Below are positions 1 through 64,000 of a stretch of 64,000 bases of DNA, piece after piece. The stretch lies in contig OY970368.1 of assembly GCA_963718615.1 (NCBI GenBank), positions 4,928,001-4,992,000 of the forward strand, in the 5' to 3' direction. How positions within the stretch are numbered: position 1 is the stretch's first letter; every line of letters begins with the position of its first letter. The notes beneath the pieces were generated by a model that saw only the letters and a program-made list of their open reading frames with translations, did no database searches and was not told the DNA's origin. Source of the stretch: an uncultured cyanobacterium (lineage in GTDB: Bacteria > Cyanobacteriota > Cyanobacteriia > PCC-9006 > JAAUQQ01). A program made the translations under genes and the position numbers.

Positions 1-2
1 GG

Positions 3-1211
3 CTCTATAGCTATCAGGTCCAGAACCACACCCTAGTTCGATTCTGGGACTCAGACTGCTGGCCCCAGCTGCGGCAAGCTTGCCTTTGGCACCCGAGTCT
101 GGAGCATACCCAGTTAGCGCTGATGGTAACGGCGGTGTTCCAGCGATCGGCTTGGCGATATCAGGCGCGGGCCTATCGGCGGATTTGCTTGGATACGGGG
201 CATTTGCTCGGCAATCTTGAACTCGCCAGCGCCATGGCGGATTTTCGGCCCCATTTTATCGGGGGGTTTGTGGATCAAGCGCTGAATGATTTGCTGTATT
301 TGGATCGTGACCAGGAGGGGGCGATCGCCGTCGCGGCTCTAGCGGATTTGCTGCAGGTTCAGCAAAACCTACCGGCCATCCGAGCTGCCCTCCCCTCAGA
401 GGTCCATCGGGATTATGGTTCGTTGCCAGAGGATGCCTTGCTCCCGACCCTGCACCAGGCCAGTCAAATTTCGCAGGATTGGGGCGATCGCCTCAACTGG
501 AAACCCGTCCCCACCTGGACCCCCCCCGGCCCAGACCAGCCAACTCAGGTCACGCCACCGGAACCCGAGGATAAGTACAATTTTCCGTTTTGCAGCCGCT
601 TTTCCACCGAGACTAACCCAGTGCCCTGGGGAGAGAATCTGGCGGATCTGCGACAGACCATGCTCCAGCGTCGCTCTACCCGCGCTTACAGCGGCGAAAC
701 CTTGACCCGCGACGAGCTCAATCAAATTTTGGATTTTACCTATCAGGGGGAACATTATCGGCTGCAGGGATTGAACGACAGTCCAGACTATTTTTCGCTG
801 GAGCTGATCGAAACCTTTGTGGCGGTATCCGGCATTGAGGGTCTAGAGGCCGGTTGCTATTACTACGCCCCCAAGGCCCAGGAGCTGCGACAGGTGCGGT
901 TCAAGAATTTTCGCCAGGAGCTCCATTACCTCTGCCTGAATCAAGATTTGGGGCGGGATGCGGCGGCGGTGGTGTTTCATACGGCGGACTTGAAACAGGC
1001 GGTGGAGGTCTATGGCGATCGCGCCTATCGCTATCTCCATCTGGATGCCGGTCACCTAGGCCAGCGGCTTAATCTCGCAGCCATTCGTCTTGGCCTCGGC
1101 GTCAGTGGCATTGGTGGATTTTTTGATGATCTGGTCAATGAGGTCCTCGGCATTCCCGCAGACGAGGCTGTCCTCTATATCACCACCCTTGGACGTCCTC
1201 GGCGAAACTAG
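3..1211 (+). CDS. SagB/ThcOx-family dehydrogenase (tandem nitroreductase domains), 5'-partial
   Basis: Frame is open from base 3. Two nitroreductase-like motifs (RAYRRICLDTGH, RAYRYLHLDAGH) and the FMN-binding RRSTRAY motif. Confidence 0.85.
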   Translation, partial: LYSYQVQNHTLVRFWDSDCWPQLRQACLWHPSLEHTQLALMVTAVFQRSAWRYQARAYRRICLDTGHLLGNLELASAMADFRPHFIGGFVDQALNDLLYLDRDQEGAIAVAALADLLQVQQNLPAIRAALPSEVHRDYGSLPEDALLPTLHQASQISQDWGDRLNWKPVPTWTPPGPDQPTQVTPPEPEDKYNFPFCSRFSTETNPVPWGENLADLRQTMLQRRSTRAYSGETLTRDELNQILDFTYQGEHYRLQGLNDSPDYFSLELIETFVAVSGIEGLEAGCYYYAPKAQELRQVRFKNFRQELHYLCLNQDLGRDAAAVVFHTADLKQAVEVYGDRAYRYLHLDAGHLGQRLNLAAIRLGLGVSGIGGFFDDLVNEVLGIPADEAVLYITTLGRPRRN

Positions 1212-1367
1212 CGAATGAAGGTTACTAGTCCATTCTCGCAAGATTACCTTTGCCCCAGGAGGGGTATAGCGGTGCGTTAGACTGGATCAGACCTGGTGCG
1301 GTCAACTTAATCCTGTCCTAAACCCTGGTCTAAGCAATCGTTACGGTAGCGAAGAGGAAGCCCGTCC

Positions 1368-2487
1368 GTGGAGTTATTTGAGATTAAACGAGAGCTACAA
1401 ACGCTCACTGATCGCCTGGGTAAAACCCAGGACTATCTTTGACCTGCCTGCTCTGACTGCCAAGATCAAAGACCTGGAGCAGGTGGCAGCCCAACCCGAA
1501 CTTTGGGATGACCCAGCCCAGGCCCAGAGCACGCTGAAAGAATTGGATGAGCTCAAATCCCACGCCCAGCAGTTCAAAACCTGGAATCAGCAGGTGGAGG
1601 ATGTGAAGGCGATCGCCGAGCTCCTCGAACTCGAAGAAGACGACAGCCTACGCGAAGAAGCTGCAACCACGATCGCCACCCTCCACCGGGATCTAGAACA
1701 ATGGGATTTGCTCCAGCTCCTCTCCGGTCCCTATGACAAAGACGGAGCGGTCCTGACGATTAACGCCGGGGCGGGCGGCACCGACGCCCAGGACTGGGCC
1801 GATATGCTCCTGCGCATGTACACGCGTTGGGCCGAGGACCACAAGTACAAAGTCGCCCTGGCGGAAATCTCCGAAGGGGACGAAGCCGGGATCAAATCCG
1901 TCACGTTAGAAATCGACGGGCGCTATGCCTACGGATATCTCAAGGCGGAGAAAGGCACCCACCGGTTGGTGCGGATTTCACCGTTTAACGCCAATGGCAA
2001 GCGGCAAACCAGTTTTGCAGGCGTGGAAGTCATGCCCATCCTGGACAAAGGCGTAACCTTAGACATCCCCGAAAAGGATCTAGAGATCACCACCTCCCGC
2101 GCAGGCGGCAAAGGCGGCCAGAACGTCAACAAGGTGGAGACAGCGGTGCGGGTGGTGCATTTGCCCACAGGGCTCGCAGTGCGCTGTACCCAAGAGCGAT
2201 CGCAACTGCAAAACAAAGAAAAAGCCCTCGTCCTGCTCAAGGCCAAGCTCCTGATCGTCGCCCAGGAACAGCGCGCCCAGGAAATTGCCGACATTCGCGG
2301 CGACATAGTGGAAGCCGCCTGGGGCAATCAAATCCGTAACTACGTTTTCCATCCCTACCAACTGGTCAAGGACCTGCGCACCGGCGAGGAAACCACCGCC
2401 ATCCAGGACGTGATGAACGGCGAACTCGACCCCTTCATCCAGCGCTACCTCCGCCAAGAAAACCAAGTCATGACCGACAGTCCCTAA
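1368..2487 (+). CDS. prfB: Peptide chain release factor 2, with +1 programmed frameshift
   Basis: GTG at 1368 gives [24 protein letters not shown], then CTT-TGA-C at 1437-1443. The shifted frame has the SPF and GGQ motifs. Confidence 0.97.
1429..1443 (+). promoter_or_regulatory. prfB +1 frameshift site
   Basis: AGGA-CTAT-CTT-TGA-C: internal SD-like element followed by the canonical CTT TGA C slippery site. Confidence 0.93.
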
Positions 2488-2519
2488 TTTTTCACTTGAT
2501 TTTTTCATTTTTGTCACCC

Positions 2520-2696
2520 ATGACCAACACCCCCCCACCCCCCGCCCCCCCGACACCCCCCGCCCCCACCGACAGCTACGTCAAACTCGCCATGCGCAAC
2601 ATGGTCCGTAAAGGCGGCACCTCGCTCAAGCACTATGGCCTGACGGTCTTGGCACTGCTGGGCGTTTTGGTGGGTTTGGCCTATTTGACCCATTAG
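2520..2696 (+). CDS. DUF3285-family small membrane protein
   Basis: SYVKLAMRNMVRKGGTSLKH motif and a C-terminal TM helix. Confidence 0.8.
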   Translation: MTNTPPPPAPPTPPAPTDSYVKLAMRNMVRKGGTSLKHYGLTVLALLGVLVGLAYLTH

Positions 2697-2713
2697 CAGC
2701 GTGTGAGTAGAGC

Positions 2714-3274
2714 TTGAGTGTGAAAGCCCATTTGACAACCGATTTTGAACTGGATTTGGCGGTGCAGATTGCCGAAGGATTGGCTGAGGCGATCGCCCCC
2801 TCCCTAACCATCTCCGCAGCCGAATGGACCACCTGGTTCGAACAATGGCTCCGCCAGCTCTATCCGGACCTCCCCGAAACCTGGCAACACAGCGCCTATG
2901 ACATGGCTCTCCGCCTCACCGACGATGCTGAGGTCCAGGCCCTCAATGCCCAATATCGACAGAAAGACGAACCCACCGACGTTCTTTCCTTTGCAGCCCT
3001 AGAGGTTGAAAGTCCCGAAATTCCCGACGCCGACTTTCCCCTGGAACTGGGCGACATCATTATTTCCCTGCCCACGGCCCAGCGCCAAGCCAACCAGCAG
3101 GGGCATTCGCTCAGGACCGAACTGGCTTGGCTGGCAGCCCACGGATTACTGCATCTTTTGAGCTGGGATCACCCCGACGACGAGAGTTTGCACCGTATGT
3201 TGCAGCAACAGGTGCTGCTCCTGGGTACCGTAGGGGTGGAAGCCCCCCGGTTTGATGTCAGCGAATCGGCTTAA
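2714..3274 (+). CDS. ybeY: rRNA maturation RNase YbeY
   Basis: PTDVLSF, LGDIIIS and HGLLHLLSWDH metal-binding motif. Confidence 0.95.
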   Translation: MSVKAHLTTDFELDLAVQIAEGLAEAIAPSLTISAAEWTTWFEQWLRQLYPDLPETWQHSAYDMALRLTDDAEVQALNAQYRQKDEPTDVLSFAALEVESPEIPDADFPLELGDIIISLPTAQRQANQQGHSLRTELAWLAAHGLLHLLSWDHPDDESLHRMLQQQVLLLGTVGVEAPRFDVSESA

Positions 3275-3382
3275 ATGCGAACTCACGCGACCTAACCATT
3301 CAGACCAAATTTCCGAATTTCTAGGTTTGTAGCCTTGCATTGGATTCGCTATTCTTTAACGTGATTCCTATCAGAACCCCCT

Positions 3383-3844
3383 ATGTCCCAAGACACCCCA
3401 GCTACAGCTCCTCTCCGGCCTCTGTCAGCATCCGCAGCGGGAGGGGTGAAACGAGAACATGCCTGGCGTGTCGCCTCCAATTTATTTGTTAGCTTTGGGT
3501 TTGCCTGGGCCGGAATTACCTATGCTTTCCGAACCCAGCGCAACTTCAAAATCCATGTAGTCATGGGCACTTCTGCGCTAGCCCTGGCCCTCTACCTAGC
3601 CCTCGCCCCCGTCGAAGTCGCTGTGATTGGCCTCACCGTAGGGGCCGTGATGACGATGGAACTGCTCAATACGGCGCTAGAATCCGTCGTGGACCTCACC
3701 GTAGACCAGACCTACCACGAGCTCGCCAAAATTGCCAAAGACTGTGCTGCCGGGGCTGTTCTGGTCTCAGCACTCGTGTCGGTGATGGTTGCGGCCTCGC
3801 TGCTTTTGCCGCCCCTCATCGAACGGTTAGTCACTTTGCTCTAG
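3383..3844 (+). CDS. dgkA: Diacylglycerol/undecaprenol kinase (DgkA family)
   Basis: QRNFKIH, ELLNTALESVVD and AKIAKDCAAGAV motifs; follows ybeY. Confidence 0.9.
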   Translation: MSQDTPATAPLRPLSASAAGGVKREHAWRVASNLFVSFGFAWAGITYAFRTQRNFKIHVVMGTSALALALYLALAPVEVAVIGLTVGAVMTMELLNTALESVVDLTVDQTYHELAKIAKDCAAGAVLVSALVSVMVAASLLLPPLIERLVTLL

Positions 3845-3853
3845 GCTAGACCC

Positions 3854-4444
3854 ATGATCCTCGTCATCGATAACTACGACAGCTTTACGTACAACCTGGT
3901 GCAATATCTGGGGGAGTTGGGACAGACCTTTGCGATCGCCCAAGAGATCCAGGTTTACCGAAACGACCAAATCACCCTCGATCAAGTCAAGGCTTTAAAA
4001 CCGGATGCGATCGTCATCTCCCCCGGCCCCGGTCGCCCCGAAGACGCGGGCATTTCCCTGGAGCTGATCGAACAGCTCGGTCCTTCCACGCCGATTCTGG
4101 GGGTTTGCCTCGGTCACCAGAGCATCGGCCAAGTCTACGGCGGCGATATTGTTCGTGCCCCGGAGCTGATGCATGGCAAGGTTTCGCCTGTGCACCATAC
4201 CGATATCGGCGTTTTTGTAGGGGTCGAGAACCCCATGACCGCAACCCGCTACCATAGCCTGGTGATCGATCGCCACACTTGTCCTGAGGTGCTTGAAATC
4301 ACGGCCTGGGTGGAAGACGAAACGATCATGGGGGTTCGCCATCGGAACTATCCCCATATTCAAGGCGTCCAGTTTCACCCAGAGAGCGTCTTAACCGGAG
4401 CTGGTAAACAATTGCTCAGCAATTTCCTAGCTTCAATCTCCTAG
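3854..4444 (+). CDS. trpG: Anthranilate/aminodeoxychorismate synthase component II
   Basis: [23 protein letters not shown] and QFHPES motifs. Confidence 0.92.
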
Positions 4445-4462
4445 TAATTTACGAACGACACC

Positions 4463-5227
4463 ATGAAACGGCGACAATTCTTGGGTGCAGCAGCAGGGTT
4501 TTCAGCGGGCTTGGGCGCAAGCTTTCTGCCTCGGTTCAGCACCGTCTCGGCCCAAACGTCGGGGCTCACGATCCAGGCTCTCGGCCATAGCTGCTTTCTC
4601 TTCAGCGGTGATGGTCAAAAGGTCTTACTCAACCCCTTCCGCCAAATCGGCTGCACCCAGGGCTATGCTGCGCCCAAGGTCAGCGCCAATCTGGTGATGA
4701 TTAGCAGTCGTCTGTTTGACGAGGGCTATGTGGAAGGGCTACCGGGCAACCCCCGCATTCTTTATGAACCGGGGGCCTACCAACTGGGCGACCAGCAAAT
4801 CCAGGGCATTCGCACCGAGCACGATCGCTTCAAGGGTCGTCGGTTTGGTCAAAACGTGGCCTGGCGCTGGAGCCAAGGCGGCCTAACGATTCTCCATTTG
4901 GGCGGGGCAGCGGCTCCGATTTCCGTGGAGCAAAAGATTTTGATGGGAACGCCGGATGTTTTGCTAGTGCCAGTGTCTGGGGGACCTAAGGCTTATACAC
5001 CGGAAGAGGCGAAGGCGGCGATCGCCACCCTCAACCCCAAACTCATCATCCCCACCCAATACCGCACCAGCGCCGCCGATCCCAACGCCTGCGATAGCGA
5101 AACCGTGGAGGCGTTCCTGAATGTGATGCAAGGGACCTCGGTCAAGCGAGCAGGCAACCAGTTGAGCTTACAGAAATCGTCTCTACCGACGGCAGGGTCG
5201 ATGATCCAGGTGATGTCAGCCACCTAG
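4463..5227 (+). CDS. Tat-exported MBL-fold hydrolase-like protein
   Basis: MKRRQFL twin-arginine signal; LGHSCF and ILHLG motifs; the metal-binding motif looks degenerate. Confidence 0.8.
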   Translation: MKRRQFLGAAAGFSAGLGASFLPRFSTVSAQTSGLTIQALGHSCFLFSGDGQKVLLNPFRQIGCTQGYAAPKVSANLVMISSRLFDEGYVEGLPGNPRILYEPGAYQLGDQQIQGIRTEHDRFKGRRFGQNVAWRWSQGGLTILHLGGAAAPISVEQKILMGTPDVLLVPVSGGPKAYTPEEAKAAIATLNPKLIIPTQYRTSAADPNACDSETVEAFLNVMQGTSVKRAGNQLSLQKSSLPTAGSMIQVMSAT

Positions 5228-5342
5228 GCACAGGCTTTGCTGGCGAAATCTTCAGGAAAACTTAGGGATCGATCGCCTGGGCGAAGGGGCGAGTTCTAGG
5301 CGGTTTTAGGGCCTGATGATCCCGCCGGGAGGCTGATTTGGG

Positions 5343-5375
5343 GTGGGTTTGGGCGATCGCCCAAACCCACTTTTT
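5343..5375 (+). terminator. Intrinsic terminator, HIP1-centred perfect palindrome
   Basis: GTGGGTTTGGGCGA|TCGCCCAAACCCAC followed by TTTTT. Confidence 0.75.
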
Positions 5376-5499
5376 ATTCTTCGTCAAAGTCAAAGTTTAA
5401 TTTCCACCCCCTGAGGGTCTAAAAAAAAGCACGCTAGTCTGATAGAGAAAAGCCCGACTGCCCCAGCACGGATTGAATTAGCACGGATTGAACTCTGCC

Positions 5500-6909
5500 A
5501 TGACACAGCAAAAATTTGGCGTGATTGGCCTCGCCGTCATGGGGGAAAACCTTGCCCTCAACGTAGAACGCAACGGTTTTCCCATCGCGGTCTATAACCG
5601 CAGCGCTGACAAAACCGACACCTTCATGGCCGAACGCGCCCAAGGCAAGCAAGTTAAAGCCACCTACTCCCTGGAAGAATTTGTTGCCGCCCTCGAACGC
5701 CCTCGCCGCATCCTCATCATGGTCAAGGCCGGTGCGCCTGTGGATGCGGTCATCCAACAGCTTCGGCCTCTGCTCGATGACGATGACATGATCATTGACG
5801 GTGGCAACTCGCTTTATACTGACACCGAACGCCGGGTCAAGGAACTCGAAAGCACGGGTCTCCGTTTCATCGGTATGGGCGTCAGCGGGGGTGAAGAAGG
5901 GGCACTCAATGGCCCTAGCCTCATGCCCGGTGGCACCAAAGCCGCCTACGAAGCCATCGAGCCCATCGTCACCAAAATTGCAGCCCAGGTGGATGACGGA
6001 CCCTGCGTCACCTACATCGGCCCCGGTGGCTCCGGCCACTACGTCAAGATGGTTCACAACGGCATTGAGTATGGCGACATGCAGCTCATCGCCGAAGCCT
6101 ACGACATCCTCAAAAACGTCGGTGGATTGAACCACACCCAACTCCACGAGGTCTTCGCCCAGTGGAACACCACGGATGAACTGGATTCGTTTTTGATTGA
6201 AATCACGGCAGATATTTTCACCCAGCTAGATCCGGATACCGGCAAGCCCTTGGTGGAGCTCATTCTCGATTCTGCGGGCCAAAAGGGCACAGGCCTCTGG
6301 ACGGCGGTGAATGCCCTGGAAATGGGTGTGGCGATTCCGACGATCGCCGCTGCGGTAAATGCGAGGGTAATGTCTTCGCTCAAGGCTGAACGCGTTGCCG
6401 CATCGAAGGAGCTCAGCGGTCCTAACCCCAGTCTCCATGGCGACACCCAGACACTGATTGCCATGGTCCGGGACGCCCTTTACTGCTCGAAGATTTGTTC
6501 CTATGCCCAAGGCATGGCGTTGATCAAGCGGGCTTCGGACGAGTTCAACTACAACATCGATTTGGGCGAAACTGCGCGTATCTGGAAAGGCGGCTGTATT
6601 ATTCGGGCAAGGTTCTTGAATAAGATTAAGCACGCCTATGATGAGAATGCAGGGCTGGCGAATCTGCTCTTGGCTCCGGAATTTAAGCAAACGATTCTCG
6701 ATCGCCAAAATGCTTGGCGGGAAATCGTCGCCCTCGCAGCCAAGAACGGCATCCCCATTCCAGCGTTCAGTGCCTCCCTGGATTACTTCGATAGCTATCG
6801 CCGTGCCCAACAGCCCCAAAACCTGACCCAGGCCCAGCGGGACTACTTTGGCGCACATACCTACCAACGCATCGACAAGGAAGGCACCTTTCACACCCAT
6901 TGGTTTTAG
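5500..6909 (+). CDS. gndA: 6-phosphogluconate dehydrogenase (NADP-dependent, decarboxylating)
   Basis: GLAVMGENLALN, KMVHNGIEYGDMQ, QKGTG and QRDYFGAHTY motifs. Confidence 0.98.
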   Translation: MTQQKFGVIGLAVMGENLALNVERNGFPIAVYNRSADKTDTFMAERAQGKQVKATYSLEEFVAALERPRRILIMVKAGAPVDAVIQQLRPLLDDDDMIIDGGNSLYTDTERRVKELESTGLRFIGMGVSGGEEGALNGPSLMPGGTKAAYEAIEPIVTKIAAQVDDGPCVTYIGPGGSGHYVKMVHNGIEYGDMQLIAEAYDILKNVGGLNHTQLHEVFAQWNTTDELDSFLIEITADIFTQLDPDTGKPLVELILDSAGQKGTGLWTAVNALEMGVAIPTIAAAVNARVMSSLKAERVAASKELSGPNPSLHGDTQTLIAMVRDALYCSKICSYAQGMALIKRASDEFNYNIDLGETARIWKGGCIIRARFLNKIKHAYDENAGLANLLLAPEFKQTILDRQNAWREIVALAAKNGIPIPAFSASLDYFDSYRRAQQPQNLTQAQRDYFGAHTYQRIDKEGTFHTHWF

Positions 6910-6937
6910 GCAAACGCAACCATCGCGAAATGATTGC

Positions 6938-7022
6938 GTAGGTTGGGTTGAGGCACGAAACCCAACAAGCCAAGGGCAAATGCTTAGGCTTGTTGGGTTT
7001 CACTTCGTTCTACCCAACCTAC
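6938..7022. repeat. Inverted doublet of GTAG-type REP sequences (REPIN-like)
   Basis: GTAGGTTGGGTTGAGGCACGAAACCCAACA at 6938-6967, with an inverted near-copy at 6991-7022 ending ACCCAACCTAC. Confidence 0.8.
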
Positions 7023-7077
7023 TGCTCTACTTAGCTAATACAATTGATGCTGCCTAAGCAGATTTTGCAAGAATTAA

Positions 7078-7480
7078 TGGAGCTGAGCGGAATCGAACCG
7101 CTGTCCGCATTAGTTATTTACTCCTAGCTCGTTCACAGGTTTAGCCCCTCTAACCCTTGGGGCGGGAACCGTCTATTATCCCTGACGATGGGATTCTTTG
7201 ATGAGTTCTTAATTCAGGGCTGTACCAAAGACCTTCCCTGAAAGCATCCGTTGGGGTTGGTGCTCTAGATCCTTAACGGAGTCAAACCCAGAGCCTCACG
7301 GTCTACTAAAGAGAGTAGAGTTTTTTACGCAGCTGCTAGAGCAGGCGTGCGCACGCGAGAGAAGGATACGATGTTGTTCGCATTTACTTTTTTTTGAGCC
7401 ATTGATTTACGAGAGTTAGCTCGCTCTCGACCTGTATCACACGGTAGCTTTCACTAACACGTCGAAACCATTACAGCCCC
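7078..7480 (-). ncRNA. ssrA: tmRNA (transfer-messenger RNA)
   Basis: 5' end GGGGCTGTAATGGTTTCGAC and 3' end GGTTCGATTCCGCTCAGCTCCA. The tag frame at 7381-7325 encodes ANNIVSFSRVRTPALAAA*. Confidence 0.97.
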
Positions 7481-8086
7481 AGACGATAGTTATCTAGACG
7501 TTATCTAGGCTACGCTATGAATCTATTATAGCTTGACATTCAGCAACTGTCGGCCTGTCTCACCCGCATAAAAACATTTAATTAGAACTTGTTCGCAACT
7601 TTAAGTTTCTTGAGTAAGAATTCATCCTAAGTTCAACTTGCCAAGGGAACCATTCAGTATATTGGCCTATGGCCTTGCAAACTTGCCTTGCAAACTTGCT
7701 TAGTATACCCAAAAGATAACATCCTTCAACCCAAGCTTCTTCGTGGATTATTGTATTATGCAGTAGCCAGAGGAAATTAATTTTTAGGGTCAATATTGGG
7801 CTAAACAAGCAAACAGTGGGAGAGTCGGGGATGGGGGGTTATACCCATCAGGGTAAACTTTTTGAATTGGCAAAATGAGACGATGTTGAAGTCGTGGTGC
7901 AAAGAGGTCTAGGGCAAGACGATCTACTACAGGGAGATCATTGGTTTAGACGTTGATTGAGTCTTCAATGGACTCAATCCTAAGTCCCAGTAAGGTTTTA
8001 ACCCTTTATATCTACCCTTAAAATGACAGGGATTCGACCGTTAAGCACGAGATTTCAACTTGAGGATGTGCCTGGATTGCTCATGT

Positions 8087-8497
8087 ATGTTGGAGCAAAT
8101 AAAAAGCGGTCAGCTTCTGGTCGTCAGTCGCCGCCATCGCAATGGGCTAATTCTGTGCAAGCCTTACCATGCTGAATTTGCTGGCCCCGGAGCGGCAGTG
8201 GGCGGAGAAATTGACCGAGACTGCGCGTCGATTCTGCCGGTGGGAAATTTGCGATTAGCGCCACCGATTTCCTATCAAGAACGACAGGATTCCTATCTGA
8301 TTCGTCGCCAGTGGATTCGGCTAACCCAGCAATTCACCGAGCCTCAGGATTCCCTCGAACGGGCCCGGATGATTCTGAGCCAATTTGAAAACTATTTCGA
8401 TCCTGCAATCCTGGAAAAAATGCCCAACGAAGTATTTGCCCAGATGGTGGGGGTTTTTCCCTCAACGATTGAGCGAGTCCGGCACAAACTTGAGTGA
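8087..8497 (+). CDS. Conserved cyanobacterial protein with a reduced Crp-like fold
   Basis: GLIL..AEFAGPGAAVGG motif and a C-terminal HTH-like segment (FAQMVGVFPSTIERVR). Start codon uncertain. Confidence 0.65.
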   Translation: MLEQIKSGQLLVVSRRHRNGLILCKPYHAEFAGPGAAVGGEIDRDCASILPVGNLRLAPPISYQERQDSYLIRRQWIRLTQQFTEPQDSLERARMILSQFENYFDPAILEKMPNEVFAQMVGVFPSTIERVRHKLE

Positions 8498-8523
8498 CTC
8501 AGCCCTAAAACCGACTGTTGAAC

Positions 8524-9711
8524 TCATGGGTTTATGGGTTTATGGGTTGAGGAGCCAAAGCATTCGACCAAAACCTGTTGAAGACGTTCCAGCAAGCGTT
8601 GGTTCTCGTCTGGCGTTCCGACGCTAATGCGTAGCCCTCCCCCCGTATGGCGGATCATCGTTCCCTTGGCCTTGAGGCGCTGGAGAATTTCGGCCAAGGT
8701 GGCCTGGGGGTCGTCACTAAACCCCGGCTGGAGCTGAACAAACACCAGGTTAGCGCTACTGGGATAGGGTTTCAGCGGGGCAAACGTTTGGAGGGCTGTC
8801 TGGAGGCGATCGCGCTCTGCCAAAATCTCCGGGACTACCGCCAATAGAGGTTTACGATTCGCCAATGCCACCCGCGCCGCCGCCTGGGACAGACTGGGCA
8901 GATTATAGGGCAGACGTAATTTTTCAAGTACAGCCGTTAGTTCAGGCGAGGCAACGCTGTACCCCACCCGATGGGCCGCAAGGCGAAAGGCTTTGGAGAA
9001 GGTACGGGTAATAATCCAGTTGGGCCGGGTCAGCACTTCTGCCGCAAGGGTCTGGCCACTAAATTCGTAATAGGCTTCATCGACGACCACGAGAATCTGC
9101 TCGGGCACGGTCTGGAGCCAAGCAATTTCGGCGGCGGTGAGGGGATTGGCCGTGGGGGAATTGGGGTGGACCACGAAAATGACGCGAACCGGCGGCTGAC
9201 CCGGTTGACCGGGAGCTTCGATCGCCCGCTGGGCCGCTGCCAAATCTATTTCTAAGGTTTCAGGATTACGCCCTGCATCCACAACCTTAATTCCCAGGGT
9301 TTGGGCCAGGATCGCGTACATCGAGAAGGTGGGAGAAGCCACAAGAATCGAGCCCTCCCCCCCGAGACAGGTGGCGATCATCAGCGATCGCAACAGCTCA
9401 TCCGACCCATTCCCCACACTGATATGCGCCTGCGTGATGGCTCCCTTGGCCCCAGGGATTGCGCCTAGGGTTTCGTTGACGTAGGTGGCGATCGCTTCCC
9501 GCAGTGCCACCGGGTCCAGGGTGGGATAGCGGTTAAATCGAATCTCCTGCTCCAACTCAAACGCCAGCTTTTGCTTGAGCTCAACGGGCATGTCGTAGGG
9601 GCACTCGTTGGCATCAAGCTGATCGTACTGCTGGCCGTGGTTCTCGTCGCCGTGGGCACTGGTTTGGTAACTAGAAAATTGGGCGAGGTCGGAACGCAGG
9701 AAAGACAGCAT
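8524..9711 (-). CDS. hisC: Histidinol-phosphate aminotransferase
   Basis: LDANECPY, GNGSDELL, VVDEAYYEF and RTFSKAF (PLP lysine) motifs. Confidence 0.93.
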   Translation of the reverse strand: MLSFLRSDLAQFSSYQTSAHGDENHGQQYDQLDANECPYDMPVELKQKLAFELEQEIRFNRYPTLDPVALREAIATYVNETLGAIPGAKGAITQAHISVGNGSDELLRSLMIATCLGGEGSILVASPTFSMYAILAQTLGIKVVDAGRNPETLEIDLAAAQRAIEAPGQPGQPPVRVIFVVHPNSPTANPLTAAEIAWLQTVPEQILVVVDEAYYEFSGQTLAAEVLTRPNWIITRTFSKAFRLAAHRVGYSVASPELTAVLEKLRLPYNLPSLSQAAARVALANRKPLLAVVPEILAERDRLQTALQTFAPLKPYPSSANLVFVQLQPGFSDDPQATLAEILQRLKAKGTMIRHTGGGLRISVGTPDENQRLLERLQQVLVECFGSSTHKPINP

Positions 9712-9769
9712 GGCGATCGCTCGGTCTAAAGATCGAGAAACAGGTCAGGCTCTTATTATCCAACCCTGG

Positions 9770-10408
9770 TTACGGGATTGAGCAGAAGGTTTGAATTTCT
9801 TTCCAGATGCGGGAAACAACATTGCCCAGACTGTGATCACTGTTCAGTTCCCGCAGGCTGACCCAAGGCCGAGTTTCGGCATAACGACGGCTGGTGTCGA
9901 TGGGGATGACTGGGTCCTGAAGACCGTGAATAATCCGCGTGGGCAGGGTTCGTGTCAATTTGAAATCGGAATAGAGCGAGAGATCTTCAACGATGCCGTA
10001 ATGGATGGCCATCATTTTTTGATAGGCATGATGATAGATGGGAATGCTGCCGGTGTCTCTCCAGACCCGCACTTGGCGATCGCCAATACTCCGCAGCCAG
10101 AGGGACAAAAACTCAAAGGCAGGGGCCAAGAGCACGAGCCGCTCCACCTGGACATGCTGCTCCGCGACCCAAGCTGCCGTTAAACCGCCAAAGCTTGAGC
10201 CGATCAAGGTAACAGGCTCTGATTCTGACTCTAGAATTAAGGCGCTCACCTGGTCGATCTGACGGGTGAGGGTCAGGCGAAAAAAATTGTCTTGATTGAA
10301 ATCCACGACGTTCAGTGGTAGGCCCCGACGCCGAAAGCGAGCGCGAAAGTATTTGGCCTTTGCGGACTCGGGACCCGAAGCGAAACCATGCAGGTAGAAA
10401 TAGCGCAT
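9770..10408 (-). CDS. YqiA/YcfP-family alpha/beta esterase
   Basis: YLHGFASGP and GSSFGG motifs; Asp and His in HGLQD and SDH. Confidence 0.88.
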   Translation of the reverse strand: MRYFYLHGFASGPESAKAKYFRARFRRRGLPLNVVDFNQDNFFRLTLTRQIDQVSALILESESEPVTLIGSSFGGLTAAWVAEQHVQVERLVLLAPAFEFLSLWLRSIGDRQVRVWRDTGSIPIYHHAYQKMMAIHYGIVEDLSLYSDFKLTRTLPTRIIHGLQDPVIPIDTSRRYAETRPWVSLRELNSDHSLGNVVSRIWKEIQTFCSIP

Positions 10409-10414
10409 TGAGCG

Positions 10415-11044
10415 TTAACGGGGGCTAAACTCCACCATATTTTCGCGGATCCGGATGTCAAAACGCCCAAAGAAATCGTGACCGAGGAGGCCAATTTCCA
10501 TGTCGGAAGCGATCGCCACATCCACATTTTCGACTTTGGCGGTCTGGATGGCGATGGACTTCATCCGTCCTACGGGAAACTCAACGCTGCTGCCATCGGC
10601 AATCTGGGCCTTGACGAGGCCCTCTGGCTGAATCTGGAGTTCCTTGGCCATGGCACTCGTAATTAGCGTTCCGCTTGCTCCGGTATCCAAAATCATTTCG
10701 TAGGTTTTGACGCCATTAAACGTCACCTCAATCACGGGCGTCATCCCGCTGCGCCGCTTAATCGGCACCTGGACTACCCCATTAGCAACACTACCGGCAG
10801 CACTACCGGAGCCTGAGGCGCGGGCGCTGCCCGAGGTGCTGGGATCGCTGTAACCGCAGAGCTTACCCAGGCTGATAGTTTTACCCGAAGCGTCGATCAT
10901 AAAACAGCCCGTGGAGTCCTGGGCGATCGCCCGTTGGCTGCCCCCTCCAAGGCTCAATCCAAGGCCCAGTCCTAGACTGGCAACCAGTCCTGTAATCAGA
11001 AAGCTGCTGATGGTAAAGGAGCGCTGAATGCTGGGTATCTTCAT
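10415..11044 (-). CDS. Exported retropepsin-like aspartic protease
   Basis: N-terminal signal, ILDTGAS and GLLGHDFF motifs. Confidence 0.85.
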   Translation of the reverse strand: MKIPSIQRSFTISSFLITGLVASLGLGLGLSLGGGSQRAIAQDSTGCFMIDASGKTISLGKLCGYSDPSTSGSARASGSGSAAGSVANGVVQVPIKRRSGMTPVIEVTFNGVKTYEMILDTGASGTLITSAMAKELQIQPEGLVKAQIADGSSVEFPVGRMKSIAIQTAKVENVDVAIASDMEIGLLGHDFFGRFDIRIRENMVEFSPR

Positions 11045-11190
11045 GGGTCGAATAGAGTGCGAAATGACCGAGAGTTGACTTAGAGAAGCGTTAACTCAGA
11101 CAAGAGCTAACTTAGACAAAGTGTTCCCACTGGATACAATCACCGGCACCGATTTTTCCTAGACCGACCGAAGACCGACTGAAAACCGAC

Positions 11191-12042
11191 CTAGGCCGCC
11201 TCTCCATTGGCCTGCATCATTGCTTTGAGCATGGCCTGCTGGCTCACATCCCGATACACCTCCCGCAAATAGGTCATGGTTTGAGCTGCGGTCGAAGCCC
11301 CTGACTCATCCTGGGCGGCTCCGGCTAACGGAATCGTATCCAAAACATCCAAGACGGTTTCCCCGGCGGAGGGCACAATCACCACTAGCCCCGATTCTAG
11401 AGGTTCCTCGTAGCGCCAGAAGTTTTCTAGGGATGGACTGGGACTGGAGCGCAAAAGCTCGGGCTTTGCTTCAACCTGGGCTTGGCCCTGTCGCTTGTGG
11501 CGTAGGGCTTCGAGCACCTGTTCGCGGGTGCGGCCTCGCAATTGGAAGAGGACAAAGGGATCCTCACTAAAGCGATCGCCCAATAAATAATAAACCGCAC
11601 TAATGTGCTTACAGGGATTGGCCTTATCGGGACAGCTACAGCGGGAATGCACCTCGGACAAACTAAAGGGAAAAAGCCGCAACCCATTCACCGCAAAGAC
11701 TTCTTCAATATTCGCGGGCATTTCCCCCGCCAGCAGCTTCGCCGAAAAAATGGCCTTTTCCGAAAGCGTCGCAATCACATAATCCCAGTCTTCATCCGTC
11801 AGGGGATCCAGCCAAAGCGATAGCCGATAGGGCTTGGGATCCGTGCCCTGGACCGTGGCGAGCACCTTTTGTGCCCTGAAGCGGATTGAGAGCACATTGC
11901 CCTGCCGCGCATAGCGCCAGCCCCGCTCCAGTCGTTTTTTGAACCGGTAGGAATTAATCAGATCTAGCCATTGCTGGGCCCACCAACGACGGCTAGAGGG
12001 AGGAGATTCTGGAGAAGGAGCACTCAGTTGCGGCGTCGCCAT
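11191..12042 (-). CDS. SWIM zinc finger protein
   Basis: CSCPDKANPCKH and RLERGWRYARQGNV motifs. Confidence 0.9.
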   Translation of the reverse strand: MATPQLSAPSPESPPSSRRWWAQQWLDLINSYRFKKRLERGWRYARQGNVLSIRFRAQKVLATVQGTDPKPYRLSLWLDPLTDEDWDYVIATLSEKAIFSAKLLAGEMPANIEEVFAVNGLRLFPFSLSEVHSRCSCPDKANPCKHISAVYYLLGDRFSEDPFVLFQLRGRTREQVLEALRHKRQGQAQVEAKPELLRSSPSPSLENFWRYEEPLESGLVVIVPSAGETVLDVLDTIPLAGAAQDESGASTAAQTMTYLREVYRDVSQQAMLKAMMQANGEAA

Positions 12043-12123
12043 GGGAAAACAGAGACCAATTGCTACGGTGGCGTTCAGCCCAAGATAGGTTTCGTCATCC
12101 CTGGGCTAGACCGCTGCTCTATT

Positions 12124-12381
12124 CTAGGCAGGAAGCGGGATAGACTGCACAAACCAAGCGCTCTGGGTCCGCAGTAAATCGCGAATGAGAAGCGATCGCG
12201 ACTCGATATAATCCCTCACCGCTTCCCGTTCTTCTCCGGTTAAGGACTGTTTGTTTTGCACTCGGGTAATCAGCGTATTGGCCAAATCCTGTCCATTGAG
12301 CCCAAGCAACGTGGAACTGGGTGCCTCGTCAATGGTGGCCCAAAGCTGGCGAAGTAAAACGGGGGACATAAGATTTTCCAT
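12124..12381 (-). CDS. Conserved cyanobacterial hypothetical protein
   Basis: 85-aa ORF with an LLRQLW...YI.SR..LIRDL pattern. Confidence 0.65.
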   Translation of the reverse strand: MENLMSPVLLRQLWATIDEAPSSTLLGLNGQDLANTLITRVQNKQSLTGEEREAVRDYIESRSLLIRDLLRTQSAWFVQSIPLPA

Positions 12382-12570
12382 CGAACCTCGTCACTGTCGA
12401 ACCGGTGATAGCATCTTTCCTAAGGGCAATGCCAGGACTATCAACGATTGTTTCAGCGGAATCCGGCAGGAACTCAGTGCAGTTTCCAGCCTCTCTGCAA
12501 CAGTTCTTTAAAGCTCGATCAGAAAAGCAGCAGTTCTATTAGAAAATAGTCACCATTTTAGCGACGTACC

Positions 12571-13161
12571 TCAACGGAGCTGAATGGTCGCTTTGATATC
12601 CCGCAGATCAACATACACATCCGCCACATCCAGCAGGCGATCGCTCACGCTATCGCTTAAACTCACCACTTCACTGCGTACACCGCGATCGCCCACCACC
12701 TTGAGGGCATAGGCCAAAGCCTCATCGCTACTAACCAATACCAGCGTGTCGCAAACCTCCGAAAATCGCATCATATCGATGGCCATCTCCACATCGATAT
12801 CCAGCTTCTTGCTGCCATCGGGAAAGTGCTGCACATCCTTCGTAATCACCCGATAGCCCTGGTGCCGCAGCCAAGGGAGAAATCCCCGGCGATCGCCCGA
12901 CGGCACCTGACGATGGTGCACATCCACACCGGTATAGAAGAGCGCGTGAACAAGCTGCCCATCCCGCGCCAAGAACCGCAGCAACGCCCCATAGTCCAAC
13001 GTAATGTCAAGCTGGAGCGCAGCATAGAACAGGCTCAAACCATCGATCAGCACCGCAATCCGACCCCGTGGGGAAAGGGAAGCTGGAAGTTTATAGTGAG
13101 GGTCAAGCCGCTCAGAGCGAGGAGCACGAATTGCTGTCGAGGCCAACCGAGGTCGCTGCAT
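12571..13161 (-). CDS. NYN-domain (LabA/DUF88) protein
   Basis: IAVLIDG, KKLDIDVEMAIDM and LVLVSSD motifs. Confidence 0.85.
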   Translation of the reverse strand: MQRPRLASTAIRAPRSERLDPHYKLPASLSPRGRIAVLIDGLSLFYAALQLDITLDYGALLRFLARDGQLVHALFYTGVDVHHRQVPSGDRRGFLPWLRHQGYRVITKDVQHFPDGSKKLDIDVEMAIDMMRFSEVCDTLVLVSSDEALAYALKVVGDRGVRSEVVSLSDSVSDRLLDVADVYVDLRDIKATIQLR

Positions 13162-13493
13162 TCAATGACGAGGAATCAACAAAATTTAAAGAAAACAACC
13201 CCAGCTGGGGCAACAAACGTTAAACAACTTTATAAAGCAAAGCTCTGTTTCAAATTCTAACTTGCCTGTATTTCAGGGTAAATCGCAACACTGCTTGATA
13301 TTTTGTTTCACAAATTTAAACTTACTCGCAGCACAAAAGGGGAGCCAGCGCCAAAGAGGGGATGGGGCCGCCAGCCCCTGCGAACTACCGAAGAGAAGGA
13401 CTTGAGCGCAGAACTGGGCTTCCCATGTCAATATTCACATCACTGATTAAGATTGGGATGACCTTTTCAATCAGCCCTATCCCGTAATTCGCC

Positions 13494-14489
13494 ATGAGAC
13501 GTCGTCGCCAAACTTCTTGGATCCATCGTCGGTCCCGTTATCTCATCGGTGGCATTGCGACCACAGGTGCAGTTCTAACCGGCTATCTGACCGCAGTGAA
13601 GTTTGCCCAGGCAGAGGCAGCTTGCCCCATCAGCGGTTGTGAGCAAGTCCTCTCCAGTGACTACGCCACCGTATTGGGTCTACCCCTGACCTTGTTCGGC
13701 TGCTTGGCTTACCTATCCATGGCAGCGATGGCATTGGCCCCCCTAGCCCTGCGTTCAGAAAAACAGCAGGAGCTACGGCTAACCCTAGAAAACTGGACCT
13801 GGAATCTGCTGTTCTTAGGGGGAACCGCAATGATGATTTTCAGCGGATATCTAATGTATCTGCTGACCAGCGAAATTAAGTCCTTTTGTCTCTACTGCGT
13901 GGGTTCCGCACTCCTCAGCACGTCGCTCTTTGTGCTTAGCGTGTTCGGCAAGTCTTGGGAGGATACCGGTAAGCTGATCTTCAACGGCATCTTGGTTGGA
14001 TTGGCAACCTTAATAGCCACCTTAGGCGTTTATGCATCCCCCAGCGGCGACACCGGCGGTGCCACCAATGAACCCACGGTGCAGATCATCGACCCAGCAG
14101 GCAATAACGCACCGCCCCGTGCCACCACCCAATCCGGCGAAGCTGAGCTGGCACTGGCAGATCATCTACAAAAAATTGGAGCAAAATCGTTTGGAGCTTG
14201 GTGGTGTCCCCACTGTTTTGAACAGCGGCAGCTTTTGGGTCAGGCCGCTTACAAGAAAATCACCTCCATCGAATGCGACCCAGGCGGAGTGGATCCCCAA
14301 CCCCAGGTTTGCCAAGCATCAGGGGTGCAAAGCTATCCCAGTTGGGAAATTAACGACAAACTCTACGCAGGGGTTCAAGAGCCCCAAGAACTCGCTGCGG
14401 CTTCCGGCTACAAAGGTCCAATGAACTTCAAATACACACTGGCCAATATTCCACAGACGATGCCAAAGTTTGAGGAAAAGAAAAACTAA
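13494..14489 (+). CDS. Vitamin K epoxide reductase-thioredoxin fusion (DsbAB-like)
   Basis: VKOR motifs CPISGCEQVLSS and CLYC; thioredoxin motif WCPHC. Confidence 0.92.
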   Translation: MRRRRQTSWIHRRSRYLIGGIATTGAVLTGYLTAVKFAQAEAACPISGCEQVLSSDYATVLGLPLTLFGCLAYLSMAAMALAPLALRSEKQQELRLTLENWTWNLLFLGGTAMMIFSGYLMYLLTSEIKSFCLYCVGSALLSTSLFVLSVFGKSWEDTGKLIFNGILVGLATLIATLGVYASPSGDTGGATNEPTVQIIDPAGNNAPPRATTQSGEAELALADHLQKIGAKSFGAWWCPHCFEQRQLLGQAAYKKITSIECDPGGVDPQPQVCQASGVQSYPSWEINDKLYAGVQEPQELAAASGYKGPMNFKYTLANIPQTMPKFEEKKN

Positions 14490-14549
14490 GGTTTTAGAAA
14501 GCCCAGTTAGACAACCCAACTAGATAGCCCAGTTAGATAACCCAGAAAT

Positions 14550-14579
14550 AAGGCACACTCCCTCCCCGGAATGTGCCTT
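14550..14579. terminator. Terminator-like hairpin
   Basis: AAGGCACA...TGTGCCTT stem. A G-U pair forms only on the minus strand, where TTATTT follows. Confidence 0.55.
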
Positions 14580-14775
14580 TGATTTGGAACATCAACAACC
14601 CTTCAAAACATGAAGAATTGCCCTTTAGGGATGTCCCCTCAATCTTCGTGTTGTTGGGTAACCTGCGAATCTACAAAATCAAACCCTAAGGTTTCAAACT
14701 ATCACGAGAGGATATACAAAGATCGAAGTCTGCACACGCTGCGCACAGGCAGGCAGGTTCGAATCTCGCTGGATC

Positions 14776-14862
14776 CTAGCGTTCAGAACCGCGCCACTGC
14801 TGTTCCTTTGCAGGACGCTCAATTGCAACGGTTAGGAGGGTAGAAAGTTGAGACATACGCAT
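14776..14862 (-). CDS. Candidate 28-aa small protein
   Basis: MRMSQLSTLLTVAIERPAKEQQWRGSER*. Below the ORF-track cutoff; no homologue recognised. Confidence 0.3.
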   Translation of the reverse strand: MRMSQLSTLLTVAIERPAKEQQWRGSER

Positions 14863-14971
14863 AGTGAATGACTTAATCTTTCACAAGAGGTTGACACCCC
14901 TAGGGTGCCCGACCCCCCAAGAGAACTAACACCGTAATTTTCAGATTTACGAACTGAACCACAATCCCAAA

Positions 14972-15013
14972 AGGCCAGAGAGGCCGATGGTTCACCATCG
15001 GCCTCTCTGGCCT
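14972..15013. terminator. Perfect 19-bp hairpin (terminator or 5' stabiliser)
   Basis: AGGCCAGAGAGGCCGATGG-TTCA-CCATCGGCCTCTCTGGCCT, with a T-tract on the minus strand. Confidence 0.65.
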
Positions 15014-15124
15014 CTAATCTCTCAACTCTAACCCTAGGGAATATACGAGGAAAAAATTATTCTCCGAGCAAGAATCCTCGGGGAAACCCCCTAGAGAGCA
15101 TGGGCAAAGATCCCGAAAAGAGCT

Positions 15125-15379
15125 TTAGAAATTAGCCTCACAGATGCTTTCCTCTAACGCATCATGTTCCTCAGGCGTTAGTTGTCCAGAATCTTCCATT
15201 TCGTCTAGCCAATAGTACAGAGCCTGCCGAGCCGACTCCACAGGGGCAAGATGGGCCTCGCTGAGATCGTGGGTGCGCATGCAGTCGTGACAGAAGAACT
15301 GCGAAATGCCAAAGGCATCCATGCCAAGGTGGGACAAATTGGTACTGATGCAGTAAGGGCAGCGTTGAGTGGGTTCCAT
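15125..15379 (-). CDS. Small hypothetical zinc-ribbon protein
   Basis: CPYC...CHDC pair and an acidic C-terminus. Confidence 0.6.
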   Translation of the reverse strand: MEPTQRCPYCISTNLSHLGMDAFGISQFFCHDCMRTHDLSEAHLAPVESARQALYYWLDEMEDSGQLTPEEHDALEESICEANF

Positions 15380-15618
15380 CTTGAGCGTTTATGGGATCGA
15401 AATCGCGTAGCAGTCAGCGCCCCTGAGTTTTTATCTCTAGAGATTATTAGACGCCAGAATGGCGCGCGCAGTGATCTGGGTTGCTTTTACCTAGGTAAAA
15501 AATGAATCCTCCCGATCGCAGCTTAGACCCGTAGGATGGTTTATAAATTGAAATCAATGTCCAGAAGCTTAGTCCAGAAGCTTCATGTCCAGAAGCTTGC
15601 CGTCTCTAACATTGGCCT

Positions 15619-16578
15619 ATGTCTTTTCTCCGTTTAATCCCATCCCGAGCCCGAATTGGGCTAGGTGTTTTCCTCGGACTGTTGCCCAGTGGTGTTTTAG
15701 CCAGTGGGATACTTGGGATAGCGCCTGCGATCGCCCAATCTCCTAACCCGAACCCAGTCGCCGCTAGCAGTGGTGAGGGACTCTGCGGTCTACCTGCCCT
15801 CGCCCGTCTGCGCAACCATTCCGTCACCGCTGGCGAAACCCTGGCCAGCATCGCCAATCAATATGGCCTCACCCCGGCCACGCTCAAAGGGTTTAACCCA
15901 GCCGTGCGCTCGGGTACGGTGCAGCCGGGCAACACCTTGCAAATTCCGCCCTACAACGGCATTCGCGTCGCCACTGGCGGACAATCCTGGAAGGACCTGG
16001 CGACCCGGTATCAGGTGCGATCAGATGTGTTGTTTGAGGTCAATGGCTGTGTTAATAGCCCAGCCACCGCTTTTATTCCCGGCATCAACTGGGTACCGGG
16101 CATTGAAACCAGTTCCATCACCCTCACGAAAGCCCCCTCAGACCAAGGGGTGCTGCTGGGCTTTCCTCTGATGCAGGGCAATCGCATTCTGCTGGGCTAT
16201 GGTTGGCAGATGGACCCTCAGCTCAATCAAGTGGTCTTCCATGGCGGCGTTGACCTCGCTGCGTCCCTGGGAGACAGCGTCTTTGCCATCGGCCAGGGCA
16301 CGGTTGCCTATGCGGGTAAGCAAGAGGGCTATGGCCTGTTGGTGGTGGTGAACCACGCTAATGGTCTACAAACGCGGTATGCCCAGCTCAGGGAAATTAA
16401 CGTCCGTGCGGGAGAAGATGTCTCTCGCAATACAGTTTTGGGGCTAGTCGGACAAACGGGCATTCCCAGCTCGAAGGCCCCCCACCTGCATTTTGAAGTC
16501 CGGCTCAATTCCGATGTGGGTTGGGTAGCCCAGGATCCCACCGGCTACTTTGATGAAAAGGTCGTGTTGGGCAACTGA
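15619..16578 (+). CDS. LysM + M23 peptidase
   Basis: LysM domain (HSVTAGETLASIA); M23 motifs HGGVD and PHLHFEVR. Confidence 0.9.
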   Translation: MSFLRLIPSRARIGLGVFLGLLPSGVLASGILGIAPAIAQSPNPNPVAASSGEGLCGLPALARLRNHSVTAGETLASIANQYGLTPATLKGFNPAVRSGTVQPGNTLQIPPYNGIRVATGGQSWKDLATRYQVRSDVLFEVNGCVNSPATAFIPGINWVPGIETSSITLTKAPSDQGVLLGFPLMQGNRILLGYGWQMDPQLNQVVFHGGVDLAASLGDSVFAIGQGTVAYAGKQEGYGLLVVVNHANGLQTRYAQLREINVRAGEDVSRNTVLGLVGQTGIPSSKAPHLHFEVRLNSDVGWVAQDPTGYFDEKVVLGN

Positions 16579-16612
16579 GGTCAGGTCTTTACTGGCTGAA
16601 CTGACTGATCTT

Positions 16613-17500
16613 TCACTTGCTGGTTTTGGCAAGGGCGGCTTGGCTGTTCTTGCCATATTGGATGACCCGATCCTGAGCGGTGGGATAGCGAGGGTCATTG
16701 GCCGGAACCTCTGCCATTAAGTCAGCGGCCTTCTGCCAGCGGGCAGCGAGATCTAGCCACTCGGCATTGGTGCTGGCGGTTTGGCCGGCGGCTGCGGCTT
16801 TTTCGGCCATGCGCACTGCTACCACAAAGGGTTCTTCTGAAGCGTTTTCAGCTTTTCCAGCTTGACCTGGAGAGGCATTGGGACGATGGGTAGAGGTGCG
16901 ATCGCCCTCCCCCTGAGCCCGTCGCTCCGCCCATTGGTTCCACAGCAACCAACCTCCCATGACCACCACCGCCACACTCAGCCCACCCAAAATGGCCGAG
17001 GGCCAGGAACGCTGACTGCGAGACCAATCGCCAATGCGGCTGGGCTGTTGATGGGCTTGGGATTTGAGGTCAGCGATGCGTTTGGCCCGTTGACGACTGT
17101 AGTGCCAGTCTTCTGTGAGCTGCTTGAAGAACGGGGGCTTTTTGAGTTTGAGATCAGCTGTCCACAGCACCTGATCGTCCTTATTCTCTTGAACTTCCTT
17201 CAGCCACAGCAGTTGTTGCTCCCGGTTGATGCGGCTAAAAACCCGCACCTGAGCAATATTACGGGGCGAAATTTCCTCCAAGATAGCTTGAACCTGGGGA
17301 AGTAATTCTGTCTGATCTAACCCCGCAGGATTGGAGGCTTCACAGAGCAACTGCAGGATTCCAGCTTCCAAAACGGCACGGGTCCGGATTCCAGCTTCCG
17401 CCAAGCGCGTGTTCAGAATTTGGATAATGGCTGTAATGCTGCCCGTTCGGGCTTGGCCAAAGACTTCTTCAGTCATTGACGTGGGCTGAGATGTGGTCAT
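16613..17500 (-). CDS. Conserved cyanobacterial membrane-anchored hypothetical protein
   Basis: QAR.GS..AIIQILN N-terminus, one TM helix, and AARWQKAADLM helical C-terminus. Confidence 0.7.
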   Translation of the reverse strand: MTTSQPTSMTEEVFGQARTGSITAIIQILNTRLAEAGIRTRAVLEAGILQLLCEASNPAGLDQTELLPQVQAILEEISPRNIAQVRVFSRINREQQLLWLKEVQENKDDQVLWTADLKLKKPPFFKQLTEDWHYSRQRAKRIADLKSQAHQQPSRIGDWSRSQRSWPSAILGGLSVAVVVMGGWLLWNQWAERRAQGEGDRTSTHRPNASPGQAGKAENASEEPFVVAVRMAEKAAAAGQTASTNAEWLDLAARWQKAADLMAEVPANDPRYPTAQDRVIQYGKNSQAALAKTSK

Positions 17501-17629
17501 GACTCAAACGCTACTCTCAATACGCAAGAAGCACGGACTTCGCTCACCACTCACTAAAATACCGTGGCGCTGTAGAAGTTGGATAATTCCGACGCATTAC
17601 TTACGCGCTTAACCCGGAGAGCTTAATTA

Positions 17630-17702
17630 CGAGCATGGCAGGATTCGAACCTGCGACCCTCAGAACCGGAATCTGATGCTCTATCCACTGAGCTACATGC
17701 CC
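17630..17702 (-). tRNA. tRNA-Arg(CCG)
   Basis: GGGCATGTAGCTCAGTGGATAGAGCATCAGATTCCGGTTCTGAGGGTCGCAGGTTCGAATCCTGCCATGCTCG; anticodon CCG. Confidence 0.97.
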
Positions 17703-17787
17703 TCTCAGACTTTCCCAGTATATCAGGATAGGCGTGAATCGGTGCTAGATTCGCTATGCGTCTTTTGGCCCCACGAAGCCGACCTGC

Positions 17788-18945
17788 ATGTTTTTGTCTG
17801 CTCTCCACCTCCGTCAGTTTCGCAACTATGCCGAGCAATCGGTGGAATTTTCAGCCCCGAAGACAATTTTGGTGGGGGAGAACGCCCAGGGAAAGTCAAA
17901 TTTGCTGGAGGCGGTGGAGCTGCTTTCGGCGCTGAAGTCGCACCGGACCAGTCGCGATCGCGATCTCGTTTTAGATGGCCATGACCTTGCCCAAATCAAA
18001 GGACAGGTTGAGCGCGGAGCCGGTCCCCTAGAGCTAAAAATGACGCTGCGCACCAGTGGTCGCCGCACGGTGGTCTTGAATGGAGAAACCCTACGGCGGC
18101 AGATGGATTTTCTGGGGATGCTGAATACAGTGCAGTTTTCGAGCCTGGATCTCGAGCTGGTGAGGGGAGGACCGGCCTATCGACGGGACTGGCTAGATGG
18201 ATTGCTGATTCAGCTAGAGCCATTTTATGCCCACTTGCTCCAGCAGTATGGGCGGGTTCTGCGACAGCGCAATGCTCTGCTGCGCCAGGCGGCTTCGGAG
18301 GGAGAACCGGGTATAGCTCCATTCTCGACAGATCCGCTGGCCGGTTTGGCGATTTGGGATGCGCAGCTCGCGGCTCTGGGCACCCGCCTGCTGCGGCGAC
18401 GCGCCCGCGCCCTAGAGCGGCTAACGCCCTTGGCCCAGCATTGGCATGGGCTGATCAGCGGCAGTCGGGAAGACTTACAGATGGTTTATCGCCCCAGCGT
18501 GGCGCGGGAGGAACCGGCCCTGTGGGACCAGCCCGAGGCGTTGCAGACGGCCTTTCTGGAGAGGATTCGTCAGCGGGCGATCGCCGAACAGGTCAACGGC
18601 ACCACCCTAGTCGGACCCCATCGGGACGAAATCGACTTTCTCATTAACGAAACCCCAGCGCGCCAATACGGTTCTCAAGGTCAGCAGCGAACCCTGGTGT
18701 TGGCGCTCAAACTAGCGGAGCTAAAACTGATTGACGAGGTTATCGGCGATCCCCCGCTGTTGCTCTTGGACGATGTCTTAGCAGAGCTCGATCTCAACCG
18801 CCAGAACCAGCTCCTGGAAGTCATTCAAGACCGCTTTCAAACCCTGATTACCACGACCCATTTGAGCGCCTTTGAGGCCCAGTGGCTGCAGTCCTCGCAA
18901 ATTTTGACCGTGCAAGCAGGCCGGATCGTCTCGCTAGCCCTCTAA
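17788..18945 (+). CDS. recF: DNA replication/repair protein RecF
   Basis: [20 protein letters not shown] and [12 protein letters not shown] motifs. Confidence 0.97.
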
Positions 18946-19294
18946 GCTTTATCCCTCAAGGCTTTTCCTGAAAATAGGGTCGCAGCCAGTTACAGATCTG
19001 TCTTTCCACGCTGTTATGTAGAGAAACATTGCTCTATGATGGTTAGCTGTTGTTAATTGGAAGCCTTCTGTCATTTAGGCTAGGCTTATCTGCTGATTTG
19101 GGGGGTGGGAGCAATTCGCTCAACACGTCTGATTGGAACTACTGCCAAATGGGCTGGGAATCGTCGCTTGCGGCGCTTCACCTGGCCTCCTGCGGAAACG
19201 TAGCGTCGCGGACGGTCCTAACCATCCGAAATCTCGGCTAGGCTTGCCTGCCTGGAGAAGCGGAAAGCGTCCTACTAATTGGGGATAGAGAACC

Positions 19295-19720
19295 ATGTCT
19301 TACTCACTATCTAGCCAGTTGGGGGATCAGTTTTTTGCTCCCGTTGGAACCCACTGCATCCTTGAACTCTACGGCTGTCCAGCTGAAGCGCTAAATGATG
19401 CAGATCGAATACAGCAAGCATTACGCGATGCTGCTCGGGTTGCTGACTCAACGCTTCTATCCGAAGTGTGTCACCAGTTTCAACCCCACGGGGTAACGGC
19501 TCTCGCTCTGTTAGCCGAATCCCATATTTCTGTTCATACCTGGCCTGAAACCGGCTATGCAGCAGTTGATGTCTTTACCTGTGGAGAACACACAAAGCCT
19601 GAAAAGGCCTGTGTTTACCTGGTTGAAGCGCTCCAGGCAGGAGATTATACGCTCCAAACCGTAGCGCGACGTCCGCCCGCTGTCCCCAGTATTAAACAGG
19701 AGCCAGCGATCGCCTGCTAA
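19295..19720 (+). CDS. speD: S-adenosylmethionine decarboxylase proenzyme
   Basis: LAE|SHISVHTWPE autocleavage motif and DVFTCG. Confidence 0.93.
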   Translation: MSYSLSSQLGDQFFAPVGTHCILELYGCPAEALNDADRIQQALRDAARVADSTLLSEVCHQFQPHGVTALALLAESHISVHTWPETGYAAVDVFTCGEHTKPEKACVYLVEALQAGDYTLQTVARRPPAVPSIKQEPAIAC

Positions 19721-19805
19721 CTTCGGCAGTCAATCACAATCGGACAACTTGTGAATTCTATGGATTGGAATTCTAATTTTGGAATTCTGGTCATAGAATT
19801 TTTTT

Positions 19806-19833
19806 AGGGAGTGGCGATCGCCACTCCCTTTTT
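19806..19833 (+). terminator. speD terminator, HIP1-centred perfect palindrome
   Basis: AGGGAGTGGCGA|TCGCCACTCCCT followed by TTTT. Confidence 0.75.
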
Positions 19834-19901
19834 ACAGTTTTTTCACCACTTATGTCCCTGAATTGAGAAAATAGAACACAGCGACAGAAACCTTACACAG
19901 A

Positions 19902-20864
19902 TTACTGGCCTGGATTACACCCCGCAAAACCCGTTTTGTACGCAATAGCCGCTCTGGCTGCAACAGGAAGATCGTCGTAAGAAGAACACGCGACTCTTAT
20001 GTTCTCATTAATTCTCCTTAAACTTGCATCAAAGCCCGTTTCTCCATGTTGACCAAGATAAACATCCAGCTTCCAAACATATCTTGCGACATCACCAACG
20101 TTCTCTCGAAAAATATCCCTTGTCTTGCTCGGGCAGGTGGGATCCCAAGTCCCACAAGCAGTAGAAATATCGTACTTATTTGAAGTAAAAAGAGTGCGAC
20201 CTCTTCTATCTATTGCCACAACAAAGGTACTAGCTCTCGTAGCTGTATTTTTACTATTGCTCTCAGCGGCACCTTCTATAATAAGCAGACCATCTCGATT
20301 CAGAGTCGCTGTCACAATTCCTTTGCCACCACCCATAGGCGCAAAATTATGTCCTATAACCTGTGGACTGGTCTCTGGAGACAAAAGGTCACCTGGTTGT
20401 GGTTGCGGTTGCGGTTGCGGAGAATAGGGGGATTGAAGTCCAGAAACTGATATCTGGTTTGAGCCTGATAGAGTAACTGTATATACTTGGGAATTATAAA
20501 TCCCGACTTCTCCAACATAAAATATGCAGCCTCCATCAATTTGAATTCCCCAATCATCTCCTACGTAAAAAGGCTGGTTGTTGTAAACTAAAAATGTTCT
20601 GTTTGAAGCCCCAATTGTCCAGTTAGCGAATTGTGAGGCAGAATCAGAATGAATCAAATTGATCCGTACAGGATTTGAGCGTTTATTGTCAATTAAAACT
20701 CGACCAGTTCTGTTGAGTTTTCGCCAACTAAAATCTTGAGAATAAGAACTGCGGCAAGGAATCGCGGCTATGGCAGAAGGTGTTTGAGAAGGAAGAACGC
20801 TCCAAACAGTAGCCGTAAACGCGCCAGCCGTCAAAAAGCCAACCATTCTTGAAAGGGTTTTCAT
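19902..20864 (-). CDS. Secreted two-domain hypothetical protein, AT-rich
   Basis: Signal peptide, PQPQPQPQP linker and several Cys; visibly lower GC than the flanks. Confidence 0.7.
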   Translation of the reverse strand: MKTLSRMVGFLTAGAFTATVWSVLPSQTPSAIAAIPCRSSYSQDFSWRKLNRTGRVLIDNKRSNPVRINLIHSDSASQFANWTIGASNRTFLVYNNQPFYVGDDWGIQIDGGCIFYVGEVGIYNSQVYTVTLSGSNQISVSGLQSPYSPQPQPQPQPGDLLSPETSPQVIGHNFAPMGGGKGIVTATLNRDGLLIIEGAAESNSKNTATRASTFVVAIDRRGRTLFTSNKYDISTACGTWDPTCPSKTRDIFRENVGDVARYVWKLDVYLGQHGETGFDASLRRINENIRVACSSYDDLPVAARAAIAYKTGFAGCNPGQ

Positions 20865-21226
20865 GGCTTTGCTCCTCTGTGCTCGAACTTTTCTGAAGCT
20901 GATTCAACGTGCATAGATAGCACTCTGAACTAACTAGAGGAATTAATTAAGCATTTATGCTTAAATCCATGCTAGCTTTTGAAGTCAAAAATTGAGATTC
21001 CATATGAATTACTTTTAATAAAATGCTAAAAAACTTTATCGATTACAAAAGACTTGTTGCAAAACAATCATAAAAATCCTTACAATCTAGTCTTAGCAAG
21101 TATTTCAGCAATTTTTGTTCTGCTATCACAACAGCCCTCAAGTTCAGCAAGGGAACAACAGTCTAATCTAATTTGTACTTTATGGGGGGAAGCAGAGAAA
21201 TAGCAATCCCCCCAAAGCTTCTTCCT

Positions 21227-22648
21227 CTAACGGACAATCAAACGCTCGGGCAACCGTTGTTCGACGGGCCAAGCCTCAGGATCGAGATTGAGTTCAGGAA
21301 ACATTTGAGGATTAAAGAGGGGTTGCTTTTCGCCAACGTTCATTTGCGAATCAAAGTCTCGCATCACCCGTAGGCCAACTTTAAACAGCAGCACCAGGGC
21401 AAATAAATTGACTAACGCCAACAGCCCCATGGTGACATCGGCAAACCCAAAGACAGTGCCCAAGTCCTGAGCCGACCCCCAAACCACGAGAGCCAGGGTC
21501 AAGACACGAAAGCCAGTAAACAGCGCTTTGTTTTCTTCGCTAAAGAAATTGAGGCTATTTTCGCCTAGATAGTAGTTATAGATCATGGAGGTGAACGCAA
21601 AGAGAAATAGCGCGATCGTCACAAACGCTCGTCCCCACTCCCCGACATGCTCTGCCATGGCAGATTGAGTCATGGTAATGCCCCCTACATCACTGCCGGG
21701 TTGATAAACCGTTGAGAGCAGAATAATTGCCGCCGTGCAGGAACACAGGACAATTGTATCAATGAAAACGCTAAAGGCTTGTACGATGCCCTGATTGACC
21801 GGGTGTTTCACGTAGGCAACGGCAGCCACATTGGGAGCACTCCCCAAACCCGCCTCATTGGAAAATAGACCTCGTTTGACCCCAAAAATAATCGCAGTGC
21901 CAATGCCTCCACTCACGGCCTGCTCTAATCCAAAGGCGCTGTTGAAGATCAGCGCAAATACCCCCGGCACGAGACTCAGATGGGTCACAATGACAAATAA
22001 TGCCATGGCGAAATAGCCCACAGCCATAATCGGAACCACAAACTCGGCCACTTCAGCAATCCGCTTGATGCCTCCGAAGATAATGAGTCCCAAAACAAGC
22101 ATCAATATTACGCCTGTCACCGGAGTCGGTATCCCAAAGGTGTCGTTGAGGGATGTGGCGACCGTGTAAGACTGCAAAGCATTAAAGCCAAAACCAAAGG
22201 TCACAAGTAACAGCAATGAGAACAGGGAAGATAACCACCGCTGACCCAAGCCTCGGTTGATGTAGTAAGCAGGGCCACCGCGATAGGTCCCATCAGGTTC
22301 AGCATTCTTGAAAAGTTGTGCGAGGGTGCATTCAAAAAAGCTGGTAGACATCCCAATCAGACCGATCACCCACATCCAAAACACAGCGCCAGGTCCCCCT
22401 AAGGTGATGGCGACAGCAACGCCAGCAATGTTACCGGCCCCAACCCGACCCGCAACACTCAACACTAGGGCTTGAAATGAACTCAATTTGCCTGCCTCAT
22501 GGTGGGTAGCATCCTTAAAGATGCCGAACATTTGGCCGAAGTAACGAAACTGAACAAAGCGCGAGGCGATCGTGAAAAGCAGTCCCACCGAGATTAACGC
22601 GACAATGAGGATTTTTCCCCAAAGCAGATCATTGAGAAAATCGAGCAT
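21227..22648 (-). CDS. Alanine/glycine:cation symporter (AGCS family)
   Basis: VGAGNIAGVA, GGPGAVFWMW and RGLFSNEAGLGSAP motifs. Confidence 0.93.
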   Translation of the reverse strand: MLDFLNDLLWGKILIVALISVGLLFTIASRFVQFRYFGQMFGIFKDATHHEAGKLSSFQALVLSVAGRVGAGNIAGVAVAITLGGPGAVFWMWVIGLIGMSTSFFECTLAQLFKNAEPDGTYRGGPAYYINRGLGQRWLSSLFSLLLLVTFGFGFNALQSYTVATSLNDTFGIPTPVTGVILMLVLGLIIFGGIKRIAEVAEFVVPIMAVGYFAMALFVIVTHLSLVPGVFALIFNSAFGLEQAVSGGIGTAIIFGVKRGLFSNEAGLGSAPNVAAVAYVKHPVNQGIVQAFSVFIDTIVLCSCTAAIILLSTVYQPGSDVGGITMTQSAMAEHVGEWGRAFVTIALFLFAFTSMIYNYYLGENSLNFFSEENKALFTGFRVLTLALVVWGSAQDLGTVFGFADVTMGLLALVNLFALVLLFKVGLRVMRDFDSQMNVGEKQPLFNPQMFPELNLDPEAWPVEQRLPERLIVR

Positions 22649-23228
22649 GGATTATGTCCCTGAAATCTATACTTTTGGGTTTAGTCAGAAAAGTCTAAGA
22701 GGCAAGAATATGTAGAACCACGTTCTCTACGGAAGAAACAACAAAACTTTTGAATTTGTTATGATTTTTGAAAATCAGATACTCTGTCTCGCCATTCTAT
22801 CCGACATCTCATTATCAACAGAGCTGGTTAACAGTTGACACTTTATAGCACTTCAGTCAGAGCGGAACAATGAGATATTTAGCTGACAGTATCTATGGAC
22901 TAAACGATTAACGCTGTATCTTTCAACACGGTTTAGCAAGCGATCGCAGATTGGATTTACTTGGATTTACAACGATTTTGAGCGGAGATAAGCTATATTT
23001 TTCCGAGGGATTTTTCGTTTGGAGAAGCTAATACTTTGAAGTGCTTTGATTTGCAGTTCTTTGAAGTGTGCAATATTAACTTTTCGCGATCCATCCTTTG
23101 CTCCCTTTGCTCTTTGATCCTGGAGTGAGAATATTCACCCACACTCTACTCCATAATCCTTTAGCTGCTTTAAAAATCGCCTCCCTCCCCCATAATAGAA
23201 ACCGTCCCCTTAGGAACAGCCTAGCCCC

Positions 23229-24122
23229 ATGCCAGCCTTCGATTCCTACAGCGGCGCAGTCGCCAAACTACTCACCCATAGCCGCCCCATCCCCAAACAC
23301 CATACCCCTAGCGACTGGCCCGACTACATCGAAGAACTCGGCCTCACCGACGCCGATATCCCCGAGCTCATCCGCCTCGCCACCGATCCCGCCATCGCCA
23401 ACGCCCCCAGCGACCGGATCGAGGTTTGGTCTGCTGTGCATGCTTGGCGATCGCTGGCCCAACTCCAAGCCCCTGCCGCAGCCGAGCCCCTGCTCAGTCT
23501 TCTCGGCAACGAAGCCGACGACTGGATCACCGAAGAAATGCCCTGGGTTTATGGCTTGATCGGTCCCAGCACCATTCCTATCCTTGCCCAATATCTCCAG
23601 AGTGCTGCCCAAAACCTGTGGGGACGGATGACTAGCGTAAGCTGCTTGCGGGCCATTGCAGAGGAACATGCCGAAGGACGAGAAGAGGCCATCACAGTAT
23701 TGATCACACAACTCAAAAGCCACCATCAAAATGGTGAAGAACTCAACGGCCTCTTGATTACCGAACTCATCGAACTCAAAGCCACAGAAGCCGCACCCAT
23801 CATCGAACAGGCCTACCGATCAGGCGAAGTTGATGAACTCATGGCTGGAACCTGGCCCGATTGCCAAGTGAGCCTGGGACTCAAAAACCGTTCCGAATTT
23901 TCTGAAGCCGATTTTCAACCCCAAATGCCACCAGAACTGGAGGAAATTAAGCGATTAGGCCGCTGGGCCGATGACATCAAAGCGGCTGAAGGCGAAGCAG
24001 AAAACCTGGGGGAACTGTTATCTGATAGAAGCTTGTCTGACGCGCTCCCTAGGGCATCACAGGGGTTTAGCCAAAATGGCCATCGGGGTCCTAAGCAGAA
24101 AAAAGGAAATAATAAAAAATGA
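23229..24122 (+). CDS. DUF1186-like HEAT-repeat protein
   Basis: WSAVHAWRSLAQL and ELKATEAAPIIEQAY motifs; basic tail. Confidence 0.65.
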   Translation: MPAFDSYSGAVAKLLTHSRPIPKHHTPSDWPDYIEELGLTDADIPELIRLATDPAIANAPSDRIEVWSAVHAWRSLAQLQAPAAAEPLLSLLGNEADDWITEEMPWVYGLIGPSTIPILAQYLQSAAQNLWGRMTSVSCLRAIAEEHAEGREEAITVLITQLKSHHQNGEELNGLLITELIELKATEAAPIIEQAYRSGEVDELMAGTWPDCQVSLGLKNRSEFSEADFQPQMPPELEEIKRLGRWADDIKAAEGEAENLGELLSDRSLSDALPRASQGFSQNGHRGPKQKKGNNKK

Positions 24123-24634
24123 CAACTTTGATCGGTTCCAGCGATAAGCCAAGTGACAAACCCAGTGACAAGTCAGGCGACAAACGCGACTACAGTGCTG
24201 AAGTGGCGGTTGCGATTTTGTATCAAGGAAATCAGTTCTTACTGCAACTTCGCGATGATATCCCCACGATTATTTATCCAGGTCATTGGGCTTTTTGCGG
24301 GGGCCATTTGGATCCCGGCGAAGATGCAGATACAGCCGTACGGCGAGAATTGCAGGAAGAGATCGGGCATATACCGCTGAGCCTTGAATTGTATCAACGA
24401 ACGATTGGCCCGACGCAAGACAACAAAAGAATTCTAAGAAATTTCTACCACGGGCCATTGACAGTACCCGTGGCATCACTTGAGATCAATGAAGGGCAGG
24501 AGCTAGCGCTGTGTTCTATCACCGATATTGACCGGGGCTTTCGGTTTTCGGAGCTCCTGCAAGAGGATCGCCCCATCGGGCCTCCCCATCAACAAGTTTT
24601 ACAAGCATTCATCACCGCAAAAAGCCTGCGATAG
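24119..24634 (+). CDS. NUDIX hydrolase
   Basis: Nudix box GGHLDPGEDADTAVRRELQEEIG. Confidence 0.92.
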   Translation: MTTLIGSSDKPSDKPSDKSGDKRDYSAEVAVAILYQGNQFLLQLRDDIPTIIYPGHWAFCGGHLDPGEDADTAVRRELQEEIGHIPLSLELYQRTIGPTQDNKRILRNFYHGPLTVPVASLEINEGQELALCSITDIDRGFRFSELLQEDRPIGPPHQQVLQAFITAKSLR

Positions 24635-24654
24635 GTGACCGAGGATTGAATCCG

Positions 24655-25149
24655 TTATAGGCTCAAGTTAGCATTTTTCATCGCGGTATTGGGATCAACG
24701 CCCATCGGACCGACGATCTCGCGAAATAGGGTGATCTGAGACTGAAAGTCTAGCCCAACAATCGTGTGAAACAATGATTCAGCCTCAGAATTTAGAGTGT
24801 AATCCTCTGGAAAGGGTACAATCACGGCTTCATCCATCCCTTGTGCCAAAAGGTACCAAAATAGCAACTTAGTCGTATCACTCATTGCGCCATATTCACG
24901 CGAAATTAACGAATTTTTTTGCTCAATCAGATCACGCTGCATCTGGAGCTGTTCCTCCTGGGAGAGTGCTTGTAACTGTTTGTAGAGGCCATTCGCGATC
25001 GGCTCAGCCGCAGTGCTGGCACCGGGCGCAGCAGGGGTAATCGACTCACCCATCTCCTGGTAAATAAACCAGAGTAAAGCAAGCTTTTGATCGGTTTCTA
25101 AAACCTGAAATTTTTGAGTTTCTGAGGTATGCAGATTAGCAGCAACCAT
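24655..25149 (-). CDS. Helical carotenoid protein (stand-alone OCP N-terminal domain)
   Basis: DQKLALLWFIY.EMG.SITPAAPG, KLLFWY.LAQGM and QITLFR..V..MG motifs. Confidence 0.9.
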   Translation of the reverse strand: MVAANLHTSETQKFQVLETDQKLALLWFIYQEMGESITPAAPGASTAAEPIANGLYKQLQALSQEEQLQMQRDLIEQKNSLISREYGAMSDTTKLLFWYLLAQGMDEAVIVPFPEDYTLNSEAESLFHTIVGLDFQSQITLFREIVGPMGVDPNTAMKNANLSL

Positions 25150-25305
25150 AGAATTTGATCCTCGTTATACAACTGTAGATACGCTAACGAGCTCTGAGCA
25201 TCTACGAATCCAACCCTAGACAGAGAGGGCCTAGCTATAAAGTCCATAAGAATAGAATTGCTTGTTCATGGCTTGAATCATTTCTTAAATTCTTTGGGTT
25301 TAACT

Positions 25306-25740
25306 ATGCCAACGCCTTATTCTCCAAACCAGCAAAACAGCACTGTGGCATCTCCCTCTTTCGACAGAGCCGAACCCGTCATTGAGCAGTATTTTAACTA
25401 CATGAATATCGCAGCCTACGACCAGGTTGTAAAATTATTTGCTAATTCAGGCTTGCTCATTGCACCGTTTACTAAGCCTCTTCAGGGTCATCTTGCTATT
25501 CTTGAGTACTTGCAAGCAGAAGCTAAAGAGATGAAGCTTGTACCAATCGGAATAGAGCGTTTAGCGGCACCAGAAACTACGTCCCTGACCCAATATCGAG
25601 TACAAGGTAAAGTTGAAAGTTCCCTCTTTACGGTTAATGTCACCTGGAGCTTTCAGCTCAACAATGACTCTGAAATAGAAACCGTCGAAGTCAAACTGTT
25701 AGCCAGCTTCGCGGAGCTATTGCCCTTAGCCTCCACATGA
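25306..25740 (+). CDS. OCP C-terminal domain homolog (CTDH, NTF2-like carotenoid carrier)
   Basis: EPVIEQYF, PF..PLQG..AILEYL, V.GKV.SSLFTVNV.W.F and VKLLAS motifs. Confidence 0.85.
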   Translation: MPTPYSPNQQNSTVASPSFDRAEPVIEQYFNYMNIAAYDQVVKLFANSGLLIAPFTKPLQGHLAILEYLQAEAKEMKLVPIGIERLAAPETTSLTQYRVQGKVESSLFTVNVTWSFQLNNDSEIETVEVKLLASFAELLPLAST

Positions 25741-26471
25741 GCATAGGGCAAGTCAAACCAAGATAGGGTAGGGTGTTGGTGATGCGCTTGATGATAGCCA
25801 AAGTGGTAACAGCTCAAAAACGAGAGCCAAATTGGATAATCCAGGCTGAAGATTTTATTGCTCTGGCCCACCCTGGGACAATGGGGAAGGTAGGTACCAA
25901 ACAAAAAGAGCTGTAGAGAACTTAGCAAAATTGGTAAGATCCAGTACAGCAGAAACTGAGCGATCGACCCCCCAAATCCCCAATAAAAAATCTGTTGAAT
26001 CAATAACCAAGATCCCACTAATCGAATTAGCTCGTACTCCGAAATATAGTTTTTGAGAAAGCTGAAATACCAGCAAACAATGGATCGCGATCGCTCCATC
26101 CATCCCCTCCCAGCATACTGCTCGTCATCAGCATACCCGCTATAAAAATCAGGATCCTGCGATTGCGAGGGAAACTGATGATGTAATCGATGATTGCGAC
26201 GACACTTAGAATAAGAGAGAAACGCATACAAGCTTAAGGATAGCTGACCCAGGATTCGATTGCTTTTAGCATTCGGAAAAACGCTGCCATGCATGGCATC
26301 GTGGGCAATAATAAAGAGCCCAGTATGGCAAAAGGTTCGAGTCAGAATAATAGCAATACTTACGGCGATCGCTTCAACCGGCACAAGCATGAGGGCTAAG
26401 CTCAAGCTCCAAGCCACTAGAATCGTCGCAGCAACTACCTGAGCCTTATCTAAAACAAGATAAAAACGCAA
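25653..26471 (-). CDS. crtW: Beta-carotene ketolase
   Basis: His boxes GLFIIAHDAMH, HRLHH and YHQAHH; DPDF and QLFLFGTYLPH motifs. TTG start preceded by AGGAAGG. Confidence 0.85.
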   Translation of the reverse strand: MRFYLVLDKAQVVAATILVAWSLSLALMLVPVEAIAVSIAIILTRTFCHTGLFIIAHDAMHGSVFPNAKSNRILGQLSLSLYAFLSYSKCRRNHRLHHQFPSQSQDPDFYSGYADDEQYAGRGWMERSRSIVCWYFSFLKNYISEYELIRLVGSWLLIQQIFYWGFGGSIAQFLLYWILPILLSSLQLFLFGTYLPHCPRVGQSNKIFSLDYPIWLSFLSCYHFGYHQAHHQHPTLSWFDLPYAHVEAKGNSSAKLANSLTSTVSISESLLS

Positions 26472-26602
26472 TCCAAGCCTTCCTAAACCGCTGTAAACGG
26501 AATTTCACAACTAGTTCCTCTCAATCTAAAAAGGATTAGAAAAGTTAAACGCTATCGGAAGGCAGAAATTGCTATAGCGAGTCCCGCAAGACTAGTCGCC
26601 GA

Positions 26603-27988
26603 TTAAGGTAGGGGGACAAAGCTGTAGCCACCGGGGCCATTGCCCGGTTCGACATCAACCAACTGGATAGTGGCATTGCGATCGCCCGAAGGCAAAAATC
26701 GAATCGTTCCCGAAGCCCCATTGGTCTGAAAGTTGGGATCAGCCAACGCTTTTTGTACCCCTTCCCGGCTCGGGGAAATCCTTGCGGCGGCGGCGATCGC
26801 CTCCACGGCGTCATAGCTCAGCGCCGTCCGCCAATTGACCGGAGCCCCCCAAAGCTGATTAGACCGTTGGGGAAAACTCGCATCCGGTGAAGCATCAATA
26901 TGCCAAGGAATTGCAACCACTAAGCCCTGAGCCGGAGCCCCTCCCACCTCCAAGGTAGTCGGACTATACACATCATCTCCCCCCAGCATAGGCAACTCAT
27001 TCTTGTTCACGGCTACGACCTGTAGAGCCTGGTTGAGTGTCCCAGAATTAGGTAGCAAAACCACCACATCAGCCCCTTGCTGACGAGCCGTTTGTAAGCT
27101 TTGACTAGCGCTAAAACCACCCTGGGACAAATCGGTTTCGCTCACAACCTGGCCACCCCCGAGGGAGAAGGCGGTGGTAAATTCCCCCTTGAGCGACTGG
27201 CTATAGGGGCTTTGAGGATTGAAATAAACAGCCGCCTTTTTGCGTTGGATCTTATTGAGTGAATATTCTGCCAAGGCACGGGCAGCAATGTAATCACTAG
27301 GAACTGTACGAAAGAAATAGGGACTTTTGTTGCTCAGTTCTACAGACGTGCTCACCGGTGAAATCGCAGCTAGTTTGCCATTTTTGTAGACCTCTGAAGT
27401 GGCAAGGGAGACGCCGCTAGAATAGGGGCCTACTACAGCAACAATGGATTGATTTTTGCTAAACTCTTGGGCTACTTTTTCAGCCGTAGGCCCATTATTT
27501 TGATCATCGGCCAGCCAAACAAACAGCTTTTGACCATTGATTCCCCCAGCGCGATTAATTTCATCCTGAGCTTGGGCAATGCCCCGCATCATTTCCAACG
27601 CAGCATTTTGATCCGTCGCCACCGGTAGGGAAGCCCCAATCTCGATGGAAGCACCTCCCGCTGCCAGGGCATTGTTCTTAAAAATCAGGGTTTCTGGGTC
27701 ATTGCGCTGTTGCTGCAGAGAAGCCTCAAACTGCTGCGCCGCTTCCGCATAATTGCCCCGACCATAGGCATCCATTCCAGCCTGCTTTTGATTCGTTGCA
27801 GGGGTAGAAATCAAGCTTTTGCTACCCTTGCTAAGGCCTGGATCTGACGATCGACCTGAAACCGATGGTCCACTTACATCCCCCGGCCAGAACTGATGGA
27901 TGACCCACCAAGCGCCTCCCCCTAACAATCCCAGCGTGACCAGCAAGGCCAAAATCAAAGCAGGGGTATCATTCTTTTGTTTTGCCAT
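26603..27988 (-). CDS. Branched-chain amino acid-type substrate-binding protein with TM anchor and TPR
   Basis: EINRAGGING, VVGPYSSG and YFFRTVPSD motifs. Confidence 0.85.
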   Translation of the reverse strand: MAKQKNDTPALILALLVTLGLLGGGAWWVIHQFWPGDVSGPSVSGRSSDPGLSKGSKSLISTPATNQKQAGMDAYGRGNYAEAAQQFEASLQQQRNDPETLIFKNNALAAGGASIEIGASLPVATDQNAALEMMRGIAQAQDEINRAGGINGQKLFVWLADDQNNGPTAEKVAQEFSKNQSIVAVVGPYSSGVSLATSEVYKNGKLAAISPVSTSVELSNKSPYFFRTVPSDYIAARALAEYSLNKIQRKKAAVYFNPQSPYSQSLKGEFTTAFSLGGGQVVSETDLSQGGFSASQSLQTARQQGADVVVLLPNSGTLNQALQVVAVNKNELPMLGGDDVYSPTTLEVGGAPAQGLVVAIPWHIDASPDASFPQRSNQLWGAPVNWRTALSYDAVEAIAAAARISPSREGVQKALADPNFQTNGASGTIRFLPSGDRNATIQLVDVEPGNGPGGYSFVPLP

Positions 27989-28139
27989 GGCAGTCTCCCA
28001 AACGACCTCAGGTGATGAGCAAAGCGGACTCGATACAGAAAGTCTAGGCGAAAGCTGATGTTCGCAATTCTATAAGGGTTCATCTGCGATTTTGCCGGAG
28101 TTTATTGAGAAAACCCCAATTTGTTTGGGAATCGCAACG

Positions 28140-28171
28140 ATTACCCCATTACCCCATTACCCCATCACCCC
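28140..28171. repeat. Short tandem repeat (ATTACCCC)n
   Basis: Three exact units and one degenerate unit, downstream of the transglutaminase gene. Confidence 0.7.
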
Positions 28172-28177
28172 CTTTCC

Positions 28178-29035
28178 CTATTCCCTTTCCCCTTCTTCCA
28201 CCCGAATCCTCAACTCGTACTCCATCTCCGACGTCACCCCACTTCCCTGAAACCCTCCCTGCACCGGAGCCGCCGAGGCCGGATAGGGCGTTGCCACCAA
28301 TGCCACATGGTCATCGGCCACCGCCAAACCATGGGTTGGGTCAAAGCCACGCCAGCCCGCCCCCGGTAAATAGACCTCCACCCAGGCATGCAAATACCGC
28401 TGCTCAAACTCCGGGTCTCCCTTCTGATAACCACTGACAAATCGCACCGCTAATCCCACCGTGCGGCACACCTCCATAAACAAAACCGCCACATCTCGAC
28501 AGGACCCTGATCGCTTCCGCCAAGTCACCCCCGCTGGCCAAGGCGAACCCATTTCTCGCATCTGGTAGCTACATTCTTGATAAAGCAATTGATTGAGCTT
28601 CGTGAGGAAAGTCACGACATTACCCTGGGCCTCAACGGACAAATCTTCTGCGATCTGCACCGCTTCAGCCGCCAAGGGATTGTCCTTGAGATAGGGCTGG
28701 AGCTGACCTTGTAGTGAGGCGGGGTAGTCTACGGGAAACTCGGTAGCCCAGAGTTCTAGCAAAAAGTCAAAGGGATTGTTACGCAGCGTTTCGACCCTAG
28801 AGGTTGCGGTGAGGATCAGTTGGTCTGTCGGGCCTTGAAAACTCAGCCGAGTTAAATTGTTACCATCCAAATCTAGACAGTCTGTACGCTGACTGGGTTC
28901 GGGAGCAACCTGTAGGGCAAACTCTACCAGCCGTTGCGTCAGGTCACAGCGGGGCCGGAGCCGCACCCAGTGGGGGGTGAGCTGCACCGGCTGGCTGTAG
29001 CGGTAGGTGAGGCTGTGTTGGATCGAGAAGCGCAT
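28178..29035 (-). CDS. Transglutaminase-family protein
   Basis: Catalytic-triad motifs GSCRD, HAWVEVY and GFDPT. Confidence 0.92.
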   Translation of the reverse strand: MRFSIQHSLTYRYSQPVQLTPHWVRLRPRCDLTQRLVEFALQVAPEPSQRTDCLDLDGNNLTRLSFQGPTDQLILTATSRVETLRNNPFDFLLELWATEFPVDYPASLQGQLQPYLKDNPLAAEAVQIAEDLSVEAQGNVVTFLTKLNQLLYQECSYQMREMGSPWPAGVTWRKRSGSCRDVAVLFMEVCRTVGLAVRFVSGYQKGDPEFEQRYLHAWVEVYLPGAGWRGFDPTHGLAVADDHVALVATPYPASAAPVQGGFQGSGVTSEMEYELRIRVEEGERE

Positions 29036-29106
29036 GGCAATGAACCGCTTGAGCGGAGTCTGAGGAACGACGCTAAGGTCGAAGCGTTCTGAGCGATAAG
29101 TCTGTT

Positions 29107-30066
29107 CTACACCGGCTCTAGGGCAAAAAATGTATCGAACATATGGTTGCCAACCTCGTTGACGCCGAGCTGTACCTCGTTGAGGAATTCGTGGAGCCCC
29201 TGTTCAATAATCTCGTCGATGGTGACATAGTCCAGCTCTGAGCAGAGTTTACCGAGAGCACGCTCTGCCGGGTTGCTCCAGGAGCGATTGGGGGTATCGG
29301 TGATGCGGTACAGACATTGCTGAGCCCGAATCAGACAGCTACGAATGGCGCGGGGAAATTCCCCATCCAAAATCAAGAACTGGGCGACGCCGCTGGGCCG
29401 GATGCGGTGATCGCCTTGACCTTTACGATACATTTCGTAGGCACTGGCGGATTTGAGCAGCGCCATCCACTGGATTTCGTCGATCGCGGTCCCCACGTCT
29501 TCCACGGAAGGTAGCAAAATAAAATACTTCACATCCAAAATCCGCGAGGTTTTGTCGGCCCGCTCTAGCAGCCGTCCCACCTGACCAAAGTGCCAGCCCT
29601 CGCCATGGCTCATGGTGCTGTCCATAATTCCCGCAAACAGATGGCTGGCGAGCTTCACCTCATTAAAAAAGTCCGAAGACTCCATCAACGACTCTAGGGG
29701 CTGCTTCGAGGCATCCCGCACCATCATGTAGAAATCATTCACCTGCTCCCACATTTCCGAGGAGATGATCTCCCGAACCGATCGCGCATTTTCCCGCGCC
29801 CGCTGCAAACAGGACAAAATCGAGTTGCCATAGTCGGGATCGAACGTCAGAAACTTTAGCGCCGTTTCTGTATCGAACTCCCCATAGCGCTCTTGAAACA
29901 GCTCCATATCCCCTGTGGTTCGAAGAATGGGCTGCCATTGCTGGGTAAAGCCGGGGGGCGAGTCGAGCAGCAGATTGACGTTGACATCAATGAAGCGGGC
30001 AACGTTCTCGGCCCGTTCAACGTAGCGGTTGAGCCAGTAGATGGAATCGGCAACGCGGCTGAGCAT
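29107..30066 (-). CDS. Alpha-E domain protein
   Basis: MLSRVADSIYWLNRYVERAEN and GRLLERADKT motifs. Confidence 0.92.
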   Translation of the reverse strand: MLSRVADSIYWLNRYVERAENVARFIDVNVNLLLDSPPGFTQQWQPILRTTGDMELFQERYGEFDTETALKFLTFDPDYGNSILSCLQRARENARSVREIISSEMWEQVNDFYMMVRDASKQPLESLMESSDFFNEVKLASHLFAGIMDSTMSHGEGWHFGQVGRLLERADKTSRILDVKYFILLPSVEDVGTAIDEIQWMALLKSASAYEMYRKGQGDHRIRPSGVAQFLILDGEFPRAIRSCLIRAQQCLYRITDTPNRSWSNPAERALGKLCSELDYVTIDEIIEQGLHEFLNEVQLGVNEVGNHMFDTFFALEPV

Positions 30067-30183
30067 GGCGGTATGGGTGCAGAAAATGGCAAGCGGTCAG
30101 TCTAGGCTGGCTTTAGCTTACAGAATTTCTTCCAGAATTTCTTCCAGAACTTCGGGTCTTGGGTGCAGAGAGGGGGCGATCGC

Positions 30184-30400
30184 TCCAACCCCCTTGCCCT
30201 CAGACGTCGTGCAACGGCTTATCGAAGATGGCAGAATCACTATGCCAAAGTTATGGAGGGATTACAGAGAGCTTTGAATGTGCAGAGATTAATACACAAC
30301 TGGGTCAGACCTCATGGTCGCTTTACTCAGAAGAAGACCACCCCTGCCATGGCTATGGGATTGATCGATAGGCCGCTGGCGATCGCAGAGATCCTTACCC
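30184..30400 (+). pseudogene. C-terminal fragment of an IS1-like transposase
   Basis: ALRRRATAYRR.QNHYAK...LQRAL..IHNWVRPH...TTPAMAMGLIDRPL; no N-terminus present. Confidence 0.7.
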
Positions 30401-31010
30401 CAATGGCAGCGGCAGCCTTTATTCAGCAGCCCTATGCCCCAGAGGCGGTGCTTTTGCGGAGGTGGGATGATTTAGCCAAGGAGCCCCAGGCCCCAACCCC
30501 AGTCCTTGAGCATTTCATCTAATCCTCCGAGAGACCCCTGGCTTTAGCCATGGGGAGGGATAGGAGCGCGACCGTGAGGGAGCAATTTGTGTTTCGCCCC
30601 AGAAGCTAAGACCTAAATCTACAAAATTTTTATGGAGCATAGCTTTCAACTATTCTAGAGTGGGTATGGAAAGCAAAAACCAAGCTTTCCCTTGCACCTT
30701 GAAAACTGAAGTTATGGGGTTCTGGTCAGGAATGCTTGGCCAGGTAAAAACTTCAAGCAACGAGTAGATGTCTTAGAGACACCGTACCGTGGGGCTCACG
30801 GAATCGGACCTCTGCAAAGGGGTGAAAGCCTGTGGACTTGAGTAAGACGGGAACATAGCAACGTTTGTTGTGGTGTACGCATCGTGAATGAAACAGGAAA
30901 TCTTTGGAGCGATCCGGAGAATCCCCCGGTTTCAACCGTGGGGAGTAGTCAATCCCATTCTCCAAACATGTCTGCAAACCCCTCAGCCTCGCTCGATGCC
31001 GAAGCGCTAA
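30401..31010 (+). pseudogene. Remnant of a phosphonate-associated HD-domain (PhnZ-like) gene, interrupted by the element at 30519-30952
   Basis: AAAFIQQPYA..AVLLRRWDDLAK..APTPVLEHF; removing the insert continues in frame as IPILQTCL...*. Confidence 0.65.
30519..30952 (+). mobile_element. Non-autonomous IS200/IS605-family element retaining an omegaRNA-type right end
   Basis: Left-end hairpin 30535-30555 preceded by GAGA; right-end hairpin 30923-30943 preceded by GAAT; terminal TCAA. Inserted after TTCAT with no target duplication. TnpB-tail remnant RTVGLTE..KACG. Confidence 0.88.
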
Positions 31011-31444
31011 CGCTACGCCCTGCCACCCCAGACGATTTGCCCCTGTTGATCGAGCTTTATGCGGCCATGGATGGCGAAGCGCCCTTGGCCCTAGGAGCGG
31101 TTGAAGCAGTTTTTCAGCAAATTCAGGCCATTCCCCACGCTCAAATTTATCTGGCTGCTTTGGGTCCAGACGTGGTGGGAACGTTCACGTTGTTACTGGC
31201 CCCGACCATGATGCACCGGGGAATTCATCGGTTTGCCTTGCTGGATGCGGTGACGGTTTTACCGCAGTTTCGCGGTCAAGGGATGGGCAAGGCGATGGTT
31301 GTAGCCGCACTCCATTTGGCCCAGGAGGCGGGTTGTTATAAGTTGATGTTGTCGTCGAATTTGCAACGCGATCGCGCCCACGCGTTCTACCGTTCCCTTG
31401 GCTTTGAACAGCACGGTTGGAGTTTTAGTCTAACAATATTCTAA
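30968..31444 (+). CDS. GNAT N-acetyltransferase (PhnO-like)
   Basis: FRGQGMGK and GCYKLMLSSN..R.RAHAFY motifs. The ORF-track start at 30884 lies inside the mobile element. Confidence 0.88.
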   Translation: MSANPSASLDAEALTLRPATPDDLPLLIELYAAMDGEAPLALGAVEAVFQQIQAIPHAQIYLAALGPDVVGTFTLLLAPTMMHRGIHRFALLDAVTVLPQFRGQGMGKAMVVAALHLAQEAGCYKLMLSSNLQRDRAHAFYRSLGFEQHGWSFSLTIF

Positions 31445-31736
31445 ACGGGCCAGGGATTCTAAATGGGCCGGGAACAGTAAACGTTTTCAGTCCAAACGGA
31501 TGTCTGAATCGTCCCTACCCTTTTGCTTGACGCAGATTGTTCTAAGCCTCACCCAGAGAAGGTTTGGCCCAATTCAGCAAGCAGTTTATGCCGAAAACCT
31601 GAGCATCCGCGTCTCCCGATGGGTACTTTAGATACAGTATCGTTTTCCAACCTTGATCACAAACTTCTGAACCGCAAACCTCTGACCGCAAACTTCCTTA
31701 GCCACATCTATCCTAAGCAATCCCCAGGGTGGCATC

Positions 31737-32987
31737 ATGACAGCTTTGGTGCAGCTTCCAGACCATTCAAACTCCAACTCATCCCCCATTGTCCAAGCCG
31801 TAGTGCGGCAAATCCAGCGGGCTGCCAGTGATCAAATCACAGGGAGCCTCAACTTTGATACGGTGCATGTGCCGCGCATGCGACTTTTTTTTGTCATGGG
31901 ACGGTTAATTTGGGCCGGGGGTGGCGTTCATCGTTTGCGTCGCTGGAATCGCCTGCTCAAAACCTTTTGTCCGGAGGCGATCGCCCACATCACCGCCCTT
32001 TCCGTCAATCTAGACACAGCCTTTTGGGAATACACGGTCCTGGGCCAGCTCGTGAAGGCAGGCCACATTAGCCGAGATGTAGCCCGTTCGATTATCCAGG
32101 CCAACATCGTCGAAGTCCTGTTTGATATTGTTCAGGCTTCCAAGCTGATCGAAAAATTTAGCTACACCAAAACCAATCTCCTCAATCCCCAGGACACCAT
32201 CACACTGATTGCCCCAGAAACGCTGATTCAGGATTTAGAGCGGCAGTGGGGCCAATGGTGTGAAGTGAATTTGGCTCCCTATTCCCCCAACTTGGCTCCA
32301 GCAGTCACACGACCTGGGGCACTCCAATCCCAGGTGACGCCTCAGACCTATGAAAAACTGATGCAGATGCTTAAGGGTCACCTGTCTTTGCGAGAGCTGG
32401 CGCTACTGTTGCAAAAGGATGTGTGTCACTTTAGTCAGTCAATTATTGCCTACGAGCAACAGGGCATTGTTCAGCTCCAAGTGATTCCGGACTTGGGGGG
32501 GACGACTGTTACACCCACAGCCGCAGCCCATTCCAGCGGGAGATCCACGTCTGCCCAAGAGGCCCTAAGCAATCTGCGCCGTACGATTAACCAGGTCACG
32601 GTCCGAGCCAAGGAACCGCCTTTGGTTATGTGTATTGATGACAGTCCGATTATTTGTCAGCGTTTACAGCAAATTGTCGAGCGAGCGGGCTATCGCTATA
32701 CCAGCATTCAAGACCCGATTCAGGCCCTGCCACTGCTGCTTTCGCAAAAGCCCGATTTGATTTTTGTTGACTTGGTCATGCCGGTCATTGGAGGCTATGA
32801 GTTGTGTAGCCAAATCCGTCGATTGCCTTCATTTCAGGACACACCGTTGATTATTTTTAGTGGCAATATGATCGATCGTATTCGCGCCAAACTCGTACGG
32901 GCAAACGATATTCTGGCGAAAGATGTTCCATCAGAACAAATTACTGCCACGATTGAGCGCTGGCTACCGCTCCATGTGGATCCCTAA
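31737..32987 (+). CDS. PatA-family response regulator
   Basis: N-terminal PATAN-like region (GGVHRLRRW.R) and C-terminal REC domain (CIDDS, FVDLVMP). Confidence 0.85.
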   Translation: MTALVQLPDHSNSNSSPIVQAVVRQIQRAASDQITGSLNFDTVHVPRMRLFFVMGRLIWAGGGVHRLRRWNRLLKTFCPEAIAHITALSVNLDTAFWEYTVLGQLVKAGHISRDVARSIIQANIVEVLFDIVQASKLIEKFSYTKTNLLNPQDTITLIAPETLIQDLERQWGQWCEVNLAPYSPNLAPAVTRPGALQSQVTPQTYEKLMQMLKGHLSLRELALLLQKDVCHFSQSIIAYEQQGIVQLQVIPDLGGTTVTPTAAAHSSGRSTSAQEALSNLRRTINQVTVRAKEPPLVMCIDDSPIICQRLQQIVERAGYRYTSIQDPIQALPLLLSQKPDLIFVDLVMPVIGGYELCSQIRRLPSFQDTPLIIFSGNMIDRIRAKLVRANDILAKDVPSEQITATIERWLPLHVDP

Positions 32988-33952
32988 GGTCCATCGGCCA
33001 AGGCTTGGGCTGCTTCAGCCACGAGCGCGGAGACAAAGGGCAAAATCCGTTCATTGTCGCTATGCTCGGAGCCCTCGGTAAAAATAACTAAGGTGTAGGG
33101 TAAACCACCAGGAACCTCGACATAGGCCGCATCATGACGGACACGGCTCATCCAGCCAGCCTTGGAACAGCACTGGGCTCCGGTGGGGAGACCTTCACCG
33201 ATGAATCCCCCGATTTGATTTTCGGGATCCGGTTTCCAGGCGGTGGGATCGAGCGATCGCCCCATCCAGCCTAACAGCCGTTGAGAAGCTGAGGCCGAAA
33301 CCGCGACGCCCCCGGCTATGCTATGCACCAGTCTTGCCACAGCATCCGTGGTGAGGACATTACGATTTTCGTAGTTTTCACCGTAAAAGGCCCGCTCGCG
33401 ACCGTAGGGGCCGTCTCCCCAGGTTTTTTGGTTGATATTGCAACTTTCCAGTTCTTCCCAGCCCAGCGACTGATAGTAGCGATTAACAATATTGCGCTGA
33501 TACTGCCAAGTCTTAAAGGGCTCCGGCGGTAGCTCTGGACCGCTCGTCGTGCCGGTGAGCACATCCACAATTAAGCCCGTGCCGTCATTGCTCGAATCCA
33601 CAATCATGTCCCGCGCCGCCCGTTCAATTTCCGGCGTCAGGCTGAGCATGTCCTTCTCCACCCATTCGAGCAGGGCCACCGCATAAAACAGCTTGACGAC
33701 GCTGGCGGGATAAATACATTCCACACCGCGATAGCTATAGCCTCGGGGCTGCTGGAGCCAAAAATCGTTGGCGGCGATCGCCCCTCCCGTATTCATCGGA
33801 AAGCCCGGATCATAGACCACCCAGGTGAGGGCAATTTGGTTGCGGGCTAGGCTAGGAAACTGGGCGAGGGTAGTTTGGAGGATGCGATCGCCCCACTCCG
33901 TCAGCGGCTCATCTTTTTTGCGGAAAAAAGGCATGGCAAGTTCAGGGGACAA
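32984..33952 (-). CDS. Serine hydrolase (class A beta-lactamase-like)
   Basis: PASVVK, DSSND and SKAG motifs. Confidence 0.88.
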   Translation of the reverse strand: MSPELAMPFFRKKDEPLTEWGDRILQTTLAQFPSLARNQIALTWVVYDPGFPMNTGGAIAANDFWLQQPRGYSYRGVECIYPASVVKLFYAVALLEWVEKDMLSLTPEIERAARDMIVDSSNDGTGLIVDVLTGTTSGPELPPEPFKTWQYQRNIVNRYYQSLGWEELESCNINQKTWGDGPYGRERAFYGENYENRNVLTTDAVARLVHSIAGGVAVSASASQRLLGWMGRSLDPTAWKPDPENQIGGFIGEGLPTGAQCCSKAGWMSRVRHDAAYVEVPGGLPYTLVIFTEGSEHSDNERILPFVSALVAEAAQALADGP

Positions 33953-33954
33953 GT

Positions 33955-34575
33955 TCAGGGGACAAGTTTAATGCAAGGCAAGGCAAGGTCAAAATTGGCG
34001 ACAATCTGGGCTAGGCCCAGGGGAGGCGTCGCATTTAAGTCTAGTTCGGCCCCCAGAAACGGCACCTGGCCAATCACAGGAACATGGGTCAGCGCCATCA
34101 CCTGCCGGGGATGGCTCCAATCCAGCAACCGCGCCTCCGCCTCCGCCGTCAGGCAGTTGAGCACAATGCCCCGCAGATCGCAGCGGCGTTGCTGGGCCAG
34201 GGCCACTTGCGCCACCAGGTTATCTAACCCCTGCTCGGTCACCGCCCCCACCAACAGCGTCGGCAACCGCCAATCTGCCGCCAAATCCGCCACCGTTGTT
34301 TCGGGCGTTACGGGGGTTCCTAAGCTACCCATAGCCTCAATGAGGATGCCGGTCTGGGGCTCGTCCGCCGGATTGGCAGAATTGAGCGGAGGATTCAGCG
34401 ATCGCCAGGTTTCCCCCAAGTCCAAGGTTCCAATCGCCGGTTGATGGAGCTTGATTTGCAGCCAGGGAACGGGCGATCGCAGCAGAGTGGAGCGGGCGAT
34501 CGCCTGGAGCACCAGAGTCTTACCGACGCCATAGCCGGTCCCTGCGATCAATAGACGATGGGGGGGTGGGAGCAT
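33955..34575 (-). CDS. bioD: Dethiobiotin synthase-like protein (short)
   Basis: IAGTGYGVGKT, IEAMGSLGTPVT, TVADLA and GIVLN motifs. Confidence 0.7.
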   Translation of the reverse strand: MLPPPHRLLIAGTGYGVGKTLVLQAIARSTLLRSPVPWLQIKLHQPAIGTLDLGETWRSLNPPLNSANPADEPQTGILIEAMGSLGTPVTPETTVADLAADWRLPTLLVGAVTEQGLDNLVAQVALAQQRRCDLRGIVLNCLTAEAEARLLDWSHPRQVMALTHVPVIGQVPFLGAELDLNATPPLGLAQIVANFDLALPCIKLVP

Positions 34576-34603
34576 GGGGCTTCTGCTTGTGTGTGAAGGA
34601 GTC

Positions 34604-34648
34604 GGCCTAGGGAATTGGCCTAGGAAATTGGCCTAGGAAATTGGCCTA
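34604..34648. repeat. 13-bp tandem repeat (GGCCTAGGAAATT) overlapping the kinase stop codon
   Basis: About 3.5 units visible. Confidence 0.8.
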
Positions 34649-36625
34649 CTGGCCCCCCTGGGGCAACTCCACAGGAATATCCGCCGGGGGAGTGGGGGCT
34701 GGTGAGGCGGTTGCGGTCGGCGTCGGTGTTTCCGTCGGTGTCGGCATTTCCGTCGGCGTTGGCGTTTCCGTCGGTGTTGGCGTTTCCGTCGGTTCAGGTG
34801 CCGGTGCCGCCGTCACCCCCAGCGCCACCGAATAGGCTCCCGCTTCGCCCTGGGCCACCTCGATCAGATAATTGCCATCGTTGCTAGCTTGGACCGTTCC
34901 TTCCGTGCCCACCATATCGGGAATCGGGTTCCCATTGGGTAAATAAAATCGCAGGGTTGCCCCCCCTTCCACCACACGAGCACTAAGGGTTTGGCCCGAG
35001 ACCAAGGGCACCCGATAGCGCTGGATCACATTGGGGTCTAGTTTTCCAGAGAAAATACGTTCGATTCCCGGCACCAGCGACACCCGTTCCTCGCGATAGA
35101 CCGGTTCAACCGGGGTGGGTTCCGGGGAAGGGGCTGCCTGACGTTCTAGCCTCAGCTTGAAACGACTACTATCAACCCCCGAGACCGGACTCACCTGAAT
35201 CACATAGGTACCCTCCAGGGGCAGTTCCCCCGACCAAGTTTTGACCTGACTGGCTTGGCCATCAATCACCGCATCATCCGGCGCAATCAACGTCATGAGC
35301 ACCCCGTCATTGCTCAAGCTGGCGTTTAGGGTATCGCCTTGTTGAGCCTGAAACTCGTAGTTGATCGTCTGGTTCGCCTTAAGACCCCGTGAAAATTCCT
35401 GGGGTTTACCGGGCTGGAGCGTAATCGTCTGCCGCAGGCGTTCTAGGGTTGGGGAAGGGGTAGGACTGGAGGTCACCGTGGGGGTGACGGTGGGAGTCGG
35501 TGGTGGCGGCAGCACCTCCGGTTTGGGCGAGAGCGCGGTCACCAGAAGCCAAGAGCCGATCCCCGCCAAAGCAACGATCCCCGCTCCCACCGTGCCCACG
35601 GCCACGGGATCATCCCAAAAGGAGGATTCCGGCTGACTCACAGGACGAGGACTATTCGTTGACATTTTGCGTTCAAAAGAAGGTTCTACCGCCCGACCGA
35701 TGGCCACAGTCTGCATCTGTGAAGGCGGCGGCGCAGCGGCCATGCCAGAGGGATCTAAACCGAGGGTCTGTCCTGGGTTCACCGCTCCCGAAACCGCCCG
35801 CAATGCTTCCATAACATCGACGGCGGCAGGATAGCGATCGCCCGGTCGATAGCTCAACATTTTGTCCAACACACTGGCAAAGCGATCGGGCACCTGGGGA
35901 ACAAACTGCCGCCAAGTCCAAGCCATTTGATTGGCATCAAAGAGTTCCGCCGGTTGTCGGCCTGTCATCAAGACAATCGCCGTCACCGCCAGGGCATAGA
36001 GGTCGCTAGAGGGATAAACTTCACCGCCGCGAATTTGCTCGCTAGGGGCATAGCCCGGTTTCCCCACTGTTGTTGGCCCGCTCAGCTCATTGGTTTGTAG
36101 CTGGGTTGCCACGGCCTTGACCACGCCAAAATCTATCAGGACGGGCTGCCCGTCTTGCTCCCGGTACATGACGTTATCCGGAGAGATATCCCGGTGAATG
36201 ATGCCCTTGTTGTGAATGTGGCTGAGGACCGGCAGGAGCTGTTGCACAAACTGAAAGGCTTCGTCCGGGCTAAAAGCCGTTCCCTTGCTCAGATGTTCGC
36301 TCAACAGATCACTGTAGGAGCGGCCTTCCACATAGTCTTGAACAATAAAAAACCGGCTGTCTTCCTGGAAAACGGCCTGAAACTTAGGCACCTGGGGATG
36401 CTGAATGCGGTGCAGGACCGAAGCTTCCCGCTCAAACAGCTCCTGGGATTTTTCGATCGCATAGCGACTGTCGCGGGGGGGAATAAATTCCTTCAGCGCG
36501 CAATATTCGTTAAATCGGCCTTGGTCTGCTGCCAGGTAGGTGCGCCCAAAGCCCCCCTGGCCGAGGATTTGCAAAATCCGATAGCGATTTTGAAGAACGG
36601 TTCCAATGGGAATGGGTGGTTGCAT
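34646..36625 (-). CDS. Membrane Ser/Thr protein kinase with extracellular beta-domains and PT-rich tail
   Basis: GQGGFGRTY, HRDISPDN, IDFG and GYAPSEQ motifs; TM helix; PTETPT repeats. Confidence 0.93.
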   Translation of the reverse strand: MQPPIPIGTVLQNRYRILQILGQGGFGRTYLAADQGRFNEYCALKEFIPPRDSRYAIEKSQELFEREASVLHRIQHPQVPKFQAVFQEDSRFFIVQDYVEGRSYSDLLSEHLSKGTAFSPDEAFQFVQQLLPVLSHIHNKGIIHRDISPDNVMYREQDGQPVLIDFGVVKAVATQLQTNELSGPTTVGKPGYAPSEQIRGGEVYPSSDLYALAVTAIVLMTGRQPAELFDANQMAWTWRQFVPQVPDRFASVLDKMLSYRPGDRYPAAVDVMEALRAVSGAVNPGQTLGLDPSGMAAAPPPSQMQTVAIGRAVEPSFERKMSTNSPRPVSQPESSFWDDPVAVGTVGAGIVALAGIGSWLLVTALSPKPEVLPPPPTPTVTPTVTSSPTPSPTLERLRQTITLQPGKPQEFSRGLKANQTINYEFQAQQGDTLNASLSNDGVLMTLIAPDDAVIDGQASQVKTWSGELPLEGTYVIQVSPVSGVDSSRFKLRLERQAAPSPEPTPVEPVYREERVSLVPGIERIFSGKLDPNVIQRYRVPLVSGQTLSARVVEGGATLRFYLPNGNPIPDMVGTEGTVQASNDGNYLIEVAQGEAGAYSVALGVTAAPAPEPTETPTPTETPTPTEMPTPTETPTPTATASPAPTPPADIPVELPQGGQ

Positions 36626-36871
36626 GGCCAGACACAAAAATTAAGGAACGCGGTCAGGAACGATTCATCCCAGACAAGGATTCACCCCAGACAATATAGG
36701 GGGTGATTGGCGATCGCAAGGGATTCCCCTCAGTCCGGCCTAGCCGGTGGCCCTCCACTTGCCAACCGGGTTGCAGTTTAACAGGGCTTTCGATACAGTG
36801 ATCTCCAATACTATTTCAAAAAAATCTTTCAAAAATCTTTCAAAGAATCAAAGTCTACCCTGGCGTTGACC

Positions 36872-37333
36872 TCAGGGGGTCCTCAGACGTTCCTTAACCC
36901 AGGTTTGCACTAACTTGCCATCCGCTTGCCCTTTAAGACGCTGCATCGCGGGTCCCATCACCCTTCCCATATCCTTAGCAGAGCTGGCTCCCACCTCGGT
37001 CATGATTTCATCAATGATGGCTTTGATTTCTGCTTCTGAAAGCTGTTCCGGCAAATATTCTTCAATGATGGCCAGTTCCTGGCTTTCCTGGTCAGCCAGT
37101 TCGCTCCGACCGGCCTGTTGGTACTGGGCGATCGAGTCCCGGCGCTGTTTTGCCAGCTGGGTCAACACGGCCAATTCTTCGTCACTGGAAAGCGTATCTT
37201 TGCCCTTGGCCCGCCCATCCACTTCTTTTTCTAGCAAGAGCTTTTTAATACTCCGCACGGTTTCTAAGCGAATCTTATCGCGGGACTTCATTGCCGCTTT
37301 GATATCTTCCCCAATCCGATCTTTGAGACTCAT
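36872..37333 (-). CDS. GatB/YqeY domain protein
   Basis: KQRRDSI.QY, YLPEQLS and KDMGRVMG motifs. Confidence 0.92.
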   Translation of the reverse strand: MSLKDRIGEDIKAAMKSRDKIRLETVRSIKKLLLEKEVDGRAKGKDTLSSDEELAVLTQLAKQRRDSIAQYQQAGRSELADQESQELAIIEEYLPEQLSEAEIKAIIDEIMTEVGASSAKDMGRVMGPAMQRLKGQADGKLVQTWVKERLRTP

Positions 37334-38002
37334 GGTGAATGCGATCGCCTCCCAGCAATTATTCTCTTAACTATTCAAGCAAACTTCCTGGATAGATGGG
37401 GGATGGAGACATGAGATTATCCTCAGACTTTGCCTATTAAACTTACATAATTTGTCGAGATTCAAGACCCTTTTTCAGGGAAGTTTATCAAGATTTATCT
37501 AGCTCTATCCAGTTTGTGATCGAAGTCTATGGAAGATGTTTAGTCTGATACATTAAGCAAGCATAAGTCTTTAAGATACGCTTGACTCAGAGATCCATCA
37601 GAATCCATGGATCCAGTGAACTTTGCCAGGGACAAGAGATAGGGAATTGCCCTATTATCATCCGCAAATAAGCAATAATGAATCTCTCCTCAATTCCTTA
37701 AGACTTTTAGCACAATGGATTCCAAGGGGTTAACAGACTGAAATCTAGCGAAAAATCCGAGTAAGCAAGCGCTAACATACGTAAATTTTGGGTCCAATGT
37801 TCCTCTAATTCATTTATCTTTATGAAGTCTTCTATCGAACCGTAGCAGAAATGCCGAATTCAGCGAAAGAAAAGCGAAAAGATGGCGATCGCCCCGGCAA
37901 AATTCCAACCGACAAGCTTCGGTTTAAATCCTAGTAATTTGCAATCCCCCCAATGGAATCAAGAGTGATAAAATTGCACTGAATGCGCTCCAGAATTTTG
38001 TC

Positions 38003-38998
38003 GTGATTCGTTCCGCCACCCTTCCTTTCTCGCCTGCTTTGCCTGCTTTTCCGGACAATCAGCGTCTCAGGCTCTTCTCAGGCTCTGCCAATCCAGCCCT
38101 GGCCCAAGAAGTCGCTCGCTACTTGGGAATTGACCTGGGGCCAATGGTGCGAAAACGGTTCGCTGATGGAGAACTTTACGTTCAAATTCAAGAATCGATT
38201 CGGGGCTGTGATGTCTATCTCATCCAGCCGACCTGCTGCCCTGTCAACGACCATTTGATGGAACTGCTGATCATGATCGATGCCTGTCGTCGGGCTTCGG
38301 CGCGGCAGATCACCGCAGTGGTTCCCTACTATGGCTATGCTCGGGCCGATCGCAAAACCGCCGGACGGGAGTCGATCACTGCCAAGCTCGTGGCCAACTT
38401 GATGACCCAGGGCGGAGCCGATCGAGTCCTGGCCATGGACCTCCACTCCGCTCAAATTCAGGGCTATTTTGACATTCCCTTTGACCATGTATATGGATCC
38501 CCCATTATCATGGACTATCTGCTGAGCAAGAGTTTTAGTGATCTTGTGGTGGTCTCACCGGATGTCGGCGGCGTGGCCCGAGCCCGAGCCTTCGCCAAGA
38601 AGCTCAACGATGCCCCCCTAGCCATCATTGACAAACGTCGTCAAGCCCATAACGTCGCAGAAGTGATGAATGTCATCGGCGATGTGGCGGGTAAAACTGC
38701 CGTGCTAGTGGATGACATGATCGACACCGCCGGAACCATTTGCGAAGGAGCAAAGCTACTGCGCCGGGAAGGGGCTCACAAGGTCTATGCCTGTGCCACC
38801 CATCCGGTTTTTTCCCCTCCAGCGGTCGAGCGGTTGGCCCAGCCCGGTTTGTTTGAAGAAGTGATCGTCACCAATACCATTCCCCTCGCTCCCGATCAGC
38901 AGTTTCCTCAGTTGACGACGCTGTCGGTGGCCAATCTCCTAGGCGAAGCCATCTGGCGAATCCACGAAGAAAGCTCCGTCAGCATCATGTTTCGGTAA
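38003..38998 (+). CDS. prs: Ribose-phosphate pyrophosphokinase
   Basis: PYYGYARADRK, DLHSAQIQGYF and VDDMIDTAGT motifs. Confidence 0.98.
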   Translation: MIRSATLPFSPALPAFPDNQRLRLFSGSANPALAQEVARYLGIDLGPMVRKRFADGELYVQIQESIRGCDVYLIQPTCCPVNDHLMELLIMIDACRRASARQITAVVPYYGYARADRKTAGRESITAKLVANLMTQGGADRVLAMDLHSAQIQGYFDIPFDHVYGSPIIMDYLLSKSFSDLVVVSPDVGGVARARAFAKKLNDAPLAIIDKRRQAHNVAEVMNVIGDVAGKTAVLVDDMIDTAGTICEGAKLLRREGAHKVYACATHPVFSPPAVERLAQPGLFEEVIVTNTIPLAPDQQFPQLTTLSVANLLGEAIWRIHEESSVSIMFR

Positions 38999-39023
38999 AT
39001 TTCTACCCCCACCCCCAGCCTAG

Positions 39024-39059
39024 GGGTCGGCATCCCCGGCTCTGGGGTATTGCCGACCC
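39024..39059. terminator. GC-rich hairpin between convergent genes
   Basis: GGGTCGGCA...TGCCGACCC; no clear U-tract. Confidence 0.5.
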
Positions 39060-39073
39060 AGAAGCCATCCAGG

Positions 39074-39532
39074 TTAACCATCTGCATCGGTATCGGCGAA
39101 CGTATCCGAAGGCCGCCGAGGGGTCGGCCAGTCGGCGTTTTCGCCCCCGACAATGACGGTCTCGACCGTGACATAGTCCTTGGAAAACTGTCGGAAGGTG
39201 TTGATCAAAATATCTAAGGCCATAGCATCACTGGTGCCCAGATCAAACCAGCACCGCGCCCAAAGTCCTTCAAATTCTACTTCGCCCATGTTGTGCATGA
39301 GCGCCATCAGGCTGTCCTCCGCCCGATCATCCTCATAGTTGAGGTAGGACAGATCAACCCCTGCATCTTGGATCTGTAAACTCTCAGCATTAAAACCCCC
39401 CAGTTTCCCGAGAAAGAACCAGGAGTCAAAGACTTCCTCAATGTACTGTCGCTCCATGAGCGAAGGCACGGTCTCAAACTGAACCCAGATCCAGAGGTCA
39501 AAGGCGTCGAATTCGCGAAACTGAACTTCCAT
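39074..39532 (-). CDS. DUF3531-family protein
   Basis: SWFFLGKLGGFN and WARCWFDLGTSD motifs. Confidence 0.85.
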   Translation of the reverse strand: MEVQFREFDAFDLWIWVQFETVPSLMERQYIEEVFDSWFFLGKLGGFNAESLQIQDAGVDLSYLNYEDDRAEDSLMALMHNMGEVEFEGLWARCWFDLGTSDAMALDILINTFRQFSKDYVTVETVIVGGENADWPTPRRPSDTFADTDADG

Positions 39533-39585
39533 GGGAGCGTATCGGCCTCAGGACAAAATAACGGAGCGATGGGGGCGATACCGGA

Positions 39586-40665
39586 CTAAAGCTTTGGCAG
39601 ATCCGCCGGAGCCGGTCCCCAATTCCCCTCGCCATCCCGAATCTTATCGCGATCAGCATCGCAGTTGCGCGGCAGAGAATCTAGTTTGCGCTGGTTCTTG
39701 CAGGCTTCGTAGAAAATCTGACCCACAAGACTCTTGGGCATGGTGTCCGACGCCTGGAGCGCCGCCTTGAAATCCGCTTGGGCGGCGGCGGCATTGCCTT
39801 GGGTCGCTAGCAGTTGTCCCTTGAGGTAATGCATTTCTGCATGGTTGGGCTGGGCTTTAAGACCCCGATTGGCAGCTTCTAGCCCTTTGTCATATTGCTT
39901 CATCGTGCGATAGCCCGTGGCCAAGGCCCAGTCGGCTAGGTAGGCGGCATCGGGGCTTTCACTGCGGACGAGTTCGAGTTTGGCGATCGCCGCTTTACTA
40001 TCGGACAACGGCAGATAAACCGACGTCATCATATCCATAAACCCTTGGACTAGATTGAGCTCGGGATCATTGGGATCAAGGTTGCGGGCTTGCTTGAGCG
40101 AACCGTAAATCCCCTTCAGTTTGCCAAAGGCCTTCGACATGCCTCGAATCGGGCCATCGCCGCCATCGGACAAGGCATAGGCTCCTTCTAGAAAATCCGC
40201 CATGGCCAGGTAGACATGACTGCGCAGAGGCTGGCTGGTTTTGAGCGCTGTTGCGGCTTGCCGAGTCTTTTGGGCATAGCTGGGGATCGCAGCCCAATCC
40301 TTGTTTTGATAGGCCAAAACCGCAAGCAGGGTATAAGCCAAGGGCTCATTCGCCTCTGTCGTTTGGGCTTGGTTCAGCAGCTCCGTCGCCGCCGCGTAAT
40401 CATTCGATTTAAACATGGCCTCGAAGGCTTGGCTGGTCTTCTCCCCAACCGGCTTCGGGTTATTCGTGCGGAAGGGGTCTGCGGCCAAGGCTGGAGCCAG
40501 CGATCCCAGGGTCAGCAACGCTGCACCCAAAATCCCGCCGAGGAAAGTCTGAAATTTTCTCGCAGGCAATCGTCTCCGGCCTTGAACGGCGGGCAGAGCA
40601 GCAGGCAAAGCGGCGGGCAGGCGACGGGCAGAAAACGAGGAAATAACCATAAGAAGATCGCTCAA
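39586..40665 (-). CDS. Exported TPR protein (Sll0314/Alr1548-like)
   Basis: Signal ending ALA-ADPFR, PELNLVQGFMD motif and TPR helices. Confidence 0.75.
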   Translation of the reverse strand: MSDLLMVISSFSARRLPAALPAALPAVQGRRRLPARKFQTFLGGILGAALLTLGSLAPALAADPFRTNNPKPVGEKTSQAFEAMFKSNDYAAATELLNQAQTTEANEPLAYTLLAVLAYQNKDWAAIPSYAQKTRQAATALKTSQPLRSHVYLAMADFLEGAYALSDGGDGPIRGMSKAFGKLKGIYGSLKQARNLDPNDPELNLVQGFMDMMTSVYLPLSDSKAAIAKLELVRSESPDAAYLADWALATGYRTMKQYDKGLEAANRGLKAQPNHAEMHYLKGQLLATQGNAAAAQADFKAALQASDTMPKSLVGQIFYEACKNQRKLDSLPRNCDADRDKIRDGEGNWGPAPADLPKL

Positions 40666-40890
40666 TCCTTAACTGATTCAGTCAAACGGAAATCGGGGAA
40701 TACGCAAGCTTTTATGACGGGCGATCGCCCCAGGGTGTTCCAACTGCCGACGGCATCTCCGTCCATTATGGTCAATTTTTTTACAGCCAGAGTCCCCGAA
40801 AATGGACCACAGTTGCCACAATGGATTTAGCCCTTGCCCCGAGTCTGTTTGAGCGAGGGCAGGCTGTGGTTGAACAAAATTTACCGCTGA

Positions 40891-41559
40891 ATGCTCTATC
40901 TCAAAAATATTTCCTATCATCCCCCGGCCACGCCCCAAGCCATTCTCAACGCGGTGAATCTGACCCTCGCACCGCAGCAGTTGGGTTTAGTCATTGGCCC
41001 CAGTGGCTCTGGCAAAACCACCTTGCTAGAAATCCTGGCAGGGTTAGCCCAGCCCACGGCAGGAGAGGTGGCTTGGCGAGAACAGTTACTGACGCCAATC
41101 CATTTGCAACAGTTGGGGGGGCTCGTATTTCAGTTTCCAGAGCGGCATTTTTGCGGGGGCACGGTTTTGGAGGAACTGCGGTTGGGGCATCCGGAATTGG
41201 GGAGCGATCGCGTCTATGAAGCCCTAGAAGAAGTGGGCCTCGGCCATCTCTCGCTCCAGTCTTCTCCCCAAGCCCTCAGCGGCGGTCAACAGCGGCGATT
41301 GTCCCTTGCCGTGCAACTCATTCGCCAGCCCCATTTATTGCTCTTAGACGAACCCACCGCTGGGCTAGATTGGTCCATGCGTCAGCAATTGGTGAATTTG
41401 CTCGCCCGCCTCAAACGCAAGTGGACGCTACTGATCGTCACCCACGATGCCGTCGATCTCATGCCCATCGCCGACTGCGCCTGGACCCTTAATCACGGCA
41501 TTCTCAGTGCCGTCGCCCTAGACTCGATGAATTTGTCCTCGCCACCCTGCACAAACTAA
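40891..41559 (+). CDS. ABC/ECF-type ATPase
   Basis: GPSGSGKTT, FQFPE, LSGGQQRR and LLLDEP motifs. Confidence 0.92.
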   Translation: MLYLKNISYHPPATPQAILNAVNLTLAPQQLGLVIGPSGSGKTTLLEILAGLAQPTAGEVAWREQLLTPIHLQQLGGLVFQFPERHFCGGTVLEELRLGHPELGSDRVYEALEEVGLGHLSLQSSPQALSGGQQRRLSLAVQLIRQPHLLLLDEPTAGLDWSMRQQLVNLLARLKRKWTLLIVTHDAVDLMPIADCAWTLNHGILSAVALDSMNLSSPPCTN

Positions 41560-41627
41560 GGCCATTTTGTAAGCTAAAGAAACGAACGGGGTTAAAGATT
41601 TAAGATCAGGAGCAGAAAGGAAGCGTA

Positions 41628-42524
41628 ATGGCAGATCAATTAATTCGGGCAACGGCAGCGGAGGGCGGGATTCGAGTCGTAGGGGTGATCACCACGGATT
41701 TAACCCAAGAGGCTCGCGATCGCCACCAGCTCTCCTACGTGGCCACCGTTGCCCTCGGGCGAACCATGGCCGCCGGGTTGCTCTTGGCTTCGAGTATGAA
41801 GCAGCCCCAGTCTCGGGTCAATCTGCGCATTAAGGGAGCCGGTCCACTCAAGGGGTTGTTGGTCGACGCGGGACTAGACGGTACGGTGCGGGGCTATGTA
41901 GAAAATCCAGCGGCAGAACTGCCTCTCAATGCCAAGGGACAATTGGATGTGGGCCGAGCCCTGGGAGCCGGATACCTCTACGTCATGCGCGATGTGGGCT
42001 ACGGCTATCCCTACAGCAGTACCGTAGAGCTCCTCTCCGGGGAAATTGGCGAAGATGTGGCCTACTATCTCGCTCATTCAGAGCAAACGCCATCGGCGCT
42101 GATGCTGGGGGTATTTACCCATGAATCGGGGGTGCAAGTCGCTGGCGGCCTTCTGGTTCAGGTATTGCCCAAGGCCTCACGGGATGAGTCGCTGGTGGAG
42201 CTCCTAGAGTCCCGCATCAGCCAACTCTCCGGATTTTCGGCGCTCCTGCAAAGCGGCAAGACGCTGACCCAGATTATGGCGGATTTGCTGGGGGATTTAG
42301 GGCTAGAAATTTTTCCAGAGACCCGCCTGCTGAAATTCTATTGTCCTTGTTCTCGCGATCGCGTCCTCGGTGCGCTGAAACTTTTTGGCAGCGAGGAACT
42401 GCGAGACATGGTTGAAAAGGATGATGGCGCTGAGGCCACCTGTGAGCTTTGTGGCGAAATTTATCAGGTCAAAAGCAATGAACTAGAAGACCTGATTGAA
42501 ACGCTGGAAGCGGCGAATGCCTAG
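41628..42524 (+). CDS. hslO: Hsp33 redox chaperone
   Basis: SGEIGED..YYL..SEQ motif; CPC...CELC zinc centre. Confidence 0.95.
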   Translation: MADQLIRATAAEGGIRVVGVITTDLTQEARDRHQLSYVATVALGRTMAAGLLLASSMKQPQSRVNLRIKGAGPLKGLLVDAGLDGTVRGYVENPAAELPLNAKGQLDVGRALGAGYLYVMRDVGYGYPYSSTVELLSGEIGEDVAYYLAHSEQTPSALMLGVFTHESGVQVAGGLLVQVLPKASRDESLVELLESRISQLSGFSALLQSGKTLTQIMADLLGDLGLEIFPETRLLKFYCPCSRDRVLGALKLFGSEELRDMVEKDDGAEATCELCGEIYQVKSNELEDLIETLEAANA

Positions 42525-42606
42525 CCCAATCCACACCAACAATCCATACACACAGACGCCCACAGTAAGGGTGCAAGGACAAGGATAGGGGTGAGGTGCG
42601 GGTAAG

Positions 42607-43239
42607 TTACTTCAGGAAGCTGCTGACCGCCCAGAGGACAATCAACGTCATCAACACCGAAAACTGATCGATGGTGATCCCCACGGTCGTCAGCAGCATC
42701 GACTGAAGCGGAATCGCCAGCAGCGTCCCCACCAAGAGTCCCCCGACCAATCCCAAAAACGTCATCAAGACCGCTCGTCCAAAGCGACCTTCCTTACGGT
42801 TGACGAAAAAGATGGCCGAGCCCCAGGCGATCGCCAACAGCAGTTGTTGTCCTCCTCGCTCTAAGTTGGGATAAAACAAACTCACACCCACCAGAGCCAA
42901 AGCGACCCCAGCCGGTAGCAAAATATCCCTCGGTGTGGGCTGATCCACGAGCTGCTGCATCCAAGGCGGCAACTTACGATTAACCACAGGCTCCGATTTG
43001 ACAACCGGTGGAACCGTCCGTTCTGGAAACCGAATGCGCTCTGGCACCTTGATTTTGCCCTCTTGGCGCATCCGCAGCCGATGCATCAGCACCGCATCAT
43101 AGGCCGCTTCGATCGCCTCAACCCGGCTACCATCCTCCTGGTTCACCGTAGTCATCAGGCGCTTTTTCGCTTCTTGAATTTCATCAAAAGAAGCACTTTC
43201 TGGAACCCCTAAGAGCTCATAGGGAGTCTGTTCGCTCAT
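42607..43239 (-). CDS. CPP1-like (J-like) membrane protein
   Basis: PYELLGV..ASFDEIQ and IEAAYDAVLM.RL motifs; C-terminal TM helices. Confidence 0.85.
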   Translation of the reverse strand: MSEQTPYELLGVPESASFDEIQEAKKRLMTTVNQEDGSRVEAIEAAYDAVLMHRLRMRQEGKIKVPERIRFPERTVPPVVKSEPVVNRKLPPWMQQLVDQPTPRDILLPAGVALALVGVSLFYPNLERGGQQLLLAIAWGSAIFFVNRKEGRFGRAVLMTFLGLVGGLLVGTLLAIPLQSMLLTTVGITIDQFSVLMTLIVLWAVSSFLK

Positions 43240-43518
43240 TCACAACCTCCAAAGAAGCCCCATTATCAATAACATGTATCAATAGCATCGGGAGACCCTA
43301 ACCGGCATCCCATGGCCGCGATCGGATTTCATTAAACAAATACCCCAGATTATCCCCTTTAGTGTAGGTCGATTTTTCGGGAAAGGCAGGTGAGTTCACT
43401 ATTGCTTTAATCAATTTACTGAAATCTTTGGCAGGATGTCAGGGGAGAGTGGAGCTGTCCTCAGCCTCCTGAACGAATCTCCGTTGCATCCATTCCTGTA
43501 ATTTTTATCCGAATCACC

Positions 43519-43734
43519 ATGGCAGCACTGAAAAAAGGGTCTCTCGTCCGGGTTGTCCGCGAAAAGCTCCAGAACAGCGTTGAAGCTACAGCCAGCGATA
43601 ACCGCTTTCCCGACTATATCTTTGACTCCGATGGCGAAGTGCTGGATATCAAAGGGGACTATGCCTGGGTCAAATTTGCCCTGCCCATCGCCAATATCTG
43701 GTTCCGGCTCGATCATCTTGACACCGCAGCCTAG
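43519..43734 (+). CDS. ndhO: NDH-1 subunit O
   Basis: KKGSLVRVVREKLQNSVEA.ASD.RFPDYIF motif. Confidence 0.92.
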   Translation: MAALKKGSLVRVVREKLQNSVEATASDNRFPDYIFDSDGEVLDIKGDYAWVKFALPIANIWFRLDHLDTAA

Positions 43735-43766
43735 AGATTATAGCTGGGGGATTATGGCTATTGCTC

Positions 43767-44522
43767 TCAGCGTCCGATGCGTTTGAGCGACTCTTGAGCC
43801 TCTTGGCGAAATTGCCGAGCGCGGCGAAACAACTCTTTGCCGGAATGCAAATAGGACTCGTCATAGCAGCTCGTAAACAGCTCCAGTTCATCTAGGCCAT
43901 CGCTCAGGTGGTTGATGGCGTAGTACAGCTTGCTGGCAGGACCTGCGGCACTGGGCGGATTGGGCATCGACTGAAACAGTCCATTTGCCTTTTCCTGCAG
44001 GCGACGGCAATCTTCCAGATAGGCCATAAATACAGCCATGAGGTCGTCATCAAAGGGGTCGGCGGCCAGATCATTGAGCTGCTGATTGAGCGGGCGCAGA
44101 ATTTGGTTGAGCAGGCGGCTTACCGGATTGTAGATTTGGCGGGTCCAATCAGCGAGGTCTACTTCAATGGCTTGACCTCGGGTTCGCCGTTTTTGGGCTT
44201 GGGCGGCCTGGGCCTGGGTAGAGCGAGCTTGGGCGGATTGGTAGGCTTGGTCGTAGGCGGTTGAGGACCTGGGATGGCGATCGCATCCTCCTGAGCGATG
44301 CGAGTTATCCCATTGGCGGTGGCGATCGTAATGCCGCCGCCGGTCCACATCGCCTAAGACTTCGTAAGCAGCATTGAGCGAAATAATTTTCTCCGACCCT
44401 AGATCTTCCGTTTGGCTATCGGGGTGGAATGCTTTGGCGAGCCGACGATAGGCTTGCTTGATGTCAGATTGGCTGGCCGAGGGGCTGAGGCCAAGGATTT
44501 TGTAAGGATCGGTTTCGGACAT
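43767..44522 (-). CDS. J-domain protein
   Basis: HPD motif and the cyanobacterial LAADPFDDDLM C-terminal domain. Confidence 0.88.
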   Translation of the reverse strand: MSETDPYKILGLSPSASQSDIKQAYRRLAKAFHPDSQTEDLGSEKIISLNAAYEVLGDVDRRRHYDRHRQWDNSHRSGGCDRHPRSSTAYDQAYQSAQARSTQAQAAQAQKRRTRGQAIEVDLADWTRQIYNPVSRLLNQILRPLNQQLNDLAADPFDDDLMAVFMAYLEDCRRLQEKANGLFQSMPNPPSAAGPASKLYYAINHLSDGLDELELFTSCYDESYLHSGKELFRRARQFRQEAQESLKRIGR

Positions 44523-44544
44523 AGGGTCTATTTTATTCGACCCA

Positions 44545-45444
44545 TCAGGCAGACGGCATCGCAGCGGCAAGACCTGTAACAAACTCTAAAACCGTTTGGA
44601 CAAAGGCTTCAGTCGATTCGTAGGGCAAGACATTGCGACCCGGTATGATTTTTCCCTGACCTTGGGGCAAGGCTGCGAGGTAAGCCTGCAAACGGGCTGG
44701 GGGGGACTCCGCTTGGCCAGAGCGGCTAATGCTGGAGGCTTCTTCCCCAAAGAGTACCAGGGTCGGTAAGGCTAGGGTGCGAAAGGCTTCGCTGTAGTCC
44801 TTTTGCCAAAACCGGGCCAAAAAGGCGAAGACCGCATGACGACTGGCGGGGTCAGCCGCTCCGGCCAGCAAGGGCGTCAGCCAAGCCTCATCCACGGGCA
44901 CCGTACTGGCAAAAAGCTGCTTGCGGGAAAAGGATTCCAAAAACGAACGACGGCGAGCATAGCGATAAAATGCCGCTCCCAACGGGGAGTTGAGCAATCC
45001 CCAGGTGAGCTGCTGTTGCCAGGGGGAGGCGGCTTGGGTCAGGAGTCGCCAAGCGGGGGGACCCGATAGGACTAAACCTTGGAGTAGCGGAGAGTGAAAC
45101 TGGGTCAGTTCGATCGCCGCAGGCACCAGACCCCCTTGAGCGACCACCACCACAGGTCGTTGAACCACGGTATCCAGAAAATGCTGGAGCTGGGCCGCCC
45201 AATCTTCTGGTCGATAGGCGCGGCGGGGCAAATCGCTCTCCCCACAGCCCAGCAGGTCCGGGTTATAGAGGGGAATATCCGAAACCTGCTGCCAAGCGGC
45301 GCAAAAGCGGTCCCAAAATCGTCGGGACAGCCCTACCCCAATGGGATGGATCAGCAGGAGCGCCAAGCCAGGGGAGCCCGGAAGTGTTTCGTAAGCGTAA
45401 CGATCGCCCTGCCAGGTTTGGAATTGGGTCGAGGATGGACTCAT
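44545..45444 (-). CDS. Alpha/beta-fold hydrolase-like protein
   Basis: HPIGVGLSRRFW and PDLLGCGESD motifs; nucleophile elbow is atypical. Confidence 0.8.
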   Translation of the reverse strand: MSPSSTQFQTWQGDRYAYETLPGSPGLALLLIHPIGVGLSRRFWDRFCAAWQQVSDIPLYNPDLLGCGESDLPRRAYRPEDWAAQLQHFLDTVVQRPVVVVAQGGLVPAAIELTQFHSPLLQGLVLSGPPAWRLLTQAASPWQQQLTWGLLNSPLGAAFYRYARRRSFLESFSRKQLFASTVPVDEAWLTPLLAGAADPASRHAVFAFLARFWQKDYSEAFRTLALPTLVLFGEEASSISRSGQAESPPARLQAYLAALPQGQGKIIPGRNVLPYESTEAFVQTVLEFVTGLAAAMPSA

Positions 45445-45483
45445 AATGGGGGCACTGTTGAATGCTGGTACTTGCGGCAAATT

Positions 45484-46575
45484 ATGCCAGAGGAATCCTC
45501 CAAGCCCGCTCCAGGCTCGACCCCTTCTCCCGAGCCAGGACCTTCAAGTTCTACGTCTTCCAGTTCCGATTCGAGCCCCCCATCTCCCAATCCGTCCTCC
45601 AATCCGTCCCCTAGTCCAGCGACAGCGGCTTCGCCTTCTGGTTTCCCCCGTCCTCAGGCCAGTGCCCTAGGAAAGGCTACCGCAACCTTCAAAGTGCAGG
45701 GTGGACGCTTGTTGCGGGAGGCGGGGGAAGGGTTGGTGGGCTTTTCGGATTGGTTGGCCGATCGCACCACAGAAACCGATACTGCCCGTGCCGCTGAGGT
45801 GGATAAAGCCTTCTTGAACCAGTTTGGGCGGCTCTGGCAACGCTGGTCGGGGTTGCTGGAACAGGTGCGATCGCCCCTCCCAAATAAGCTCCAAACCCAG
45901 CTCACCGATAGCCGCATGACAGGGCTGCTGGTGGGGCTGCTGGTGTTTTTGTGGGTGGCGATCGCCTCGGCCACCGGGGGAGGCTCCGACCGCGCCCAGT
46001 CGACCCCCAACTCACCGGTCGCCAGCCGTCCTCAACCCACCGTCAGCCACCGTCAGCCCCCGCAGACCGTCGTTAGTAGCCGTCCTTATACTGGTCCCAT
46101 TCAGGACAGCTCAGCCCCGCCAGTAACCCCGCCAGTGACCCCGCCAGTGACCCCGCCGCCGTCCATCGCTCCACCCGAATCCACCCGCCCACTTCCACCG
46201 ACTGTCATCGCGGCTCAGCCCCCTGCACCCGCTCCTCTCTCTCCGGTCACGCCGCCTAGCCCGGAGCAGCGGCTCCTCGCCGTTATTCGTCGGCAGCTGG
46301 ACGAGGTTGTTAGCCCCGATCACCCCAACTTAATCGCCTCGGTCCAGGCCAGCCTCAGCAAGGGCGAACTGACCGTGCACCTGGGGGAGTCCTGGTTTAA
46401 TCTGGATGCCGCCAACCAGGATGCGATCGCCCAAGATCTCTTCGCCCAAGCGGAAAGCTTTGATTTTAGCCAGGTGCGGATTGTGGATGAGCGCGATCGC
46501 CTGCTCGTCCGTAAGCCGGTGGTGGGTCAAGAGGTGATTGTGCTGCGACGACGGAAAGTGGAGGGTTTTTCATAG
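45484..46575 (+). CDS. Pro-rich membrane-anchored hypothetical protein
   Basis: TM helix, PPVT repeats and a conserved-looking PEQRL...W..L...Q C-terminal domain. Confidence 0.65.
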   Translation: MPEESSKPAPGSTPSPEPGPSSSTSSSSDSSPPSPNPSSNPSPSPATAASPSGFPRPQASALGKATATFKVQGGRLLREAGEGLVGFSDWLADRTTETDTARAAEVDKAFLNQFGRLWQRWSGLLEQVRSPLPNKLQTQLTDSRMTGLLVGLLVFLWVAIASATGGGSDRAQSTPNSPVASRPQPTVSHRQPPQTVVSSRPYTGPIQDSSAPPVTPPVTPPVTPPPSIAPPESTRPLPPTVIAAQPPAPAPLSPVTPPSPEQRLLAVIRRQLDEVVSPDHPNLIASVQASLSKGELTVHLGESWFNLDAANQDAIAQDLFAQAESFDFSQVRIVDERDRLLVRKPVVGQEVIVLRRRKVEGFS

Positions 46576-46693
46576 TTGACTTTTTCATAATTTGAACGAT
46601 TAAGCGGCTTGCGAGACAAACTCTAGAAGACTGAAGTGATCCCACCAAGATACCGAGGATTCGGAGGGTGATCAGTCTTGAGCAAGATAGGAG

Positions 46694-48862
46694 TTGGAGT
46701 TTCGCAGCATGGGCTTCGACGGTCTCTTGGGGATGATGTGGATACAGTGGCTGTCGGGAACGCCCCAACCAGACTGGAGTCCAGAGATGGGTGAAGGGTG
46801 GACCATGGGTACGCAAGTATGGACCGTCTTGGCCTGGGCCGGTTTGAGCATTGTGGCGGCGATCGCCTCAGCGCTTAGTACTTGGTTGTTCCAGCGTCAG
46901 CGTTTTCAGGGACAACGTTTATCTCGGCTGCGCCTACTAGAGGCCGACAACCACTCCTTGCGTCAAGATGTTCTAGCGCTGCGTCAGCTATTAGAGGAAC
47001 AGGGCATTGAACAGCCTAGCGCTTCCCGCCAGGACCCTTGGGCCTTAGAGACTGAACCGGAAAGGGACTATTTCCCCACGGTGCTCGAAAACATGCCCGT
47101 TATGCTCAATGCCTTTGACCCGCAGGGCAATCTCAAGCTGTGGAACCACGAATGTCAACGGGTGACCGGCTATCTCGCGGAAGAGATGATTGATAACCCT
47201 CGGGCCATGGAATGGCTCTATCCCAACGCCGCCTACCGCCAGAAAATGATGACCGCTTGGCAAACGCGGGGCAATGATTTTCGGGACTGGGAGTGGGATA
47301 TCACCTGTAAAGACGGAACGGTCAAAACCATTGCCTGGTCCAATATTTCGGATCGGTATCCCATCTGTGGGTGGTCTACTTGGTCCATCGGGGTGGAAGT
47401 GAGCGATCGCAAGCGAGCCGAGGCCGAACTGCGAGAAGCCAAAGAGGCAGCTGAAGACGCCAGCAAAGCTAAAAGCCGCTTCTTGGCCAGCATGAGCCAC
47501 GAACTACGCACCCCCCTCAATAGCATTCTGGGCTTTAGCCAGTTGATCAACCGCGAAGGCGCATTGCCGCTGCAAATGCAGGAGTATCTAGACATCATCA
47601 ATCGCAGCGGCGAAGATCTCCTGGGCCTGATCAACGATGTCCTAGAGGTCTCCAAAATCGAAGCCGGTCGCGTGACGCTCCAGCCCGCCGCCTTTGACCT
47701 GCACAAATTGCTCCAACGACTGGAAGAAACCCTGTCGCTCCAAGCCCATGTCAAGGGCCTGCGCCTGCGTTTTCAAGTGGACCCCCAAGCTCCGCGATAT
47801 ATTCAAGCCGATGAGGGTAAGCTGAATCAGATTTTGCTCAATTTACTGGGCAATGCCATAAAATTCACAGACTCCGGTGGCGTGGTTCTGCGGGTTAAGG
47901 CCCCGCTGGCCAGAAAACTGCGGTTTGAAGTTCAAGATTCTGGTCCTGGGATCGCTACAGAGGACCTCCCAGAACTGTTTAAGCCCTTTGCCCAGACTCA
48001 CTTGGGTCAAACGGTTCATAAGGGCAGTGGCCTTGGCCTCTTCATCAGCCAACGTTTTGTGCAGTTAATGGATGGTCAAATCCAAGTCCGTAGCCGCTTA
48101 GGGCGAGGCACATTGTTCATTTGTGATCTGCCGGTTTTGATTGTAACTCCGGCCCACTTAGCGCCTGTAAGGGTTTGCGATCGCCGCATCCAGGCCATCG
48201 CCCCAGGACAACCCCGCTATCGCATTTTAATTGCCGAAGATCGCCCAACCAACCGTTTGCTGCTCCTACAAATCCTCAGTCCCCTAGGGTTTGAGGTGTG
48301 GCAGGCCGAACATGGGCAAGAGGCGGTAGAAATGTGCCAACGGCTGCATCCCGATCTGATTTTGATGGACATGCGGATGCCAGTCATGGATGGCTATGAA
48401 GCAACGCGACAAATCCAGGCGCATTTTTCCAACCAAGGGACGCAGCGGCCCAAAATTATTGCGTTGACCGCCAGCGCCTTTGAAGAAGAACGCCGTCAGA
48501 TGATGGCCCAGGGCTGCGATGCCTTCGTCCGCAAACCTTTCAATCGAGAAGATTTACTCAGCCTGATCGGAACCCATTTGGACGTTCGTTATCTCTACGA
48601 AGAAGCGATCCCGCCGACCCCTCCCAGTTTGCCCCAGTCCCGGCTCCCCGACTTAGAGCCTAATGCCTTAGAGCCTATGCCAGAAGTCTGGCGACAGCAG
48701 CTTTATCAGGCTGCGGCCCAGGGGAGCGATCGCAAACTGCTCCAACTGATTGAAGCCATACCCAGCTCCCACCAAGACCTCGCCATAGCCCTCACCACCT
48801 GGGTCACCCACTACCGCTTTGATCGGGTTATGGCGCTAGCCCAGCCCCAGAAACTCCCCTAA
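46694..48862 (+). CDS. Hybrid sensor histidine kinase (PAS-HisKA-HATPase-REC)
   Basis: MSHELRTPLN, NLLGNAIKFT, GSGLGL and ILMDMRMP motifs. The true start may be the ATG at 46805. Confidence 0.93.
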   Translation: MEFRSMGFDGLLGMMWIQWLSGTPQPDWSPEMGEGWTMGTQVWTVLAWAGLSIVAAIASALSTWLFQRQRFQGQRLSRLRLLEADNHSLRQDVLALRQLLEEQGIEQPSASRQDPWALETEPERDYFPTVLENMPVMLNAFDPQGNLKLWNHECQRVTGYLAEEMIDNPRAMEWLYPNAAYRQKMMTAWQTRGNDFRDWEWDITCKDGTVKTIAWSNISDRYPICGWSTWSIGVEVSDRKRAEAELREAKEAAEDASKAKSRFLASMSHELRTPLNSILGFSQLINREGALPLQMQEYLDIINRSGEDLLGLINDVLEVSKIEAGRVTLQPAAFDLHKLLQRLEETLSLQAHVKGLRLRFQVDPQAPRYIQADEGKLNQILLNLLGNAIKFTDSGGVVLRVKAPLARKLRFEVQDSGPGIATEDLPELFKPFAQTHLGQTVHKGSGLGLFISQRFVQLMDGQIQVRSRLGRGTLFICDLPVLIVTPAHLAPVRVCDRRIQAIAPGQPRYRILIAEDRPTNRLLLLQILSPLGFEVWQAEHGQEAVEMCQRLHPDLILMDMRMPVMDGYEATRQIQAHFSNQGTQRPKIIALTASAFEEERRQMMAQGCDAFVRKPFNREDLLSLIGTHLDVRYLYEEAIPPTPPSLPQSRLPDLEPNALEPMPEVWRQQLYQAAAQGSDRKLLQLIEAIPSSHQDLAIALTTWVTHYRFDRVMALAQPQKLP

Positions 48863-48892
48863 AATTTGCTGTGCTCCCCTCCCTCAGCCCCC

Positions 48893-50008
48893 ATGGCGTT
48901 TGCTGTTCCTTTGTCCTCCTCTCCCCAGCCGAACATCCTGATTGTGGATGATACGCCAGATAACTTACGAATTTTGTCCGATATGCTGAGTCTGCAGGGT
49001 TACGAAGTGCGGAAAGCACTCAGTGGCAACATGGCGCTCAAATCGATTCAAGCGCTGCATCCAGACTTAATTCTGCTGGATATCATGATGCCCGGTATCG
49101 ATGGCTACGAGGTTTGTCGGCGTCTCAAGGCCAATCCTGCAACGCTCCAAATTCCAATCATTTTTTTGAGTGCACTCAATGCGACCGAGGAAAAGGTTAA
49201 GGCCTTTAAACTCGGAGCAGCGGATTATGTCACTAAACCCTTTCAGTTTGAGGAAATTGTGGCGCGGATTGAACATCAGCTACATCTCTGCCGGTTGCAG
49301 CAACAGCTCGCCGCCCAAAATGCCTTATTAGAAGCTGAAAAAAGCAAAGCAGAAGCACTTTTGCTCAATATTTTACCCGAACCCATTGTGGCGCAACTGC
49401 GAGATCACCCACACCTCGGGCAGCTCGATCTTGCCCACAGTGCCAATCAAGTCATTTTGGCTCAGTTTTTTCCAACGGCAACTATTTTGTTTGCAGATAT
49501 TGCCAATTTTACGGATTTTGCGACCCAAGTCAGCCCTCGTACCCTCGTTAGCTTGCTCAATCAAATTTTCTCTCAGTTTGATCATTTAGCCGATCGCTAT
49601 CATTTAGAAAAAATTAAAACCATTGGAGATGCCTATATGGTTGCCGGAGGAATTCCGGTGCCGCAGAATGACCATGCTCAGGCGATCGCCCAAATGGCGA
49701 TAGAGATGCAAACCGTCATTACCCACTTCAAAACCACTACGGGAAAATCCTTTCAGCTTCGAATTGGTATCAATACAGGACCGGTCATTGCCGGTATTTT
49801 AGGCATCAAAAAGTTTTCCTACGATCTGTGGGGAGATGCGGTCAATATCGCCAGTCGGATGGAGTTTCACGGCGAACCTGGACGCATTCAGGTCTCTGAA
49901 ACAACTTATGAAATGCTCAAGGACGAGTATGTGTTCTCGCCCAGAGGCATGGTTCACGTTAAAGGAAAAGGTATGATGCAGACTTACTGGCTGCTAGGAA
50001 AACGCTAG
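48893..50008 (+). CDS. Response-regulator adenylate/guanylate cyclase
   Basis: REC domain plus class III cyclase motifs ILFADI, KIKTIGDAYM and YDLWGDAVNIASRME. Confidence 0.93.
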   Translation: MAFAVPLSSSPQPNILIVDDTPDNLRILSDMLSLQGYEVRKALSGNMALKSIQALHPDLILLDIMMPGIDGYEVCRRLKANPATLQIPIIFLSALNATEEKVKAFKLGAADYVTKPFQFEEIVARIEHQLHLCRLQQQLAAQNALLEAEKSKAEALLLNILPEPIVAQLRDHPHLGQLDLAHSANQVILAQFFPTATILFADIANFTDFATQVSPRTLVSLLNQIFSQFDHLADRYHLEKIKTIGDAYMVAGGIPVPQNDHAQAIAQMAIEMQTVITHFKTTTGKSFQLRIGINTGPVIAGILGIKKFSYDLWGDAVNIASRMEFHGEPGRIQVSETTYEMLKDEYVFSPRGMVHVKGKGMMQTYWLLGKR

Positions 50009-50027
50009 TGGAGACTCGTTTAGAGGG

Positions 50028-50543
50028 TTAGCGTCCTCGTCGAAAATCTCGATTATGTTCTCGGTCATAACATAACCCATCCTCCCAGTGACGGTTTTGA
50101 CCTTTACAAGCAGCTTCCGTTTTAATCCAAGGGAGCGCGGTGGGATAAGAGTTTGAGATTTCTGGGGCAGCTGTCTTTTGGGCAAAATTTCCCGAGAACA
50201 GGAGGAACACATTATAGCTGACAACCCCTAAAACTGCGACAGATCCTGCAAGGAACAGCAGGTTCCCAAGGGTAAAAAACTTTCTTTTCTCCTGCCGTAA
50301 ACGTTCTAGACTTCGGCGTTCTGGGCCTGCAAGAAAGACGATATAAAACCGCTGAAATAGAGTAGGGATGGAAAGACGAATATCAATTAAATGTCGTTTG
50401 GGCTGAGCCAATGCCTGACGAAGAGATTCAAGCTGAATTTCTGTAAAGCTATCAACAATATGGGCGGGCATTCGATTCAAAATTCGATTGACAAGGGGAT
50501 CGGAACGATACATCGCTTTGCGATCATCTGAATTTGTATTCAT
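50028..50543 (-). CDS. Hypothetical membrane-anchored protein
   Basis: HLIDIRLSIP..RFYIVFLAGPERRS motif, TM helix and C-terminal Cys pair. Confidence 0.65.
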   Translation of the reverse strand: MNTNSDDRKAMYRSDPLVNRILNRMPAHIVDSFTEIQLESLRQALAQPKRHLIDIRLSIPTLFQRFYIVFLAGPERRSLERLRQEKRKFFTLGNLLFLAGSVAVLGVVSYNVFLLFSGNFAQKTAAPEISNSYPTALPWIKTEAACKGQNRHWEDGLCYDREHNRDFRRGR

Positions 50544-51158
50544 TGCAATCTGGATTAAAAACTGGCAGCACAAGTTGAACCGCATAGGCGGTAATCAAAG
50601 GCTTCTGCACACTGGCAAGATCGACAACTTAAGTTTTTATGGATTTCTTATTATGATTTTTCGAGGAATTCGATGGCCTCGCGACAAGCACCTGAGATCA
50701 TTGAGGCGATCGCCCTCAATTGAACGGAGAGCCTTAATCTAGATTTGCCCAATTATGCGGAGGTTTGCCTTGGGCCTCAGTCGGCATTTTTGCGGCGATA
50801 CTTTAAATAGATAGACAACTAGATAGAAAGGCTATCCAGCCCTTAAGCTTTAAAGCTAAAACGTCAGCTAATGGCCCAAATAGAGTCTGACTTTTTCAGA
50901 ATTTTTACGTAAATTTTAGCGATTCAGAATTAGTTCTACTTTTATTTAGCCTAAAAAAGGGAGTATTTCGAACCCTAGAGTACGGATTACGAGGTTCCGT
51001 ATTAACCACAATCAATCTTTTTATTTTTCAGGAAATCTATGCATTTTCAGGCAGGCTGGGTTTGCCGCTAGCTTCGGTTTTCCCTAGATTTCAAATCTCC
51101 AAAGTTCAAATCTCCAAAATTCAAATCTTCAGAGACAAAATCCCTGGAGATAAAATTC

Positions 51159-52688
51159 CTAGAAATTAAAATAAATATAAGGTAATCCACCCTCCGGGGT
51201 AAGCTGCCAGACTACATAGAGCAACAGCGGTACCAAACCGAGTTTAACCGGCCAATTAAACTGAAGCTTGAGGGTGTGCCCCAGGCGATACATGAGCCCC
51301 ATCCCCGCCCAGATCAGCCCCAGGACAATGGAAATTTGGGCGCGATCGAGCCCGGTCACTTCTAGATAAACCTTCTGGACAAACTGGGCATCCGCCGACT
51401 GCCCAAACAGATGGGTCATCGCCCACCAGGCTTGGTTGACATTGGGTAGCGCAAAAAATAGCCAAGATAAAAACACCACCGCCTGCGTAATCGCCCAAGC
51501 CACGGTTTGCCCTGGCCCACTGGCCCACCATAGCTGAAGCCCCTGCCTCCGCTGAGCCAAGGCATCGTTGAGCCGATGCACCACCAGCGCCACGCCATGG
51601 ATCCCTCCCCAGGCAATAAATCCCCAGGTTGCGTCGTGCCAAAAGCCCGCTACTACCATGACAATCAGCAGATTCAAGCAGGTTCGGACCAGGCCCTGCC
51701 GCGAACCACCCAGGGGAAAATAAAGATAGTTCCGCAGCCAGTCGCCCAGCGTCATGTGCCAGCGTCGCCAAAAATCCGCAATGCTCGTGCTGAAATAGGG
51801 GGCATCAAAATTCTCCGGCAGCGTGATGCCTAGCAGCTTTGCTGCGCCTCGGGCCATATCCACATAGCCACTAAAATCTAGATAGAGCTGGAGCCCATAG
51901 GTCAAGGCCATCATCCAGATATCAACACTGCCCGCCCGTTGAAGATTGGAAAAACTGAGCTGAGCCAGAATCCCGAGGCGATCGGCAAAAACTGCCTTTT
52001 TCATCGCGCCCCGCGCAATCAGCCACAGCCCTTGGGAAATTTGCTCTGGGGTCAGGGCCTGCCGTCGCCGCAACTGGGACGACAGCGTGTGATAGCGCGT
52101 GATCGGTCCTGAGATCAGCTTCGGGAAAAAGAGCTTATAGGCCCCAAACCGCAGCAAACTACGAGAAGCTGGGGCTCCCCGATAGACATCGACCAAGTAG
52201 GCAATACTTTCAAACGTAAAATAGCTGATTCCCAAAGGTACCCAGAGGGACTGTTGGACCGACTCCGCTGCGGCCACCCATTCTGTTCGTCCCGTCACTT
52301 GCCCCACCGTCGTCAGGAAGAACGGAATGTACTTGAAGCTGAGCAAGACTCCAATATTGAGAATAATTCCCGCGATCAAATAGCCCGTGCGCCGTTGCCC
52401 CCAATCTGCTTCCGCGTCCTGCCAAGCTTCGTTGGAGAGATGGGTATCGCTATCGTGGGCGAGCTGGATCAGCTTGCGATCGAGCAGGCGACCAAACTGA
52501 AAATTGATCAACGTACTCATCAAAAACAGCGGCACATAGGCGACCTGAATCCCCTTTTGCTGGGTTGCCATAAACAGCACACTGGCCCAGAGTAGCGTCC
52601 ACAGCCGCCATCGCTCGGCTCGAACCGTCCAGTAAATGGCTAACAGCAGCCCTAGGAAGAGGGCATAGGTCAAAGAGACAAACGTCAT
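51159..52688 (-). CDS. MBOAT-family O-acyltransferase (AlgI-like)
   Basis: PLGISYFTF, YLDFSGY, FWRRWHMTL and GFWH motifs. Confidence 0.92.
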   Translation of the reverse strand: MTFVSLTYALFLGLLLAIYWTVRAERWRLWTLLWASVLFMATQQKGIQVAYVPLFLMSTLINFQFGRLLDRKLIQLAHDSDTHLSNEAWQDAEADWGQRRTGYLIAGIILNIGVLLSFKYIPFFLTTVGQVTGRTEWVAAAESVQQSLWVPLGISYFTFESIAYLVDVYRGAPASRSLLRFGAYKLFFPKLISGPITRYHTLSSQLRRRQALTPEQISQGLWLIARGAMKKAVFADRLGILAQLSFSNLQRAGSVDIWMMALTYGLQLYLDFSGYVDMARGAAKLLGITLPENFDAPYFSTSIADFWRRWHMTLGDWLRNYLYFPLGGSRQGLVRTCLNLLIVMVVAGFWHDATWGFIAWGGIHGVALVVHRLNDALAQRRQGLQLWWASGPGQTVAWAITQAVVFLSWLFFALPNVNQAWWAMTHLFGQSADAQFVQKVYLEVTGLDRAQISIVLGLIWAGMGLMYRLGHTLKLQFNWPVKLGLVPLLLYVVWQLTPEGGLPYIYFNF

Positions 52689-52825
52689 TGCTCGGCGGGG
52701 GTAGAGGCGTGCTCAGCAGAAATGCCCCCTATCCTAACTCACTGTTGTCTTTTAGTACCTTGAGTCCTGTTGGTTTGTTTCTCTCTGGCGTTAGCCTAAG
52801 AGCATGTCCCCTCCCTTGAAGGCCG

Positions 52826-53383
52826 ATGAATCGTCAACTTCGTACTCTCCACCGTAAGATTGCTCCGATTCTCTTTTTACCGCTGTTCGCGACAGCCCTG
52901 ACCGGCATGGTCTATCGTCTGGGACTCAGTTGGTTCAAAATGCCAGGATCGGCTGCTGAGATCTTGATGGTGATCCACCAAGGTCGTTTTTTAGGAGCGG
53001 CGATCGCCCCGGTCTATGTATTGCTAATGGGCCTGGGCCTAATAGGCCTGATTGCCACCGGAATTACCCTGGTTCGCAAACGCAGGGCTGGAACAAAAGC
53101 CCCTAAACGGGACGGACGCTGGCTGCATCGTATCCTTGCCCCGATCGCCTGTATTCCCCTCTTGATCAGTGCCCTCACCGGAATTATCTATAGCCTAGGC
53201 GAGGCTTGGTTTAATCTCCCCCGCCCCGTTCTGTCTCTGATGCTGCGCCTCCACCAGGGCTCCTATCTCGGCAATACGCTCAAGCCAATTTATGTGCTTT
53301 TGGTCGGACTCGGCTTAATCGTGATGCTGGTCAGCGGCATTCAGATGACTAGCATTTGGCGTCAGCGTCGAGCCTCGTCCTAG
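52826..53383 (+). CDS. PepSY-associated TM protein (internally duplicated)
   Basis: Two R.LHR..AP...HQG repeats. Confidence 0.75.
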   Translation: MNRQLRTLHRKIAPILFLPLFATALTGMVYRLGLSWFKMPGSAAEILMVIHQGRFLGAAIAPVYVLLMGLGLIGLIATGITLVRKRRAGTKAPKRDGRWLHRILAPIACIPLLISALTGIIYSLGEAWFNLPRPVLSLMLRLHQGSYLGNTLKPIYVLLVGLGLIVMLVSGIQMTSIWRQRRASS

Positions 53384-53391
53384 CGGCGGCC

Positions 53392-54009
53392 TTAGGGCTG
53401 AATGAGCAATTGCCATTCCTGCCGATCCAAGTTCCAGTAGGGCAGCTGGGTTTGGCCCACCACATAGGGACCCCAATAGCGGCGGGAGCCATCCTGGGCA
53501 AAGGCAACCAGCACGTCTCCCGCTTCTAATTGCAAATCCCCTTGGGGAAGAGAAAGCACCAGACCCGCTTGTCCCCCTTCTCCGGGAGCAAAATCCCAGT
53601 GAATCGGCTCGATATCGTATCTGGCGGTGGCCTGGAGGTCCTTGCTACCTGCTCCATCCTTTTGACCATTGACTTGACGGGGCAGCAGCGCAATTCGGAG
53701 GGGATGCTCCGTTTGATTGCCGACCCGAAAACTCCCGCTGTGATCGCTCTGGGCCTGGGGCGAAAACAGATCGGCATCGGCGGTCGTGGCCTCACGGGCC
53801 AGGAAAACTTCAGCGGCAGGCGTGGCGATCGCCCCCGCAGACGGAGCCTCCGGCGGCAAGGGCTGCACCACCGGCTTGACCACAATATCTTCCGTCGCTG
53901 CCAAGACCGACTCACCGGATCGCTGTCCCTGATTGACCGAGCACCCCGCGAGTCCCAAACTACAGACTAATCCCACTACCGCGATCCCAAGCCTTAACAT
54001 TCCATTCAC
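53392..54009 (-). CDS. Hypothetical lipoprotein
   Basis: LAGC lipobox; HWDFAPGEG and DGSRRYWGPYVVG motifs. Confidence 0.7.
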   Translation of the reverse strand: MNGMLRLGIAVVGLVCSLGLAGCSVNQGQRSGESVLAATEDIVVKPVVQPLPPEAPSAGAIATPAAEVFLAREATTADADLFSPQAQSDHSGSFRVGNQTEHPLRIALLPRQVNGQKDGAGSKDLQATARYDIEPIHWDFAPGEGGQAGLVLSLPQGDLQLEAGDVLVAFAQDGSRRYWGPYVVGQTQLPYWNLDRQEWQLLIQP

Positions 54010-54118
54010 CTACTCACCATTTCAACCGTTAGACTGCCCCTAGAGGATTGCGCCTAACTCCGTTATAGCTAGCCGCACCTTCCATTGGCCCCCTTTACAC
54101 GATTCCCCTTACAAATCT

Positions 54119-54442
54119 ATGCAAGACACCCGCCTAACCCGTCTTTTGGACGGTGCTAGCGATCGCCTTGGGCGCTGGTTTAGCAATCCCTGGCGACGTC
54201 TCTCGGTCCAGATCATCAGCTTGCTCGGAGGCTTTTTCCTGGGGAGCGCGATCGCTGCCGTCGCCGGTCAGGCCGCGATTTGGGATACCACCGTCGCAGG
54301 AATTTTGCTAGGTTTGTCCGAGCTGGTCAACTGGTTGGTCTACCGGGTCCGAGGACGGGTCTTACCCATTGAGCTGTTGAACTATCTCAAAATCGGCATG
54401 ATTTACTGCTTGTTTTTGGAAGCGTTCAAGCTTGGATCTTGA
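54119..54442 (+). CDS. DUF565/Ycf20-family protein
   Basis: MQDTRL, NPWRR and FLEAFKLGS motifs. Confidence 0.88.
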   Translation: MQDTRLTRLLDGASDRLGRWFSNPWRRLSVQIISLLGGFFLGSAIAAVAGQAAIWDTTVAGILLGLSELVNWLVYRVRGRVLPIELLNYLKIGMIYCLFLEAFKLGS

Positions 54443-54482
54443 GCTTCGATCTTGAGCTTCAGATCTTGACGTGACGTTGGGC

Positions 54483-55934
54483 TCAGAGGTACCAGAGAGC
54501 CTCCGCCATGCTAGCGCAGATTCGGTCATCCCTGGGGTTGATCCCCGGCCCCAGCTTGAGCACATGATGCAGCAATAGCAGACCCACCAGGGTCCAGGTT
54601 TGGAAAGAGCGCGTTTGCTGGCCAGTCCAGAGTCCGGTCGGTCCATCGAAATATTCGGCCCACTGTTGAGGGGGAAGCTGGCGAAGTTGACAGTGGTAGC
54701 AATCGTCCAAAAGCTGGGTGAGTTCCTGTTGCAGGGTCGGGGTTTGAGTCAAATAGGCTCGTTGGCGCAGGATGGCGATCGCCAAAAACCAAGTGAGACA
54801 GGGCCAATGCCCGCCATTGTGATAGGAACCGGGGGAATTCTTCGGATCGCAGCCGGTCAATCTTTGCCAGGACAATCCAGTTAAGGGCGGATGACAAATC
54901 CGCAGGGGCATCTCCGCCACGAGGTCGGCGCGATTTTGCAAGATAAGCTGAAACAGCGCCGTTTGCTGCACGGGTTCAAGAATATCGAACAGACAGGCTA
55001 AGCTATTTCCCAGGGTCAAAAATCGGCAATCGAGCTGACCCGTTTGCACATTAGCCACGAGATATCCCCCCGCTGTTCCGAGCCAAGTCTGTAGCCAATC
55101 GGGCAGCGTTCCGGCATAAATATTGTAGGGATTGGTTGCAGTTTCGCCGTATTGTTCGTTGGGTTGCTGACGCAATTGTTGGATGGTTTTGCGATCGATC
55201 CAATAGTGCTGTCGAAGAAAGTCCCGCAGTTCTTGGGCGTGGGCGATCGCCGCTGCTCCCCCTTCCTCTCCCGGCCCGAGCAATCGACCGGCACTGCGCA
55301 ATGCTCCATACAACAACACCTGAACTTCCAAGGGTGCACCGCCCAGGCCCAAAGGGCGATCGATCATAAAAGCACCGTCGGGAACCCAGAGGGTAGGGGC
55401 GGCTTGAAATCGCGGGGCCAGAAGCAATTGGAGTAATTGGTGGAGACCCTGTTGAATGAGGGGCGATCGCGCCCAGTCCCAATCCCCCGTTTGTTCGACA
55501 TACATCTGAGCCAAGATCGGCACCCAGAGCGATGCATCCACAGAGGCAACCCGCCCGATCGCCCGTTGGCCATAGTCTGCGATCAAAACCCCGTCTTCTT
55601 CGAGAAAACTTGTGGGAAAAATACCGATTTGGGGTCCAGCCTGCTGCTGGAGCTGAAAACAAGTCGTGAGAAAATGCTGCACCGTCTCAGCTCGGCCCGT
55701 CAGAAGCAGATAGACCATGACCGGCACATTATCGCGGATGAACACTTCGCCATAGTTGAGTTCGCCCTGGAGTCCTGCGGGTGCGAGGGCGGCGATCGCC
55801 CCCACAATTTTCCCCTGAGCTGTAACCAGCGTCTGCTCAAACAGGGCTTGGGCCTGCTCTAGGACAGTCTGCTCTAGGACGGTCTGCTCTAGGCTTGCCT
55901 GCTCTAGGCTTGTTTGTGGGTCCACTGAGTTCAT
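54483..55934 (-). CDS. Glycoside hydrolase family 100 (alkaline/neutral invertase)
   Basis: LNYGEVFIRD, DYGQRAIGRV, PDGAFMIDR, SYHNGGHWP and WAEYFDG motifs. Confidence 0.88.
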   Translation of the reverse strand: MNSVDPQTSLEQASLEQTVLEQTVLEQAQALFEQTLVTAQGKIVGAIAALAPAGLQGELNYGEVFIRDNVPVMVYLLLTGRAETVQHFLTTCFQLQQQAGPQIGIFPTSFLEEDGVLIADYGQRAIGRVASVDASLWVPILAQMYVEQTGDWDWARSPLIQQGLHQLLQLLLAPRFQAAPTLWVPDGAFMIDRPLGLGGAPLEVQVLLYGALRSAGRLLGPGEEGGAAAIAHAQELRDFLRQHYWIDRKTIQQLRQQPNEQYGETATNPYNIYAGTLPDWLQTWLGTAGGYLVANVQTGQLDCRFLTLGNSLACLFDILEPVQQTALFQLILQNRADLVAEMPLRICHPPLTGLSWQRLTGCDPKNSPGSYHNGGHWPCLTWFLAIAILRQRAYLTQTPTLQQELTQLLDDCYHCQLRQLPPQQWAEYFDGPTGLWTGQQTRSFQTWTLVGLLLLHHVLKLGPGINPRDDRICASMAEALWYL

Positions 55935-56005
55935 CGTTCACAGCCCAATGGTATAGCCAGTCTAAAGGGTTGGAGCTTGTTAGAACTGTGATTTCAGTTT
56001 ACAGC

Positions 56006-56995
56006 TCATAACTGAAGATTAGGTGATGTTTCATCGCCTGTACTCAGGCGTAAGTCTACCCCTTCCTTTCGTTGTCTTAGATCGTAGTAAGTGACTGCAT
56101 TGACAATAGGTGTAAAGGGAATGAGTAATAAGTCTAGCAGCCAGGAAATAGCCAGAAACAGGCCAATACTAGCGAGGAATATGTAAAAACGAGATGGAGT
56201 CCCATGGTGCAACAGAGATGTGAATGCAGCAACAGGTAATGAAAAGGCTGCCAAATAGGGCGGCATTGTGACGATCGCTGCAAGCAGTCCAATGATCGTG
56301 ATTTTTGGGGCGAATCCTTTGGCCAGATTCCAGCATCGAGAAATCGTTGAATGGGCTTGCTTACCTTCAACAGAAAAGACAACATAGGCTAACGACAAAA
56401 CTGCAGAAACCCAAATCGAAATCGCGCATTGTATTACAGTTAGAACAATCTCAATCCCGTCTAAGCTCGGAGAAGTTGAAAGTTTTTCAGTTATACCTAT
56501 CTCTACTCGATTGAGCAAAGTATTGACACCCATATTTATGAAACCAACTTTGACTCCCAACCACCAGAAGTGCCATATTTTTGAGTTCAGAGCGACCAAG
56601 ACTTGTTGGAGAGATTCCGGTTGATTCAAGAGAAATGAATAGGTTAATCGAGCAATTTGAGCTTGTCGTAGCTTAAAAATAGCTGATCCTATAATCAGAA
56701 AAAGAATACAAACGATCAGCACTATAGCAGTAAAGAATGGATTAACAAATCCCTGAATCAAGGGCTCAAAGTATGAGTTTACCTCTGTGAATTTAGAAAA
56801 CAAAAAAACTCCCACTTGTGCTACAACTACCAGAAGTAGAAGCAAAAAGCTTGCTTTAGATAAGCCCACCCAAATGGCGGCATTGACTGCTACTTTAAGA
56901 TTTTGTTTAAAGTGGCTTTTGTACATCGAGATGCTGAGACTGACAACATTACCAATGCTGAGCATTGTAGAATTAGGACTTGAGGAATTTTGCAT
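56006..56995 (-). CDS. AT-rich hypothetical multi-pass membrane protein
   Basis: LSIGNVVS N-terminus and YYDLRQRKEG.DL C-terminus; several TM helices. Confidence 0.7.
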   Translation of the reverse strand: MQNSSSPNSTMLSIGNVVSLSISMYKSHFKQNLKVAVNAAIWVGLSKASFLLLLLVVVAQVGVFLFSKFTEVNSYFEPLIQGFVNPFFTAIVLIVCILFLIIGSAIFKLRQAQIARLTYSFLLNQPESLQQVLVALNSKIWHFWWLGVKVGFINMGVNTLLNRVEIGITEKLSTSPSLDGIEIVLTVIQCAISIWVSAVLSLAYVVFSVEGKQAHSTISRCWNLAKGFAPKITIIGLLAAIVTMPPYLAAFSLPVAAFTSLLHHGTPSRFYIFLASIGLFLAISWLLDLLLIPFTPIVNAVTYYDLRQRKEGVDLRLSTGDETSPNLQL

Positions 56996-57042
56996 AGCTA
57001 CCTATGTTCGCTGAGGATTTGAACTCTTGACGACGCTCTGGT

Positions 57043-57189
57043 TTAATTTTGAGGTTCTAGTTTCCGGTGGGCTGTGGCCGGTCAGTTCTCCCTCGCGAGG
57101 GTCAGACCGGGCAATTTATCCACTGTCCAGCTATTCAAATCCGTAGGCTTCAGCCTCAGCAAAACATCACCTTGGCGCATTAGTTTCAT
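57043..57189 (-). pseudogene. Frameshifted fragment of an RQGDV...LAEGE.TGHSH-family gene
   Basis: MKLMRQGDVLL...LPGLTLA, then a frameshift restores EGELTGHS and a second restores HR, followed by a stop. Confidence 0.6.
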
Positions 57190-57278
57190 GAGATTTACCT
57201 TGTCAGTCAAAGCATGCAAACTCTGAAAGGTCTATCCCCAAGCCCCTTAAAAATTATGTGATTGCCGCGATTTTATTC

Positions 57279-58211
57279 TCAACTCGCCCGACGACGTAAC
57301 ACATCCAACAACGTCGTAAACGTTTTAGGCAGCGGGGCGATCGCCACCACCTCCTCCCCACTCACCGGATGCACCAAACTCAACCGCCAAGCATGCAGCG
57401 CCTGCCCCGGCAAATTGACGCCGAGCGATCGCCCCGCTCCATAAACCTGATCCCCCACAATCGGATTTCCCAACGCCTGACAATGCACCCGAATTTGATG
57501 GGTTCGCCCGGTCTCTAGTTGAAAATGCATCAGCGTGTAGTTGCCCAAGCGTTCTTGAATCGCCCAATGGGTAATCGCTTGGCGTCCGCCCTTTTCCTCT
57601 GGGATAATGGCTTGCTTTTTGCGATCGCTCGCATGCCGCCCAATGGGAGCATTGATCGTACCCAACTCAGTTTTAGGAATGCCATAAACAATCCCCAAAT
57701 ATTCACGACGGGCAGTCTTCTGACGCAGTTGTTCCTGCAAGTTTTGCAATGCCAGCTCCGACTTAGCCACCACGATCGCCCCAGTGGTATCCTTATCCAG
57801 CCGATGCACAATTCCCGGACGCTCAATGCCCCCAATCCCTGGCAAATGCTCACAGTGGTGCAAGAGGGCATGAACCAGGGTACCGCTGCGGTGCCCCGGC
57901 GAAGGATGAACCACCATCCCAGCAGGTTTGTTGAGAATAATCAGATGCTCGTCCTCAAACAGAATATCGAGGGGAATGTCCTCCGGTTCCAGGTTCAGGG
58001 GTTCGGTTTTGGGAAAAATGACGCGGACGGTGTCACCTAGCTTGAGCTTGCCCTTTTTGTTCGTACAGACTTCGCCATTGATGCGAATGTGGCCCTCTTG
58101 GAGGAGGGTTTGGATGCGCGATCGTGAAAAATCCTGCAACTGCTCTGCCAGCCAGCGATCGAGGCGATCGTTAGTGGGGGTTTCAACGAGAAAATCAACT
58201 TTACGCGGCAT
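57279..58211 (-). CDS. rluD: RluA/RluD-family pseudouridine synthase
   Basis: N-terminal S4 domain; GIVHRLDKDTTG and LETGRTHQIRVH motifs. Confidence 0.9.
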   Translation of the reverse strand: MPRKVDFLVETPTNDRLDRWLAEQLQDFSRSRIQTLLQEGHIRINGEVCTNKKGKLKLGDTVRVIFPKTEPLNLEPEDIPLDILFEDEHLIILNKPAGMVVHPSPGHRSGTLVHALLHHCEHLPGIGGIERPGIVHRLDKDTTGAIVVAKSELALQNLQEQLRQKTARREYLGIVYGIPKTELGTINAPIGRHASDRKKQAIIPEEKGGRQAITHWAIQERLGNYTLMHFQLETGRTHQIRVHCQALGNPIVGDQVYGAGRSLGVNLPGQALHAWRLSLVHPVSGEEVVAIAPLPKTFTTLLDVLRRRAS

Positions 58212-58335
58212 AGCTGGGCAGGTAAGTGAAAGGTCAGTGAAAGAACAAGTCAATTAAGTCTATTAGATTTGAGCTCATCAGGAGATTCGTTACCCCTAGT
58301 CGGTAGAATCAAAGACCGTGAGCTAGAATAATTCT

Positions 58336-58617
58336 GTGCAGTTTGAGTGGAATGGCTCAAAAGCAGCCAGAAATCTGAAAAAGCACAAGGTTAGTTTCGA
58401 AGAAGCTAAAACTGTTTTTGATAACCCCTTGTCACTTATTTTCAGTGATGAAGAGCATTCTTCTTTGGACGAATGGCGCGAAATCATCATCGGACATTCC
58501 CAGCAAAACCGGCTCCTTTTGGTTGCCTTTACAGAGCGTGCTAAGGCAATTCGCATTATCAGTGCTCGACTAGCAACTCGAACAGAACAAAATGACTATG
58601 AGCAACACTTTTCCTAA
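58336..58617 (+). CDS. brnT: BrnT-family toxin
   Basis: FEW...KA..NLKKH.VSFEEA and IRIISAR.AT motifs. Confidence 0.9.
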   Translation: MQFEWNGSKAARNLKKHKVSFEEAKTVFDNPLSLIFSDEEHSSLDEWREIIIGHSQQNRLLLVAFTERAKAIRIISARLATRTEQNDYEQHFS

Positions 58618-58843
58618 CGCTTTAGACTCTTCTCAAGAAGATCTTAGTGATGAGTATCGATTTGATTATCAAACAGCCAAGCCCAATCGGTTTGCTGTTG
58701 CCCATTCAGAGCCGACTAAAATCATCGTCCTAGACGAAGATGTCGCCCGCGTTTTCACGACTTCAGAAGCGGTTAACAAAATTCTGCGGGCACTCATCCA
58801 ATCTATGCCTCACATCACTCCGCCGCAAATTTCCGAAAGTTAG
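58592..58843 (+). CDS. Putative cognate antitoxin (BrnA-like)
   Basis: EYRFDY..AKPNRFA and LDEDVARVF..SEAVNKILR motifs; overlaps brnT. Confidence 0.75.
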   Translation: MTMSNTFPNALDSSQEDLSDEYRFDYQTAKPNRFAVAHSEPTKIIVLDEDVARVFTTSEAVNKILRALIQSMPHITPPQISES

Positions 58844-59637
58844 AATGGGGGAGTAGGGGAATACGGTGACAGTGGAAAGACCGTTGGACGACAGCCTTCG
58901 AGCTGCTGCCGCAGATTCACGACAGAGCCGATGACCGCGATCGCCGGAGCCTCAAACCCCGTTTCTTCCACCTGCCGAACCATCGTCCCCAGGGTACCCA
59001 CCAATTCCTGCTGATCCGGGCGCGTGCCCCAACGCACCAACGCCATTGGGGTTTCCGGCGCTAGCCCTGCGGTTTGCAACTCCCTCGTGATGTAGGGCAA
59101 GTTGTGGACGCCCATATAAATCACAATGGTTTCGCTGCCCTGGGCGATCGCCCCCCAATTCACATCGGGTCGATACTTCCCCGCCATCTCATGACCCGTC
59201 ACAAACGTTACCGATGAGCTATGACTCCGATGGGTCAGCGGAATCCCCGCATAGGCCGGAGCCGCAATGCCCGACGTAATCCCCGGCACCACTTCCACGG
59301 GAATTCCGGCCTTGACCAAATCCTCCGCCTCTTCCCCACCGCGCCCAAACACATAGGGATCGCCACCCTTGAGACGAACCACAACCCCATGCTGTTGCGC
59401 CAGTTCAATCAAAAGCCTAGTCGTTTCCTCTTGCAGCAACGAATGCCGTCCCCGCCGTTTGCCCGCATGAATCCGCTCGGCATGGGGACTAATCATCTGC
59501 AAAATCGGTGGGCTTACCAAGGCGTCGTAAACGACCACATCGGCACATTCCAGCAGGGTTTTCCCCTTAATGGTCAACAAACCGGGGTCGCCAGGGCCCG
59601 CCCCGACGAGATAAACCTTACCAATGGGATGATGCAT
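58840..59637 (-). CDS. cobA: Uroporphyrinogen-III C-methyltransferase
   Basis: VYLVGAGPGDPGLLT and VRLKGGDPYVFGRGGEE motifs. Confidence 0.95.
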   Translation of the reverse strand: MHHPIGKVYLVGAGPGDPGLLTIKGKTLLECADVVVYDALVSPPILQMISPHAERIHAGKRRGRHSLLQEETTRLLIELAQQHGVVVRLKGGDPYVFGRGGEEAEDLVKAGIPVEVVPGITSGIAAPAYAGIPLTHRSHSSSVTFVTGHEMAGKYRPDVNWGAIAQGSETIVIYMGVHNLPYITRELQTAGLAPETPMALVRWGTRPDQQELVGTLGTMVRQVEETGFEAPAIAVIGSVVNLRQQLEGCRPTVFPLSPYSPTPPF

Positions 59638-59812
59638 ACGAACCTGAATGAAGCGGGGGGAGCTGAGGCAGAGACTAAGGAGATATTGAAAGAGATTAAT
59701 TTTATTTTAATTATTGAAGAATGGGCGATGGCAGTAGTAGCGATCGTTACAAAATCCTAACCTAATGGGATCCCGATGACCAAATCCAGATGGCCAATAT
59801 CCCGCGTTCAGC

Positions 59813-60754
59813 TCACCGCTTTCCCCGCGCCGTTTCAACCGCCGTCAACAGGATCGAGTCTCGGCTCGCCTGGAGCGAAGGCCGCATCCGCTTTTCCATG
59901 GCCAGGGTGGAGTTAAAGTTAAACCCCAGCAGTTTCCCTTGAAAGCTAGTGATATAGAGATCGTTATGGACTTGAGTATCCATGGCTTGGCTAATAAACT
60001 CCAGTTTGATCCAACGAGAGCCGCCCATAGTTTCATAATCGCGGGCCACCCACTTAAACCCTGGAACTGACTCTTCTAGAAAAGATTCCAAAAACTGCCG
60101 CACCTCAGGCAGTTGCTCTGGCGCGAGGTCAATGTCGCTAAAGTTCACACCGATCGAAACACTGCGGGGCACATTGCCATAGGCATGCTGCGGCGGCACC
60201 GAACCCGGAAATTTGGTGCTAATCTCCGCTGCACTCATGGCCGTAAACCCCTGGGGTGGCACAAAAGAAATCTGATTATCCACCAAATAAACTCGCCCCT
60301 CAGCCTTGGAATCCTCCTTGGGATCCTCTTTTGGCTCTTCCTTGGGATCCTCAGCGGCAGGCGGCTCTGTTTCCAGCTGCGGATTGAGCTGGGGTGTTGA
60401 AGACGGATTCGGGGGAATTCCTTCCTCTAGGGGATCGACGGGATTCTCTGGAGACGAGGTCTGGGGCTGAGGGACAATCACCGGCTTGTCATCCCCAGGT
60501 TTGACCTCCGTGGGCTGTTCGTCGGTTTTCAGCGGTGCTGGGGTTAAGGCTTGGGCCGTCTGGGCCACTCCCAACGTTAGCCCACTCGCAAACGTCAGCA
60601 ACAATGCTATCCGCGTCAGGCGCGGGAGGTGCCTACGGGGGTTGCCCCGTTTATAGAATAAGGGGCTACGGAAAAAGGAGGCGAGGGAAAGGCGTTCCAT
60701 GCTTCTTATCAAGACAATCTGGGATCTGGTAGACGAGACCGGGGCAGCACTCAT
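59813..60754 (-). CDS. Exported hypothetical protein (PsbP/DcrB-like C-terminal domain)
   Basis: Signal-like segment, P/E-rich linker and ISFVPPQGF motif. Start uncertain. Confidence 0.6.
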   Translation of the reverse strand: MSAAPVSSTRSQIVLIRSMERLSLASFFRSPLFYKRGNPRRHLPRLTRIALLLTFASGLTLGVAQTAQALTPAPLKTDEQPTEVKPGDDKPVIVPQPQTSSPENPVDPLEEGIPPNPSSTPQLNPQLETEPPAAEDPKEEPKEDPKEDSKAEGRVYLVDNQISFVPPQGFTAMSAAEISTKFPGSVPPQHAYGNVPRSVSIGVNFSDIDLAPEQLPEVRQFLESFLEESVPGFKWVARDYETMGGSRWIKLEFISQAMDTQVHNDLYITSFQGKLLGFNFNSTLAMEKRMRPSLQASRDSILLTAVETARGKR

Positions 60755-60893
60755 TTTTGACAGAAGATCTAAGTCTGTATAGCCTGTTAGGTTATCGACG
60801 CTGGGTTATTCGCTCCTAGGCCACAATTCCCTGTGCATGGGCATTTAATGCCTATGGTCAGCGCTCGGCAACCCAATACCTGTTGATGAAACG

Positions 60894-61658
60894 ATGAACA
60901 CATCCTGGGGCAAAAAGATGAAAATCAGTGTAGATCTATTCTCCGGTTCTGCCGGTCTAGCCGGACTAATTCTCGGTTCAACGCTGTGTTTGCCTGCGAT
61001 CGCCCTCCCATCCCCCTCTATAACCCGTTTTACCCCGCTCACTCCATTCGTTAGTCCTCTCCTCACGGGTGTAGCCCCCACGCTGCTGGCTCAGGCCAGT
61101 CCTGCCTACAATCCCACTGGCTGTCGCCTAACGCGGGAAGCAGTAGGCGTCTATGAGGAACCAAACACCACGCAGACCGCACGGGGATTCCTCAAGCCGG
61201 AGACGGCAGTGACGCTAGGGGACGGGAGTGGCGAAGGCTGGGCTCGAATCGTATCTCCTTTGACGGGTTGGGTACAGTCCAAGTTCCTTAAGTTAGCAAA
61301 GCCAACGGATTGCGGCACAGTGGTTTCAGGGCCTGGGGTAACCCCTGGTACAGCTCCGGCTACCACCGTCCCAACGCCCCCGCCCCCTCCTTCGACTCAA
61401 ACGGCAAAACAGGCCGTTTGTACCGTCATCCCCGAGGCGGGACTGGTGGTGCGTGATATGCCCAATCCCGAGAACAGCCGGGTGATTGGCTCCATTCGGC
61501 CCGGTCGCTACACGTTTCAGTTCACCGAGCGGCGTTTGGCCCTAGAGTCACCGGAAGGATTGCGACAGTGGATTTATATCACGGCTCCTGCGAAGGGCTG
61601 GATTTCTCCGGGGTTTGTGAATGGGGGCTCAAATCTATCGGGTGAGAATTGTAATTAG
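60894..61658 (+). CDS. Exported protein with two SH3b-like domains
   Basis: GWARIVSPLTGWV and WIYITAPAKGWI motifs. Confidence 0.7.
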   Translation: MNTSWGKKMKISVDLFSGSAGLAGLILGSTLCLPAIALPSPSITRFTPLTPFVSPLLTGVAPTLLAQASPAYNPTGCRLTREAVGVYEEPNTTQTARGFLKPETAVTLGDGSGEGWARIVSPLTGWVQSKFLKLAKPTDCGTVVSGPGVTPGTAPATTVPTPPPPPSTQTAKQAVCTVIPEAGLVVRDMPNPENSRVIGSIRPGRYTFQFTERRLALESPEGLRQWIYITAPAKGWISPGFVNGGSNLSGENCN

Positions 61659-62191
61659 TGGCTGTCTGGAATCGGTGTATTGATTTGGGGTTTATCGATT
61701 TTGTTTTGATCAATTTCATCCTCGTCAAATATTTCACCCTCGTCCATCTCACTGTCCAATTCACTACCCATTTCACCGTCAATTTCACTGGAGTCAAAAG
61801 GGCTAAACTCCCTCCAGGTTGAGGCAGAGGGTTGAGCCAACACTTGCCAAGCCGCCCTCAGCCCCGCGAACGTGCTTAAGCCTGCTCGACGGGCTGTTGC
61901 TGCCTGGTGTCGCATGCTGACAATACCGTCATCTACCTGCTGAACGACCTGGCTGGCGCTGCGCACGCCTTCGTTGACCTGGTCTGAAAGTTCACTCAGT
62001 TCGTCACCTGTATCACGCAGGGCCTGTAGCGTTAGGGGAAGCTCGTGACGCAGCATATCGAGGAGCTTTTCGGCACTGCGGGCGGCGCGGGCCAGTTCCT
62101 GCATGACCGGAATGGCAATGACCAAAACTGCCGTTAAACTCACGGCGACCAGAATAAGAGAAAGTCCAAGCCAAAAAAGCGGATGCAGCAC
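61655..62191 (-). CDS. DUF948-like membrane protein
   Basis: PLFWLGLS and ELARAARSAEKL.D.L..ELP motifs. Confidence 0.75.
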   Translation of the reverse strand: MLHPLFWLGLSLILVAVSLTAVLVIAIPVMQELARAARSAEKLLDMLRHELPLTLQALRDTGDELSELSDQVNEGVRSASQVVQQVDDGIVSMRHQAATARRAGLSTFAGLRAAWQVLAQPSASTWREFSPFDSSEIDGEMGSELDSEMDEGEIFDEDEIDQNKIDKPQINTPIPDSH

Positions 62192-62242
62192 AGCGACTCA
62201 GCGGTCCATTAGCGTCAGGAGATTAACAACGAGGCAGTCAAG

Positions 62243-62635
62243 TTAGGGATGGGAATCCGGTGACGCCACGACTTCGCGCAGTTCATCTGTGGAACTAGGA
62301 CTGGTTTTGGCGCTGGTTTTGGCGATCGCAGTCTTGGGGCGATTAAGCCGACGATTTTCTTCAAGACCCGCTTCTACCCCGGCGGCGATCGCCTCCTTCA
62401 AGCGCACCAACGTCCCCTCCCAGTTTTGCAACGCCGTATCCGAGAGCCGATCCGCCTGCAATTGCAGACTCGTAGCCAGATCCTCCGCCAGCTCCGGCAG
62501 CGCATCCGCTGATTTCCGTAGGAGCTTACGGGTTTCCCGACCGGCCTTGGGGGCGAGCAAGAGACCCGTGACAGCCCCTAGGGCGCTGCCGATGAGCAAG
62601 CCACCCAGGAATCCGCTGGATTGATTGTTCGCCAT
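62243..62635 (-). CDS. YtxH domain protein
   Basis: GFLGGLLIG...GLLLAPKAGRETR motif. Confidence 0.88.
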   Translation of the reverse strand: MANNQSSGFLGGLLIGSALGAVTGLLLAPKAGRETRKLLRKSADALPELAEDLATSLQLQADRLSDTALQNWEGTLVRLKEAIAAGVEAGLEENRRLNRPKTAIAKTSAKTSPSSTDELREVVASPDSHP

Positions 62636-62666
62636 GGCTCTACTCCTGTCTGAATCACTGATTTGT

Positions 62667-63017
62667 TTATACACCGGTTTGCTTATGCACCGGCTTGTTT
62701 CCCCGCCGCCGCCCCACGTACCCCTGCACCCATCCCAAGGCCAACAGAACTCGCTGGAGCTGCTGGAGCTGCCCGCTTGTACGGCGATAGCCCCCGCGTA
62801 ACCGCTGTAAGCCCTGCTGACCAGTCACGAGCGAGTCTTGGCTGCCCTTGAGGGCGTTTCGAGTATGGTACTCGACATCTTCGAGCATCCAATTCACCTG
62901 GGCCAGGGTGGATTTGAGCCGCCACAGCTTCCAGGCGATCAGGATGAGGAGAAGGGCGATCGCCCCATTCACCAGCACGACTGCCGTAACCGTTGTATCA
63001 GAAGCCATGACATCCAT
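62667..63017 (-). CDS. Hypothetical membrane protein
   Basis: N-terminal TM helix; co-oriented with the ytxH and DUF948 genes. Confidence 0.6.
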   Translation of the reverse strand: MDVMASDTTVTAVVLVNGAIALLLILIAWKLWRLKSTLAQVNWMLEDVEYHTRNALKGSQDSLVTGQQGLQRLRGGYRRTSGQLQQLQRVLLALGWVQGYVGRRRGNKPVHKQTGV

Positions 63018-63199
63018 TGCTCTACCATGCCTTGTCTACCCTGCCTTGATTGTAATCTACGGCTTTTCAAGCCCATCGATTGCCGAGAGAATTCGTCGCC
63101 CTAGGGAGGCATAGGAGTGAAACAAACTGTAATAAGGTGGGGATTGCGTGAATCATCACGCGCACCAGTCGTTCTTTTGCATTGCTGTTAGGAGTCTTT

Positions 63200-64000
63200 A
63201 TGGGACGCGCGAAAAAGGTTGTCCTGGCCTATTCGGGGGGCGTAGATACATCGGTTTGTATTCCTTACCTCAAAAACGAATGGGGCGTTGAGGAAGTGAT
63301 TACACTGGCGGCAGATCTCGGACAGGGTGAGGAACTGGGGCCGATTCAACAAAAAGCTCTCACAGCGGGCGCAAGCGTTTCGTTGGTGAATGACGCGCGG
63401 GATGCCTTTGTCCGCGAGTACGCTTTTCCGGCGATTCAAGCCAATGCACTGTACGAAAATCGCTATCCGCTCTCTACGGCCTTGGCTCGTCCGCTGATTG
63501 CCAAAATGCTCGTAGATGCAGCGGCGGAATATGGCGCGGATGCGGTGGCCCATGGCTGCACGGGTAAAGGCAATGACCAGGTGCGGTTTGATGTGTCGAT
63601 CGCGGCGCTCAATCCCCATCTCAAGGTCCTGGCTCCGGCTCGGGAATGGGGGTTTGATCGGCCCACGGCCATCGAATACGGAGAAAAATACGGGATTCCG
63701 GCTCCGGTGAAAAAGTCTTCGCCCTACAGTATCGACAAGAATCTTTTAGGTCGCAGCATTGAAACGGGTCCGCTGGAAGATCCCTGGGTTGAGCCGCCGG
63801 AGGAGGTGTTTGAGATGACGAAGGCGATCGCCGACACCCCCAACGAACCAACCTATGTGGAAATCGGCTTCGAGCAAGGCATCCCCGTCAGCCTAGATGG
63901 TCAAATGCTCTCCCCCGTAGATTTGGTTTCTCAGCTCAACCAACTGGCAGGACATCAAGGCGTAGGCCGCATCGACATGGTTGAGAATCGTCTGGTAGGG
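63200..64000 (+). CDS. argG: Argininosuccinate synthase, 3'-partial (absent from the ORF track)
   Basis: [28 protein letters not shown] and [13 protein letters not shown] motifs. Confidence 0.97.

Follow-up and report, generated by a model that had tools for sequence, protein, structure and literature searches.

A 434-bp insertion occupies positions 30519–30952 of the window, the 64,000-nt stretch of cyanobacterial DNA analyzed here, and separates a broken gene from an acetyltransferase gene; all features described below lie on the forward strand. Protein matches identify the upstream sequence (30391–30518) as the 3′ remnant of a gene for an HD-domain (PhnZ-like) protein, broken after the residues ...EHF. 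The downstream neighbor, outside the insertion, is a GNAT acetyltransferase gene (30968–31444; PF00583, 5.5e-14). The insertion itself is a protein-free element of the IS200/IS605 type (PATE/MITE), in which the largest internal frames span 35–74 aa and none of five tested frames matches Pfam. TCAT (30515–30518), the TnpA target and left cleavage site as well as the presumed TnpB TAM, immediately precedes the element, and TCAA (30949–30952), the right cleavage site, provides its final bases; the flank TCCCATTCTCCAAACA begins at 30953, just past TCAA. Neither junction carries a direct repeat that would mark a target-site duplication. Terminal inverted repeats are also absent, and both ends instead carry imperfect subterminal hairpins.

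The boundaries of the element are set by two further copies. The first, in the same genome (G000 637242–637679), shows 98.4% identity across 438 nt in unrelated flanks, with similarity that runs exactly from TCAT to TCAA and then stops; a match with exact ends in unrelated flanks is beyond chance. The other, on a contig from sequencing run X8 of a related organism, has 8 differences and a different flank and is again bounded by TCAT and TCAA. Positions 30519–30952 are a genuine mobile unit, present in multiple copies in different flanks. The two copies in the genome differ at 7 of 438 positions, which excludes a very recent jump. Decayed relatives are present as well: a solo left end (LE; L003, 81% identity) and a solo right-end (RE) hairpin (G000 2238585–2238627). 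A first-pass annotation made from the DNA alone had placed a 434-bp element here, with subterminal hairpins, a TCAA end and no duplication, and these coordinates were reproduced; the additional copies with identical ends that it proposed to look for are the two described above. Its choice of TTCAT as insertion site and TAM has to be revised, however. TTCAT does occupy 30514–30518, directly 5′ of the element, but TCATC opens all five related left ends in the genome (two MITE, two tnpB IS and one solo LE) and the base 5′ of TCAT among them is T, C, C, G or A; because this base varies, the target is TCAT, which also precedes the X8 copy. The TCAA end is likewise shared by the second copy and by the right ends of the wider family.

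The subterminal hairpins lie at 30535–30555 (LE; ssDNA fold ((((((((....)))).)))) ) and 30923–30943 (RE; also from an ssDNA fold), each with a single T bulged out of the 3′ arm. Their fold z-scores are −2.3 and −2.4, and 5 of 200 (LE) and 4 of 200 (RE) shuffled sequences fold as well. In IS608, a 4-nt guide at the foot of each hairpin specifies the cleavage site. The same rule applies here, as the first-pass annotation had noted: the left guide, GAGA (30531–30534), predicts TCnT and is found with TCAT, and the right guide, GAAT (30919–30922), predicts TCnA and is an exact match to TCAA. Moreover, all 5 copy pairs compared in other genomes (within one genome or between sister genomes) follow the left-end rule, TCAT targets occurring with GAnA and TTAC targets with AAAG. 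Of the 12 family right ends compared, 11 have GAAT before the RE hairpin and one, locus L020, has GGCT. The ends are reminiscent of those of IS608 from Helicobacter pylori, which share CCCC...GGGG hairpins with a bulged T, a GAAT/TCAA right end and a 4-nt LE guide that sets the target; some members of the present family also use TTAC with AAAG. Unlike IS608, the present element has neither tnpA nor tnpB in cis, and it combines target TCAT with guide GAGA. The LE hairpin is followed by a conserved segment, GGGATAGGAGCGCGACCGTGAGGGAGCAAT (30556–30586), which alignment shows to be common to two tnpB-only IS copies of the same genome (IS_A and IS_B, described below); the LE of the autonomous 1789-bp IS carries a similar motif, GGAGCGCGACCG..GGAGCAA.

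The open reading frame at 30163–30522 is chimeric and joins the C-terminal fragment of a transposase to the HD-gene remnant: its residues 9–85 match a multicopy transposase-like frame, and residues 76–119 match the C-terminus of HD proteins of ~190 aa. The flank translates as PILQTCLQTPQPRSMPKR*, and homologous HD proteins end ...NDFLPYLQHCLQLY*, ...DHFLPMLQQV... and ...THFRPWLAACL.... These homologs confirm the proposal that excision restores the host frame as EHF-IPILQTCLQ. However, the host gene is itself only a 3′ remnant fused behind the transposase fragment. Only residues 131–173 of a 188-aa HD homolog were matched anywhere in the genome, indicating that the gene had already been reduced to this remnant.

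The 3′ 265 nt of the element constitute an RNA module, the last ~170 nt of which read as a TnpB omegaRNA scaffold. In the family alignment, its 5′ domain (30698–30764) consists of three nested helices, H1 (30698–30701 with 30761–30764), H2 (30707–30713 with 30749–30755) and H3 (30721–30728 with 30737–30744). This domain is followed by helix H4/H5 (30783–30806; CCGUG-GGGCU-CACGG), which is common to tnpB omegaRNA tails and shows compensatory changes in the IS_A and L058-type tails. An extra hairpin predicted by single-sequence folding (30808–30823; ACCUCU-GCAA-AGGGGU) is missing from tnpB tails and falls in gaps against IS_A. The long-range helix H6 (30829–30897) pairs CCUGU at 30829–30833 with ACAGG at 30893–30897 and has double-sided changes at 5 of 5 pairs, and a small hairpin just 5′ of the RE hairpin (30901–30920) has homologs in IS_A-type and L058-type tails. 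GAC of the conserved GUAAGAC (30846–30848; −107 to −105 from the end) and GUC (30948–30950; −5 to −3) are invariant across the family and are placed like the partners of the ISDra2 omegaRNA pseudoknot, in which, by the account in PMC10097598, positions −5 to −3 pair with −103 to −105; by this analogy, they form a candidate pseudoknot.

Two stretches of the module retain traces of coding sequence. The frame RTVGLTESDLCKGVKACGLE* (30783–30845) is a remnant of a tnpB C-terminal coding tail that is now conserved as RNA, and it can be compared with ...TRGQRGIENACGVEV... in full-length TnpBs whose 3′ DNA aligns. A second remnant in another frame, KQEIFGAIR (30891–30917), matches the last residues of full-length TnpBs, ...LKQEIFGAIRGI.

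The predicted structure was assessed in an alignment (A2; 412 columns) of 65 full-length modules, from which 24 were dropped because they shared 92% identity or more with a module that was retained; the alignment also excludes loci with a module cut off by the contig end or with no GTCAA end within the range expected. Across 42 non-redundant modules, 94.1% of cells at the 31 consensus pairs are paired, against 71.3% in shuffles, and compensatory (double) changes occur at 25 of the 31 pairs. Double-change cells number 310, compared with 90.6 in shuffles (0 of 500 shuffles as high) and 24–51 in slid controls. The window copy has a standard pair at every one of the 31 consensus pairs, and both substitutions between the genome copies that fall at paired positions (30762 and 30893) keep the pairing. 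The RNA structure is strongly conserved, with covariation.

Matches to any part of the module were found in 63 of 401 sampled genomes, where they are patchy, multicopy and at varying loci. At 80 module loci, selected by the 5′ motif, tnpB is absent in cis: a tblastn scan of ±2.5 kb around them with three TnpB types gave no same-strand match upstream, and a single locus (L148) has a TnpB fragment, downstream and on the opposite strand. A set of 13 loci likewise showed no TnpB-like frame. One of these 13, L034, proved to be a reverse-transcriptase gene with a chance partial motif match and was dropped. In nhmmer searches with profiles from which the window copy had been withheld, that copy reached 65.7 bits on the 3′-half profile, over its full length, and 73.5 bits on the 5′-domain profile. 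On the 3′-half profile, tnpB tails reach 10–34 bits, with the IS_A type highest; the 5′-domain profile matches 0 of 22 tnpB tails. Together with direct alignments, these scores show homology between the 3′ half of the module and tnpB omegaRNA tails. The 5′ domain is the most conserved part, with up to 92% identity between families and the invariant motifs ACCUUGAAAA, GGGUUC and GGUAAAA. The combined data argue against a recent deletion product and place the element in an old lineage of RNA-only elements, distinguished by an extra conserved 5′ domain that is missing from the tnpB tails compared. The earlier claim that a TnpB C-terminal tail remains at 30783–30845 stands as to the frame, but the element is not "only" such a tail.

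Rfam gave no match at E ≤ 1 for positions 29500–32000 of the window. At five other family loci, the only overlapping match was to HgcC and was below threshold; the remaining matches were unrelated tRNA and CRISPR-repeat hits. In the literature that our search covered, no description of the present cyanobacterial family was found, although the lists of PATEs and standalone omegaRNAs of Meers 2023 and Altae-Tran 2021 may include relatives. The element is a member of a widespread and apparently undescribed cyanobacterial family.

The same genome encodes a candidate protein partner. IS_A and IS_B are tnpB-only IS copies of 1325 bp, 99.3% identical to each other, with an intact tnpB; their 395-aa TnpB contains all three Pfam TnpB domains and is closest to the ISDra2 TnpB structures (PDB 8H1J and 8BF8; E about 1e-86). 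They share the target TCAT with the MITE and are 87.7% identical to its LE over 73 aligned columns (MITE positions 1–72) and 77–79% identical to its RE. In genomes G248 and G139, a family MITE resides together with an IS_A-type tnpB IS that has near-identical LE and RE hairpins. IS_A-type TnpBs of at least 68% identity occur in 4 of 5 other MITE-bearing genomes; the exception is G177 (95% complete), whose best TnpB is only 41% identical to that of IS_A.

The search for a matching TnpA gave a different outcome. The genome has seven good Y1 tnpA genes, six of them in 1789-bp tnpA-tnpB IS copies, which encode a 137-aa TnpA, start with CTAC and have other hairpins; the seventh lies in the single 693-kb element, which terminates in TCAC and whose ends also differ from those of the MITE. 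Neither hairpins of the CCCC...GGGG type nor TCAT as a target could be found for any of the seven. Similarly, a crude regular-expression scan, which could miss divergent ends, found no cognate RE hairpin at 20 TnpA loci of five other genomes, only other RE hairpins. Thus, the expectation of a tnpA/tnpB element with the same ends was borne out for tnpB, in two tnpB-only copies, but not for tnpA in this genome or the five others.

Contigs from RNA libraries carry copies 95–99% identical to the element: X1 covers 30681–30952 plus 7 nt, X3 covers 30776–30952 plus 71 nt, and X2 covers 30598–30820. These libraries are metagenomes from outside this organism; they may include carried-over DNA, and where a contig stops does not mark the end of an RNA. 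The RNA rows have small shares (0.09–0.16), and uncovered parts of the stretch are uninformative. The contigs that cross TCAA offer no more than a hint of read-through RNA. The predicted 16-nt guide of such an RNA, placed at 30953–30968 by the geometry of the element, is TCCCATTCTCCAAACA, identical to the sequence that would follow TCAT at the empty site. An off-target scan with its first 12 bases (up to 2 mismatches) returned hundreds of matches and was uninformative. An 18-mer spanning the RE end and flank recurs exactly at G000 366880; it was rejected as a related site, as the hairpin is absent there and the match (E 0.011) is probably due to chance.

Based on these data, we consider it probable that the element is a non-autonomous PATE/MITE with IS608-like ends whose sole cargo is a structured RNA gene of ~270 nt with a TnpB omegaRNA scaffold, working in trans. 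First, a Y1 TnpA supplied in trans would cut the top strand out at TCAT| and TCAA|, sites chosen by the GAGA and GAAT guides beside the two hairpins, and would reinsert it directly 3′ of a TCAT elsewhere. Transcription that runs on past the right end would yield an omegaRNA ending TCCCAUUCUCC..., with whatever follows TCAA as its guide; RNAs from the two MITE copies would hence end in their own flanks, TCCCAUUCUCC... and CGGGCCAUGAC.... The ISDra2-like TnpB from the two 1325-bp IS copies may load the RNA of the element in trans and cut the scarless empty site, TCAT + TCCCATTCTCC..., after which recombination with a sister chromosome would restore the element. In this scheme, we infer the use of TnpA and TnpB in trans, transcription in this organism, TnpB loading, cleavage and which TnpA acts. 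Loading by the IS_A TnpB is not assured, given the extra hairpin, the 5′ domain and an RE only 77–79% identical to the IS_A tail. The central reading of the first-pass annotation, a non-autonomous IS200/IS605 element that keeps the TnpB guide-RNA module, agrees with the multiple copies, IS608-type ends, tail homology and covarying structure; where it had named a single copy with no cognate tnpB and a decayed scaffold as the contrary case, the genome has two copies, two tnpB IS and all 31 pairs intact.

Since no matching tnpA element was found, the element may be immobile in this genome. It could then be a stranded fossil, a true member of an RNA-carrying PATE family that is inert here, with no compatible TnpA and so no empty site arising. 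We regard this as unlikely, though it is the strongest of the alternatives. The small number of copies (two, different at 7 of 438 positions), the decay seen in the solo LE and solo RE hairpin and the outcome of a promoter and terminator scan of 30300–31200, which found no site, are all consistent with inertness. By contrast, a fossil would not be expected to keep all 31 pairs, with both substitutions at paired sites preserving them, beside two intact partner tnpB genes that are 99.3% identical; the X8 copy adds a third insertion site in a related organism, and because TnpA reads hairpin shape and guides, cross-mobilization by a resident TnpA is possible.

A second alternative concerns the 5′ domain. 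In ISDra2, the region equivalent to it is dispensable for cleavage (as described in PMC10097598), so the homing model leaves the strongest conservation of the family unexplained. The RNA might act without guiding cleavage, as a decoy or sponge that soaks up TnpB (or TnpA) and so dampens protein-coding relatives, or as a small RNA useful to the host through its 5′ domain. The absence of this best-conserved part from 22 of 22 tnpB tails fits such a role, as does the report in PMC4615843 that overexpression of a PATE-derived RNA improved growth of Halobacterium. We nonetheless rate this possibility below the previous one: a pure decoy needs none of the scaffold half, RE and read-through geometry, all of which are retained, and multiple copies at varying loci in 63 of 401 genomes form a pattern typical of selfish DNA rather than of a host gene. 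That the pairing reflects ssDNA structure for TnpA-mediated transposition rather than RNA is very improbable: IS200/IS605 elements do transpose as top-strand ssDNA, and same-strand G-T pairs are tolerable in DNA also (one pair is U-G in 40 of the 42 rows), but the conserved region is homologous to tnpB omegaRNA tails, exactly the conserved part is covered by the RNA-library contigs, and TnpA is not known to need more than the subterminal hairpins and guides.

The preferred reading, a guide-RNA-carrying element served in trans, has precedents. PATEs, including those of Geobacillus stearothermophilus, "often encode omegaRNAs" that would need TnpB in trans (Meers et al. 2023 preprint, PMC10055086), PATEs of Haloquadratum and Halobacterium have been described (PMC4615843), and standalone mobilized omegaRNAs function in trans (PMC10691335, on Altae-Tran et al. 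2021 Science). As these accounts describe them, PATEs share with the present element fused left and right ends, no protein gene, mobilization in trans (proposed for the present element) and an RNA that would depend on a TnpB encoded elsewhere. The present family differs in spanning many cyanobacterial genera and in its 265-nt module with a conserved 5′ domain, a comparison with published PATEs made on text only. With respect to the standalone omegaRNAs, the difference in what is reported lies in the candidate effector, here an ISDra2-like TnpB on a tnpB-only IS. The ISDra2 TnpB-omegaRNA complex (8H1J and 8BF8; PMC10097598), to the extent that it is described there, is similar in having its scaffold in the last ~120–170 nt before the guide and in the placement of GUC and GAC; it differs in its TAM (TTGAT, compared with the presumed TCAT here), and the present RNA is encoded apart from the protein and has the extra hairpin and structured 5′ domain. 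The HgcC RNA family (RF00062) and sotRNAs also derive from the 3′ end of IS1341-type tnpB, per PMC4615843, and like the present RNA comprise the tnpB 3′ end and RE. However, the weak HgcC match at family locus L054 (20.9 bits, E 0.35) is far under the gathering score of 50, and the window copy has no Rfam match at E ≤ 1.

Standalone mobilized omegaRNAs and omegaRNA-encoding PATEs are already published, and what is new here is a family with an extra domain. The principle is therefore known, and the advance is a new family that is well defined. Guide-RNA-only transposons show that in TnpB systems the RNA need not evolve or spread together with the protein, a step toward CRISPR-like trans-acting guides from transposon nucleases. 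The value of this locus lies in an exact empty-site prediction, checked against homologs of the broken gene, and in an identifiable partner nuclease. The family alignment, with its strong covariation, could seed an RNA family model, and the conserved 5′ domain could reveal what an omegaRNA needs once outside the tnpB message and might help the expression of compact guide RNAs. More tentatively, and with chances that we judge just short of even, we propose that these elements form an old, self-standing lineage of guide-RNA-only transposons across Cyanobacteria, with their own 5′ RNA domain and with ends swapped or co-evolved with co-resident ISDra2-like tnpB IS. If so, the 5′ domain would supply something that protein-coding elements obtain from the tnpB mRNA, for instance by making expression, processing or stability independent of TnpB or by having a second activity, and the lineage would be a hyperparasite of TnpB elements with an adaptation of its own.

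The 434-bp protein-free IS200/IS605 element occupies positions 30519–30952, with TTCAT (30514–30518) directly to its left, in agreement with the coordinates and layout given in the first-pass annotation. Its left hairpin, CCCCTGGC-TTTA-GCCA(T)GGGG (30535–30555), is preceded by GAGA and its right hairpin (30923–30943) by GAAT; folded as single-stranded DNA, both adopt the same shape, a stem with a single bulged T on the 3′ arm. TCAA (30949–30952) forms the terminus, and the right flank, TCCCATTCTCCAAACA, begins at 30953. Further copies with identical ends were found: a second in the source genome (G000, 637242–637679; 98.4% identity over 438 nt), which lies between two unrelated genes and over which similarity extends from TCAT to TCAA, and a third on a contig of sequencing run X8 (coded 'organism A'), with eight differences, a third flank and again TCAT/TCAA bounds. 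Because these bounds recur in unrelated flanks, the element boundaries are firm; as originally noted, the insertion carries no target duplication. The exact 18-mer AGTCAATCCCATTCTCCA (30947–30964), made up of the element's final 6 bases and 12 flank bases, recurs at G000 366880–366897 (BLAST E 0.011 for a 161-nt query); a hairpin is absent there, and the recurrence is probably due to chance.

At the insertion site, the ORF at 30163–30522 has no Pfam match and is a chimera. Its residues 9–85 match a multicopy transposase-like frame in many relatives, with as many as 15 matches in a single genome. Residues 76–119 correspond to the C-terminal ~45 residues of an HD-domain protein of ~190 aa. This fusion of a transposase C-terminal fragment to the HD-domain gene end suggests that the interrupted gene had been truncated earlier in an IS-mediated event. 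HD-domain homologues continue after ...HF as LPMLQQV..., LPYLQHCLQLY (stop) or RPWLAACL..., as the right flank does in the matching frame (PILQTCLQTPQPRSMPKR, then a stop), which bears out the proposed restoration of EHF-IPILQTCL upon excision. The restored frame, however, is not that of an intact gene: because only residues 131–173 of a 188-aa HD homologue have a match in G000, the gene had been reduced to a 3′ stump before the insertion, so that only this remnant was interrupted.

A conserved RNA structure is present in the last 265 nt of the element (30688–30952), hereafter the module. We aligned 42 non-redundant modules from 65 full-length ones (24 dropped at ≥92% identity); the resulting consensus has six helices with 31 pairs, 25 of which have changes on both sides. 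Pairing was observed in 94.1% of cells (71.3% in column shuffles) and double changes in 310 cells (90.6 in shuffles), a value that 0 of 500 shuffles attained; sliding the partners by 1–3 columns gave 24–51 double-change cells. All 31 pairs are standard in the window copy, and the paired-site differences between the G000 copies preserve pairing (30762, G-U to A-U; 30893, A-U to G-U). The 3′ tails of full-length tnpB genes share helices H4/H5 (30783–30806) and H6 (30829–30833 with 30893–30897), the small hairpin preceding the right-end hairpin, and the right-end hairpin itself. Two coding remnants indicate that the 3′ half of the module derives from a tnpB end: ...KACGLE before a stop, comparable to ...NACGVE... 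of full-length TnpBs, and, in another frame, KQEIFGAIR, identical to their C-terminal ...KQEIFGAIR....

With profiles that exclude the window row, the 3′ half of the window copy matched along its full length at 65.7 bits and the 5′ domain (30698–30764, helices H1–H3) at 73.5 bits, indicating that its omegaRNA scaffold is not decayed; the first-pass annotation had named such decay as evidence against its reading. On the 3′ half, tnpB tails scored 20–34 bits (type of IS_A, a 1325-bp tnpB-only IS of G000), 11–17 bits (1789-bp IS type) and 10–14 bits (a third type), and 0 of 22 matched the 5′ domain in the profile search. In the ISDra2 omegaRNA (PMC10097598), positions -5 to -3 pair with -103 to -105, and the region where the 5′ domain sits is dispensable, whereas this domain is strongly conserved across the present family. 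By analogy, GUC (30948–30950) and the GAC (30846–30848; -107 to -105) of the conserved GUAAGAC are positioned for a pseudoknot, which, because both motifs are invariant, we can only infer.

Some match to the module at E ≤ 0.01 occurs in 63 of 401 genomes sampled from the class (G000 included in both figures), and its first ~75 nt reach 81–92% identity across different families. When one genome per species was scanned for an exact pattern, at least 120 stretches were returned, from which 80 loci were examined; almost all of these 80 are named Cyanobacteria (Microcystis, Crocosphaera, Limnoraphis, Spirulina, Nostoc, Scytonema, Microcoleus and others). A same-strand upstream TnpB gene was found at 0 of these 80 loci; the family appears to be an old, RNA-only lineage without tnpB in cis among them. 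A contig-end match in a bin titled as a Rhizobium MAG (L101) has a 5′ motif identical to that of Microcystis copies, which points to mis-binning of a cyanobacterial contig and not to spread beyond Cyanobacteria; in two Firmicutes-bin matches, the sequence beyond the pattern is unlike the module. Two module subtypes are apparent in columns 320–400 of the family alignment (A2), with (as in the window) or without the small hairpin that precedes the right-end one, and the TTAC target occurs in both (L054 with; L049 and L050 without). Two CRISPR-DR58-type repeats, one above the gathering score, and a tRNA gene (together at L050 1898–2007 and 2195–2268) are no more than 700 bp away from the RNA-only copy of genome G177.

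Pairs of copies, found within other genomes and in one case between the sister genomes G177 and G290, delimit mobile units of 370–410 bp, a left end of ~110–145 bp plus the module. The left boundary in these pairs is TCAT where the guide is GAnA, and TTAC where it is AAAG; the guide/cleavage-site pairing rule known from the IS608 literature is obeyed in 5 of 5 pairs, with two different targets, and the 1789-bp IS also conforms (CTAC with AGTG). The target is TCAT rather than the TTCAT first proposed, since the preceding base varies (T, C, C, G, A) among the five related left ends of G000. The Meers preprint (PMC10055086) also mentions the IS608-type rule.

The first-pass annotation had called for a tnpA/tnpB relative with the same ends. 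A tnpB element is present, in two 1325-bp copies (IS_A and IS_B; G000 4763340–4764664, plus strand, and 1852035–1853359, minus strand; 99.3% mutual identity), but a tnpA element with such ends was not found among the seven good Y1 tnpA genes of G000: six lie inside 1789-bp tnpA-tnpB IS with different hairpins and a CTAC left boundary, and the seventh element terminates in TCAC. The sole gene of each 1325-bp element encodes a 395-aa TnpB with HTH, OrfB_IS605 and TNB domains, whose nearest solved structure is ISDra2 TnpB (E about 1e-86). Both copies are likewise placed after TCAT, with terminus GTAGTCAA; their left ends share 87.7% identity with the window element over 73 aligned columns (element positions 1–72) and their right ends 77–79% over ~65 nt. 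Solo ends also occur in G000: one left end, with 81% identity over 150 nt, and one nearly palindromic right-end hairpin with TCAA (2238585–2238627; 97% over 33 nt), which, the rest of the element being absent, may be a REP-like relic. The segment following the left hairpin (30556–30586; GGAGCGCGACCGTGAGGGAGCAA) is nearly identical in the window element, the tnpB-only IS and the autonomous 1789-bp IS (e.g., the left end at G000 ~714.2 kb), and differs in homologous elements of genomes G139 or G154; IS types may have recombined here, or the segment may be a protein-binding or promoter element that they share. Upstream of one 1789-bp IS copy (e4882, G000 ~4882 kb), part of its left end is repeated as an 85-bp duplicate.

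In genomes G248 and G139, the left and right hairpins of the RNA-only element and of a co-resident IS_A-type tnpB IS are near-identical. Where a gene ensues after a TCAT-type left-end motif, it is an IS_A-type tnpB (67–77% identity), never tnpA. IS_A-type TnpB at ≥68% identity occurs in 4 of 5 other element-bearing genomes; in G177 (95% complete) the closest TnpB has only 41% identity. Co-occurrence alone is weak evidence, because these genomes hold many TnpBs, and shared ends are the stronger argument. Taken with the shared TCAT, these observations suggest that the RNA is most likely used by the ISDra2-like TnpB that the two 1325-bp IS copies encode, and the ends of the family appear to track those of co-resident ISDra2-like tnpB IS. 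Genome G049 carries 19 copies of the IS_A-type left end in 2.6 Mb, and in one IS_A-type element there (L234 1501–2437) the left end and tnpB are separated by an additional ~900 bp in which a TnpA is not recognisable.

Copies of 95–99% identity, not from the source organism, occur as contigs in three metatranscriptome runs from three studies: 30681–30952 plus 7 nt (X1, 279 nt), 30776–30952 plus 71 nt past the end (X3) and 30598–30820 (X2). They fit an RNA that spans the 5′ domain and continues past the right end, although contigs leave RNA ends undefined and RNA libraries may carry DNA. A consensus scan of the element region yielded no promoter. Guide-RNA-only IS200/IS605 elements are a type already in print, with Altae-Tran et al. 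in 2021 reportedly among the prior descriptions. Palindrome-associated transposable elements (PATEs) frequently carry omegaRNAs that would depend on a TnpB from elsewhere (PMC10055086), and stand-alone, mobilised omegaRNAs act in trans (PMC10691335). In Halobacterium, an RNA derived from a PATE is expressed (PMC4615843). A published account of the cyanobacterial family or its 5′ domain was not found in the running text of the literature searched.

Homology and covariation thus support the core of the first-pass reading, an IS200/IS605 element that keeps the TnpB guide-RNA module. Trans use remains a proposal, in which the element would use TnpB and TnpA supplied in trans. What goes beyond the known type is an RNA-only family with a strongly conserved 5′ domain and with ends that track tnpB IS.

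What the first reader, a model, noticed from the sequence alone, without database searches (positions are those of the whole stretch)
30650..30782. Promoter, boxB/boxA-like antiterminator and kissing-loop leader replace tnpB inside the element
Seen, in order: a -10-like TAGAGT (30656-30661); hairpin GGAAAGC-N9-GCTTTCC (30668-30690); GCACCTTGAAAA (30694-30705); hairpin CTGGT/GCCAG whose loop TGCTTG (30733-30738) is exactly complementary to the loop CAAGCA (30754-30759) of the next hairpin (ACTT/GAGT); then TGTCT/AGACA. Established: cyanobacterial rrn spacers carry a boxB helix followed by boxA (GAACCTTGAAAA-like), and boxA also protects untranslated CRISPR transcripts in some bacteria. Inference: this is not a simple internal deletion but a dedicated cassette for expressing and stabilising or processing a stand-alone omegaRNA. 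This is the best candidate for an undescribed system in the window.
Basis: partly seen in the sequence, partly recalled or inferred. Interest (0 to 1): 0.8.

Follow-up and report, generated by a model that had tools for sequence, protein, structure and literature searches.

The report
Conserved leader of orphan guide RNA
The flagged stretch is the front part of a non-coding RNA made by a small gene-less jumping element, and this front part is a structured, strongly conserved module found in many cyanobacteria, carrying a copy of the ribosomal-RNA "boxA" signal whose role here is still untested.

Summary
They lie inside a 433-bp tnpB-less IS200/IS605 (PATE-type) element, 30520-30952, inserted after TCATC. 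It has a 98% identical second copy and a third insertion context. The 3' 170 nt are a decayed tnpB 3' end, which is the usual TnpB guide-RNA (omegaRNA) scaffold. The flagged 5' part is not tnpB-derived. It is a conserved module: a hairpin, then G[AC]ACCUUGA[AC]AAC, then two nested helices P1/P2. A covariance model finds it in 74 of 151 genomes of one cyanobacterial order. In 138 loci examined it was never inside a tnpB-carrying element. In this genome it is joined to three different omegaRNA scaffolds. P1/P2 covary strongly (96-98% paired). The proposed kissing loops and second hairpin are not supported (64-76%). The boxA resemblance is real: the cyanobacterial rrn spacer has GAACCTTGAAAACTGCATA. 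Its function is untested, and the genome has no Rho. Verdict: a new variant of a known kind, an orphan-omegaRNA PATE with a dedicated leader that had no Rfam 15 match.

The parts
30515..30519 (+). TCATC, the target/transposon-adjacent motif flanking the left end. It is shared by all copies and by the full-length relatives.
   Evidence: The third context in run X8 has its loose end at 30515.
30520..30952 (+). 433-bp tnpB-less IS200/IS605 (PATE-type) element with no ORF of 40 aa or more on the + strand spanning it.
   Evidence: The second copy is at G000:C1:637242-637679 (98% identity).
30535..30555 (+). Left-end subterminal imperfect hairpin CCCCTGGC-TTTA-GCCATGGGG. The left end is 88% identical over 72 nt to the tnpB-only IS copies of this genome.
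30620..30627 (+). TACAAAAT, an alternative -10 candidate. It sits at the position of the tnpB promoter -10 in the full-length relatives (about 40 nt after GGGAGCAAT).
   Evidence: position only; not tested
30656..30661 (+). TAGAGT, a weak -10-like hexamer at the place where relatives have an extended -10 (TGNTANNNT).
30668..30690 (+). Leader hairpin GGAAAGC / AAAAACCAA / GCUUUCC ('boxB-like'). The stem differs entirely among relatives while the loop is conserved.
30694..30706 (+). GCACCUUGAAAAC, an rrn boxA-like motif. It matches the cyanobacterial spacer boxA GAACCUUGAAAA at 11 of 12 positions.
30707..30755 (+). P1/P2 domain. P1 is 30707-13 with 30749-55. P2 is 30722-28 with 30737-43. A conserved internal loop (..GGGGUU / GUAAA) lies between them.
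   Evidence: 96.1% and 97.8% of cells paired
30770..30781 (+). Small hairpin TGTCT-TAG-AGACA. Relatives have other complementary sequences at this place.
30784..30952 (+). omegaRNA-type scaffold, a decayed 3' end of a family-A tnpB. The first hairpin is CCGTGGGGCTCACGG (30787-30801). The right-end hairpin is 30923-30943 and the element ends ...GTCAA at 30952.
30953..30972 (+). Flank that would be the guide of the read-through transcript (inferred). It overlaps the start region of the GNAT gene (ATG at 30969).
   Evidence: (RNA contigs run 7 and 71 nt past the right end in other contexts)

Best explanation
Window 30650-30782 is the 5' leader of a non-coding RNA of about 290-330 nt. The RNA is encoded by a 433-bp gene-less IS200/IS605 element (a PATE).

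The RNA's 3' 170 nt are an ordinary TnpB guide-RNA (omegaRNA) scaffold, derived from the 3' end of a lost tnpB. Transcription runs through the right end (30952) into the flank, which becomes the guide. TnpB supplied in trans would load this RNA and cut the empty donor site (TCATC + guide) after TnpA-mediated excision, so that the element is restored by recombination. This genome holds two 395-aa family-A TnpB copies with matching ends, and 7 strong Y1 TnpA matches (9 in all).

The leader itself is a dedicated, mobile expression and maturation cassette that took the place of tnpB. It consists of a promoter, a stem-loop, an rrn-type boxA, and a covarying two-helix domain (P1/P2).

Most likely mechanism (inferred): the hairpin plus boxA load NusB-S10/Nus factors on RNA polymerase, as at rRNA operons. 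That would give fast, pause-resistant transcription and orderly co-transcriptional folding of a long untranslated structured RNA through the right-end hairpin. P1/P2 would give the orphan RNA a stable structured 5' end.

Shown here: the anatomy, the homology, the conservation, the covariation and the absence of tnpB in cis. Inferred: promoter use, Nus binding, TnpB loading in trans.

The confidence given is for the whole statement. That this is the leader of a PATE-borne orphan omegaRNA I hold at about 0.85. The Nus/boxA step alone I hold at about 0.3.
For: - Element ends and copies.
- The 3' half is homologous to tnpB 3' ends.
- The same holds for two other subfamilies of this genome, each against its own TnpB family.
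- Module distribution: 18 of 151 genomes (class sample, model R1); 74 of 151 genomes and 51 of 80 genera (one order, model R2). An exact pattern found at least 120 stretches; 74 of the 80 listed carry cyanobacterial names.
- No tnpB in cis in 58 + 80 loci.
- No module in 10 tnpB loci with filters off.
- Right-end hairpin plus G(T/C)CA(A/C) lies 240-350 nt downstream in at least 52 of 58 loci.
- P1/P2 covariation.
- Extended -10 in 82 of 155 leaders against a shuffle mean of 15.4.
- boxA: the published cyanobacterial spacer boxA is GAACCTTGAAAA (PMC8461337, passage). This genome's spacer reads GAACCTAGAAAACTGCATAG after a hairpin. G031 and G055 spacers read GAACCTTGAAAACTGCATA.
- In five genomes the 13-mer GMACCTTGAMAAY has 71 matches against 7 for the reversed control. 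Of these, 43 are in the module and 10 in rrn-type spacers.
- The rare rrn variant CCTAG occurs in 7 of 401 genomes. It is also carried by element subfamily iii, and only in hosts that have it (G000, G004).
- NusB is present, as are TnpA and TnpB.
- RNA contigs of three studies cover parts of the element at 95-99% identity, and two run past the right end.
- PATEs with omegaRNAs acting through TnpB in trans are described in PMC10055086 (Discussion passage).
Against: - No binding, TSS or processing data exist. Contigs cannot show RNA ends, and one RNA-library contig (30598-30820) starts upstream of both -10 candidates.
- The window's own -10 is poor.
- The genome has no Rho and no terminator-like site in 30400-31100, so what would be 'antiterminated' is unclear.
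- Position 2 of the motif is C in 30 of 53 sequences, A in 15 and T in 8, whereas the rrn spacers seen here have A.
- Host tracking of the CCTAG variant rests on one lineage. Other subfamilies in the same hosts keep CCTTG. Some copies deviate from their host's rrn (G031 L046 CCCTA; G055 L053 CCTCG).
- Four other CCTAG-rrn genomes have no element.
- A6 was fitted to the model's structure, which leans the pair counts towards it.
- TnpB was sought only by tblastn with this genome's own TnpBs (three of the four families, where the family-B query was faulty).
Confidence: 0.5

Rival explanations
1. The leader is a TnpB-facing extension of the guide-RNA scaffold. It would bind TnpB or pair with the scaffold. 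For example, the near-invariant GGGUUC (41 of 53) could pair with the scaffold's GAAUCC. The likeness to boxA would be coincidental.
For: - The module is always linked to an omegaRNA scaffold and right end.
- Its conserved single-stranded motifs are near-invariant, so pairing partners cannot be tested by covariation.
- GGGUUC (30717-22) and GAAUCC (30919-24) are complementary with one G-U.
Against: - The same module is joined to three scaffolds whose cognate TnpB families are at most about 31% identical to each other.
- tnpB-carrying relatives work without it and lack it.
- The module is more conserved than the scaffolds. That points to a conserved host partner rather than to co-evolving TnpBs.
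Confidence: 0.2
2. The leader is an RNA processing or stability device: a self-cleaving or RNase-recognised domain that sets the 5' end of the orphan omegaRNA, or a 5' cap-like structure against RNase E/J. Nus factors would play no part.
For: - It is a structured, covarying domain with conserved unpaired purines.
- One RNA contig from a size-fractionated library starts at 30681, inside the leader.
- The whole RNA folds better than shuffles (z = -2.9).
Against: - No Rfam 15 family (ribozymes included) matches at E <= 1 in 28000-33000, or at E <= 10 in six related loci.
- Contig ends are not RNA ends.
- This reading does not explain the 13-15-nt identity with rrn boxA plus CUG.
Confidence: 0.15
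3. One reading: two adjacent hairpins whose loops (TGCTTG / CAAGCA) kiss.
For: - The 6-nt complementarity is exact in the window.
- A 3-4-bp core (GCU/AGC) is kept in most short-loop members. There are a few double changes, e.g. GCA/UGC in L044 and L088 (75.7% paired, with 0 of 500 shuffles reaching it).
Against: - The second hairpin is paired in only 64.0% of cells, and the outer 2 bp of the kiss in 63.4%.
- The same bases form P1 with 96.1% pairing and six of seven pairs showing double changes.
- The shuffled expectation for the 4-bp core is already 69.5%.
- Members with long P2 insertions lack the complementarity.
Confidence: 0.05
4. The segment has no RNA-level function. It would be a deletion scar or a DNA-level (single-strand) feature of transposition.
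For: - A 165-bp mini derivative (L012) lacks the whole RNA part yet keeps the ends.
- G-T pairs are also tolerated in top-strand DNA hairpins.
Against: - Conservation and covariation hold across 51 of 80 genera of one order.
- A promoter signal is conserved upstream.
- RNA-library contigs cover it.
- It is absent from tnpB-carrying relatives, which transpose with the same kind of ends.
Confidence: 0.04

Closest known systems
PATEs (palindrome-associated transposable elements): gene-less IS200/IS605 derivatives that keep an omegaRNA used by TnpB in trans (PMC10055086, passages read)
   Same: - Left and right ends with subterminal hairpins.
- No ORF.
- Several copies after a fixed target motif.
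- Ends shared with tnpB-carrying ISs of the same genome.
- The 3' part is an omegaRNA scaffold.
   Different: Here the space of tnpB is filled by a conserved, covarying leader of about 115-150 nt with its own promoter signal. The leader is shared by elements with different ends and scaffolds in many cyanobacteria. I found no description of such a leader in the passages read or in my searches.
TnpB omegaRNA / reRNA (IS200/IS605; RAGATH-18-derived reRNAs of IS607 TnpB, PMC11061315, abstract in listing only)
   Same: - The scaffold overlaps the tnpB 3' end and right end, and the guide is the flank.
- 30784-30952 aligns with tnpB 3' ends.
- Two related loci give sub-threshold RAGATH-18 matches (about 24 bits against a gathering score of 44.9).
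   Different: There is no tnpB in cis, an extra 5' domain is absent from tnpB mRNAs, and no Rfam family reaches its threshold.
rrn boxB-boxA antitermination / RNA-chaperone signal (cyanobacterial 16S-23S spacer boxA GAACCTTGAAAA; PMC8461337 passage)
   Same: - A hairpin, then 4-5 nt, then G[AC]ACCUUGA[AC]AAC(UG), in an untranslated structured transcript.
- Up to 15 nt are identical with the spacer boxA plus CUG.
   Different: The motif lies on a mobile element in front of a guide RNA. Position 2 is mostly C. No binding was tested, and no D4/V3 context follows it.
boxA in CRISPR leaders of enterobacteria
   Same: A Nus-dependent signal in front of a long untranslated guide-RNA precursor.
   Different: That case counters Rho. 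This genome has no Rho RNA-binding domain match.

Membership tests
IS200/IS605 non-autonomous element (PATE) | Left and right ends with subterminal imperfect hairpins, homologous to those of a protein-coding IS of the family | tested here: met
   The left end is 88% identical over 72 nt and the right end 77-79% over about 64 nt to two tnpB-only ISs of this genome. The hairpins are at 30535-55 and 30923-43.
IS200/IS605 non-autonomous element (PATE) | No protein-coding gene inside | tested here: met
   No + strand ORF of 40 aa or more spans the interior. The three frames carry stops.
IS200/IS605 non-autonomous element (PATE) | Several copies with identical ends at different sites, each after a fixed short target motif | tested here: met
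   Two genomic copies and a third context in run X8 all begin after TCATC and end ...GTCAA. Relatives show the same TCATC.
IS200/IS605 non-autonomous element (PATE) | A Y1 (HUH) TnpA available in trans | tested here: met
   9 PF01797 matches in the genome, 7 of them strong. Whether they recognise these ends was not tested.
TnpB omegaRNA | The scaffold corresponds to the tnpB 3' end plus right end | tested here: met
   Alignments A7, A8 and A9. Homology starts at the first hairpin (CCGTGGGG..CACGG).
TnpB omegaRNA | The transcript runs through the right end into the flank (guide) | tested here: inconclusive
   RNA-library contigs extend 7 nt (X1) and 71 nt (X3) past 30952 in other contexts. Contigs cannot prove RNA ends or exclude DNA.
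TnpB omegaRNA | Bound by TnpB and guides DNA cleavage next to the TAM | not testable with these tools
   Only the co-occurrence of family-A TnpB (PF01385, PF07282, PF12323) with matching ends was shown.
TnpB omegaRNA | Match to a curated omegaRNA family in Rfam | tested here: not met
   No hit at E <= 1 in 28000-33000. Only sub-threshold RAGATH-18 matches appear in two related loci.
rrn-type boxA (Nus factor site) | Sequence consensus GAACCUUGAAAA of cyanobacterial rrn | tested here: met
   The window matches 11 of 12. Among 53 distinct sequences, 5 match exactly, 27 match G[AC]ACCTTGAAAA and 39 have the core. rrn spacers were read.
rrn-type boxA (Nus factor site) | Preceded by a boxB-like hairpin, promoter-proximal, in an untranslated RNA | tested here: met
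   The hairpin 30668-90 ends 4 nt before the motif. This genome's spacer has CTGG..CCAG plus 5 nt plus boxA.
rrn-type boxA (Nus factor site) | Binds NusB-S10 and changes elongation or termination | not testable with these tools
   NusB domain genes are present. No binding data exist.
rrn-type boxA (Nus factor site) | Counteracts Rho-dependent termination (as in CRISPR leaders) | tested here: not met
   No Rho_RNA_bind match in a 100% complete genome. The control matches 9 of 14 reference genomes.
Kissing-loop complex | Two hairpins whose loops stay complementary across homologues | tested here: not met
   The second hairpin is 64.0% paired and the loop-loop pairs 63-76%. The competing helix P1 is 96.1% paired.

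The most novel reading that the evidence does not exclude
Gene-less IS200/IS605 elements of cyanobacteria carry a portable rRNA-operon-type boxB-boxA loading site for Nus factors, plus a new structured P1/P2 domain. In about half of the members there is also an H-type pseudoknot. The transposon would thereby borrow the host's rRNA antitermination and RNA-chaperone machinery to make orphan guide RNAs for TnpB in trans. This leader class had no Rfam 15 match and turned up in none of my literature searches.
Probability: 0.25. Interest if true: 0.8.

Novelty: new variant of a known kind. Interest (0 to 1): 0.6.

Why it matters
Orphan omegaRNAs are known, but how a guide RNA is expressed, folded and kept stable once its tnpB mRNA context is lost is not. 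Three observations suggest a general solution that selection has kept:
- The same leader of about 115-150 nt is spread over half of the sampled genomes of a large cyanobacterial order.
- It is joined to different scaffolds.
- It is never found with tnpB in cis.

If the boxA copy really recruits Nus factors, this would be the first case of a transposon guide RNA using the rRNA transcription machinery, and it would occur in a phylum without Rho. That would bear on what Nus-boxA complexes do besides opposing Rho. The leader could also be a ready-made part for expressing TnpB guides in cyanobacteria.

Tried and rejected
- **Rfam:** no family at E <= 1 in 28000-33000. Only tmRNA and tRNA appear in the whole window at gathering score. 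At E <= 10 in six related loci there is no preQ1 or ribozyme family, only sub-threshold RAGATH-18.
- **Coding origin of the leader:** I looked for tnpB codons (RuvC-III 'D.NAA.NI') in P1/P2 by eye and with the model on 10 tnpB loci with filters off. Nothing was found, so I rejected it.
- **Capture from the host's rrn:** the 901-nt query hits no rrn locus. Only the short motif is shared.
- **Pairing of the boxA-like motif with the right-end loop:** GTTTCAA against TTGAAA fits in the window, but it is not kept in relatives whose loops are TTTA, TTCA or CTACA. Rejected.
- **K-turn reading of the internal loop:** there is no GA/AG signature, so I do not claim it.
- **Host tracking of boxA variants:** only one lineage is informative. 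I keep it as a hint, not a test.
- **Whole-RNA family alignment**: too gappy across subfamilies for a mutual-information scan. Only P1/P2 and the ends came out of RNAalifold.
- **RNA runs:** runs X1-X3 hold small shares and were laid as contigs, so no TSS, strand or level can be read. Parts without cover mean nothing.
- **Errors of mine:** the family-B TnpB query was faulty (2 aa), which I repaired. In one search the G139 coordinates were wrong, so that row is uninformative. The first pseudoknot script used too loose a module pattern and was replaced.
- **Literature:** searches for TnpB with cyanobacteria / omega RNA / non-autonomous, PATE + TnpB (41), boxA + TnpB (68), TnpB + Anabaena/Nostoc/Synechocystis (77) and antitermination/NusB + TnpB (81) found no description of this leader. 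Supplements were not opened (closed) and may hold omegaRNA catalogues that bear on this.
Full report
**1. What is at the coordinates**

They lie in a short repeat. A search of the window's own complete genome (6.1 Mb, one contig) with 30100-31000 finds a second copy that is 98% identical, covering exactly 30515-30952 (G000:C1:637242-637679). A contig of run X8 holds the same 438 nt in a third context, with loose ends at 30515 and 30952.

The first five bases, TCATC, are also found before the left end of related elements. I therefore read them as the target/TAM and the element proper as 30520-30952. No + strand ORF spans the element. Rfam 15 has no match at E <= 1 in 28000-33000.

**2. The element is a tnpB-less IS200/IS605 derivative**

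Two 1.3-kb elements of the same genome (L009, L010) encode only a 395-aa protein with OrfB_IS605, Cas12f1-like TNB and HTH_OrfB_IS605 domains. They share the left 72 nt (88%) and the right ~64 nt (77-79%) with the window element.

Beyond the BLAST match, the window's 30784-30952 aligns with the 3' coding end and right end of this tnpB and of a 70%-identical tnpB from another genome. The shared blocks are CCGTGGG.C.CACGG, G.CTGTGGA, GTAAGAC, ATGAA.CAG.AA, GGAGAATCCCC and GGGGAG.AGTCAA. That is the place from which TnpB guide RNAs (omegaRNAs) are made (established knowledge; PMC10055086 passages).

The genome also has 9 Y1 transposase (PF01797) matches, 7 of them strong. It has about 13 TnpB-like loci in at least three families. 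A 165-bp mini derivative (L012) keeps 150 nt of the left end and only the last bases of the right end.

**3. The flagged part is not tnpB-derived and is widely conserved**

BLAST against 60 relatives gave matches of 70-79% to 30694-30899 in three other cyanobacterial families. From four sequences I built a covariance model of 80 positions. It hit 18 of 151 genomes sampled across the class. A second model, built from 30 hits, found the module in 74 of 151 genomes (51 of 80 genera) of another order, with up to 17 copies per genome.

Of the 80 listed, 74 carry cyanobacterial names, 4 are 'uncultured bacterium', and 2 are short MAG contigs under other names.

Several results show that tnpB does not accompany the module:
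- In 58 loci around model hits, tblastn with this genome's TnpBs found a TnpB-like gene within 1.5 kb only once. That one (L067) is on the other strand (the family-B query was faulty).
- In the 80 named loci, four hold a TnpB-like gene within 8 kb and none has the module inside a tnpB element. The nearest (L178) has its own right end between tnpB and the module.
- Run with filters off on 10 tnpB-carrying loci, the model gave nothing better than E = 2.5, apart from the separate short element in L067.
- In at least 52 of 58 loci the module is followed, 240-350 nt on, by a right-end hairpin and G(T/C)CA(A/C).

This genome holds three subfamilies of such short elements: the window type (2 copies), one at 4.26 Mb, and two copies at 0.04 and 0.39 Mb. 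Their 3' halves are homologous to the 3' ends of three different TnpB families of the same genome. In each case the homology starts at the first scaffold hairpin. The same leader is thus joined to different scaffolds and ends.

**4. Structure**

On 58 aligned hits (53 distinct; the alignment is fitted to the model), the nested helices P1 (30707-13/30749-55) and P2 (30722-28/30737-43) are paired in 96.1% and 97.8% of cells. Twelve of 13 pairs show changes on both sides. There are 213 double-change cells against 59.7 in shuffles (0 of 500 reach it), and slid controls pair at most 46.6%.

His second hairpin (ACTT/GAGT) is paired in 64.0% of cells. The loop-loop pairs are paired in 75.7% (4 bp) and 63.4% (2 bp). 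For the 4-bp core the shuffled expectation is already 69.5%, although no shuffle reaches the observed value and a few double changes exist. A short loop-tail contact therefore cannot be excluded, but the two-hairpin kissing model is not supported.

The hairpin 30668-90 has wholly different stems in relatives (GAGATG/CATCTC, ATATCGAA/TTCGATAT, ACCTAC/GTAGGT and others) around a conserved loop ..GAAAACCAAG... The small hairpin 30770-81 is likewise replaced by other complementary sequences. The whole RNA, 30667-30952, folds at -97.2 kcal/mol, z = -2.9.

**5. The boxA-like motif**

Among the 53 distinct sequences, A9, C10 and C11 are kept in 53, 52 and 52. The core ACCTTGA[AC]AA[CT] is present in 39, G[AC]ACCTTGAAAA in 27, and the exact 12-mer GAACCTTGAAAA in 5.

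A taxonomic paper gives boxA = GAACCTTGAAAA and D4 = CTGCATA for 16S-23S spacers of Thermoleptolyngbya (PMC8461337, one passage read). I read the spacers themselves:
- this genome...CTGGGCAATTAGTCCAG TGAAA GAACCTAGAAAACTGCATAG
- its rrn leader: GAACCTAGACAGAG after a hairpin
- G031 and G055: GAACCTTGAAAACTGCATA; G004: GAACCTAGAAAACTGCATA

The element therefore shares the hairpin-spacer-motif layout, and up to 15 nt including the following CUG. In five genomes the 13-mer GMACCTTGAMAAY has 71 matches against 7 for the reversed control. Of these, 43 lie in the module, 10 in rrn-type spacers and 18 elsewhere.

The rrn variant CCTAG is rare, found in 7 of 401 genomes. The only module sequences with CCTAG are subfamily iii of this genome and its relative in G004, and both hosts have CCTAG rrn. 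That is one lineage. Other subfamilies in the same hosts keep CCTTG, and four other CCTAG genomes have no element. I treat it as a hint only.

NusB-domain genes are present. Rho is not found, and there is no terminator-like site in 30400-31100.

**6. Promoter and RNA evidence**

TGNTANNNT occurs in the 100 nt before the motif in 82 of 155 distinct leaders (shuffle mean 15.4, maximum 27; reversed control 24). Of these, 58 lie at -80 to -61.

In the window copy the homologous place holds only TAGAGT, and the sigma-70 scan finds nothing. TACAAAAT at 30620-27 is a second candidate, at the position of the tnpB promoter of full-length relatives.

RNA-library contigs from three studies match at 95-99%: 30681-30952 plus 7 nt (X1, size-fractionated), 30598-30820 (X2), and 30776-30952 plus 71 nt of another flank (X3). 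These show presence in RNA libraries and read-through past the right end. They do not show a TSS, the strand, or freedom from DNA.

**7. Reading**

The finding is the leader of an orphan omegaRNA gene on a PATE. PATEs that encode omegaRNAs for TnpB in trans are in print. What I did not find described is this leader: it has no Rfam match and did not turn up in five literature searches (supplements closed).

Its higher conservation than the scaffolds, and its union with several scaffolds, point to a host partner. The boxA identity makes Nus factors the best candidate, with a chaperone or anti-pausing role rather than an anti-Rho role. This is inference. The rivals are a TnpB-facing extension and a processing or stability domain, and neither is excluded.

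**8. Beyond the window type**

About half of the leaders (70 of 152 distinct) carry, before the motif, a 5-bp hairpin whose loop NGGU can pair with ACCN after an A-rich tail. The variable pair is G-C in 34, A-U in 15, C-G in 2, G-U in 3 and unpaired in 16. The topology recalls class I preQ1 riboswitches (recalled, not tested), but no Rfam match appears at E <= 10.

Noticed in passing
related loci, e.g. L050:1420-1500, L047:1440-1500, L105 (G000:C1:4259990-4260075): 'Type 1' leaders (70 of 152 distinct) have an H-type pseudoknot before the boxA-like motif. It is a 5-bp stem with loop ..NGGUAAUCAA, then an A-rich tail, then ACCN. The N-N pair covaries: G-C 34, A-U 15, C-G 2, G-U 3, unpaired 16. 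The topology resembles preQ1-I aptamers (recalled). No Rfam hit at E <= 10.
   Followed up: partly
window 30953-31444: The right end of the element stops 16 nt before the ATG (30969) of a GNAT acetyltransferase gene (Pfam PF00583). The presumptive guide therefore overlaps its ribosome-binding and start region, and transcription leaving the element would run into this gene.
   Followed up: no
window 30163-30522: A 119-aa ORF with a transposase-like C-terminal look (..HNWVRPHGRF..), but with no Pfam match, ends in a TAA formed by the first three bases of the element. The element therefore inserted into the 3' end of this (fragmentary) ORF.
   Followed up: partly
G000:C1:4121375-4121540 (L012, minus strand): A 165-bp mini derivative. 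It has 150 nt of the left end (81% identical to the window element) joined directly to the last ~15 nt of the right end, with no omegaRNA part.
   Followed up: partly
L105:789-979 (G000:C1:4260488-4260678): Just downstream of the subfamily-ii short element lies a group I intron match (46.5 bits, just under the gathering score of 50). What looks like a tRNA 5' half stands before it, probably the tRNA-Leu intron common in cyanobacteria.
   Followed up: no
L029:1500-1560 (G033:C125): A fragment of the P1/P2 module abuts a group II intron reverse-transcriptase ORF. An Rfam group II intron domain lies about 900 nt further on.
   Followed up: no
G105:C1:155855, C55:116, C143:71; G271 and G154, several places: 18 of 71 matches of the boxA-like 13-mer lie neither in rrn-type spacers nor in the module as I defined it. 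Some are repeated (three identical copies in G105) and may be further leader variants.
   Followed up: no
window 7075-7480 (-), 17630-17702 (-): A tmRNA gene (128 bits) and tRNA-Arg(CCG). ARAGORN also calls a second, overlapping, starred tmRNA at 6458-7171 (ARAGORN's asterisk mark; not examined).
   Followed up: no
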